From: an uncultured Treponema sp.
GTDB taxonomy: Bacteria; Spirochaetota; Spirochaetia; Treponematales; Treponemataceae
DNA: 39,687 nucleotides
Direction: 5' to 3'
NCBI GenBank assembly: GCA_946061765.1
Contig: CAMGTC010000001.1
Coordinates: forward strand, 1-39,687
The position numbers and the translations under genes are program-made. This document shows positions 1-39,687 of the stretch, in pieces. How positions within the stretch are numbered: position 1 is the first letter of the stretch; the number at the start of each line of letters is the position of its first letter. The notes beneath the pieces are model-generated. The model was given only the letters and a program-made list of their open reading frames with translations. It was not told the DNA's origin and did no database searches.

Positions 1-137
1 TTCGCACCAACATTACGGAAAAGCGTTTATAATGCGTTTGCCCAGCCTCTTTCTTTCTTCTAGTATTTTCATAATTAAATATTTTTTTTATAAAATCAAT
101 TTTATGTTTAATTTTCAAAAACTCGAAATTCGGGCTA
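1..137. repeat. Right part of a MITE-like palindromic element (cut by the window edge), related to 19997-20429
   Basis: CCAGCCTCTTTCTT..TTTTCATAATTAAA (42-79) and TAAAATCAATTTTATGTTTAATTTTCAAAAACTCGAAATTCGGGCTA (ending at 137) closely match 20186-20223 and 20382-20429. Confidence 0.8.
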
Positions 138-157
138 TTTAGTAAAAGAATAGCGGA

Positions 158-1075
158 CTATTTTACAATCTCTAAAATTTCATCAAGAGTAATTACTCCA
201 AGTCCCCTCTTTTTTAATTTTTCTACAATTTCTTTATCTGGTTCCTGGGCAAAAATAACCTTTCCCTTACCAGTAAGATGCTCACAAGAAATTCCGCCAT
301 TATCATAGATTTTTTTTACCAGTTCAAAACTTGTATCAACATCTTTTAATAAACGGCCGTCAATCTCAAAATACTGATCTAAAAGTCCTTTATATCTAGG
401 TTTTGGAGATTTTTTATTATAAAGTCTTTTAATTTTTTCCATAATTTCCCGGCGATAAGCTCTTTCTTCCTGGGCAATTAACATCTGTTCAGATGAAACA
501 AATAAATCTTTTCGTTCATTCAAAACTTCTTCTATGTTTTTATTTTGTTCCAGACAAGCTTTCTTAAGACAGAGCATTGTCATCATTGCATCATCAACAG
601 ATTTATGACTTTCGAATTTTGCAAGGTTTACACCCAATTTTTGTGCCCATTCTTTTAATTTATGTTTTTCGCCATAAGTTTGTGCAAGAAAAGGTTCAAT
701 ATCAAAAGCTCTGAAATTTATATATTCTTTTTCGTAACGCTGACAGGCAGAATTAACAAATCCAACATCATTAGAAACTGCAAAACCCAGAATATATCGG
801 TTACCTGTAGTAAATAATTTTTTAACGTCTTTATAATAAGATTCAAAATTTGGTTTAATTCTAAAATAATCTTTTGAATAAGCTAATTTGCAATCCCCTT
901 TTCCACTGAATAAATACCAGTCAAATTCACATTCTGGATTCATTACAACATCTTCGGATTCAATAACATTCAAATCATCATCACAAATTACATAACCAAG
1001 AGAACAGATTTTTCCAACACCATCAAAATTATTGGCACATTCACAGTCAAAAAAAACAAAATTTTTGTGATTCAC
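158..1075 (-). CDS. DEDDh (DnaQ-like) 3'-5' exonuclease family protein with C-terminal extension
   Basis: ExoI motif FFDCEC, ExoII-like SNDVGF, ExoIII HKSVDDA; GTG start. Confidence 0.8.
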   Translation of the reverse strand: MNHKNFVFFDCECANNFDGVGKICSLGYVICDDDLNVIESEDVVMNPECEFDWYLFSGKGDCKLAYSKDYFRIKPNFESYYKDVKKLFTTGNRYILGFAVSNDVGFVNSACQRYEKEYINFRAFDIEPFLAQTYGEKHKLKEWAQKLGVNLAKFESHKSVDDAMMTMLCLKKACLEQNKNIEEVLNERKDLFVSSEQMLIAQEERAYRREIMEKIKRLYNKKSPKPRYKGLLDQYFEIDGRLLKDVDTSFELVKKIYDNGGISCEHLTGKGKVIFAQEPDKEIVEKLKKRGLGVITLDEILEIVK

Positions 1076-1131
1076 AGTATTTTCCTACTTTAATCAAAGT
1101 TTCAGTATTTCTATAAAATTTTTAATTACTC

Positions 1132-1160
1132 AAAAAAAAAGCCTGTCATTAAGACAGGCT
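1132..1160 (-). terminator. Intrinsic terminator after tRNA-Arg
   Basis: Hairpin AGCCTGTC-5nt-GACAGGCT followed by a T-run on the minus strand. Confidence 0.85.
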
Positions 1161-1164
1161 AAAG

Positions 1165-1238
1165 TGATGCTTGGCAGAATCGAACTGTCGACCTACTGCT
1201 TAGAAGGCAGTTGCTCTATCCAGCTGAGCTAAAGCACC
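1165..1238 (-). tRNA. tRNA-Arg(TCT)
   Basis: Minus strand GGTGCTTTAGCTCAGCTGGATAGAGCAACTGCCTTCTAAGCAGTAGGTCGACAGTTCGATTCTGCCAAGCATCA folds into a cloverleaf; anticodon TCT; CCA not encoded. Confidence 0.95.
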
Positions 1239-1262
1239 GTAACATCTAATATAATACAAAAA

Positions 1263-1697
1263 TTAATTTGTTTCAACACCTAACATTTGTTTCATTGTTC
1301 TCCAGCCCAACATTGCACATTTTACTCTGGCAGGCATATGAGCAATATCCTGTAAAGCAGAAGCTTCGTCCAGACTTTCTAATTCTTCCTGACTAACACT
1401 ACCTTTAATCATTCTGTCAAAAATATCAGCAAGGGCAAGAGCTTCTTCTTTTGTTTTTCCAATTAGTAAATCTGCCATCATATCTGCAGAAGCCTGACTA
1501 ATAGCACAACCGCTGCCAATAAATGAAATATCTGCAATTACACCACTGTCGTCCAATTTCATTTGCAGAGTAATTTGATCTCCACAAGAAGGATTTACAC
1601 CTTCCAGACAAAAAGTAGGATTTTCCATATTAACTTTATGACTTGGGTTAATATTATGTTCGTTTAATATTTCTTTATATAATTCTTTTGTATCCAT
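1263..1697 (-). CDS. sufU: SUF system NifU-family Fe-S assembly protein
   Basis: NPSCGD, GSGCAISQAS and PARVKCA cysteine motifs; last gene of the suf operon. Confidence 0.95.
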   Translation of the reverse strand: MDTKELYKEILNEHNINPSHKVNMENPTFCLEGVNPSCGDQITLQMKLDDSGVIADISFIGSGCAISQASADMMADLLIGKTKEEALALADIFDRMIKGSVSQEELESLDEASALQDIAHMPARVKCAMLGWRTMKQMLGVETN

Positions 1698-1728
1698 AAT
1701 AATTTCTCTTAATTAAAAACTGGTAAAA

Positions 1729-2967
1729 CTAATCTTTATAACCACTCCACTCACGAATATGGGAAAGTTTTTCCAAAAATAAATCAACCTCTTCTTCGGT
1801 ATTATAAAAGTAGAGGGATGCACGAGCACTGGATACTACCCCCATAAATTTGCCCAGTGGCTGAGCACAATGATGACCAGCCCGAATTGCCACTTTTTCA
1901 TCACTGAGTAAAGTTGCAATATCATGTGGATGAACGCCATCAATTGTAAAGGTAATAATTCCAGACCTCTTATCAGGATCATCTGTACCAAGAAAACTTA
2001 CATGAGGAATCTTTTTCATTCCCTGCATAAGTCTTTGAGTAAGATTTTTGTCCTGCTTTTCTATAAAATCAAAACCTACAGACTGTAAATACTTCATTGC
2101 GGCAGCCATACCAACAGCATCTGCAGCACTAACTGTACCGGCTTCAAATTTATGTGGAAGTTCAGCCCAAGTTGCACTTTCTTTTGTAACATATTCAATC
2201 ATTTCTCCACCAGTAAGGAAAGGTGGCATTTTTTCCAACAGTTCTTTTTTCCCGTATAAAGCACCAATTCCCATTGGTCCACACAATTTATGTCCACTTA
2301 AAGCAAAGAAATCTGCATCAATATCCTGTACATCAACTTTATGATGTGGGGCAGATTGTGCTCCGTCAACAATTATAATTGCCCCTACTTCATGAGCTTT
2401 TTTAGCATATTCTTTAACTGGATTTGTAACTCCAAGAACGTTACTTACCTGAGTAATAGAAAAAATCTTAACTTTATCAGTTAATTTTGAATCAATTTCC
2501 TGGTCACTTATTAAACCATCTTTATCGCACTCTAAAAACACAAGCTCAGCTCCGGTTTTTGCACAAACTTGCTGCCATGGAACAATATTTGAATGATGTT
2601 CCATTATAGAAACAAGAACCTGATCTCCTTTTTTAAGATTATTTAAACCATAGGAATAAGCTACAAGATTTAGACTTTCAGTTGCATTACGAGTAAAAAT
2701 GATTTGAGACGGATCTTTTGCATTTAAAAAATCAGCTACTGTTTTTCTTGAATTTTCGTAGGCTAAAGTTGCCCTTTCACTTAATTCATAAAGTCCACGC
2801 AGAGGATTTGCATTTTCTTCCCGGTAAAACTTATTCATTGCATCAAGCACAAGATAAGGACGTTGAGAAGTTGCGGCTGAATCAAAATAAATCAGTCCGT
2901 TATTTTCGTTTGCAGTCTTTTCATCAATTGCCTTGAATAAAGGAAAATCCTTTCTATATATATTCAT
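1729..2967 (-). CDS. sufS: Cysteine desulfurase SufS
   Basis: YFDSAAT, PLP lysine in SGHKLCGP, catalytic RAGHHCAQP. Confidence 0.95.
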   Translation of the reverse strand: MNIYRKDFPLFKAIDEKTANENNGLIYFDSAATSQRPYLVLDAMNKFYREENANPLRGLYELSERATLAYENSRKTVADFLNAKDPSQIIFTRNATESLNLVAYSYGLNNLKKGDQVLVSIMEHHSNIVPWQQVCAKTGAELVFLECDKDGLISDQEIDSKLTDKVKIFSITQVSNVLGVTNPVKEYAKKAHEVGAIIIVDGAQSAPHHKVDVQDIDADFFALSGHKLCGPMGIGALYGKKELLEKMPPFLTGGEMIEYVTKESATWAELPHKFEAGTVSAADAVGMAAAMKYLQSVGFDFIEKQDKNLTQRLMQGMKKIPHVSFLGTDDPDKRSGIITFTIDGVHPHDIATLLSDEKVAIRAGHHCAQPLGKFMGVVSSARASLYFYNTEEEVDLFLEKLSHIREWSGYKD

Positions 2968-2990
2968 ATATTACGCTCTTATAAAATTTA

Positions 2991-4178
2991 TTATAAACCC
3001 TGTGATTCTAAATAATCTGAAATTACTTCTTTTACACTTTCATAAGGAATAAAATCACTTGCTCTTTGAATTTTTGCTCTGGCAATAATCTTCCGGGCAG
3101 TTACTTCATCTATTCCTCTTGATTCCATATAAAACAGAACTTCTTTTGACAATTTTCCGATTGTAGCTCCATGTTCTGCCGCAATATCATCTTCTAGACA
3201 TAGAATATTTGGCATAGATTTATTTACAACTTTTGGAGAAAGAGTTAGTGTGTTCTCCATTTCGTTTCCAGTAGACCCCGAACAACCCTTCTGTAAATCA
3301 ATTGTACCTCTATAGATTTTTTGAGCCTGCTCTTTTAAAGTTCCATCAACGTACATATCACACTTAGTTCTTTTTCCATGCTGAACAACCAAGTGATTCA
3401 TATCAAGGAACTGTTTATCTTTAAATAAATAAGTTACATGAGTTTTTATATCAGAATAATTTCCCTGTAAATCAGCATAAATTCCAGAATCAATATGATT
3501 TCCCCCAAGTTCGATTTGAATAAAATCTACTTTAGAATGCTGACCACAAACAAAAGAAGTATCATCAAGCTGTAAAGTTTTATTTCCAAGAAGCTGCACT
3601 TTTATCAAAGTAAGATGAGAATCTTTACCAACATTAATCTGACTCTGAACCAGTTGACATTTTTCTTTATCACTAGAATCAGAAGAATAAACAATTACAA
3701 TTGTTGAATTACTTCCTTCCTCTGTTTGAATTATATGTTTTGCAATTGTGTTGTCGGAATCTGTTTTTTCATCAAGATGTAAAAGTAATGCTTCTTCTGG
3801 ATTTCCACTTACTTTAATGTACTGTGGATTTTTTATAGTTTTTTCGATTAATTTTATCAAAGGATGGTTTTTATTTGAAATTTGATTTTCTTTACGAGAT
3901 TTTTCAAATTCCTCTTCACTAAGATATGAACCATCTCTTTTACGACTGTCAATTTCTTTTTTTGGAAGAGCATTAAATACAGATGATTTAAATTCTGGTA
4001 AATCAGAAATTGAATCTGCATCTGAAATAATAAAACCTTCTGGTACTTTTTCAAATTTTAATTGATCAGCCTTATATTCTTTATCAAAAGAAAAAGAATC
4101 ACTATTTATCTTAAGCCAATTCCAGGTTGTAGCTGGAGTGGCATTTACAATAATTTTATCATTTATATTTTCAGCCAT
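2991..4178 (-). CDS. sufD: Fe-S cluster assembly protein SufD
   Basis: Beta-helix type composition, AEHGATIG..LFYMESRGI motif, position between sufB and sufS. Confidence 0.9.
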   Translation of the reverse strand: MAENINDKIIVNATPATTWNWLKINSDSFSFDKEYKADQLKFEKVPEGFIISDADSISDLPEFKSSVFNALPKKEIDSRKRDGSYLSEEEFEKSRKENQISNKNHPLIKLIEKTIKNPQYIKVSGNPEEALLLHLDEKTDSDNTIAKHIIQTEEGSNSTIVIVYSSDSSDKEKCQLVQSQINVGKDSHLTLIKVQLLGNKTLQLDDTSFVCGQHSKVDFIQIELGGNHIDSGIYADLQGNYSDIKTHVTYLFKDKQFLDMNHLVVQHGKRTKCDMYVDGTLKEQAQKIYRGTIDLQKGCSGSTGNEMENTLTLSPKVVNKSMPNILCLEDDIAAEHGATIGKLSKEVLFYMESRGIDEVTARKIIARAKIQRASDFIPYESVKEVISDYLESQGL

Positions 4179-4180
4179 AG

Positions 4181-5596
4181 CTACATATTTCCTTTCATTT
4201 CAAGTCTAATAAGATTATTCATCTCAACAGCATATTCAAGCGGTAACTCTTTACTAACAGGATTAGCAAAACCACTTACAATCATACTTCTTGCTTCTTC
4301 TTCACCAATTCCACGAGACATAAGATAGAAAATAGCATCTTCACTAATTCTACCAATTTTTGCTTCGTGACCAACATCACATTCATCTGTAAGAATTTCC
4401 ATTGCAGGAATTGTATCTGAACGACTTTTGTTATCCAGCATTAAACTTTCACAGGAAATACTTGCTTTACTACCCTTTGCATCTTTTCCAATATAAACAG
4501 CAGACCTATAAAAGTTTTCTCCGCCCCCCTTTGAAATTGATTTTGTAGTAATAAGGCTTGTTGTATTTTTTCCAAGGTGAACCATTTTTGCACCAGTATC
4601 AAGACTTTGTCCTGCACCAGAAAAAGTTACACCGGTAAATTCTGCTTTTGAATTATCTCCAACCAGATCACTTTCTGGATAAAGATAAGAAATATGAGAA
4701 CCAAAAGAACCAGAAACCCATTCAATACTTGCATTTTCTTCAACTCTGGCCCTTTTGGTATTTAAGTTATACATATTTTTAGACCAGTTTTCGATTGTAG
4801 AATAACGTAAATGGGCATTTTTTTTAACAAAAAGCTCGACTGCCCCTGCGTGAAGATTAGCTTCATTATATTTAGGAGCAGAACATCCTTCTATAAAGTG
4901 TAAATCAGCGCCTTCATCAACAATAATCAAAGTATGCTCAAACTGTCCAGCACCTTTTGCATTTAATCTAAAATAAGATTGTAATGGGAAAGAAAGTTTT
5001 ACACCTTTTGGAACATAAACAAAACTACCGCCAGACCAGGCTGCACCATGAAGGGCTGCAAACTTATGATCCTGAGGTTTAATTAAAGTCATAAAATATT
5101 CTTTGACCATTGGACCCCATTCTTTTGATTTTAATGCTTCTTCAAAGCCCAGATAAATTACACCTTGTTTGGCAACTTCTTTTTGCACATTATGATAAAC
5201 CAGTTCAGAATCATATTGAGCACCAACTCCTGCAAGACTTTTTCTTTCTGCTTCTGGAATACCTAATTTTTCAAAAGTTTCTTTAATATCATCTGGGACA
5301 TCTTCCCATTTTCCGCTCATCTGAGTTTTTGGACGTACATATGTTGAAATATCGTCCATATTAAGACCTTCAATTCCAGGTCCCCAATTAGAAACTCTAA
5401 GAGAATTATATATTTCAAGTGATTTCAAACGAAATTCCCGCATCCACTCTGGATCGCCTTTTTCATCACTGATTTTTTTTATGATTTCGGGATTTAATCC
5501 GTCTTCAATTCGGTAGAAATCATTTTCATTTTCTTCATAACGAAAGTTATAAAATTCATTATTGATTTCTGTTACCTGCTTTTTATTATCTGCCAT
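4181..5596 (-). CDS. sufB: Fe-S cluster assembly protein SufB
   Basis: LGIPEAER, GQFEHTLII, EGCSAP, GHEAKIG, FYLMSRG and LPLEYAVEMN motifs. Confidence 0.97.
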   Translation of the reverse strand: MADNKKQVTEINNEFYNFRYEENENDFYRIEDGLNPEIIKKISDEKGDPEWMREFRLKSLEIYNSLRVSNWGPGIEGLNMDDISTYVRPKTQMSGKWEDVPDDIKETFEKLGIPEAERKSLAGVGAQYDSELVYHNVQKEVAKQGVIYLGFEEALKSKEWGPMVKEYFMTLIKPQDHKFAALHGAAWSGGSFVYVPKGVKLSFPLQSYFRLNAKGAGQFEHTLIIVDEGADLHFIEGCSAPKYNEANLHAGAVELFVKKNAHLRYSTIENWSKNMYNLNTKRARVEENASIEWVSGSFGSHISYLYPESDLVGDNSKAEFTGVTFSGAGQSLDTGAKMVHLGKNTTSLITTKSISKGGGENFYRSAVYIGKDAKGSKASISCESLMLDNKSRSDTIPAMEILTDECDVGHEAKIGRISEDAIFYLMSRGIGEEEARSMIVSGFANPVSKELPLEYAVEMNNLIRLEMKGNM

Positions 5597-5602
5597 TTAT
5601 AT

Positions 5603-6340
5603 TTATTTTATGTATTTTTCAAAACCTTCTTTGTTGATTTCCTCAACTAAAGAACCATCACCTGTTTTTACAATAGAACCATTTACAAGAACATGTGTAT
5701 AATCGATTTTCATATTTTCAAGTAATCTGGCATTGTGAGTAATAATCAAAAGAGAACCGCCAACAGATTTTTGATACTCTTCAATTCCTTTAGAAACAAC
5801 ATGAACTGCATCAACATCAAGCCCTGAATCAGTTTCATCTAGAATTGCAAAATCAGGCTTTAACATCAAAAACTGTAATATTTCTGCTTTTTTTCTTTCT
5901 CCACCAGAAAAACCAACATTTAAGTCACGTTTTGCATAAGAAGAATCCATATTAAGAAGATTCATACAAGCCTGTAAATCTTTCTGATACTGGAATAATT
6001 TTACCCTTTCTCCAGTCTTTTGCTGAATTGCAGAACGGATAAATGATTCAAGTGAAATTCCTGCAATTTCTATAGGAGACTGAAAAGACATAAACATTCC
6101 AAGTTTAGCTCTTTTATCAGCAGCTTCATCAGTAATATCTTGTCCTTTGAATATAATTTTTCCGGAAGTTACATTGTAAACAGGATTACCCATCAATGTA
6201 TTTCCCAAAGAAGATTTACCAGCTCCATTTGGGCCCATTAAAACATGAGTTTGACCTTTATCTATATTTAGACTAAGGTTTTTTATTATTTCCTTGCCGT
6301 CTTCAAGACCAGCACATAAATTTTGTATCTCTAATAACAT
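5603..6340 (-). CDS. sufC: Fe-S cluster assembly ATPase SufC
   Basis: Walker A GPNGAGKS, signature FSGGERKK, ILDETDSGLDVDA. Confidence 0.97.
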   Translation of the reverse strand: MLLEIQNLCAGLEDGKEIIKNLSLNIDKGQTHVLMGPNGAGKSSLGNTLMGNPVYNVTSGKIIFKGQDITDEAADKRAKLGMFMSFQSPIEIAGISLESFIRSAIQQKTGERVKLFQYQKDLQACMNLLNMDSSYAKRDLNVGFSGGERKKAEILQFLMLKPDFAILDETDSGLDVDAVHVVSKGIEEYQKSVGGSLLIITHNARLLENMKIDYTHVLVNGSIVKTGDGSLVEEINKEGFEKYIK

Positions 6341-6346
6341 AACTAG

Positions 6347-6375
6347 AATATACTAAATTTTAAGAATATAGACAA
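6347..6375 (-). promoter_or_regulatory. Putative sigma70 promoter of the suf operon
   Basis: TTGTCT-17bp-TATATT on the minus strand, ending 7 nt before the sufC ATG. Confidence 0.45.
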
Positions 6376-6394
6376 TTAAATAAAAGAATAAGGA

Positions 6395-7192
6395 TTAGTT
6401 ATTTTCACTGTTGGCGTCAATACAAACAGCACCCAAATATTGAATATTACTGTGGTAAGACGTAAAAGTTGAATCTCTACCAAGTGCTACTGCGAACATT
6501 GCAACATACCAAGTATTCTCATCATTGGAAGAATAGTTTACATCAGAATCGCCAGATATTGGCACCTTATCATAAGTTCCACTACGGCCAAAGTTAAAAG
6601 TATAACCATCACTTCCGTTTCTTAAAGGCACTGTAACAGAAGAAGAATTTCCAAGATAATTTCCATTTACTGTGATTCTGGCCGAATACTCTTGCTGATT
6701 GTAATAATCGGTTAATCTTATATAAACTCTCTGATTTGAAGAATCAGCAGAAGCTTTAATTAAAGGTTCGTCGTTGTAATTTGAAGAAGCTAAAGCTTTA
6801 TATCCGTAAGAAATTAATTTATCGTATGAGTTTGCACTTTTTGTAGAATCACTAGCATAGCTTTCCAAAGTTGAAACTTGAGTAGATAAAATTGAAGAAG
6901 AACTGTAAATTCGATAATAAACTTCAGTACCTCTATATTTAAAATCTCCAAGACCTGCATATTCTTCAGAAGATTCATTTGTTACAAACTCAAAATATTT
7001 TTCACCTGTATCTGTATTATCTATGTTAGGTTCTTTAGTAACAGTTGCAACAGGCTCTGGCATTAAAATATAAACTTCAAGACCACAAGAAAGGTTTGTT
7101 AAACAAATTAAGCCAAGTAAAAAAAGCAAAGCAAACCTTGAATTATAAATCTTTTTTAACCTGGCTATTTTCATAATTAAATAATCTCTCAA
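6395..7192 (-). CDS. Putative lipoprotein of unknown function
   Basis: Basic N-terminus, hydrophobic stretch and lipobox-like NLSC; start may be the ATG at 7174. Confidence 0.75.
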   Translation of the reverse strand: MRDYLIMKIARLKKIYNSRFALLFLLGLICLTNLSCGLEVYILMPEPVATVTKEPNIDNTDTGEKYFEFVTNESSEEYAGLGDFKYRGTEVYYRIYSSSSILSTQVSTLESYASDSTKSANSYDKLISYGYKALASSNYNDEPLIKASADSSNQRVYIRLTDYYNQQEYSARITVNGNYLGNSSSVTVPLRNGSDGYTFNFGRSGTYDKVPISGDSDVNYSSNDENTWYVAMFAVALGRDSTFTSYHSNIQYLGAVCIDANSENN

Positions 7193-7210
7193 ATGTTAAT
7201 TTGTTTATTA

Positions 7211-7888
7211 TTATTCCGATTTTTCTTGTAACTGAAGTTTAATTGCTCTAGTTTTAGCAAGTTTTGCCCAATCATCATCTGGAGAAATATCATTAACTTC
7301 AGTATAAGCAGCAATAGCTTCTGTTACTTTTCCCATAGTTTCAAGAACACGTCCATAAGAGAATAATGCATGAGTTCTTAAAATATAATTTTCATCATCA
7401 GAAGCCTTTTTATATGCAAGAGCAGCAGCTTCAAGATTGTTTAAATTTTCGTAACAAACACCTAAATTGTAGTTTGCGATTGGTGAAGTATAAGCAGTTT
7501 TACTCTTTTTTGCAGCAGCTTCATAATATTTTACAGCGGATTCATAATCTTCTTTCTGATAATAAAGTTCTGCTGCTAATAAATTAGCTCTAACACCAAC
7601 AACTCCAGATTTAGAAGTAAAAGCCATTAAACTTTCAATTGCTGTATCTCTTCTTGTGTTCAATTCATCTTCTGACAATGAAGAAGAATCATTTGTAAGT
7701 TCATATGAAATTAAATCAATCTTCTCCAAATTCTTTAATTTTGCAGATGAACCAAAAGCCTGTGCGCAAACAAATGCTATCACTGCACAAACAACTATTA
7801 TAAGTAGAATCCAAAAAATCTTCTTATTTTTATCCAAAAAACCAGAAAGTTTTTTAGAAGCTGTCATTTCGTCATTTTTTTCTGCCAT
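7211..7888 (-). CDS. Membrane-anchored tetratricopeptide repeat protein
   Basis: One N-terminal TM helix; TPR patterns (AELYYQKEDYESA, YNLGVCYE, FSYGRVLE). Confidence 0.85.
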   Translation of the reverse strand: MAEKNDEMTASKKLSGFLDKNKKIFWILLIIVVCAVIAFVCAQAFGSSAKLKNLEKIDLISYELTNDSSSLSEDELNTRRDTAIESLMAFTSKSGVVGVRANLLAAELYYQKEDYESAVKYYEAAAKKSKTAYTSPIANYNLGVCYENLNNLEAAALAYKKASDDENYILRTHALFSYGRVLETMGKVTEAIAAYTEVNDISPDDDWAKLAKTRAIKLQLQEKSE

Positions 7889-7932
7889 TTTATTTACCTC
7901 GACATTTTCTTTTAGTATTTCTAAAAGAAATT

Positions 7933-8862
7933 TTATTTTTTAATTCCTAATTCGTTTATTAATTTTATCACATATGTTCTTTGTATTCCAAGTATTCTTG
8001 CTGTTTTTGTTTGATTCCAGTCATTTTCTTCCAGAACCTTTGTAACATAATCTTTTTTAAAAGAATTTATGGCGTTTTTAAGGCTTTTATCTTCTAAACC
8101 ATAACCTGTTACATCTGCATTAACAGAAGTACTTGAAACTAAGCCCAAATCTGCAGTTTTAATTATCTTTTCATTTCCAACCAAAAAAGCTCTCTGAATT
8201 GAATTAATTAATTCATCGATATTTCCCTTCCAATACTGTAAAGTTAACTCTTCTTTTGCCATATCAGAAAATTGAACAAAATCCAATCCTGACTGCTTTT
8301 TAAAAAGCTCACGATAGTATTCGGCTATAGGTAAAATATCGTCTTTTCTTAACCTTAAAGGTTGTGTATTTAAAACAACTGAATTTATAAGATAGTACAA
8401 ATCTGTTGAAAATTTTCCAGAAAGTACATCTTCTTCAAAATTAATTTCTGAACTACAAATAATCTTAAGATTTACACCATTTTCCCGTGCTTTAATGATT
8501 GTATTGTAAAAATCAACCTGCAGCTGGGGTGAAAGTTCATTTACAAAATTTACAAATAAAGTAACTTTCTTTCCTTCTGGTACAAATCTTGAAATACCCC
8601 CAAAAACCAATCGAATATCAGATTCTGAAAAGGATTTGCAATTAATTTCGTAAAAATCTTTTTTATTAAAAGAATTAATTTGAGAATCAAGTGCAAAAGC
8701 ATTATGAATATGCTGTGCAATTAATCTCTTACCGCTACCTCTTTCTCCTATCAACAGTACAGAAGCAAAATTTTTTGAAATAGTGGAAATTAAATTACAA
8801 ATGTTATGGGTAAAATCACTATCGCCTATCAATGGAGTGATTTTTCCACCAAAATTATTCAT
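7933..8862 (-). CDS. Sigma54-interaction-domain (AAA+) regulator with Fis-type HTH, degenerate
   Basis: VLLIGERGSGK, FSTDLYY, PLRLRKDDI, WKGNIDEL, C-terminal WNQTKTARILGIQRTY; no GAFTGA. Confidence 0.85.
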   Translation of the reverse strand: MNNFGGKITPLIGDSDFTHNICNLISTISKNFASVLLIGERGSGKRLIAQHIHNAFALDSQINSFNKKDFYEINCKSFSESDIRLVFGGISRFVPEGKKVTLFVNFVNELSPQLQVDFYNTIIKARENGVNLKIICSSEINFEEDVLSGKFSTDLYYLINSVVLNTQPLRLRKDDILPIAEYYRELFKKQSGLDFVQFSDMAKEELTLQYWKGNIDELINSIQRAFLVGNEKIIKTADLGLVSSTSVNADVTGYGLEDKSLKNAINSFKKDYVTKVLEENDWNQTKTARILGIQRTYVIKLINELGIKK

Positions 8863-8954
8863 CCTCTTAAAATTCCTTTTGAAGATATATCTTTAAGGAT
8901 TACATTAAGATAATTTAGCCACAAATAAATGTAACACAACTTAAAGTTCTCAAA

Positions 8955-8991
8955 ATAAAACGCATTGTACAGTTAATACAATGCGTTTTAT
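8955..8991. terminator. Intrinsic terminator downstream of rpsA (possibly bidirectional)
   Basis: 15-bp perfect stem ATAAAACGCATTGTA/TACAATGCGTTTTAT with a 7-nt loop. Confidence 0.8.
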
Positions 8992-9032
8992 AAGAAAATT
9001 ATAATTATCTAATCAAAATATGATTAATAATT

Positions 9033-10748
9033 TTAGTTTCTCTGAGCCTTAAAAGCATCTCCTACTGTAAATGAACCATTGTCAGAATCATCGCCTGAAT
9101 CCATATACTGAGAAATTTCATCACGCTGCTGTTTACGTTTAAATTCTTTTACAGAGAAAGCAACTTTTTCTTTTTCAACATTAACATCAATAACAAATAC
9201 GTTAATCTTATCACCAACATTGTATTTCTTTACGGCTTCCTCAAATGGAACTTCTTTATCATCGCTGAGGTTAGCCTTATTTACAAGACCTTCAATTCCA
9301 TTTGGAGCTTTTACGAATAAACCAAAGTCTGTGATAGATGTAATTTCACCTTCAAGTGTTGAACCTGGTCTGTATTCTTCTGCAAATGCCTTCCAAGGAT
9401 CAGCTGTGAGCTGTTTAAGACCAATTCTGATTTTGTGCTCTTCTGGATCACAATCCAAAATTACACCTTCAACTTCCTGTCCAACTGATAATTCACTTCC
9501 TGGGTGCTTAAGTTTCTTTGTCCAAGAAATATCATCAGCGTGTAAGAAAGCATCAATTCCATCTTCAAGAGCAACAAAAGCACCAGCATTAGTAAGTTTT
9601 ACAACTTTTCCAGAAACTTTTGTATCTACCGGATATTTTTCAATAATGGAATCCCAAGGATTTTCTGTAGCCTGTTTAAAACCAAGTGAAACACGACCAG
9701 CCTGAATATCATATCCAAGAATCATTGCTTCAACTTCCTGGCCAACCTGTACCATATCAGAAGGCTTATTGATTTTCTTTGTCCAAGAGAATTCACTAAT
9801 ATGTACAAGACCTTCAATTCCTTCTTCAAGTTCAAGGAAAGCGCCAAATTCAGTAAGTTTTGTAATTTTACCCTTTACAATATCATTTACATGATATTTT
9901 TCTTCAAAATGAATCCAAGGATCTTCTGTAAAGTGTTTCAAAGAAAGATTAATTCTCTTTTCAGCTGGATCAAGACGAATTACTTTAAGTTCAATTTCCT
10001 GACCTTTCTTTACAAAATCCTTAGGACGAGCTACATGACCCCAGCTCATATCATTAATGTGGAGAAGACCATCAAATCCACCCAAATCAATGAATGCACC
10101 AAAACTTGTAAAACTCTTTACTGTTCCTTTTACAGTATCGCCAATCTGTGTTGAAGCAAAGAAAGCATCACGTTTTGAGTTGATTTCTTCTTCAAGATAT
10201 TTACGACGATTTACAACAGGATTTAATTTACTATCTGAATATAAGCGTTCAATATAGAACTTAGATTTTAATCCTAACAATGATTCAGGTTTTTCAACTT
10301 TATCAGCATCAGCCTGACTGATTGGCAAGAAAGCAGTTTTTTCAATACCAATATTTACTTCATAACCGCTTTTTACAGCCTTTACAATAGTACCATCAAC
10401 AGGTGTCTTATCTTTCCATGCCTGCTGAACAACTTTAATGTATCGTTTTGAATCAGCTTTTTTCTTAGAAAGAATAGGACCATTCTTATCATGGCCTAAA
10501 AACAATGCCTGAACCTCATCCCCTTCTTTTGGCAGATCTTCTGCAAACTCCTTAGTAGGGATATATCCCTCAGACTTATCACCAATATCTACATAAACAT
10601 ATTCTTCTGTAACCTGAATAACTTTACCTGTTACTACGTCTCCTGTCTGTGCAGTATTGCCCATGTTTTTGAGGGTTTCCTCTAATTGTGTCTGGAAATC
10701 ACTCTTGGAGTTCTGAGTTGTTTCCTTTTCCACTTCCATGTTTCCCAT
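9033..10748 (-). CDS. rpsA: 30S ribosomal protein S1
   Basis: Repeated S1 domains (FGAFIDLGGFDGLLHI, FGAFLELEEGIEGLVHISE); downstream of cmk. Confidence 0.97.
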   Translation of the reverse strand: MGNMEVEKETTQNSKSDFQTQLEETLKNMGNTAQTGDVVTGKVIQVTEEYVYVDIGDKSEGYIPTKEFAEDLPKEGDEVQALFLGHDKNGPILSKKKADSKRYIKVVQQAWKDKTPVDGTIVKAVKSGYEVNIGIEKTAFLPISQADADKVEKPESLLGLKSKFYIERLYSDSKLNPVVNRRKYLEEEINSKRDAFFASTQIGDTVKGTVKSFTSFGAFIDLGGFDGLLHINDMSWGHVARPKDFVKKGQEIELKVIRLDPAEKRINLSLKHFTEDPWIHFEEKYHVNDIVKGKITKLTEFGAFLELEEGIEGLVHISEFSWTKKINKPSDMVQVGQEVEAMILGYDIQAGRVSLGFKQATENPWDSIIEKYPVDTKVSGKVVKLTNAGAFVALEDGIDAFLHADDISWTKKLKHPGSELSVGQEVEGVILDCDPEEHKIRIGLKQLTADPWKAFAEEYRPGSTLEGEITSITDFGLFVKAPNGIEGLVNKANLSDDKEVPFEEAVKKYNVGDKINVFVIDVNVEKEKVAFSVKEFKRKQQRDEISQYMDSGDDSDNGSFTVGDAFKAQRN

Positions 10749-10763
10749 TTTCTGACCTTTAAT

Positions 10764-11396
10764 TTATGAAATTTGTTTTAATATTATCTCACAAACCTTA
10801 TCTATCGTCAAGGTTGAAGTATCAATATACAAAGCATCTGGAGCTATCTTTAATGCCCCTTCTTTCTTGTTTTTATCCATTTCATCCCTTTCTTCAATAG
10901 ATTTTTTGATTTCTTCAAGAGATAAATTACTTACCCCCTGATCAAATCTTCGTTGTGCTCTAACTTGCGAACTTGCATCAAGATAAATCTTGTATTCTGC
11001 ATTTGGAAAAACTACCGTGGTCATATCACGGCCTTCACAAACAATATTCATAGATTTTGTTATTTCTCTCATCAAATCATTAACATAATGACGAATCGAA
11101 ATTAATGAACTCACCTGAGAAGTATTTGCTGTTACCCTGTCATCATGTAAATGAGCAGTAACATCTTTCCCATTAAGAATAAAATTACCTTCGTTTGTAT
11201 ATTCAATTTTCTGTTTTTTACAGAAATCTAAAGTTAGTTTTTCATTCTTAAAATCAATTTTATTATCCAAAATTGCCAGGGTTAATGTTCTATAAAAACC
11301 ACCTGAATTTAGAAAAGTAAGATTAAGTTTTTCAGCTAAAATTTTAGCAATTGTACTTTTTCCGGTTCCAGCTGGTCCATCAATTGCAATAATCAT
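10764..11396 (-). CDS. cmk: Cytidylate kinase
   Basis: MIIAIDGPAGTGKST, EGRDMTTVVFP; start moved to ATG 11396 with SD GAGGAG, because the longer ORF reads through a repeat. Confidence 0.95.
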   Translation of the reverse strand: MIIAIDGPAGTGKSTIAKILAEKLNLTFLNSGGFYRTLTLAILDNKIDFKNEKLTLDFCKKQKIEYTNEGNFILNGKDVTAHLHDDRVTANTSQVSSLISIRHYVNDLMREITKSMNIVCEGRDMTTVVFPNAEYKIYLDASSQVRAQRRFDQGVSNLSLEEIKKSIEERDEMDKNKKEGALKIAPDALYIDTSTLTIDKVCEIILKQIS

Positions 11397-11422
11397 AAAA
11401 CTTCTCCTCATCTTTATTTTTA

Positions 11423-11520
11423 GGAGGGGGAAGTCTCCCCCTGCGCTACAGTCTGACTCCTTACGTCGCCAGTCTTTCGCTACCCTCTCAGCGGGCTTCA
11501 AACGCCAGCCCGCAACGCCC
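11423..11520 (-). repeat. GC-rich multi-hairpin repeat overlapping the rluB 3' end; same family as 36082-36177
   Basis: Minus strand GGGCGTTGCGGG..CCCGCTGAGAGGGTAGCGAAA..GCGCAGGGGGAGACTTCCCC is collinear with the copy inside mnmE. Confidence 0.8.
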
Positions 11521-12277
11521 GCTTTTTACACAAATTCAATAAACCTGAAACTTCTGATGATGTCAAATCTCTACTATCACCTGGTTTCAAATCATCAAGA
11601 TTTACATTTCCGATTCTAACTCTAACAAGAGATTTTGTTCCAATATTTTGACTTTCCAATACTGTTCTAATCTCACGATTTTTTCCTTCAATCAAAACAA
11701 TACGAATTTTTCTTGGTTTTAGAATCTCACAACGTTGACATTTATAAAAAACATTTTCAACTCTAATACCTTTTTCAAAGTTTTTTGCAAAATCTTCACT
11801 AACATCCTGACTTGTTTCTACAATATATTCTTTTTCCAATTGACTTGAAGGATGAGATAATTTAGCGGCAAAATCACCGTCATTTGTAAAGAAAATCATT
11901 CCTTTACTGTACATATCAAGGCGGCCAACATTGTAAAGTCTTTCGCTATATTTTTCTTTTAACAAATCTACAGCAACTGCCCTGCCTTTTTCATCTTGTG
12001 AAGAACAGACAAATCCGGCAGGTTTATTTAATAGAACATAACGTTTTTTATTTTCCAGTTGAACTTTTTTACCGTCAAAGAAAACTTCGTCATCTTGTGT
12101 TACCTTTGTACCAAGTTCATAAACAACTTTACCGTTTACACTTACTCTGCCATCAGTAATTAATTTTTCAGAAGCTCTTCTACTTGCAATTCCACAGTGA
12201 GCTAAAAATGCCTGAAGTCTAATTGATTCTTTTTCTTTTGATTTTTCTGAATTATTCTTTTTATCTTGCGAGTACAA
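11498..12277 (-). CDS. rluB: rRNA pseudouridine synthase (RluB/RsuA family)
   Basis: S4 domain RLQAFLAHCGIASRR, LNKPAG, catalytic VGRLD, EGKNREIR; start uncertain (TTG 12277 with GAGG upstream, or TTG 12319). Confidence 0.9.
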   Translation of the reverse strand: MYSQDKKNNSEKSKEKESIRLQAFLAHCGIASRRASEKLITDGRVSVNGKVVYELGTKVTQDDEVFFDGKKVQLENKKRYVLLNKPAGFVCSSQDEKGRAVAVDLLKEKYSERLYNVGRLDMYSKGMIFFTNDGDFAAKLSHPSSQLEKEYIVETSQDVSEDFAKNFEKGIRVENVFYKCQRCEILKPRKIRIVLIEGKNREIRTVLESQNIGTKSLVRVRIGNVNLDDLKPGDSRDLTSSEVSGLLNLCKKRALRAGV

Positions 12278-12800
12278 ATCTTGCCTCTTCTTCTTCTTCG
12301 AGTTTTGGTAAATCCGCAATTGAATTGAGTCTGAATAATTTTAAGAATTCTTTTGTAGTGCCAAATAATGTTGGATGTCCAGGAACTTCTTTTTTTCCTA
12401 CTTCTTTTATCAGATTCTTTTCTATCAAAAGGCGAATCATATTATCAACACCAACACCACGTAATTTTTCTATCTCGGCTCTGGTAATTGGTTGAGAATA
12501 GGCAATAATTGCAAGAGTTTCCATAGCAGATTTGGAAAGTTTACCTTCCCGCTTTGAACCATAATACTCTTTTAAAACATCCCAATATTCTTTTTTAGGA
12601 ACTAAACAATAACCGCCAGTTATCATAGCAAGTTCAACCCCACAAGATGCTTCAGAATATTTACTTTTTAGGTTTTCTATGCACTGTTCAACAATTTCTT
12701 CTGAAAGCTGTGATTTTGACGACAAGGCTTTTACCGTCAAAGGTTCACTTTCCAGAAATAAAATTGCCTCACATAACGCTGATTCCTTTTCTAGTTCCAT
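12261..12800 (-). CDS. scpB: SMC-Scp complex subunit ScpB
   Basis: EAILF, LSKSAMETLAIIAYSQPITRAEIE, FGTTKEFL. Confidence 0.95.
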   Translation of the reverse strand: MELEKESALCEAILFLESEPLTVKALSSKSQLSEEIVEQCIENLKSKYSEASCGVELAMITGGYCLVPKKEYWDVLKEYYGSKREGKLSKSAMETLAIIAYSQPITRAEIEKLRGVGVDNMIRLLIEKNLIKEVGKKEVPGHPTLFGTTKEFLKLFRLNSIADLPKLEEEEEARFVLAR

Positions 12801-12814
12801 AATACAATCCCAAA

Positions 12815-13630
12815 CTAATTAGTTGTCAGTTCTTCATCTGAAGGTACATACCCAGCATTTTCGTCACTGACAGTAATTTTTATATCTCCAAAAAGTTTAT
12901 TTTGTTTAATCTTTATCATTCTAAATTTACAGGCTTCAAGGATTGCCATAAAAGCACAAACAACATCCATTGTATTTCCCTGATGAGTCAATAAATCAGT
13001 AAACAGACACTCTTTTTTTTCATCCAATAACTCATTCATAAGAGTGATTTTTTCGTTTACAGAAATTTCTTCATACATATCAATTATAGAAGCATCTGAG
13101 TACTTTTCCATAATTGATTTGAATACAGACTGCAACTGTTGAAGTAAATCCCAGGAGTCTATATCTTGCCACATATCGTCATTATCTTCAAATGGCAAAA
13201 CTCTTTCTATCTTTTTTCTTTCGAAATTCCAATCATTATCATCTTCCTGCTCTTCCATAAGGGCAGTCAATTTCTTAAATTTCTGATATTCAATAAGTTT
13301 ATCTACAAGTTCCTGCCTTGGATCTTCTTCATCCTCATCATCATAAGAAACTTCAACAGGAAGAAGCATACGACTTTTTATATAAATAAGCTTAGCTGCC
13401 CAGGTATAAAATTCAGATAAATCTCCCAGATCTGTTTGTACAGCATAATCAAGATATTCAAGATATTGTTCTGTAATCTGAGCGATTGGAATATCATAAA
13501 TATTTATTTTACTTTCATGAATTAAAGTCCAAAGCAAATCTAAAGGACCTTCAAATTCTCCTGCTTTATATTCTCTCTTCTTTTTAGTTTTTACAGAAAC
13601 TTCCGATACATTTTCTGCTACTTTTTCCAT
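12815..13630 (-). CDS. scpA: Segregation and condensation protein ScpA
   Basis: FEGPLDLL, IKSRMLLP, FMAILE motifs; ATG at 13630 preferred over GTG at 13642. Confidence 0.95.
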   Translation of the reverse strand: MEKVAENVSEVSVKTKKKREYKAGEFEGPLDLLWTLIHESKINIYDIPIAQITEQYLEYLDYAVQTDLGDLSEFYTWAAKLIYIKSRMLLPVEVSYDDEDEEDPRQELVDKLIEYQKFKKLTALMEEQEDDNDWNFERKKIERVLPFEDNDDMWQDIDSWDLLQQLQSVFKSIMEKYSDASIIDMYEEISVNEKITLMNELLDEKKECLFTDLLTHQGNTMDVVCAFMAILEACKFRMIKIKQNKLFGDIKITVSDENAGYVPSDEELTTN

Positions 13631-13632
13631 TT

Positions 13633-14157
13633 TTACCACCAAAAATCACAATATTTTTCAACATCTTTATCTGCATTTTTACAATGTAATTCTTCAAGAT
13701 ATTTTGAATATTTTTCTCTTAAATTTTTATCGGCAGTTTCTGAAAAAATCTCAAGTAATGGAATTAAAACAAATGCCCTCTCTTTTATTCTTGGATGAGG
13801 GATTTCCAAAATCGGGCTTTGGATAATTTTATCTCCGAAGATTTCAATATCGATATCAAGAGATCTGGGCCCAAACCTGATTTCCTTACTTCTGTCGCGT
13901 CCATATTTTGCTTCTATAGAATTAATAAATTTCAAGAAATCAAAAGGATCAACAGAATCTTCTATATTCAATGAACAGGCCATGTTATAAAAATCGTTTT
14001 GATTTTCTACATACATGGCCCTAGTTTTGTAAACAGAGGAAAAAGTGGCTTTACTTACTGCATTAGATAAGTCCTTACATGCTGATTTTAAAATCTCCAA
14101 TGAGGACATTCCATTAAAACTAACATTTGAACCTAAACCTAACACAACAAATTGCAT
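13633..14157 (-). CDS. folK: 2-amino-4-hydroxy-6-hydroxymethyldihydropteridine diphosphokinase
   Basis: LGLGSN, GPRSLDIDI, IPHPRIKERAFVLIPL. Confidence 0.95.
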   Translation of the reverse strand: MQFVVLGLGSNVSFNGMSSLEILKSACKDLSNAVSKATFSSVYKTRAMYVENQNDFYNMACSLNIEDSVDPFDFLKFINSIEAKYGRDRSKEIRFGPRSLDIDIEIFGDKIIQSPILEIPHPRIKERAFVLIPLLEIFSETADKNLREKYSKYLEELHCKNADKDVEKYCDFWW

Positions 14158-14177
14158 AATAACTCTAATTAAAACAA

Positions 14178-15356
14178 TTAAAACAAACCATCTGCAAGCG
14201 AAGCCCCAGTAGATTTATCATCTTTTACTTCAGCTTTTCCTTCTTCGGTAATTGTTACTGATTCATCAGCTGCAGCCTTTGCTTTTTTAGCCTTAACAGA
14301 AGTTTCTTCTGCAGTTGCAGTTTTTATACTCTGGCCAGGAAATACCAGTTCCCGGATTTTTTTCTCAATTTCCTTTGCAAGTTCAGGATTACTTTCAATA
14401 TAATTAACTACATTTTCTTTACCCTGACCTATCTTCTCTTCACCCATGTTATACCAGGCACCACGTTTATCGATAATACCATGTTTAACAGCAGAATCTA
14501 ACAAACTTGCAGAAGCCGATATACCTTTTCCAAAGTAAATATCAAGTTCACACTTTCTAAACGGAGGTGCAACTTTGTTCTTAACAATTTTTACTCTTAC
14601 ACGATTTCCAAGAGCATCGTCTTCACCTTTACCATCAATAGTTTCTATACGACGAATATCAAGTCTTACTGAAGAATAAAATTTCAAAGCCTGTCCACCT
14701 GTAGTTGTTTCAGGACTACCAAACATTACGCCAATCTTCATACGAATCTGGTTAATAAAAATAACAATACAATTTGATTTACCAATAATCGCAGTTAATT
14801 TTCTTAAAGCCTGACTCATAAGTCTTGCCTGCGCACCCATTACAGCATCACCCATATCCCCTTCAATTTCTTTCTGAGGAGTCAAAGCCGCAACAGAATC
14901 AACAACAATAATATCAACAGCTCCAGTTCTTACTAACTGTTCAGTAATCTGTAAAGCCTGTTCTCCAGTATCAGGCTGAGAAAGCCACAACTGGTCAATA
15001 TTAACACCAAGATTCTTAGCATAAGTTGGATCCAAAGCATGTTCAGCATCAACAAAAGCCGCAATTCCCCCCAGTTTCTGAGCTTCGGCAATTGCATGCA
15101 GAGCAAGTGTAGTTTTACCAGAACTTTCTGGTCCGAACATCTCAATTACACGTCCGCGTGGATATCCGCCAATTCCTAAAGCCTCATCAAGAAGAATAGA
15201 GCCCGAAGGAATAACATCAATTCCAGACATGTCAACAGCATCGCCCAGTTTCATGATTGAACCTTTACCAAACTGTTTTTCAATCTGAAGACGAGCAACT
15301 TCCAGCGCTTTTAATTTTTCAGCAGTTTCTTCTGCAGTAGCGTTTTCTTTTATCAT
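14178..15356 (-). CDS. recA: Recombinase RecA
   Basis: [34 protein letters not shown]. Confidence 0.99.
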
Positions 15357-15439
15357 AATTAGCCACCTTCCTCCCTATAATATATATGGCCGAGATAAGA
15401 CTTTTTTGTCAAAAAAAAATCAAATTTTTTTTAATTTTT

Positions 15440-16534
15440 TTATTTATCATATACACTCTGGTAAACAGCTCTACCTTTTAAGAAGATAGAACCGTCTTCC
15501 ATACTTATTTTACCCAATATTCTGGCACTTTGCTCTCCGATTATACTAGGAACGGCATCAAATTTAACATTAACGCTTCCTTCATAATGTAAAAGAGAAT
15601 CATCTCCAACAAGTAAATCACAAGAAAAAGAATTGTCGGAATAAGTATTTGCATTTGAGATTTTTCCGCCCCAATCTACCCAGCAATCTAAATAAAGATA
15701 AGGATTATTCTTAACTTCAGAAAAAGTAGGGACATCTGTAATTGTATTAAAATTTGGAACTTCAAAATAAGTTGCCAACACCTGTGCCTTTTGTTTTATT
15801 GATAAAAGAGCATCTGAATTTAATATATAATTGACTTCTACCTGAGCAGCATTATCACGATTTTCCTGAAAATACTGAAGGGCATTATTATATTTTTTGT
15901 TAATTTCTTTATTTGTTAAAACATATCTAAAAGACTGAGTTGTTAAATCTTTTTCTTTAGCAGAATTTTTCTCTTCAGAAGTTAATTCAAGTTGAGATAA
16001 ATCAGCTCTACTTTGATTAATTTTTGGTTTTGCAGGAAAGATAAAAAGTGCCACAAAACAACCTACAAGGCAGGCAAAAAGAGGAAGAACAATTGCAGAA
16101 ACTTTATCTGGATTAACTCCAAGTTGTGGATAAAACTGTTCAATTCTGCCAGTGTCTACCCAACGGCAAATTTTATCATAATCTCCATGAGTTCTTATAA
16201 ATTCAATGGCTTCAATAGCTGTTTTATTTCCAGGTTCATTATCTTTTACTTCCAGATAATATTGCAAGGCCCTGTTGGTTTCACCGCGGCGAAGAAAAAT
16301 TGCAGCCTGCCCCAATAAAAGTCTAGTATCTACAAGTTTTATTTTACGGGCCTTTTGAAAATATGAAGATGCAGAACCAATATCTCCAGCATAAAGACAA
16401 GCTATTCCCAAAAGAAGATAATATTCAAAATTTTCTTCATAAATATCTGAACGGCTTTCCAATAGCTGAATAGCAGAGGCAAAATGACGTCTTTTCATTT
16501 CATGCCAAGCTATAGTCAGTGAATCCTTAGTCAT
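15440..16534 (-). CDS. TPR-containing membrane protein
   Basis: N-terminal TPR patterns (LLLGIACLYAGD, LLGQAAIFL) and one central TM helix. Confidence 0.8.
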   Translation of the reverse strand: MTKDSLTIAWHEMKRRHFASAIQLLESRSDIYEENFEYYLLLGIACLYAGDIGSASSYFQKARKIKLVDTRLLLGQAAIFLRRGETNRALQYYLEVKDNEPGNKTAIEAIEFIRTHGDYDKICRWVDTGRIEQFYPQLGVNPDKVSAIVLPLFACLVGCFVALFIFPAKPKINQSRADLSQLELTSEEKNSAKEKDLTTQSFRYVLTNKEINKKYNNALQYFQENRDNAAQVEVNYILNSDALLSIKQKAQVLATYFEVPNFNTITDVPTFSEVKNNPYLYLDCWVDWGGKISNANTYSDNSFSCDLLVGDDSLLHYEGSVNVKFDAVPSIIGEQSARILGKISMEDGSIFLKGRAVYQSVYDK

Positions 16535-16543
16535 ATTTACAAA

Positions 16544-18085
16544 TTACCTCAAAGATTCCAAGATTGCATCTAATTCTGCGTTTAATTTTAACAACTCTTC
16601 TCTATTTAGATTAGCATCATTTTCTTCAAGTGCCAAAATTTTATCTAAAAGTTTTTGAATATATTCTGGTGTTAATTGTTCTTGAGTTAAAGTTGAAACA
16701 TCAAATTTAACATTTGGAACAACTTTAGGTTCAAGATTTTCTTTTACTGGAAGAGACTTTATTTCTTCTACTTTCTTAGGCTCTTCTTGAATTTTCTCCT
16801 CAACTTTTGGAGTTGAAATAACTTCCTCTTTATTTTCAGGCTTAGGATTAACAGAAGCTGCTTCTACTACTGTTTTTGGAGTTGTAAGAGTGTTTACTTC
16901 TTTCTGAATTTTTACAGGCTGTACAGGTTCTGGATTTGCAGTAATAACTTCAACACTTGGAGCAAATCTTACAGGTTCTTTTGTTTCTTCTCCTATACTT
17001 TCTGTTACTTTCTTTGTAAGTTCCTCAGAAGGCTCCTTCTTAAGAGTTGCAGGTTTATTCATTATGTAAGTATATCCTAAAGGTCTTTTTTCACCTTCAG
17101 AGAATGCAAGATAGAAAGTGTCAGATTTTTTACCGTTTACACCAATAGTTTTTTCTGGCCAGATAATTCCCACAGCAGAGTTGTTATAAGATAAAACTGT
17201 ATCAAAAGAACGGTAAGAAAGCATTTCTGGTTCCCATGTATTTTGATTAAGAGTTGAATAATTTGCCAGAGAAACAGAATCTATTGGACTAATATCTGCA
17301 CCATCTAAGAGAATCTGCATAGAAGCATAAGAATTTTTAGAAATAAAATATTTTTCATTCTTCATAGTTCTATACATTACTTCGCTTTGAATAGGAACAT
17401 CTTCTCTTGAATAAAAATGATAACGGTTAGTTTCGCCCAAAACAGTATCAAGAATTAGTTTTTGAGCAAAAGTAGCTTTTTTTGTACTACGATTAACAAC
17501 TGTAGAGGTAATTTTTACCATATCAATGCCGTTTCCTGGCGCAGATTCCAAACAATTCAAAGAAAGAAAAACATCAGCCACCTTATCAATGCTGTATGAT
17601 AATTCAATTCCATTTTCAACTTTACGGGCAGCTGTTTTGATATTTAATTCAGCACCCAGTTTATATGCTTTTTTATTTGATTTTAGATAAAAACCAGAAG
17701 TAGTAAATTCATTTGCTGTTGAAAGAACTGGAATTGTTTTTCCTTCTTCGGTAACTACAGAAATATTAAAAGTTCCAAGTTTTGGTCTAACTCTTAACTG
17801 AACAATTCCACTCTGGAAATTAATATCTTTACCAGAAGTATCTATCCAGCCGGCATAATTCTTCTTTGCATTAGCAGAATTCTTTGATTTTTTTGATTTT
17901 TTGGTTTTCTTTTCCTTTATTGCAGACTGATTTTCATCTTCAGTTTTTTCACTTTCCGAAGTTTCTGTAGCCTCTACCTGAATCTGTTCAGCAGTTTCTT
18001 CTGCAAACAATGGAGTAACAAAAGCAAATAATCCTAAAATTAAAGGTAAAAATTTATTTTTTTTAATCAATTTAGCCATCATCAA
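16544..18085 (-). CDS. Exported hypothetical protein with a Pro/Glu/Lys-rich linker
   Basis: Signal peptide ending PLFA; long ORF in an operon-like context. Confidence 0.75.
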   Translation of the reverse strand: MMMAKLIKKNKFLPLILGLFAFVTPLFAEETAEQIQVEATETSESEKTEDENQSAIKEKKTKKSKKSKNSANAKKNYAGWIDTSGKDINFQSGIVQLRVRPKLGTFNISVVTEEGKTIPVLSTANEFTTSGFYLKSNKKAYKLGAELNIKTAARKVENGIELSYSIDKVADVFLSLNCLESAPGNGIDMVKITSTVVNRSTKKATFAQKLILDTVLGETNRYHFYSREDVPIQSEVMYRTMKNEKYFISKNSYASMQILLDGADISPIDSVSLANYSTLNQNTWEPEMLSYRSFDTVLSYNNSAVGIIWPEKTIGVNGKKSDTFYLAFSEGEKRPLGYTYIMNKPATLKKEPSEELTKKVTESIGEETKEPVRFAPSVEVITANPEPVQPVKIQKEVNTLTTPKTVVEAASVNPKPENKEEVISTPKVEEKIQEEPKKVEEIKSLPVKENLEPKVVPNVKFDVSTLTQEQLTPEYIQKLLDKILALEENDANLNREELLKLNAELDAILESLR

Positions 18086-18140
18086 AATCCCCCCGGATAA
18101 AAATCCAGTTTTTTACTTAATCACACTTATTAAAAAGAAC

Positions 18141-19172
18141 TTACTGAGCAATTGAAGTGTCAAGTTTTTCTTCCATACGTCTTTGAACTTCAAGCACTTT
18201 TAACTTCAAAAGCCTTAATTCATCTTTTACCTCAGATGATTCTTTGCCAGTTAAAACCGTAGCTTCCTGTTCTATTTTCTCCTGCTGATTTTCCTGAGCC
18301 TGACGAGCTTCCTCTGCAGCCGCTACTTCGGTTCTTAAATCAGCAATTTCTTTTTCCAATGCCTTTATCTGATTTTCAAGCTCTTCATTTTTCTGCTGAG
18401 CTTCACTTAATTTTTGACGAGTTGAAGAAATAGACTCTGCATTATAAAGTCTTAACTGTTTTTCATAATCTTCTTTTGCAGACAAATATTCTTCGCCTGT
18501 CTGTTTTAACAAATAAAGAAGTTTTTCTTCCCGAGTTCTTTGAGCAATTGACTCTAATCTATACTGAGAAGGTCCAACTCTATCTGAATCTGGATATTCA
18601 GAAACAATTCTTTCGTATAAGGCAGCAGATTCTTCGTACTTATAGGCAGAATATAAAGATTCAGCAATATAATATAAAGCATAAGGATACATTTCATCAT
18701 TTTGATACTGATGACAATAATCACTTAAAACAATAATTGCCATCTCATAATCCTTAAGACTATATAAAATTCTACCCTTAAAATAATGAATTCTTGAATT
18801 ATAAATTGAGTCAGGAAATCTTTCTAAAAATGAATTACAGTCGTTTAAAGCACTCTTGTAATCTGAATTATACATTTCTGCAGAAATAAGCATATAATAG
18901 GCATCAGGATCTTCATTTTCACCATAAGCAATAGCTTTTCTCAAAGAAAAAACAGCGTTTTCCCACTCCCCCTTCGAATAAGCCTGGCAACCTTCAACAA
19001 AAGCCAGCACTGCATTAGAAGAATACGTCCGGTCAAGACTCGCTTCGCTCAAGGCCTTAACTCGCTCGTTTTCAGGGGTTGTATTAACCTCTGAATCAGA
19101 AGCAAAGCATGGAAAAACCTGAGTAAAAAGAAGTATCAGTAAAAATAAATTCTTATTTAATTTTCTTTTCAT
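18141..19172 (-). CDS. Exported TPR protein (BamD/CpoB-like repeats) with C-terminal coiled coil
   Basis: Signal peptide; FLERFPDS and IVSEYPDS TPR turns; heptad-rich C-terminus. Confidence 0.8.
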   Translation of the reverse strand: MKRKLNKNLFLLILLFTQVFPCFASDSEVNTTPENERVKALSEASLDRTYSSNAVLAFVEGCQAYSKGEWENAVFSLRKAIAYGENEDPDAYYMLISAEMYNSDYKSALNDCNSFLERFPDSIYNSRIHYFKGRILYSLKDYEMAIIVLSDYCHQYQNDEMYPYALYYIAESLYSAYKYEESAALYERIVSEYPDSDRVGPSQYRLESIAQRTREEKLLYLLKQTGEEYLSAKEDYEKQLRLYNAESISSTRQKLSEAQQKNEELENQIKALEKEIADLRTEVAAAEEARQAQENQQEKIEQEATVLTGKESSEVKDELRLLKLKVLEVQRRMEEKLDTSIAQ

Positions 19173-19214
19173 TACAACTCCAAATTAAAGACAAACCTTT
19201 AAGGAAACTAAATC

Positions 19215-19847
19215 TTACGCCAGATAATTTAAGCTTCCGTTAAAAAAAGATGAACCGGAAACAAAAATATCAACTCCAGCATCAAGTGCAAGCCCCAGAG
19301 TTTCGTTATTTATTCCACCATCTACTGAAATTTTAAAAGAATAACCTTTCTGTTCACGAAGAAGTACAAGTTCTTTTACCTTTTCTATACACGAAGGAAT
19401 CAGTTTTTGACCTCCAAACCCCGGATTAACTGTCATCACCAATATAATATCGGCATATTCCAGTATTTCAGATATAGCAGAAACTGGGGTTGACGGAACA
19501 ATCGCCACTCCAGCCTTTTTTCCAAGTTCATGAATCTGTTGAATTACCCTGTGTACATGAACTGTAGATTCCCAGTGAAAAGTTATCCAATCTGCACCGG
19601 CTTGAGCAAAGCTTTTTATCTGCTCTTCCGGATGCTCAACCATAAGATGAACATCAAAAGGTAAATCTGTAAGTTTTCTAATAGATCTGATTACAGGCTG
19701 ACCATAAGTAATTTCTGGCACAAAACGACCGTCCATTACATCAATGTGAACAACCTTTCCATTTTTATCTTCAATTAATTTTATAGCTTTACTTAAATCG
19801 GAAAAATCTGCCGAAAGCAAAGATGGAGCCAATAAAGGATTTTTCAT
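19215..19847 (-). CDS. rpe: Ribulose-phosphate 3-epimerase
   Basis: APSLLSADF, HIDVMDG, DVHLM, MTVNPGFGGQ, VDGGIN. Confidence 0.97.
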   Translation of the reverse strand: MKNPLLAPSLLSADFSDLSKAIKLIEDKNGKVVHIDVMDGRFVPEITYGQPVIRSIRKLTDLPFDVHLMVEHPEEQIKSFAQAGADWITFHWESTVHVHRVIQQIHELGKKAGVAIVPSTPVSAISEILEYADIILVMTVNPGFGGQKLIPSCIEKVKELVLLREQKGYSFKISVDGGINNETLGLALDAGVDIFVSGSSFFNGSLNYLA

Positions 19848-19996
19848 TTGGTTAATATTTTAACAGATATAATGTGTTTTTACAATAATATAGAACACTA
19901 TAACAAATAAAGAATAATACAATTGATTTTTACAAACTTCTTTTTGTTCTAATCTAAAAATCTCAGCTCTAAATTATACAAGACAAAATCCCTTAC

Positions 19997-20429
19997 TAGT
20001 TCGAATTTCGAATTTTAATTGGAAATGCATAAAATTGATTGTTATAATTGCTTTTGCATTATGAAAATACTGCCAGTCAGAAAGCGACTGTCAAAACCGC
20101 TACCGCCTGCCTGACGGCAGTCAGGGCGTTGCTACATGCGCAAGTCGGCAAGGAAACTACCGTTTCCGACTTGCGAATGTTTTTGCCAGCCTCTTTCTTC
20201 CTTCCCGTGTTTTCATAATTAAACGTTTAAAATAGATGGCTTAAATTTCGCCATCTATTTTAAGTCTCGAGTTTTTTTGCAAAAACTCTTTTTATTTACG
20301 TGTTCGCTTGCGCGAACGTTTTGTAAATCCTCAGCTGTTGAAACAACTTGCGGTTTACAAAATTAAAGAATAATTTGTTTGTAAAATCTATTTTATGTTT
20401 AATTTTCTAAAAACTCGAATTTCGGGCTA
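19997..20429. mobile_element. Non-coding MITE-like element with imperfect terminal inverted repeats and nested hairpins
   Basis: Left end TAGTTCGAATTTCGAATTTT..CATAAAATTGATT mirrors right end AATCTATTTTATG..AAAAACTCGAATTTCGGGCTA; parts are repeated at 1-137 and 39606-39687; no transposase ORF. Confidence 0.6.
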
Positions 20430-20430
20430 A

Positions 20431-20920
20431 TTACAGCGTAGCCTTTACATGCTGGCAGATTATGCAGGTATTTCTGTTCCAACATTCCCTATCTTAAATA
20501 TGAGTGATGTTGCAGCTGAACAGGGTAAAAAAAATTGATGCAGATGCCATTTCTAAAAAACTTGGTATTCCACTTGTTCTCTTTTCTGCTCAGGATAAAA
20601 AGAACTATGACAATTTTTTACAAGACACTGGAAAAGTCCTCTCAGAAAAAACAGTTTTGAACACTTCTGCTCTTGAAGCTAAATATGAAACAATTCCTGC
20701 CTATAAAAAAATAAAAAATCTGATAACAGATGATATAATTACAGGCTATTCTTCAAGCTGGCTTAGGCCAAGGCCGTAGAAGGAGACGCTCCAGTTTGTG
20801 CAAAATTAAAAGATACATTAAATGGTGCAAAAGCCGCAGAATTCGAAAAACTGACATCGGTATAAAAGGGGATCTGCTTACAGGAGAAGCTAAATTTAAG
20901 TGGTTGATGAGATTTTGTGA
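20431..20920 (+). pseudogene. feoB: Fragment of ferrous iron transporter B (end of G-domain and helical region) with several frameshifts
   Basis: Stitched translation LQRSLYMLADYAGISVPTFPILNMSDVAAEQGKK/IDADAISKKLGIPLVLFSA..SWL/AKAVEGD..GDLLTGEAKFKW/DEIL matches the FeoB G4 (NMxD) and G5 region. Confidence 0.8.
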
Positions 20921-20992
20921 CTATTCTACTTTCGTAAAATAGTCTTTGGGCCATATGTCGCATTCGCGCCGTTTGGCTATAGGAAATTATAT

Positions 20993-21026
20993 AAAAAAAA
21001 GCCCATTCTGCTTTCGCAAAATGGAC
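20993..21026 (-). terminator. Intrinsic terminator after tRNA-Ile2
   Basis: Minus strand GTCCATTTTGC-GAAA-GCAGAATGGGC followed by a T-run. Confidence 0.8.
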
Positions 21027-21028
21027 TT

Positions 21029-21101
21029 TGGGCCATCTAAGATTTGAACTTAGGACCAAAGGATTATGAGTCCTCTGCTCTAACCACTGAGCTAATGGCC
21101 C
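21029..21101 (-). tRNA. tRNA with CAT anticodon, most likely tRNA-Ile2 (lysidine)
   Basis: GGGCCATTAGCTCAGTGGTTAGAGCAGAGGACTCATAATCCTTTGGTCCTAAGTTCAAATCTTAGATGGCCCA; paired position 1-72 and no GGG/CCC anticodon stem rule out the initiator; overall pattern is Ile2-like; CCA not encoded. Confidence 0.9.
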
Positions 21102-21113
21102 GATATGATTAAA

Positions 21114-21167
21114 ATTAATATATCATAAAACGCCGTTTTTGACAATAACTATATTCAATTCTAAATT
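21114..21167. promoter_or_regulatory. Putative divergent sigma70 promoters with overlapping -35 boxes
   Basis: Plus strand TTGACA(21139)-17-TAAATT(21162); minus strand TTGTCA(21145)-17-TATATT(21122) with a TGn extension. Confidence 0.5.
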
Positions 21168-21214
21168 TTTATGTTACAATTATACGGTAATATTGTTATA
21201 TAATTAGGATTAAT

Positions 21215-21961
21215 ATGAACGAGTTACCTATAAAACTAGAAAAATGTCCTCTAGTTGAGACTATTCTCGAACTTAGATTTAAATCTTCTCTGCCAGATGA
21301 TGCTGTTTTTGGAGTAGTATATCAGGCTCTCTCAAAAAAATTTGATACATTTACACCTAAAAGACAGGGTATATTGGATCTTCCTGAAGAAGCAAGAAAC
21401 TTTGATCCAAATATGAAGTATCAACCATATTACCAATTGGTTAATGATAATTTATCAATTGGCATAGGTCCTAGATCAATTATTTTTTCAAACAGAGCAC
21501 CCTATAAAGGTTGGAAATTTTTTAAGGATTTTGTTATATCTGCACTTGAATTAGTAAAATCTAGTTCGGCAGTTCATGAAATCGAACGAATAGGTTTAAG
21601 ATATATTAATTTAATTGATAAATCATTATCTGAAACAACAAATTTGAATATTTCATTATGTGGAATGTTGAAAGAATCATCTGATGTTTCAACTTTAAGA
21701 CTCGAAAAAAGAATCGATGCAAATAAAATGATTATTTTTCAATTAAATGATAATGTATTAATAAGCATAAATAATTCTCCTGCAAAGAAAGCTTCAATGA
21801 TTGATATTGATGCAATAAATACAGAGTGTTTTAAATTTCAAGAAATTGAAATGAAAATACTTGATGAAACATTAGACAATTTGCATAAACTTGAAAAGAA
21901 ACATTTTTTTGCACTTCTTGATAGTAATTATTTAGATTCTTTAGAACCAATTTACGAATAA
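21215..21961 (+). CDS. TIGR04255-like family protein
   Basis: N-terminal LEKCPLVETILELRF, central PYKGWKFFK and RIGLRYIN, C-terminal IDIDA..LDNLH..EKKHFF, recognised by eye. Confidence 0.75.
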   Translation: MNELPIKLEKCPLVETILELRFKSSLPDDAVFGVVYQALSKKFDTFTPKRQGILDLPEEARNFDPNMKYQPYYQLVNDNLSIGIGPRSIIFSNRAPYKGWKFFKDFVISALELVKSSSAVHEIERIGLRYINLIDKSLSETTNLNISLCGMLKESSDVSTLRLEKRIDANKMIIFQLNDNVLISINNSPAKKASMIDIDAINTECFKFQEIEMKILDETLDNLHKLEKKHFFALLDSNYLDSLEPIYE

Positions 21962-21978
21962 AAGTACCGAGGTTCGTA

Positions 21979-22248
21979 ATGATAAAATATGTAACAATAG
22001 CAGGAACAATAGCCCTTGCAACTACAATCACTGTAACACCAATATCTCAAGTTATGAAAACAAATACAGCCTCAAATAATTCGTTTATTTCCATAAAAAA
22101 TGAAACTTCTCCATATTGCCCTACAGAAGTTATTTATATTGAAATAGATGATTCAACTCCAACCGATGATGTAATTGAAGTATCAATAAAAGGAACCATA
22201 CCAACAGAATTATGTCAAAGTAAAAAGATGGAATTTGAGTGGTTCTAA
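21979..22248 (+). CDS. Small hypothetical protein with hydrophobic Thr-rich N-terminus and acidic C-terminal half
   Basis: SD GAGGT upstream; 17 bp after the previous gene and 3 bp before the next. Confidence 0.7.
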   Translation: MIKYVTIAGTIALATTITVTPISQVMKTNTASNNSFISIKNETSPYCPTEVIYIEIDDSTPTDDVIEVSIKGTIPTELCQSKKMEFEWF

Positions 22249-22251
22249 TAT

Positions 22252-22809
22252 ATGTCGAATTGGTTTTTAGAAATACATAATGATACATCTCTAGAACAAG
22301 GTGATATTATTGAAAATTGTAGAATAATATGTCCTGGAGAGACCGAATATCACGCACTCCTACAAGAAAATCCTACTCATGTTGATATGAATTATATTGA
22401 ATGCGATTGCATCATAATGTCTCAATCATGTGATTTAGAAAACAATAAAATTAAATATGTGATTTTATGTCCAATTGCAACTCTTCAAAACGCAATGAAA
22501 TCATTTGAATTATTAAAATCAAAAGAAGGTCGGGAACAATTGCGTCAAGGAAATCTGCCTTCATATCACCTTCTTGATAGATTTACACTAAAAGGTGTAA
22601 CTGATTTTTACTGCGTTAGTTTCCATAACATATTCTCAATACCTAAAGAATATCTAAAAGCGCTGGTAAAAGACAAAAATAGATTACGTCTTGTTTCTCC
22701 ATACAAAGAACATTTATCCCAAAGTTTTGCAAGATACTTTATGAGAGTTGGTTTGCCATCTGGTATTGATAAAGAAGAATTAAAAGCTTGCAAGTTTATA
22801 GAGAATTAA
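22252..22809 (+). CDS. Conserved-looking hypothetical protein (possible PemK/MazF-like fold)
   Basis: LEQGDII, IIMSQSCDL, VILCPI and RLVSPYKEHLSQSFARYFMRVGLP motifs; SD GAGTGG. Confidence 0.7.
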   Translation: MSNWFLEIHNDTSLEQGDIIENCRIICPGETEYHALLQENPTHVDMNYIECDCIIMSQSCDLENNKIKYVILCPIATLQNAMKSFELLKSKEGREQLRQGNLPSYHLLDRFTLKGVTDFYCVSFHNIFSIPKEYLKALVKDKNRLRLVSPYKEHLSQSFARYFMRVGLPSGIDKEELKACKFIEN

Positions 22810-22917
22810 AACTTATATTACTCGGGGAAAAGACCCGACGACTACAATTTTGTTGCATCTATGATTATGCTTTTTGATTCTATTATGCCTTTATCCATTG
22901 CAATCTGAACTCTCTAC

Positions 22918-23042
22918 TCAATATTGACTGAAATTTAATTCTTGCTGTGACTTGAGCATAAAAAAACACCACCTGAACAAATTTTACTATATTCAAATGA
23001 TGTTTGTAAATTCTGTCTTTAACAGACTTTTTCAGTGGCTTC
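22918..23042 (-). mobile_element. Possible remnant of the left end of an IS1182-like element
   Basis: GAAGCCACTGAAAAAGTC end-like sequence, then SD AGGTGG and a 13-codon stub MLKSQQELNFSQY; resemblance recalled from memory only. Confidence 0.3.
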
Positions 23043-23067
23043 TTAATGCGTTGACACTTTTTTTTAT

Positions 23068-23889
23068 TTACCAAGTTACAATCTGATCAACAATTTCCTG
23101 TTGCTCACTAGCAGTTCGCCTGAGGTAAATACGAGTTGTTTCAATACTTTCGTGTCCCATCAAATCAGCAAGTAAAGAAATATCATTGAACTTTTCTAGA
23201 AAGTTCTTAGCGTAACGATGCCGGAAAGAATGAGGATAAACGACCTTTGTGCTTATGCCATATTTTGCAGCATAAGTTTTAAGCTGTGTTGCAATTCCGC
23301 GTGTGGTAATCCGTTCTCCAAAACGATTAAGAAAAACATATCCAAAAGTTCTGTTTATAGATTTAAGCCAGGCTTGGGCTTCTTCACGTAATAGTTTTGG
23401 AATATACAAACGACGAAGTTTTCCGCCTTTTGAGTATAAATCAAACCAGCCGATATTTACGTGCTCAACTTTGATTTGAGTAAGTTCACTTACACGGGCT
23501 CCTGTTGCTCCTAGAAACCATACTACAAAATACCATTCGATATTTCCATCTGCTTTAAGCTGTGCTTTGAAATATTGATAATCGGCATTACTTATCACAT
23601 TTTCCAGAAAGTTTTTCTGCTGGACCTTTACCTGTTTAAGCTGCATTTTATCTTTACCAATAAAAACAAGATACTTGTTGATTGCCTGAATACGAAGATT
23701 CACGGTCTTTGGCTTAAAGTATTCCAAAAGCCAGCCTTTGTAGGCAAGAAGATTTTCTTTTGAAAAGTCTTCATAGTTTTCTGTGTAATACTTAATAGTC
23801 CAGAGATAAGAAGTAACAGTATTTTCCGAAAGATTTTGTTTTCGTAAATGCTGCTCAAAAGGTGTTTGTTGATTAATTTGCTTTTTCAT
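23068..23889 (-). CDS. Tyrosine recombinase/invertase associated with the hsdS locus
   Basis: Catalytic TGARVSE, KGGK, HSFRH, GHESIETTRIY; ATG 23889 with SD GGAGG. Confidence 0.92.
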   Translation of the reverse strand: MKKQINQQTPFEQHLRKQNLSENTVTSYLWTIKYYTENYEDFSKENLLAYKGWLLEYFKPKTVNLRIQAINKYLVFIGKDKMQLKQVKVQQKNFLENVISNADYQYFKAQLKADGNIEWYFVVWFLGATGARVSELTQIKVEHVNIGWFDLYSKGGKLRRLYIPKLLREEAQAWLKSINRTFGYVFLNRFGERITTRGIATQLKTYAAKYGISTKVVYPHSFRHRYAKNFLEKFNDISLLADLMGHESIETTRIYLRRTASEQQEIVDQIVTW

Positions 23890-24062
23890 AAAAGCCTCCA
23901 ATAAGTTTTTTGTGCACTAAAAAGTGCTTTATTGGAGAAGTTATCCCATTTATTGCAAATATAACACTTTATACTTGCACATCTTTAATTTTTATCATAA
24001 TGTAAGAAAATAAAAGTATTTATATTTGCATAAAATACATAACTAGAGGAGATTTTGAAAAT

Positions 24063-25286
24063 ATGAACCTGATTCGTGAAGATTATTTGAAGCTTATACG
24101 ACCATATTATGATGTAGACCTGATAAAAGTTATAACAGGCGTTCGCCGCTCTGGAAAATCAGTTTTAATGGAAACTATAAAAGACGAAATTCTTGCAAAT
24201 GGTGTAAAAGGTTCTCATATAATAAGCATCAATCTTGAAGATTTGGATTATTCGTTTATTACAGATATAAAAGATCTTCACAAAGAAATAGAAAGTCGAA
24301 TTATAGACCAGGAAAAATACTATATATTTCTTGATGAAATTCAGCATGTAGAAAACTTTGAAAAACTTCTTGCATCACTTAAAGCAAAATTCAATTGCTC
24401 TATTTTTGTTACAGGCAGCGATTCTACAATGCTTTCTGGAGATCTCGCAACTCTTTTAACAGGAAGAACTGTAGAATTTGAGATTTTTCCGTTTAGCTTT
24501 AAAGAGTCAGTGGATTATATGGCATTAAATAACATTGAATGTAATCCCGATGAATTTATAAAAGACTATATAAAATGGGGCGGCTTTCCCTTACGCTTTA
24601 GCTTTAGGGAAGAAACTTCTATAAAACGCTTCTTGGATAATTTATATTCAAACATCATAAACCGAGACATAATAAAAAAATCAAGCAAGATGGATAAAAA
24701 ATCTTTTAAGGATATTTCCCTTTATATTATGTCCAATGCAGGAAAAGAATTTTCTGCCCAAAACCTTGCAAATTACTATTCAACAAAATGTAAGAAATCA
24801 GTAAGCACCAGAACCATTTATAATTATCTGGAAAAACTGCACAAGGCTTACATTCTCCATTCCTGCAAAAAATACAACATTACAGGAAAAGCAGCCTTAG
24901 ATTCTTCAGATAAGTTTTATGCCACTGACACAGGATTTCGAACTTTAAACACTAACACTATAAACTATGAGGATACTTTTTTTCTAGAAAACATTATTTA
25001 TAATGAACTTCTGATTCAGGGATTTACAGTCTATACAGGAAAAACTTTTAAAGGCGAAATTGATTTTGTGGCAATAAAAGATAACAAGAAATGTTTTATA
25101 CAGGTAGCTTATCTTCTTTCCTCAGAAAACACAATCAAGCGTGAATTTGGTGCATATGACAAGATAACAGATGCATCTCCTAAATATGTGCTTTCTCTAG
25201 ACAAAATTGATTTAAGCCATGATGGTATAGAACATCTTAATATCGTTGATTTTCTTTTGCATAAGGTAAGTTTGCATTTATCGTAA
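24063..25286 (+). CDS. AAA+ ATPase (AAA_14 + DUF4143-type) with C-terminal PD-(D/E)xK-like domain
   Basis: ITGVRRSGKS, FLDEIQ, VTGS, LTGR, KFYATDTG, LENIIYNEL, GEIDFV..IQVAY. Confidence 0.88.
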   Translation: MNLIREDYLKLIRPYYDVDLIKVITGVRRSGKSVLMETIKDEILANGVKGSHIISINLEDLDYSFITDIKDLHKEIESRIIDQEKYYIFLDEIQHVENFEKLLASLKAKFNCSIFVTGSDSTMLSGDLATLLTGRTVEFEIFPFSFKESVDYMALNNIECNPDEFIKDYIKWGGFPLRFSFREETSIKRFLDNLYSNIINRDIIKKSSKMDKKSFKDISLYIMSNAGKEFSAQNLANYYSTKCKKSVSTRTIYNYLEKLHKAYILHSCKKYNITGKAALDSSDKFYATDTGFRTLNTNTINYEDTFFLENIIYNELLIQGFTVYTGKTFKGEIDFVAIKDNKKCFIQVAYLLSSENTIKREFGAYDKITDASPKYVLSLDKIDLSHDGIEHLNIVDFLLHKVSLHLS

Positions 25287-25306
25287 TAGAGTTCATCTTC
25301 TTATTG

Positions 25307-25327
25307 CAGACCTTATGAGAAGGTGGA
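25307..25327 (+). repeat. Inverted repeat (left) of the hsdS inversion segment
   Basis: CAGACCTTATGAGAAGGTGGA is the exact reverse complement of 26326-26346. Confidence 0.95.
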
Positions 25328-25811
25328 GCTTTCAGAAATAGATTGGACTTTACCTAATAATTGGTGCTTATGTCATTTTGGCGATATAGCAACTGTAATA
25401 AATGGGAAGAACCAATCAAAGGTTGAAAACCCAAATGGAAAGTATCCTATTTATGGCAACGGTGGAATAATGGGTAGAGCTTATGACTATATTTGTCCTG
25501 AAAACTGTACAATTATTGGAAGAAAGGGGTCAATAAATAATCCAATTTTTGTTGAAGAAAAGTTTTGGAATGTAGATACAGCCTTTGGCTTATCTCCCTC
25601 CGAAGCGGTATTGCCTAGGTTCTTGTTTTATTTCTGTGAATATTTTGATTTTACAACATTAGATTCAAGTACAACCTTACCATGTCTTACAAAAACAAAT
25701 ATTCAGCAAATTATTTTTGCTTTACCTCCGATAGAGGAACAGAAACGAATCTTAGATAAAACAAATGAATTATTTGATAAATTAAACGAGATTATTCTGA
25801 ATTTGGTCTAA
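25323..25811 (+). CDS. hsdS: Silent type I R-M specificity half-gene (alternative C-terminal TRD)
   Basis: LPNNWCLCHFGDI, IIGRKGSI, LPPIEEQKRI; single TRD, in frame with RPYEKVE encoded by the repeat. Confidence 0.88.
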   Translation: MELSEIDWTLPNNWCLCHFGDIATVINGKNQSKVENPNGKYPIYGNGGIMGRAYDYICPENCTIIGRKGSINNPIFVEEKFWNVDTAFGLSPSEAVLPRFLFYFCEYFDFTTLDSSTTLPCLTKTNIQQIIFALPPIEEQKRILDKTNELFDKLNEIILNLV

Positions 25812-27632
25812 AACTTTATATAATTCTTCAATTTTATAAACAATTCTATTTTGTTCATTTAATGGAGGAAGAGGTATCAAAGTTGAGATTATTTTTTCTT
25901 TCGAAATATTGGGCTGAGCTCCTCCAAATCCCTGTTGTATAAATTCGTTTTTATGTTGCATTAGAAAATAAAAAAGATACTTATAAAAAATTCCTTGATA
26001 ATCAGAACAAACACAACAGGCTTGATTTGTTGTTGAAGGGAATGAAAGTATTCCTAATTTGCCTATAGTCGCACCATACATAGCTATACAAACTGAATTT
26101 GCAGGATTTAGTTTTAATGAAGTTTGTTTATAAGCTAAATCTGTTATTTTATTTGGGATATTAGTGATAAAATTGTCATTAAGATCGCCTGTTAACATCC
26201 AAGGTATTGTTCCATTTTTATAATAATCTATATTTTTTTTATTTGGTGTACATCCAGCTTTCCAAGTTCCTATCATTCCAAGATTACACCAACACCAAGA
26301 ATCAGGAATCTCAAACGGTTCTTCTTCCACCTTCTCATAAGGTCTGTTATCATTTGTCGCAATGCGCTTTAGAAGTTCTTCGGCAGGCTCGTCGTTCGGG
26401 TCTTGAGGAACAAGTTTACCGTGAATGGCGAGGTCAAGGATTTTGGATTTTGTTTTGTTAATTGCGGTTTGTAGGTCTGATTTTTCATTATCAAGTATAT
26501 CTATTTGAGAAAATGATTCTTCAATTGATTCGACAATTTTTTCTTGTGTTTTTATTGGTGGTAAAGGAAATAAAACCTGTTTTACAGTATCTGATTTTAA
26601 GTTCTTTACAGTTGAACCAGCTGCAACCATTGAAAATGAAGCATAAATGTAATCGGAACTTAATGCATAGTACAGATAATCTTTTATTACACATTCTTTA
26701 ATATTTGCAAAAACTAACCAACCGTCATGTATACAGCCATTAATCTTTAATATGTATGGCCGTCCGAAACTCATTGAGTTTGTAAGAAGAAAATCACCTT
26801 CATGTACAAAGCGTGAATGCTTTTGACCTTCAGGCTTAATCTTTTCTTTTGCGGATTCTATATATTTACTTTCAGGTGCGGTATCCCCAATTTTTATCCA
26901 ATTTATACCATTTAGTGAATCTGTTATGTAATTCTCAATTGGACGAGGAGAACCACCTCGGGCAATATCAGCAAGTTCATTTAATCTACACCAAGCCCAT
27001 CCTTCCGGCACCTCAAACGGAATCTCATCTTCAATATCTTTTACTGTACCATCAGCGAACTGCTCATAATGCCGTTTATGTCGTGTTCCTGAGGAACACT
27101 TACCGAGTTTGTCTTCGTCAAACTCGCACTCTTTTGTGAATATAAAAGAATCCTTTTTGTCAGTTTTTAGTTCACCACGTCTGCCGGCGGGCAGGCTTTT
27201 TTTGATTTTCTCTGCTTTTTCTGCTCTGATTTTTTCGAGCAAAACGGTTGCACTTTCCCAATTCTCAGGTTTATCAACAACTTCATTTTTGAACCATTCT
27301 CTCCCGCAGCCAGATTTTAGATACTTTTCCCTTTCTATGGCAGATTTTTCACTATAATGAATCTCCCAATAAAATAATTGCTTCGGCTTATGAGTTTTTG
27401 TCCATTCTGCACCAATTCCAGCACAATGTTGCTTATATCTTTTTATTAAATCAGTTGTAAATCCTTTATAAAATGAGCCGTCAACACATTCAATAACATA
27501 TACAAACCATTGTCCTTCTTTTTCAGCAGGGATATTTTCAAGGGATTTGCCTGCCTGCCGGCAGGCAGGAGGAACAAGTTTTCCGTGAATTGCGAGGTCC
27601 AATATTTTCTGTCGTAGTGCTTTAGTGTTCAT
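25782..27632 (-). CDS. hsdS: Type I R-M specificity subunit with an in-frame GIY-YIG nuclease insertion
   Basis: Two TRDs (VPEGWAWCRL..PLPPIKTQ; IPDSWCWCNL..PLPPLNEQNRIV), duplicated KILDLAIHGKLVP, inserted FVYVIEC..YKGFT..R..QH..EREKYLK. Confidence 0.92.
   Translation of the reverse strand: MNTKALRQKILDLAIHGKLVPPACRQAGKSLENIPAEKEGQWFVYVIECVDGSFYKGFTTDLIKRYKQHCAGIGAEWTKTHKPKQLFYWEIHYSEKSAIEREKYLKSGCGREWFKNEVVDKPENWESATVLLEKIRAEKAEKIKKSLPAGRRGELKTDKKDSFIFTKECEFDEDKLGKCSSGTRHKRHYEQFADGTVKDIEDEIPFEVPEGWAWCRLNELADIARGGSPRPIENYITDSLNGINWIKIGDTAPESKYIESAKEKIKPEGQKHSRFVHEGDFLLTNSMSFGRPYILKINGCIHDGWLVFANIKECVIKDYLYYALSSDYIYASFSMVAAGSTVKNLKSDTVKQVLFPLPPIKTQEKIVESIEESFSQIDILDNEKSDLQTAINKTKSKILDLAIHGKLVPQDPNDEPAEELLKRIATNDNRPYEKVEEEPFEIPDSWCWCNLGMIGTWKAGCTPNKKNIDYYKNGTIPWMLTGDLNDNFITNIPNKITDLAYKQTSLKLNPANSVCIAMYGATIGKLGILSFPSTTNQACCVCSDYQGIFYKYLFYFLMQHKNEFIQQGFGGAQPNISKEKIISTLIPLPPLNEQNRIVYKIEELYKVLDQIQNNLV
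26326..26346 (-). repeat. Inverted repeat (right) inside the expressed hsdS, just before TRD2
   Basis: TCCACCTTCTCATAAGGTCTG, reverse complement of 25307-25327. Confidence 0.95.
27550..27569. repeat. Perfect 20-bp REP-like palindrome CCTGCCTGCCGGCAGGCAGG
   Basis: Read directly; variant copies at 20106-20125 and 27176-27195. Confidence 0.9.
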
Positions 27633-27669
27633 TAGTCTACATCTCCAGTTTCATTTTCTTTTTTTTCTG

Positions 27670-28722
27670 TTAGTAATTATCAGAAGTATTGTCAAGAAAA
27701 AGTTTTATTCGCTGTTGCAAAAGCTTTTTATTCGGTAAATGTAATTTATATTCTGCAACCATAGTAGGTGAAAGACTACGGCTAAGAGCATACTCCACCA
27801 CATCATCGTCTTTATCGCGGCATAAAAGGATTCCAATACTCGGATTTTCTTTTGGCTTTTTTACGTCTCTGTCTAATGCTTCAAGATAAAAGTTTAATTG
27901 CCCCAAATGTTCTGGTTCAAATTTGCCGGTTTTCAATTCAAATGCAACCAAACACTGTAATTCCCTGTGATAAAAAAGTAAATCCACAAAAAAATCCGTA
28001 TTACCAACTTGAAGCCTGTATTCTTCATCTATAAAAATAAAGTCCTTGCCTAGTTCTAATATAAATTGTTTCATGTTGCGGACAAGAGCTTTTCTTAAAT
28101 CTTTTTCATCGTGTTTTTGCGGTAATCCTAAGAATTCCAATGTATATGAATCTTTGAAAATCTCTTTTGCATTCGGAACAATTTCTTTTACTACCGGAGA
28201 AACAATCAGATTATTGTCTGCTATGGTCTCAAAAAGTCTTGAATCAATTTGTCTGTTTAATTCTCTGACACTGTAGTGCTCTTTTATTGTCTTTTGAATA
28301 TAAAAAGCCCTTTCTTCGCTCGTTTTGCATCTTGAAAATATCTGCAAATTCTGCGACCAGGACAATTCTCTCAACAGCGTTGAGAGTTTTTCATCATCTT
28401 TGTAAGTTTCATAAAACTGTTTCATTCTCCAAAGATTTTTATCTGAAAAACCTTTGGACTCAGGCTGTGCTTTTTCAATATATTCTGAAAGCTCTTTTAC
28501 AACTCCTTTTCCCCATTTCGAAGCAGTCACTCTTTCGCTTATATATTTTCCAAGAGAAAAATACAAGTCAATCAAAGTTCTGTTTACTGATGAATATGCC
28601 TTTATATGTGCATTTTTTATCATCAAAACTACATTCTCAAAATCTTTTTCCCATTCCTCAGACAAATCGTATGTAGTTTCTATATTTACTGAGTTATTTT
28701 GCCGTAATGCTTTTGTGTTCAT
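27670..28722 (-). CDS. YhcG/DUF1016-family PD-(D/E)xK nuclease domain protein
   Basis: KGFSDKNLWRMKQFY, LSWSQN, KDSYTLEFL, DLLFYHRELQCLVAFELK, GQLNFYL, IGILLC. Confidence 0.9.
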   Translation of the reverse strand: MNTKALRQNNSVNIETTYDLSEEWEKDFENVVLMIKNAHIKAYSSVNRTLIDLYFSLGKYISERVTASKWGKGVVKELSEYIEKAQPESKGFSDKNLWRMKQFYETYKDDEKLSTLLRELSWSQNLQIFSRCKTSEERAFYIQKTIKEHYSVRELNRQIDSRLFETIADNNLIVSPVVKEIVPNAKEIFKDSYTLEFLGLPQKHDEKDLRKALVRNMKQFILELGKDFIFIDEEYRLQVGNTDFFVDLLFYHRELQCLVAFELKTGKFEPEHLGQLNFYLEALDRDVKKPKENPSIGILLCRDKDDDVVEYALSRSLSPTMVAEYKLHLPNKKLLQQRIKLFLDNTSDNY

Positions 28723-28726
28723 CTAA

Positions 28727-30291
<1,565 letters not shown>

Positions 30292-30299
30292 ACTCATTT

Positions 30300-33104
30300 T
30301 TATGCTGCCTTTCCATAGAATAAGTATTTAGATATAGTCTGCATTTCTGAATTTAATTTGTCTGCTCCAAAAATTGGAATTGCTTTAACAAATAAATCAT
30401 GTTTTGCATTATTAAGTTCAATATTAGTTACACATCCGTTTTGCACGATATATTCTGCAATCTGCTGTACAATTTCAACTTGTTCAGGAGTAAACTTTCT
30501 CCATGCTTGTCCACAGTAAAGATTGAAGTAACTACCAAATCTTCGCTTTAATGAAACAAGTTCTTTTTCAATCTTAAATCCATATCTTACTAGCTGAATA
30601 AGATTTGTTAAAACTCCTAGTTCAGTTTCTTTATTGAGCGGTTTTACATTTCCAGTTTCACCGTCTAAAGTCTGATAACAGGTCCATAAGAATTCTGACT
30701 TTAACTGATTGTTATAAGCTATAAGTTTCTTTTCCAAATCTTTGAGCATAGAATAAGTAATAGCAACTTTTTCCTGATTATAAAGAATTCTTAAAGCTTC
30801 AACTTCATCTTTGTTATCTTCAAGAAATTTTTCAAAAGTATCAATGTATTGTTTTGCCTGTTCTTTAGAGAAGCCTGCCGAAACTAAAGTATCTGTTTTT
30901 TCTACTGCAATCTTTATAAATCCTGCATTAATTTCAAGTAGCTTTTTACGAGCTTTCAAATTATTAATCAATGCTGAAATTAAAATCTTTCGTTCTTTGT
31001 TTTCATCATTAATATCTTTGTATTCTGGCAGTTTGTATGTTTCAGGCGCGATTGTCTCATAAATATTCATTGCAAGCTGTTTTACTGTAATGCTGCCAAG
31101 TAATTCATTAAGCTCAATTAAATCTTCTGCTTCTGCTTTTTTATTTACATTAGACAAATATCCTGCAAGCAAACTTAAGTTTTCATCAGGTACTTCGCCA
31201 TGTGCAAGATGTTCAAGCAAATCTTTAAGAGATAAAACCTTTTTGCCGGGTCCTTTACCTGGTGTTGGCATAGACTTTTCATGTTCAGTTACACCAACTG
31301 CATCAACAAGGTAATAACAGTCTTTTGAATTAGCATTGGTTGTAACATTTCGAAGTTTATCATCAGCAATTGTACGGCAGCCACGGCCTTTCATCTGTGT
31401 GTATAAAACTTCAGAATTGATATCCCTCATAAATACAAGGATTTCAAGAGGTCTAACATCAGTTCCAGTTGCAACAAGAGTTACTGTAATTGCAATACGA
31501 AAATCTTTGTTGTTTCTAAAGTCACTAATCAACTGATTTGAGTTTCCAGATTTACAAGTAATGAGCTGGGCAAAATGTTCCGGCAATTTCTTATCAGGGA
31601 ATTCTTCTTTGAATACTTTTTCAATAGCTTTCAAAATATCCTGAGCATGACTTTCTTTCTTAGCAAAAAATAAAGTTTTAGGAATCATATACCAGTTCTT
31701 TTCTCTTTCTGGATATAATGATTCATAAATTGAGTCTTTATATGCTCTAACTACAGTTTCAATTTGAGAAGGTACTACAACACTTCTGTCTATTTCAGTT
31801 TTTGTAAACTGCTTTTCTTCTTTCTGTTTCTGTGTTTGAGATTGACCAGTCCAGTTCGAAACTTTCTTTACTTTTTCGCCGTCTTTAAGAGTCCCTCCAG
31901 CTTCTGAAATCTCAGTCTTAATTCTGTAAACTCTTGGAGGTACGTTAACACCATCAGCAATCGATTTTTCAAGAGTATAATTTACAACACGATTCTTATT
32001 AAAGAAAGCTTCTGCTTCTGGAGTAGGAGTTGCAGTAAGTCCGATTATTTTTACGTTAGAAAAATACGTGAGAACTTGCTGCCAGTCTCCATAAATTGAA
32101 CGGTGACATTCATCAATAATAATTACATCAAAGAAGTCTGGTGGCAAAAGAACATTACCAGTAAGTTGAACCTGTTTTCCTGGAGTGTCTTCATCGTGCT
32201 CCATTTCTTCATCATCATCAGGCTCATCAACTTCTTGCCCTGTAAGAGCTGCAAAAAGTCTCTGGATTGTAGAAATTACAACACTGGCGTTTCCAATCTT
32301 TTCAACATTTCTAAGACGGTGAACAATATATTCATCAGAAAAAGCATTTCCGGTTTCTGTTAATTTATAAGTTCCAAATTCACCTTCAGCCTGTTTACCA
32401 AGATTATTACGGTCTACAAGGAAAAGAACTCTTTTTGCTCCCATGTAATTTAATAGACGATAGGCGGCTGTACAAGCAGTAAAGGTTTTTCCAGCTCCTG
32501 TTGCCAAAACAATAAGAGCTTTTTTAAGGCCTTGCTTAAAAGATATTTCAAGATTTGTTATTGCTTCTGCCTGGCACTCTCGTAAACCTTTTGGTCCAAC
32601 AGGAGGAAGAGCTGGAAGCTTAGCATATTGTGAGTTAATATCATCGCCTGCAAGATTTACAATTTCTTTAGGAGTGAACATCTTTTTAAGAACTTTATAA
32701 CTTGGCTTTGCTTCGCGCATATCCTTAAAAAGCAATGTGTTTCCATTACAAAGAAAAATAAAAGGAAGTGGAGTTTTCCAGGCTTGTACCCAATCAGGAA
32801 GAATATTTCCGTAATTCTGTGCTTGTTCAGCAACTTCAAGACCAAGTTTATTTTCTTCTCTTTTAGCTTCAAGAACAGCAATAGCCTTTCCATCAAGATA
32901 CAAAATGTAGTCAGCTTCAAGATTACCTTTCATAAGATTTTCTTCAACAGCCTGAGCATTTACAGCGTCAGGTGTAAAGTCATCTCGAGGAACAACAGTC
33001 CAGCCGGAATCTTTCAACATCTGATTAATTTTTACACGAGCTTTCTGTTCCGGTAAAAGTGAATCAAAATCATTTCTACTATGGGGTTTCTTGTATTCAG
33101 TCAT
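30300..33104 (-). CDS. hsdR: Type I R-M restriction/translocase subunit
   Basis: Nuclease ADYIL..VLEAK, helicase LATGAGKT, DECHR, TAT, QMKGRGCR. Confidence 0.96.
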   Translation of the reverse strand: MTEYKKPHSRNDFDSLLPEQKARVKINQMLKDSGWTVVPRDDFTPDAVNAQAVEENLMKGNLEADYILYLDGKAIAVLEAKREENKLGLEVAEQAQNYGNILPDWVQAWKTPLPFIFLCNGNTLLFKDMREAKPSYKVLKKMFTPKEIVNLAGDDINSQYAKLPALPPVGPKGLRECQAEAITNLEISFKQGLKKALIVLATGAGKTFTACTAAYRLLNYMGAKRVLFLVDRNNLGKQAEGEFGTYKLTETGNAFSDEYIVHRLRNVEKIGNASVVISTIQRLFAALTGQEVDEPDDDEEMEHDEDTPGKQVQLTGNVLLPPDFFDVIIIDECHRSIYGDWQQVLTYFSNVKIIGLTATPTPEAEAFFNKNRVVNYTLEKSIADGVNVPPRVYRIKTEISEAGGTLKDGEKVKKVSNWTGQSQTQKQKEEKQFTKTEIDRSVVVPSQIETVVRAYKDSIYESLYPEREKNWYMIPKTLFFAKKESHAQDILKAIEKVFKEEFPDKKLPEHFAQLITCKSGNSNQLISDFRNNKDFRIAITVTLVATGTDVRPLEILVFMRDINSEVLYTQMKGRGCRTIADDKLRNVTTNANSKDCYYLVDAVGVTEHEKSMPTPGKGPGKKVLSLKDLLEHLAHGEVPDENLSLLAGYLSNVNKKAEAEDLIELNELLGSITVKQLAMNIYETIAPETYKLPEYKDINDENKERKILISALINNLKARKKLLEINAGFIKIAVEKTDTLVSAGFSKEQAKQYIDTFEKFLEDNKDEVEALRILYNQEKVAITYSMLKDLEKKLIAYNNQLKSEFLWTCYQTLDGETGNVKPLNKETELGVLTNLIQLVRYGFKIEKELVSLKRRFGSYFNLYCGQAWRKFTPEQVEIVQQIAEYIVQNGCVTNIELNNAKHDLFVKAIPIFGADKLNSEMQTISKYLFYGKAA

Positions 33105-33145
33105 AAACTTATCCCGATATTCTGATAATAAAAAACTATGAGAAT

Positions 33146-33154
33146 ATTATACCA
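33146..33154 (-). promoter_or_regulatory. Putative extended -10 promoter of the hsdRM operon
   Basis: TGGTATAAT about 40 nt upstream of the hsdR ATG. Confidence 0.45.
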
Positions 33155-33370
33155 TATACATCTTTCTTTTTTACACACATTTTACCTTAAGTATGTGTCA
33201 GAAATTGATACTTTAAACACTTCGCAAACTTACAATATTTTACATAATCATCTTCTATAATTGTTTATGAGGCTCTTACAAGAGGTTTCTTTTTTCTGTC
33301 ATTAGAAATAATTATAACTGAATATGAAACCTGAATATCTTCTCCACCTAAAAATCATTTAAGAGACTTA

Positions 33371-33547
33371 TAGGTTCAATTTCGAGTTTTTTATTTTTAA
33401 ACAGTGGCAAGGATTGTAAGGGCTGGCGTAGCCAGTTCCGAAGCGTAGCGAAGGAATGAAGCGATAGCGGAACCCTGAAAAGCCTGTTTTTTGCGAAGCA
33501 AAAAGCCACCCAAAGAATAAAAATTTAAAACTCGACATTTGTCCTTA
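33371..33547. repeat. Short MITE/REP-like element with TCGAGTTTT-type terminal inverted repeats
   Basis: TAGGTTCAATTTCGAGTTTT..AAAACTCGACATTTGTCCTTA ends; GC-rich interior with GCGTAGC, GCGATAGC and GCGAAGC mini-hairpins. Confidence 0.6.
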
Positions 33548-33550
33548 TAT

Positions 33551-33588
33551 AAAAAAACGACTTACTGGTTATCCAACAAGTCGTTTTT
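33551..33588 (-). terminator. Intrinsic terminator after glmS
   Basis: AAAAACGACTT..AAGTCGTTTTT stem with T-run on the minus strand. Confidence 0.7.
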
Positions 33589-33616
33589 AGGGCCATTCAT
33601 TATCTCTCTTCTTCCC

Positions 33617-35530
33617 TTACTCCACAGTAACACTCTTTGCCAGATTCTTTGGTTTATCTGGATCGAAGCCTTTCAAAATTGCACAGTAATATGCCAAAAG
33701 CTGGGCTGGAATTACTGTCAGAATGCTTGCCAGGGTTGATGAACATTCTGGAATCTTAAATACCTGGTTGGTTTTGCCTTCGAAGGCTTTTTCGTCCTGG
33801 GTGATTACTAAAACTGTAGCTCCACGGCTTTTTACTTCTACCATGTTTGAGCCAATTTTGTCGTAAAGATCTGGTTCTGAAGCAATTGCAACAACCAGTG
33901 TCTGAGTATCAATCAAGGCGATTGGACCGTGCTTAAGTTCTCCTGCTGCAAAGGCCTCTGAATGCATATATGAAACTTCCTTCAACTTCAAGGCTGCTTC
34001 CAAAGAGGTTGCTGAATCGAACAAACGTCCAATATAGAAAATCTTATCTTTATTGAACTGCTGAGAAGCGAACTTCTGGATTATATCTTTTCCATCAAGA
34101 ATTTCCTGAATCTTTGCGGGAATTGTTTCGAGTTCTGCCAGAAGTTTTGTTGCTTCTTCATCACTTAAAGTTCCTCTGAGTTTTCCAGCCTTAATTGCAA
34201 GAAGATACATACACAAAATCTGAGTTGTATAGGCCTTTGTAGAAGCCACTGCAATTTCTGGTCCTGCCAGTGTATAAATTACATCATCTGCTTCGCGGCT
34301 TACAGTTGAACCTACACAGTTTGTAATTGCAACAACCTTTAATCCATTTTGTTTTGCAAGTCTTAAAGCAGAAAGAGTATCGGCTGTTTCTCCAGACTGA
34401 CTTACCACAATGAAAATATCTTTTTTATCGAGGATAGGATTTCTATAGCGGAATTCAGAGGCAACATCTACATCAACCTTCATGCGGGCAATTCTTTCAA
34501 AAGCGTATTTTGCAACAACTCCTGCATGGTAAGCAGTTCCACAGGCTGTAATAACAACTCTGTCTGCATTTTTCCATGCTTCGTCCATGCTGCTTTCTTC
34601 AAAATAAACATCTGTTGGTTTTCCGCTGCCATCATGGATGATTCTTGGACGCATTGTATCGGTAAGACCCTTTGGCTGTTCGTGGATTTCCTTAATCATA
34701 AAATGAGGATATCCGTTCTTTTCGGCAGCTTTTTCGTCCCAGTCAATATGACTAGGCTCTTTAATTATTTTGTTACCTTCAAAGTCGAACAAATCAACAT
34801 GATCTGAATACAAAACGGCAAGTTCTTTTTCGCCAAGGTAGTAAACTTCGCGGGTGTGTTCCAGAATTGCTGGGACATCTGATGCAATAAAGTTTTCTCC
34901 CTTGCCAAGACCAATTACAAGAGGACTTTCCTTACGACAGCAGATAATGCGGTCTGGATAATCGCGGCAGATAACTCCAAGAGCGTAAGAACCTTCTATT
35001 ACATGAAGAACTTTTAAAACTGCCTTAAAAATATCTTTTTCTTCTTTGTAGTATTTGTCGATTAAGTGAACTACAACTTCTGTATCTGTCTGAGACTTAA
35101 AAACAATTCCTTCTGACTGGAGTTTTGCCTTTAAATCTGCATAGTTTTCTATAATTCCGTTATGAACTATAGAAATAGAACCTTCCATATTTGTGTGAGG
35201 ATGACTGTTTAAATCGCTTGGTTCACCGTGAGTTGCCCATCTTGTATGACCAATTCCAAGGTTTCCTTTTACAAAGTCCCCGGTTTTTTCGTAAAGAGAG
35301 ATTTCAAACTTTGTAAAATCATCATCTTTTAAGTTTTCAGGAATTAACTGGCCTGTAATTTTTTCACCAAGATTTTTGAGTTTTCCCTTAGCTTTCTGAA
35401 CTAAGATTTCTTCTCCGGTATAAACTGCAATTCCGGCACTGTCGTAACCACGATATTCAAGTTTTTTCAAAGCCTTTATCAAAATTGGTGCTGCATTTTT
35501 ATTTCCGATATAACCTACAATTCCGCACAT
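33617..35530 (-). CDS. glmS: Glutamine--fructose-6-phosphate aminotransferase
   Basis: True start MCGIVG (35530), LEYRGYDSAG, GHTRWATHG, SQSGETADT, KNLAKSVTVE. Confidence 0.98.
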   Translation of the reverse strand: MCGIVGYIGNKNAAPILIKALKKLEYRGYDSAGIAVYTGEEILVQKAKGKLKNLGEKITGQLIPENLKDDDFTKFEISLYEKTGDFVKGNLGIGHTRWATHGEPSDLNSHPHTNMEGSISIVHNGIIENYADLKAKLQSEGIVFKSQTDTEVVVHLIDKYYKEEKDIFKAVLKVLHVIEGSYALGVICRDYPDRIICCRKESPLVIGLGKGENFIASDVPAILEHTREVYYLGEKELAVLYSDHVDLFDFEGNKIIKEPSHIDWDEKAAEKNGYPHFMIKEIHEQPKGLTDTMRPRIIHDGSGKPTDVYFEESSMDEAWKNADRVVITACGTAYHAGVVAKYAFERIARMKVDVDVASEFRYRNPILDKKDIFIVVSQSGETADTLSALRLAKQNGLKVVAITNCVGSTVSREADDVIYTLAGPEIAVASTKAYTTQILCMYLLAIKAGKLRGTLSDEEATKLLAELETIPAKIQEILDGKDIIQKFASQQFNKDKIFYIGRLFDSATSLEAALKLKEVSYMHSEAFAAGELKHGPIALIDTQTLVVAIASEPDLYDKIGSNMVEVKSRGATVLVITQDEKAFEGKTNQVFKIPECSSTLASILTVIPAQLLAYYCAILKGFDPDKPKNLAKSVTVE

Positions 35531-35630
35531 ATTAATATTTTTTATCTCCCAAAAAGAATTAAATTTCTCATAATAATTTGGTCTAATTTTATACAATTTT
35601 ATATGTTTTAACAACAAAACTCTTTTTTAC

Positions 35631-37199
35631 TTACTTTCCTACACAGAAATTTGCAAATATACTTCCCAAAACATCATCAGGAGTGATATCGCCTGTTACC
35701 TCGGAAAGAGCATCTAAAGCATCTTCCAAATCCTGAACAACAGCATCTAGAGTGTAGTTATCATCTGCACTTATAAGGGCATGTTTTGTTGCTTCCAGTG
35801 CCTGAGCTACGGCTTCTTTCTGTCTTGCAGATCCAAGTCCGGCCTGCTGTCTTTCGCTGGATAAACCGGCCTTTAGTATTTTACTGATTTCTTCAAAGAG
35901 TTCTTTTAAGCCCTGCCCTGTTTTTGCTGATATTTTTACCTGAGCCGGAGGATTTAGGGGTCTGTCCCCCTTTGTTTTTAGAGAACTGTCCCCTCCCATT
36001 TTTAGGGGTCTGTCCCCCTCTGTTTTGTCCCCATCTGTTTTTAGAGAACTGTCCCCCCACATTTTTTCTTCCTCCGAACAAGGGGCGTTGCGGGGAAAAT
36101 CAACTTGTTGATTGTCCCCGCTAGAAGGGGTAGCGAAAAAGCTCTGCTTTGAAGCGAGGGGAAGGCTTTCCCCACCTTTATCGCATTTATTCCAAACCAA
36201 AATTAATGGTTCGCGGCAATTTTTTATAAAATCGTAATCTTCGTCCTTTATGCCAAGACTTGAATCGACCAGATACAAAACTGCATCGGCATCCTGAGCG
36301 AGATTTCTGGTGAGTTGGACTCCCTGGGCTTCGATTTTATCGTCAGTTTCGCGTAAACCGGCTGTGTCGAATAAACGAACTGGAATTCCGTCGATACTTG
36401 CCCAAGATTCAAGCCAGTCTCGGGTAGTCCCTTCGATATCGCTTACAATTGCGCGTTCTTCCTTTAAAATTGCGTTGAAAAGTGAAGATTTTCCGGCGTT
36501 TGTAGGACCTGCAAGTACAACCCTAGCCCCATCCTGATAAAGTTTTTCGCCCTGCCAGGAATCTACAAGGGACTGAAGTCTTTTTATTGCAAGTTCAATA
36601 TCTGCTCGGTCAAAAGTGTCGGCAATTGTTTCTTCGTCCTCCGGATATTCAATTTCCACTTCGATTGCGGCAAGTGTATCTAAAATTAATTTTTTGATTG
36701 AGTCAATTTCCTGAAATAATGAACCTGAAAGTCTTCCTGCAGCATGGGAACGGGAAACATCTGTATGACTATCGATTATTTCTTTTACAGCCTCGGCTTT
36801 TGTTAAATCTGTTTTGCCATTTACATAAGCGCGGAAAGTATATTCCCCACGGTTTGCCTGTCTAAAGCCACTTTTAAGCATTAGATTTTGAATGGCTGTA
36901 ACAACGGCTGGGCCTCCGTGACAAAATACTTCGACCATATCTTCGCCGGTAAAGGATTTTGGAGCACGGTAAACTGCACACATTACTTCGTCAATTTTTT
37001 CGCCAGAGTGATTTTGAATCCAGCCATAAACAAGGGTATTCCCCGGAGCTTCTAATAAGGCTTTTGGTCTTGAAAAAACTTTACTTACTAATTCAATACA
37101 ATTTTTTCCAGAAACTCTTACTATTCCAAGGGCTGCCGGTGCCAATGCTGTGGCAATTGAAGAAATTGCTTCTTCGGGTGTGTAGGAACCGATTGTCAT
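35631..37199 (-). CDS. mnmE: tRNA modification GTPase MnmE (TrmE) with an in-frame repeat-derived insertion
   Basis: SFTGEDMVE, GPTNAGKSS, GTTRD, DTAG, NKCD, ISAKTG, C-terminal FCVGK. Confidence 0.97.
   Translation of the reverse strand: MTIGSYTPEEAISSIATALAPAALGIVRVSGKNCIELVSKVFSRPKALLEAPGNTLVYGWIQNHSGEKIDEVMCAVYRAPKSFTGEDMVEVFCHGGPAVVTAIQNLMLKSGFRQANRGEYTFRAYVNGKTDLTKAEAVKEIIDSHTDVSRSHAAGRLSGSLFQEIDSIKKLILDTLAAIEVEIEYPEDEETIADTFDRADIELAIKRLQSLVDSWQGEKLYQDGARVVLAGPTNAGKSSLFNAILKEERAIVSDIEGTTRDWLESWASIDGIPVRLFDTAGLRETDDKIEAQGVQLTRNLAQDADAVLYLVDSSLGIKDEDYDFIKNCREPLILVWNKCDKGGESLPLASKQSFFATPSSGDNQQVDFPRNAPCSEEEKMWGDSSLKTDGDKTEGDRPLKMGGDSSLKTKGDRPLNPPAQVKISAKTGQGLKELFEEISKILKAGLSSERQQAGLGSARQKEAVAQALEATKHALISADDNYTLDAVVQDLEDALDALSEVTGDITPDDVLGSIFANFCVGK
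35953..36058. repeat. Tandem TGTCCCC-core repeats inside mnmE
   Basis: TGTCCCC at 35963, 35987, 36011, 36026 and 36050 (spacings 24, 24, 15, 24). Confidence 0.85.
36082..36177 (+). repeat. GC-rich multi-hairpin repeat inside mnmE; same family as 11423-11520
   Basis: GGGCGTTGCGGG..CCCGCTAGAAGGGGTAGCGAAA..GCGAGGGGAAGGCTTTCCCC. Confidence 0.8.
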
Positions 37200-39554
37200 T
37201 TAATTACTCCCATTAATCATGCCTGGTATAATCTGCAAAAATGGTAAATATGAACTTGTATTATCGTACTGCTGCAGAATACTGTCTAAAACCGAAACAT
37301 CCGAATCAATATATTCAGATTTTTTGCGAATTCCAATAGCAGGTTTTCTGAATTCCTGACTGGCTTCTGGTGCTGTTCCAATAAAAATATCACTATCGGA
37401 AATATCTGGCGGTGTTACTTCGTAATTACCTACATTATTCCAGCACATATATCCACGGTTGATAGCATCTCTGGTTCCAAAGAATTCTTTGCGGATATAA
37501 TCTTCATCATAATAAATGCGATCGTAACTGCAATTTAGATAAAATGATTGTACCCAAGGCCGCACGATTGCCCTGTTTCTGCACAAAACTGTATTACGAA
37601 ATGAACCATAATAATAAATTCTGTATGTTCGGTCGGCCTGTGGATTAAAATTCAAGAAAGTCTGCTCAAAATGTGATGGATAGAACATTGGACCTATTAC
37701 ATCAACATATTCTGCAAGCATTTCTGCATCCTGCCCGGTTCTTGTTCCAGAGCGATACCAGCCGTTTGCACCGTAAATATCAATTCCAATTGGAGCTTGA
37801 ATATTTTCTCTGGCATAAGATAAAAATGATATTAAAGCGGATTCTTTGTCCATTCCTTTATCTTGCCAGCGATATTTTGCATTGTAGAGATTTGTTCCAT
37901 CTGTTGGAAAGCGGATATAATCAAACTGAATTTCATCAAATCCACGGGCAATTAATTCTTTTGCAATTGCAACATTGTATTCCCACACTTCTTCTGAATA
38001 TGGATCTACCCAATATTCATCATAATAAAGGGTTTCTTTTCCTGTTACATTTCCTGCTTCGTCAACAACATCGCTATACCCTTTAATTCCAAGCCAAGGT
38101 TTATTATTTTTTGAATCCCAGACTGCATACTTTCCCTGTTTGTAAGTTGAAAGATGTTTGTCTTTAAAAGTTACAATTCTGGCAATCAAATAAATATCGT
38201 CTTTCTTAAATTCCTGAATTAAATTATCCAGATTTACTGCATATTCAGAAATATAGGCTTTTTCCAATATAAAAGGATCTTTCGAATCATAACGTAAAAG
38301 GCCGTAATCATCTTTCATATCAATTACAAGAGCATTCATATTGCGGTCTTTTATGATTTTTTTTGTTTTTTCAATTCCCTGGGCTGTTCTGCAAGTATAA
38401 GCCGAACCATAAATTGCTTTACGTCCGTTTGCAATTTCGGCATAAGGCGTATTTATTGTACCAGGATAAAGCAGCCACAGTTCATTTAATAAAATTCCCG
38501 AGGCAAAACCACTGCGTGTCTGTGGAATCCAGGCTGTATTTATCATTCCCGGTACACATGCAAATGCAAGGTCCCAGTTTTTTTCCATGGCGGGTATTCC
38601 AGGACTTGTTAAAGTATCTATATCGATTGAACCAAATCCTTCAAGTTTTGTGTAAAGTAATACGTTGTCAATTAAAGTTAAACCATCAATTGCTTCTGTT
38701 GGTTCTTTACCCTTGTAAATTAATTCTCCCTTTTTTTCTTCCCAGTTAAATTTATAAATTCTTGGAATATAAGCTTGTGAAATGTAAAGTTGTGTGTATT
38801 TATTTCCCTGAGAATCATATCTTATTACTGGTAAAATATCTGAAATTTCGTCTGGGGATGATAATGTATCAATTTTTTCAAATCCTGCTGCTACATCGTT
38901 CCACTGCGCATTTTTGCTGTCGGGAATAATATAGGAAAGGCCAAAAATTGGATGGCTCATAAAAATTACACTTTGGCCTTCAAAAGTTACTACGGCAACG
39001 GCTTTTACACCCGGAGTTGATTTACTCATTGAACCCAAATTGTTCCAGCTTATTCCTCCGTCTTTTGAATAATAAACATTATCTTTTGTGGCGGTAACTA
39101 TTTCCTGATTATTCATAGGATTTGCACTAATATCCTTAATTTCCTGAATCTGTTTTTCAAGATAAGTTGTGTTATTTTTGTATTTTTTGATTGTTAAAAA
39201 AGGAAGTCCACTATCTCTTTCTTCAAAATTCTTTAAATCTTGTGTTACAAATATACCCTTTGATGTTCGGAGCATCCAGCTTGGTTTTATATTTCCTTCC
39301 GAATCTGGTAATTGTAATAAAAGAATTTGCTCTACGCGACCATTTGTCCACAGTGGAATTGAATTATTTCTATTTGTGACTCTAAACAAACCTTTGTCAG
39401 AGCCAACTAAAAAGGTGGAGAGTGGAAGCTCTGTATCACCTAAATCATTCACTGCCAAATTAGGTTTTTCAGGAAGTTGATATAAAGGTTTTAACTCCTG
39501 AGCCTGAACAAAACTTAGATTTAATAATAATAGTGCAAAAATTATAATAGTCAT
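37200..39554 (-). CDS. Exported putative glycoside hydrolase (DUF4015-like TIM barrel) with N-terminal propeller-like region
   Basis: Signal peptide; Asp-box YSKDGGISW; NALVIDMKDDYG, IARIVTFKD, WVDPY, GFDEIQFDYIRFP, PMFYPSH. Confidence 0.8.
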   Translation of the reverse strand: MTIIIFALLLLNLSFVQAQELKPLYQLPEKPNLAVNDLGDTELPLSTFLVGSDKGLFRVTNRNNSIPLWTNGRVEQILLLQLPDSEGNIKPSWMLRTSKGIFVTQDLKNFEERDSGLPFLTIKKYKNNTTYLEKQIQEIKDISANPMNNQEIVTATKDNVYYSKDGGISWNNLGSMSKSTPGVKAVAVVTFEGQSVIFMSHPIFGLSYIIPDSKNAQWNDVAAGFEKIDTLSSPDEISDILPVIRYDSQGNKYTQLYISQAYIPRIYKFNWEEKKGELIYKGKEPTEAIDGLTLIDNVLLYTKLEGFGSIDIDTLTSPGIPAMEKNWDLAFACVPGMINTAWIPQTRSGFASGILLNELWLLYPGTINTPYAEIANGRKAIYGSAYTCRTAQGIEKTKKIIKDRNMNALVIDMKDDYGLLRYDSKDPFILEKAYISEYAVNLDNLIQEFKKDDIYLIARIVTFKDKHLSTYKQGKYAVWDSKNNKPWLGIKGYSDVVDEAGNVTGKETLYYDEYWVDPYSEEVWEYNVAIAKELIARGFDEIQFDYIRFPTDGTNLYNAKYRWQDKGMDKESALISFLSYARENIQAPIGIDIYGANGWYRSGTRTGQDAEMLAEYVDVIGPMFYPSHFEQTFLNFNPQADRTYRIYYYGSFRNTVLCRNRAIVRPWVQSFYLNCSYDRIYYDEDYIRKEFFGTRDAINRGYMCWNNVGNYEVTPPDISDSDIFIGTAPEASQEFRKPAIGIRKKSEYIDSDVSVLDSILQQYDNTSSYLPFLQIIPGMINGSN

Positions 39555-39605
39555 ATTCTACTTATCGGTAGAATATAAAGTGAATTTAACATAAAAAACG
39601 GGAAG

Positions 39606-39687
39606 GTTTAAAATGAATAGTGCAGATGGCACTATTCATTTTAACTCGAGTTTTTTTGCAAAAACTCTTTTTATTTACGTGTTCGCT
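39606..39687 (+). repeat. Hairpin cassette copy (cut by the window edge)
   Basis: CTCGAGTTTTTTTGCAAAAACTCTTTTTATTTACGTGTTCGCT is identical to 20266-20308 and is preceded by a TTAAAAT..ATTTTAA stem. Confidence 0.85.

Follow-up and report, generated by a model that had tools for sequence, protein, structure and literature searches.

An in-frame GIY-YIG nuclease insert in a Treponema HsdS, probably an end-decayed copy of a hairpin-ended selfish cassette

Results

The insert and its host locus

The window analysed here is a whole stretch of 39,687 nt from an uncultured Treponema sp. (contig CAMGTC010000001.1). It carries on its minus strand a type I RM locus composed of hsdR, hsdM, a YhcG gene and hsdS (Table 1). 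The hsdS product has two TRDs with conserved repeats and is linked to hsdM and hsdR, as expected of a type I RM specificity subunit. The tyrosine recombinase encoded nearby is likely the invertase of the TRD2 segment, whose inversion is predicted to make specificity phase variable; the GIY-YIG insert described below falls outside this segment. The YhcG ORF (27670-28722) has the N-terminus MNTKALRQ, which is also the N-terminal peptide of hsdS, with codons that differ synonymously, and this suggests a duplicated hsdS start. Beside the RM locus lie an AAA_14/DUF4143 ATPase, PDC-S01 in PADLOC, and a TIGR04255 gene next to two neighbours that have no annotation (24063-25286, 21215-22809), a neighbourhood that is possibly a small defence island.

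Table 1. Features of the hsdS locus and of the insert that it carries
Feature	Position	Strand	Remark	Basis
hsdS	25782..27632	-	Type I RM specificity subunit, 616 aa, carries the insert	ORF; Pfam Methylase_S x2; PADLOC Specificity_I; Foldseek top matches are HsdS structures
hsdM	28727..30172	-		Pfam, PADLOC
hsdR	30300..33104	-	EcoEI-type C-terminus, full-length ORF	ORF list, Pfam, PADLOC
YhcG/DUF1016 PD-(D/E)XK gene	27670..28722	-	Between hsdM and hsdS	Pfam
Whole insert, 312 nt (aa 22-125)	27258..27569	-	Stands in place of Q(N/D)PND, five codons present in the empty allele	Empty alleles in runs X10, X17; empty Treponema loci L010, L028, L035, L055
Perfect 20-bp palindrome (PACRQAG), solo hairpin	27550..27569	.	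Equals both cassette ends joined	20/20 identical in L014, L015
16-nt remnant of host QDPND codons, shifted frame (KSLEN)	27534..27549	-	Inferred for the window copy	KTLxxNP-type linkers in relatives
GIY-YIG cassette body, 276 nt (aa 34-125)	27258..27533	-	Left end decayed (IPAEKEG vs LPAPRPG), right end lost	Gapless alignment
GIY-YIG catalytic domain	27312..27512	-	Y45, Y55, G57, R65, H69, E102	Pfam PF01541
Second palindrome variant, 21 nt, in frame (LPAGRRG)	27175..27195	-	63 nt downstream of the cassette	
QDPND, empty copy of the insert target	26391..26405	-	Central conserved repeat of the same hsdS; direct repeat D2	
Predicted invertible TRD2 segment	25307..26346	.		21-bp inverted repeats at 25307-25327 and 26326-26346
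Spare TRD	25323-25811	+	Part of the predicted invertible TRD2 segment	
Tyrosine recombinase	23068..23901	-		Pfam Phage_integrase

An initial annotation had placed a GIY-YIG domain in frame within HsdS, and a profile search bears this out (PF01541 at aa 41-107, E 6e-14; score 52.5 bits, cut-off 22.6). Residues 22-125 are flanked by KILDLAIHGKLVP and ESATVLLEKI, at the place where the central repeat of the same protein has QDPND. Misassembly is rejected, both junctions being bridged by at least 31 letters in contigs from five of eight runs (X5, X6, X10, X14 and X15), which are independent and come from four gut studies. Contigs of X10 and X17 also hold an empty hsdS allele, in which 311 nt are skipped and 14 other letters, ordinary QNPND codons, are found. 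Because of these 14 letters, and because it was found in a DNA run, the empty form is a separate allele and not an excision product; the insert is a real allele. Contigs of four RNA-library runs include the insert, although contig coverage is not evidence of transcription, and they hold no precise skipped joint (contigs drop rare forms).

The initial annotation had described one extra segment. An in-frame segment is indeed present, but it consists of three pieces and replaces five host codons instead of being added to them. It does begin at a perfect palindrome, as had been stated, whereas the nuclease cassette itself begins 16 nt later, at 27533. The frame is kept, palindrome and remnant adding up to 36 nt (20 + 16). 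When the palindrome is deleted in silico, L014 regains QDP and L015 regains QDPNDEP, and the window sequence reads QIP followed by a stop. In the protein P0087 the palindrome stands alone at the codon of the insert. The palindrome is best regarded as an insertion of 20 nt in its own right. The rest (aa 34-125) can be aligned, with no gap inside it, to 40 intact 282-bp cassettes of the family described below, at 36-50% identity. We infer the following order of events: the cassette entered at QDPND^EPAS, the 20-nt palindrome then entered five codons upstream together with one compensating base, and the right end was lost last. The comparison with Treponema HsdS orthologues that had been proposed at the outset did turn up empty alleles (L010, L028, L035 and L055). 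The 21-nt LPAGRRG variant, which the initial annotation had overlooked, is missing from five empty loci and from P0051.

The GIY-YIG domain is predicted to fold independently, as three strands plus helices (domain model pLDDT 92.5). In the model of the whole HsdS (pTM 0.49) the linkers have a pLDDT below 50, and the position of the domain relative to the TRDs is not placeable. Tyr, Tyr, Arg and Glu, as well as His, are invariant across 43 aligned cassette rows, and we take the first four to be catalytic by analogy. The top nine VIA structure rows are GIY-YIG or likely GIY-YIG, and the nearest solved relative is UPF0213 1zg2 (E 7e-11 by sequence, 7e-5 by Foldseek). HIGLE (Z 6.8, rmsd 3.0, 84 aligned) and Slx1 (Z 6.2, rmsd 3.2, 82 aligned) are fold neighbours with middling Z scores; both are branched-DNA nucleases, although a shared fold shows no function.

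A 282-bp parent cassette in unrelated host genes

Metagenomes were scanned with an alignment of palindrome-flanked GIY-YIG proteins. At least 597 stretches were matched, 444 were confirmed and the best 80 were analysed; being ranked by likeness to an HsdS-borne query, this sample overstates HsdS and gives no rate of out-of-frame insertion. The best 80 of the 444 confirmed loci hold 82 copies. Both 12-nt ends (at most two mismatches) are present in 65 of them, and the other 17 were excluded from the length count. Length is 282 bp in 64 of the 65 two-ended copies and 303 bp in the remaining one. These 65 cassettes are spread over 55 distinct sites, which tend towards GA^YG: 44 have G at -2, 42 have A at -1, 48 have C/T at +1 and 39 have G at +2. 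Their uniform codon phase follows from the procedure that locates the ends and is not evidence. In silico removal of the cassette restores QDPND-EPAS in HsdS, HVFDD-GP in MsrB and KKLPD-GNFEVGIHIADVS in RNase R, and in none of these three cases is a target-site duplication left. The families themselves come from Pfam, and the latter two strings correspond to motifs of MsrB and RNase R.

The cassette has neither start nor stop codon and lies in frame inside host ORFs. A second Pfam domain was found in 35 of 39 host ORFs picked for variety, the host domains including LeuRS, ArgRS, FDX-ACB (PheT-type), UvrB, RNase R, MsrB, cobalamin adenosyltransferase, SNF2 helicases, HsdM and HsdR. Cassette ends are kept as DNA, with a wobble conservation of 88-100% against 32-55% in the core; these terminal inverted repeats are conserved as DNA in the parent 282-bp form, and the window copy is without the right one. 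Pfam finds no recognised transposase (DDE, HUH, Tyr/Ser recombinase) inside the insert, only GIY-YIG. The median dN/dS is 0.22 among the 194 of 2278 cassette pairs that are unsaturated. No very recent hop between unrelated sites was seen among 68 distinct cassettes, whose top identity is 77%.

At the protein level, many domains are flanked by LPAPRPG and GR(A/T)RQAG, that is, by the two palindrome halves. A search with the domain only against 1.84 billion representatives returned 340 at ≤1e-10, and 147 of the best 150 were new. By hand count, 109 of these 147 nearest clusters contain Methylase_S and are HsdS fusions, and in others the domain lies inside HsdR, a type IIG enzyme, MsrB, TfoX and PD-(D/E)XK proteins. 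No NCBIfam or PADLOC model matches the insert domain. Searching PLSDB plasmids gave nothing at 1e-15, and none of 401 genomes from the family to which a Prevotella-type genome belongs was matched (a search with no positive control). A phylum sample gave six matches in 401, four of them free-standing genes without hairpin. Against viral contigs, the cassette alignment matched one locus, a free-standing gene. The split-end DNA pattern was also tried there and discarded: it matched 23 loci, none with a GIY-YIG, most of them chance-like and two being pairs of solo palindromes. The idea of a palindrome-associated GIY-YIG mobile unit that landed in frame, one of two offered by the initial annotation, is supported, and it proves far more general than one gene.

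Two further arrangements were noted in this material. A Flavobacteriaceae locus (L016:7254-8966 and 13027-16251) has related GIY-YIG inserts in both HsdS and HsdR. The HsdS P0193 has GIY-YIG and DUF559 nuclease domains, hinting at a second in-frame nuclease family.

Lateral movement and selection of the HsdS-borne copies

A search with HsdS aa 1-215 returned 7074 proteins at E ≤0.001. GIY-YIG and Methylase_S occur together in 119 of the best 120, and the domain lies in the N-terminal repeat in 118 of the 120 and in the central repeat in two. In a tree of 197 cores (78 residues), the window belongs to a clade of 21 (FastTree support 0.96), in which 20 tips have the palindrome at the same HsdS site and the remaining tip is a fragment. 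This clade stands beside, not inside, the main intact-ended clade. Since deep nodes are weak, descent of the window copy from the 282-bp form rests on alignment register and not on the tree; comparison of the window clade at the DNA level comprises four copies.

Filled alleles are interspersed with empty alleles. The window flanks are 95% identical to the empty Treponema locus L028 and 76% identical to the nearest foreign filled allele, and the window core is 87% identical to that of P0056, whose flanks are of another type. Likewise, the central insert of P0087 is bordered by flanks that resemble empty central repeats (88%), and its core resembles N-terminal inserts (89%). Such comparisons show, at the level of sequence, that the window-type insert moved laterally between HsdS lineages at one conserved site. 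Much of the descent is also vertical, because flank and core identities correlate among filled alleles (Spearman 0.41, 21 non-independent sequences). The allele is found in two of 338 genomes of the genus, and one further genome has a related insert at another site. The empty repeat is retained in the same gene in 112 of the best 120 filled proteins, and none of the 120 is doubly filled. In four runs, one variant place lies inside the insert and 11 in about 110 nt of nearby flank.

The initial annotation had suggested computing dN/dS on the insert. In the cores of the window, L014 and L015, pS is 0.84-0.92 (saturated) and pN 0.18-0.26, against a pN of 0.27-0.35 in the HsdS flanks; there is no neutral decay, and the substitution pattern shows the core to be under purifying selection. 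The palindrome is identical at 20 of 20 positions among the same three copies despite the saturated synonymous sites. All six catalytic-site residues are preserved in 116 of the 120 homologues, the exceptions being His to Asp in three and Arg to Cys in one. Third-position GC is 0.24 in the insert and 0.23 in the host gene.

Solo palindromes and mini-hairpins

The palindrome at 27550-27569 is perfect, not extendable, and present as a single exact copy in the 2.84-Mb genome. Perfection alone is not rare here, this palindrome being one of 35 with a length of at least 18 bp. The same 20-mer, however, is found at 39 distinct sites in viral contigs and at the same hsdS codon in two distant genomes, a recurrence that exceeds chance, unlike bare palindromy. 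Flanks of the viral solo palindromes have a weak GA bias (12/39), and one of 40 viral palindrome loci has a GIY-YIG of the cassette kind within 1.5 kb.

In 67 de-duplicated loci (327 kb) we found 25 mini-hairpins with cassette-type ends, compared with none in shuffles and none among 36 empty hsdS loci. Their density is 3.4 per 10 kb within 250 nt of a cassette and 0.16 at 2-4 kb. Solo hairpins are 18-39 nt long; length is divisible by three in 14 of the 17 mini-hairpins located in host ORFs (four of the 14 in one locus). HsdS proteins of the window's clade contain about a dozen more in-frame palindrome peptides, at varied places.

Several loci deserve separate description. L208:937-1949 (G329) has four hairpins in 1 kb (one at the hsdM 3' end, one in each hsdS repeat and one in a linker); its GIY-YIG is preceded by a palindrome plus out-of-frame host codons, and is followed by a stop and then a second hsdS start. 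In a viral contig (L098:515-816), a palindrome splits a tRNA-like 5' end, and a free-standing GIY-YIG gene follows directly downstream; ARAGORN predicts no tRNA at this place. G355 has about 26 palindrome variants (L226-L245), many at GA^T or GA^C within other intergenic repeats, and the SRM pattern is unmatched in them once the palindrome is removed. These were left uncounted as products of an hsdS-borne nuclease because they are located inside another intergenic repeat. In the window itself, positions 20066-20190 are one member of an intergenic repeat family, with a hairpin at 20106-20125. About 25 genomic copies of this repeat bear a two-mismatch variant of the palindrome. Four copies have no hairpin, yet they are not precise empty sites, and the repeats were rejected as filled and empty site pairs.

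Discussion

We conclude that the insert is probably an end-decayed copy of the 282-bp GIY-YIG cassette and, reasoning by analogy, that this cassette is likely a selfish unit of hairpin and nuclease that would be translated as part of its host and act in the manner of Ssn/NTS while being no Ssn member by motif. This reading is supported by the existence of a cassette family with DNA-level ends and precise, duplication-free insertion, by the three-part anatomy found in relatives, by lateral spread at a single HsdS site, by purifying selection and by the clustering of mini-hairpins. The cassette likely spreads selfishly by nicking at its own hairpin. The nuclease is predicted to be translated as part of HsdS and, as SsnA does, would nick ssDNA at a neighbouring hairpin. 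Nicking could seed new hairpin copies nearby, and it could also make the segment recombinogenic, in which case host recombination would copy it into other hsdS repeats. The window copy should not hop like the intact form because its right end is lost. GIY-YIG enzymes are hydrolases with no known strand-transfer step, so the sealing of a precise insertion is unaccounted for by the selfish-unit reading. Against it also, the predominance of HsdS fusions among the nearest clusters (109/147) fits co-option as well. Further points that weigh against it are the failure to catch a very recent hop, the correlation of flank and core identities, the scarcity of such GIY-YIG genes close to viral palindromes, and the position of the window clade outside the main intact-ended clade.

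Co-option would mean that an element of selfish origin, having lost its ends after arrival, is now retained for the help that an HsdS-tethered nuclease gives to restriction; the nuclease might, for instance, nick DNA close to unmethylated sites or cut ssDNA as it enters. This would explain why catalytic residues are kept in 116 of 120 homologues though the ends are lost, why core pN is lower than that of the conserved HsdS flank, and why all site-visible clade members (20 of 21 tips) share one HsdS site; moreover, lying outside the invertible segment, the insert is retained in both phases. We consider it unlikely, since gut samples with the filled allele also contain empty alleles whose flanks are nearly identical, the filled allele is confined to so few genomes of the genus (2/338), hsdR is a full-length ORF, and the palindrome is conserved at the DNA level, something that a role of the protein would not require. 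Furthermore, no PADLOC model matches the domain, which also occurs in non-defence proteins. The domain is likely not a second blade for phage defence. The tethered backup nuclease for restriction put forward by the initial annotation finds no positive evidence, the domain being present in tRNA synthetases, RNase R and MsrB as well, and near-identical empty hsdS alleles coexisting with the filled one; on the other hand, the unique and decaying insert that would have spoken against that proposal is not what we found.

The nuclease might instead be cargo kept mainly for folding, cassettes and hairpins being moved in trans (for example by an HUH/REP-type transposase) or by ordinary hsdS repeat recombination. 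Precise, duplication-free insertion does resemble IS200/IS605 chemistry, a parallel also drawn in PMC11893778. Repeats of hsdS recombine routinely, and solo palindromes are mostly far from any GIY-YIG. Folding alone, however, would not fix Tyr, Arg, His and Glu in every one of 43 aligned cassettes, and mini-hairpins cluster within 250 nt of the cassette, which makes a passenger quite improbable. We find it very improbable that the domain is a classical homing endonuclease that cuts empty GKLVP-QDPND-EPAS dsDNA, repair then copying the insert in. Use of one site across HsdS lineages would agree with homing, and so would a single variant place in the insert against 11 in about 110 nt of flank, as after a recent sweep; but the empty target is kept in cis by 112 of 120 filled proteins with none doubly filled, there is no separate DNA-binding module, and the parent cassette is found at 55 different sites. 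Finally, splicing or excision of the insert, or an assembly artefact, would allow HsdS to be made without it, and the ability of the ends to form hairpins and the occurrence of cassettes in essential genes are compatible with this. The idea is nevertheless barely credible in view of junctions bridged in five runs, of a sole insert-skipping form that has 14 other letters and comes from a DNA run (contigs drop rare forms), and of the lack of any visible intein or RNA-intron hallmark.

Beyond the selfish-unit reading of this insert, we tentatively raise the possibility of a mobile-element class with the smallest known footprint: about 280 bp, with a GIY-YIG mobiliser and hairpin-half ends, devoid of promoter, start and stop, and expressed only as a permanent domain of the invaded protein. 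In the window lineage such an element would be locked to HsdS: the restriction system could not shed the 20-nt hairpin without switching itself off, because its loss would frameshift the specificity subunit. The family would be new in kind if the GIY-YIG is the mobiliser, and a variant of a MITE with cargo if another enzyme moves the cassette. No description of the cassette was found in the literature covered, most subscription journals lying outside that coverage.

Should the nuclease move the cassette, the chemistry of its transposition would belong to none of the DDE, HUH and recombinase classes, and bacteria would have a way to acquire entire domains in frame, with even tRNA synthetases among the recipients. 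A large number of the 'GIY-YIG fusions' annotated in RM proteins would then be parasitism and not added defence, which bears on the discovery of defence systems by domain fusion. Filled and empty hsdS alleles with near-identical flanks offer a ready comparison of parasite and co-option, and a 92-aa hairpin-specific nuclease or scar-free in-frame inserter is a potential tool.

Comparison with known systems

SsnA (CDD cd10448; Chenal et al. 2025, PMC11893778) is a small GIY-YIG that binds a hairpin in ssDNA and cuts beside it, and that article offers an IS-like repeat-gene-repeat layout as a hypothesis and draws the IS200/IS605 parallel. A single small GIY-YIG of about 95 aa linked with hairpin repeats is common to Ssn/NTS and to our case, and the Tyr-Tyr-Glu spacing is similar (Y6, Y17 and E64 in SsnA; Y45, Y55 and E102 in the window). 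SsnA is described there as a free-standing gene with repeats that are mostly intergenic (2% in genes), whereas the window domain is embedded in a 616-aa HsdS ORF; 'fused', 'fusion' and 'in-frame' do not occur in the main text. The window cassette also differs from Ssn in having no start or stop, in lying inside host ORFs and in its hairpin. The SRM motif has no match in the window and lies within 500 nt of one of 82 cassettes, and because this test failed the window domain is not filed as an Ssn member and works like Ssn at most. The protein L155 has a cd10448-like C-terminal motif and falls outside the window clade.

Passages of PMC9881135 and PMC12707154 cover hsdS inversion and one type I locus in which a GIY-YIG domain has its own CDS, and they contain no HsdS fusion. 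UPF0213/YhbQ and Slx1/HIGLE, the nearest solved folds, are free-standing or eukaryotic repair proteins without hairpin ends. GIY-YIG homing endonucleases of the I-TevI type and inteins are selfish nucleases in conserved stretches of host genes. Unlike them, the cassette has no DNA-binding module or splicing sign and uses many target sites, and its empty targets persist in cis. REP/RAYT and IS200/IS605 elements have hairpin ends, a short target bias, no target duplication, and short non-autonomous derivatives near the enzyme gene. The cassette shares hairpin ends, short target bias, absence of duplication and nearby short derivatives with them, but they use an HUH tyrosine transposase where the cassette has a GIY-YIG embedded in host frames. 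Rickettsia palindromic elements (RPEs) and other in-frame MITEs are inserted in frame in unrelated genes and translated within them, according to PMC10969869, and the solo 18-39-nt hairpins described here behave alike. As presented there, RPEs are about 150 bp long and encode a peptide without an assigned enzyme, whereas here the long form encodes a nuclease between the ends of the short form.
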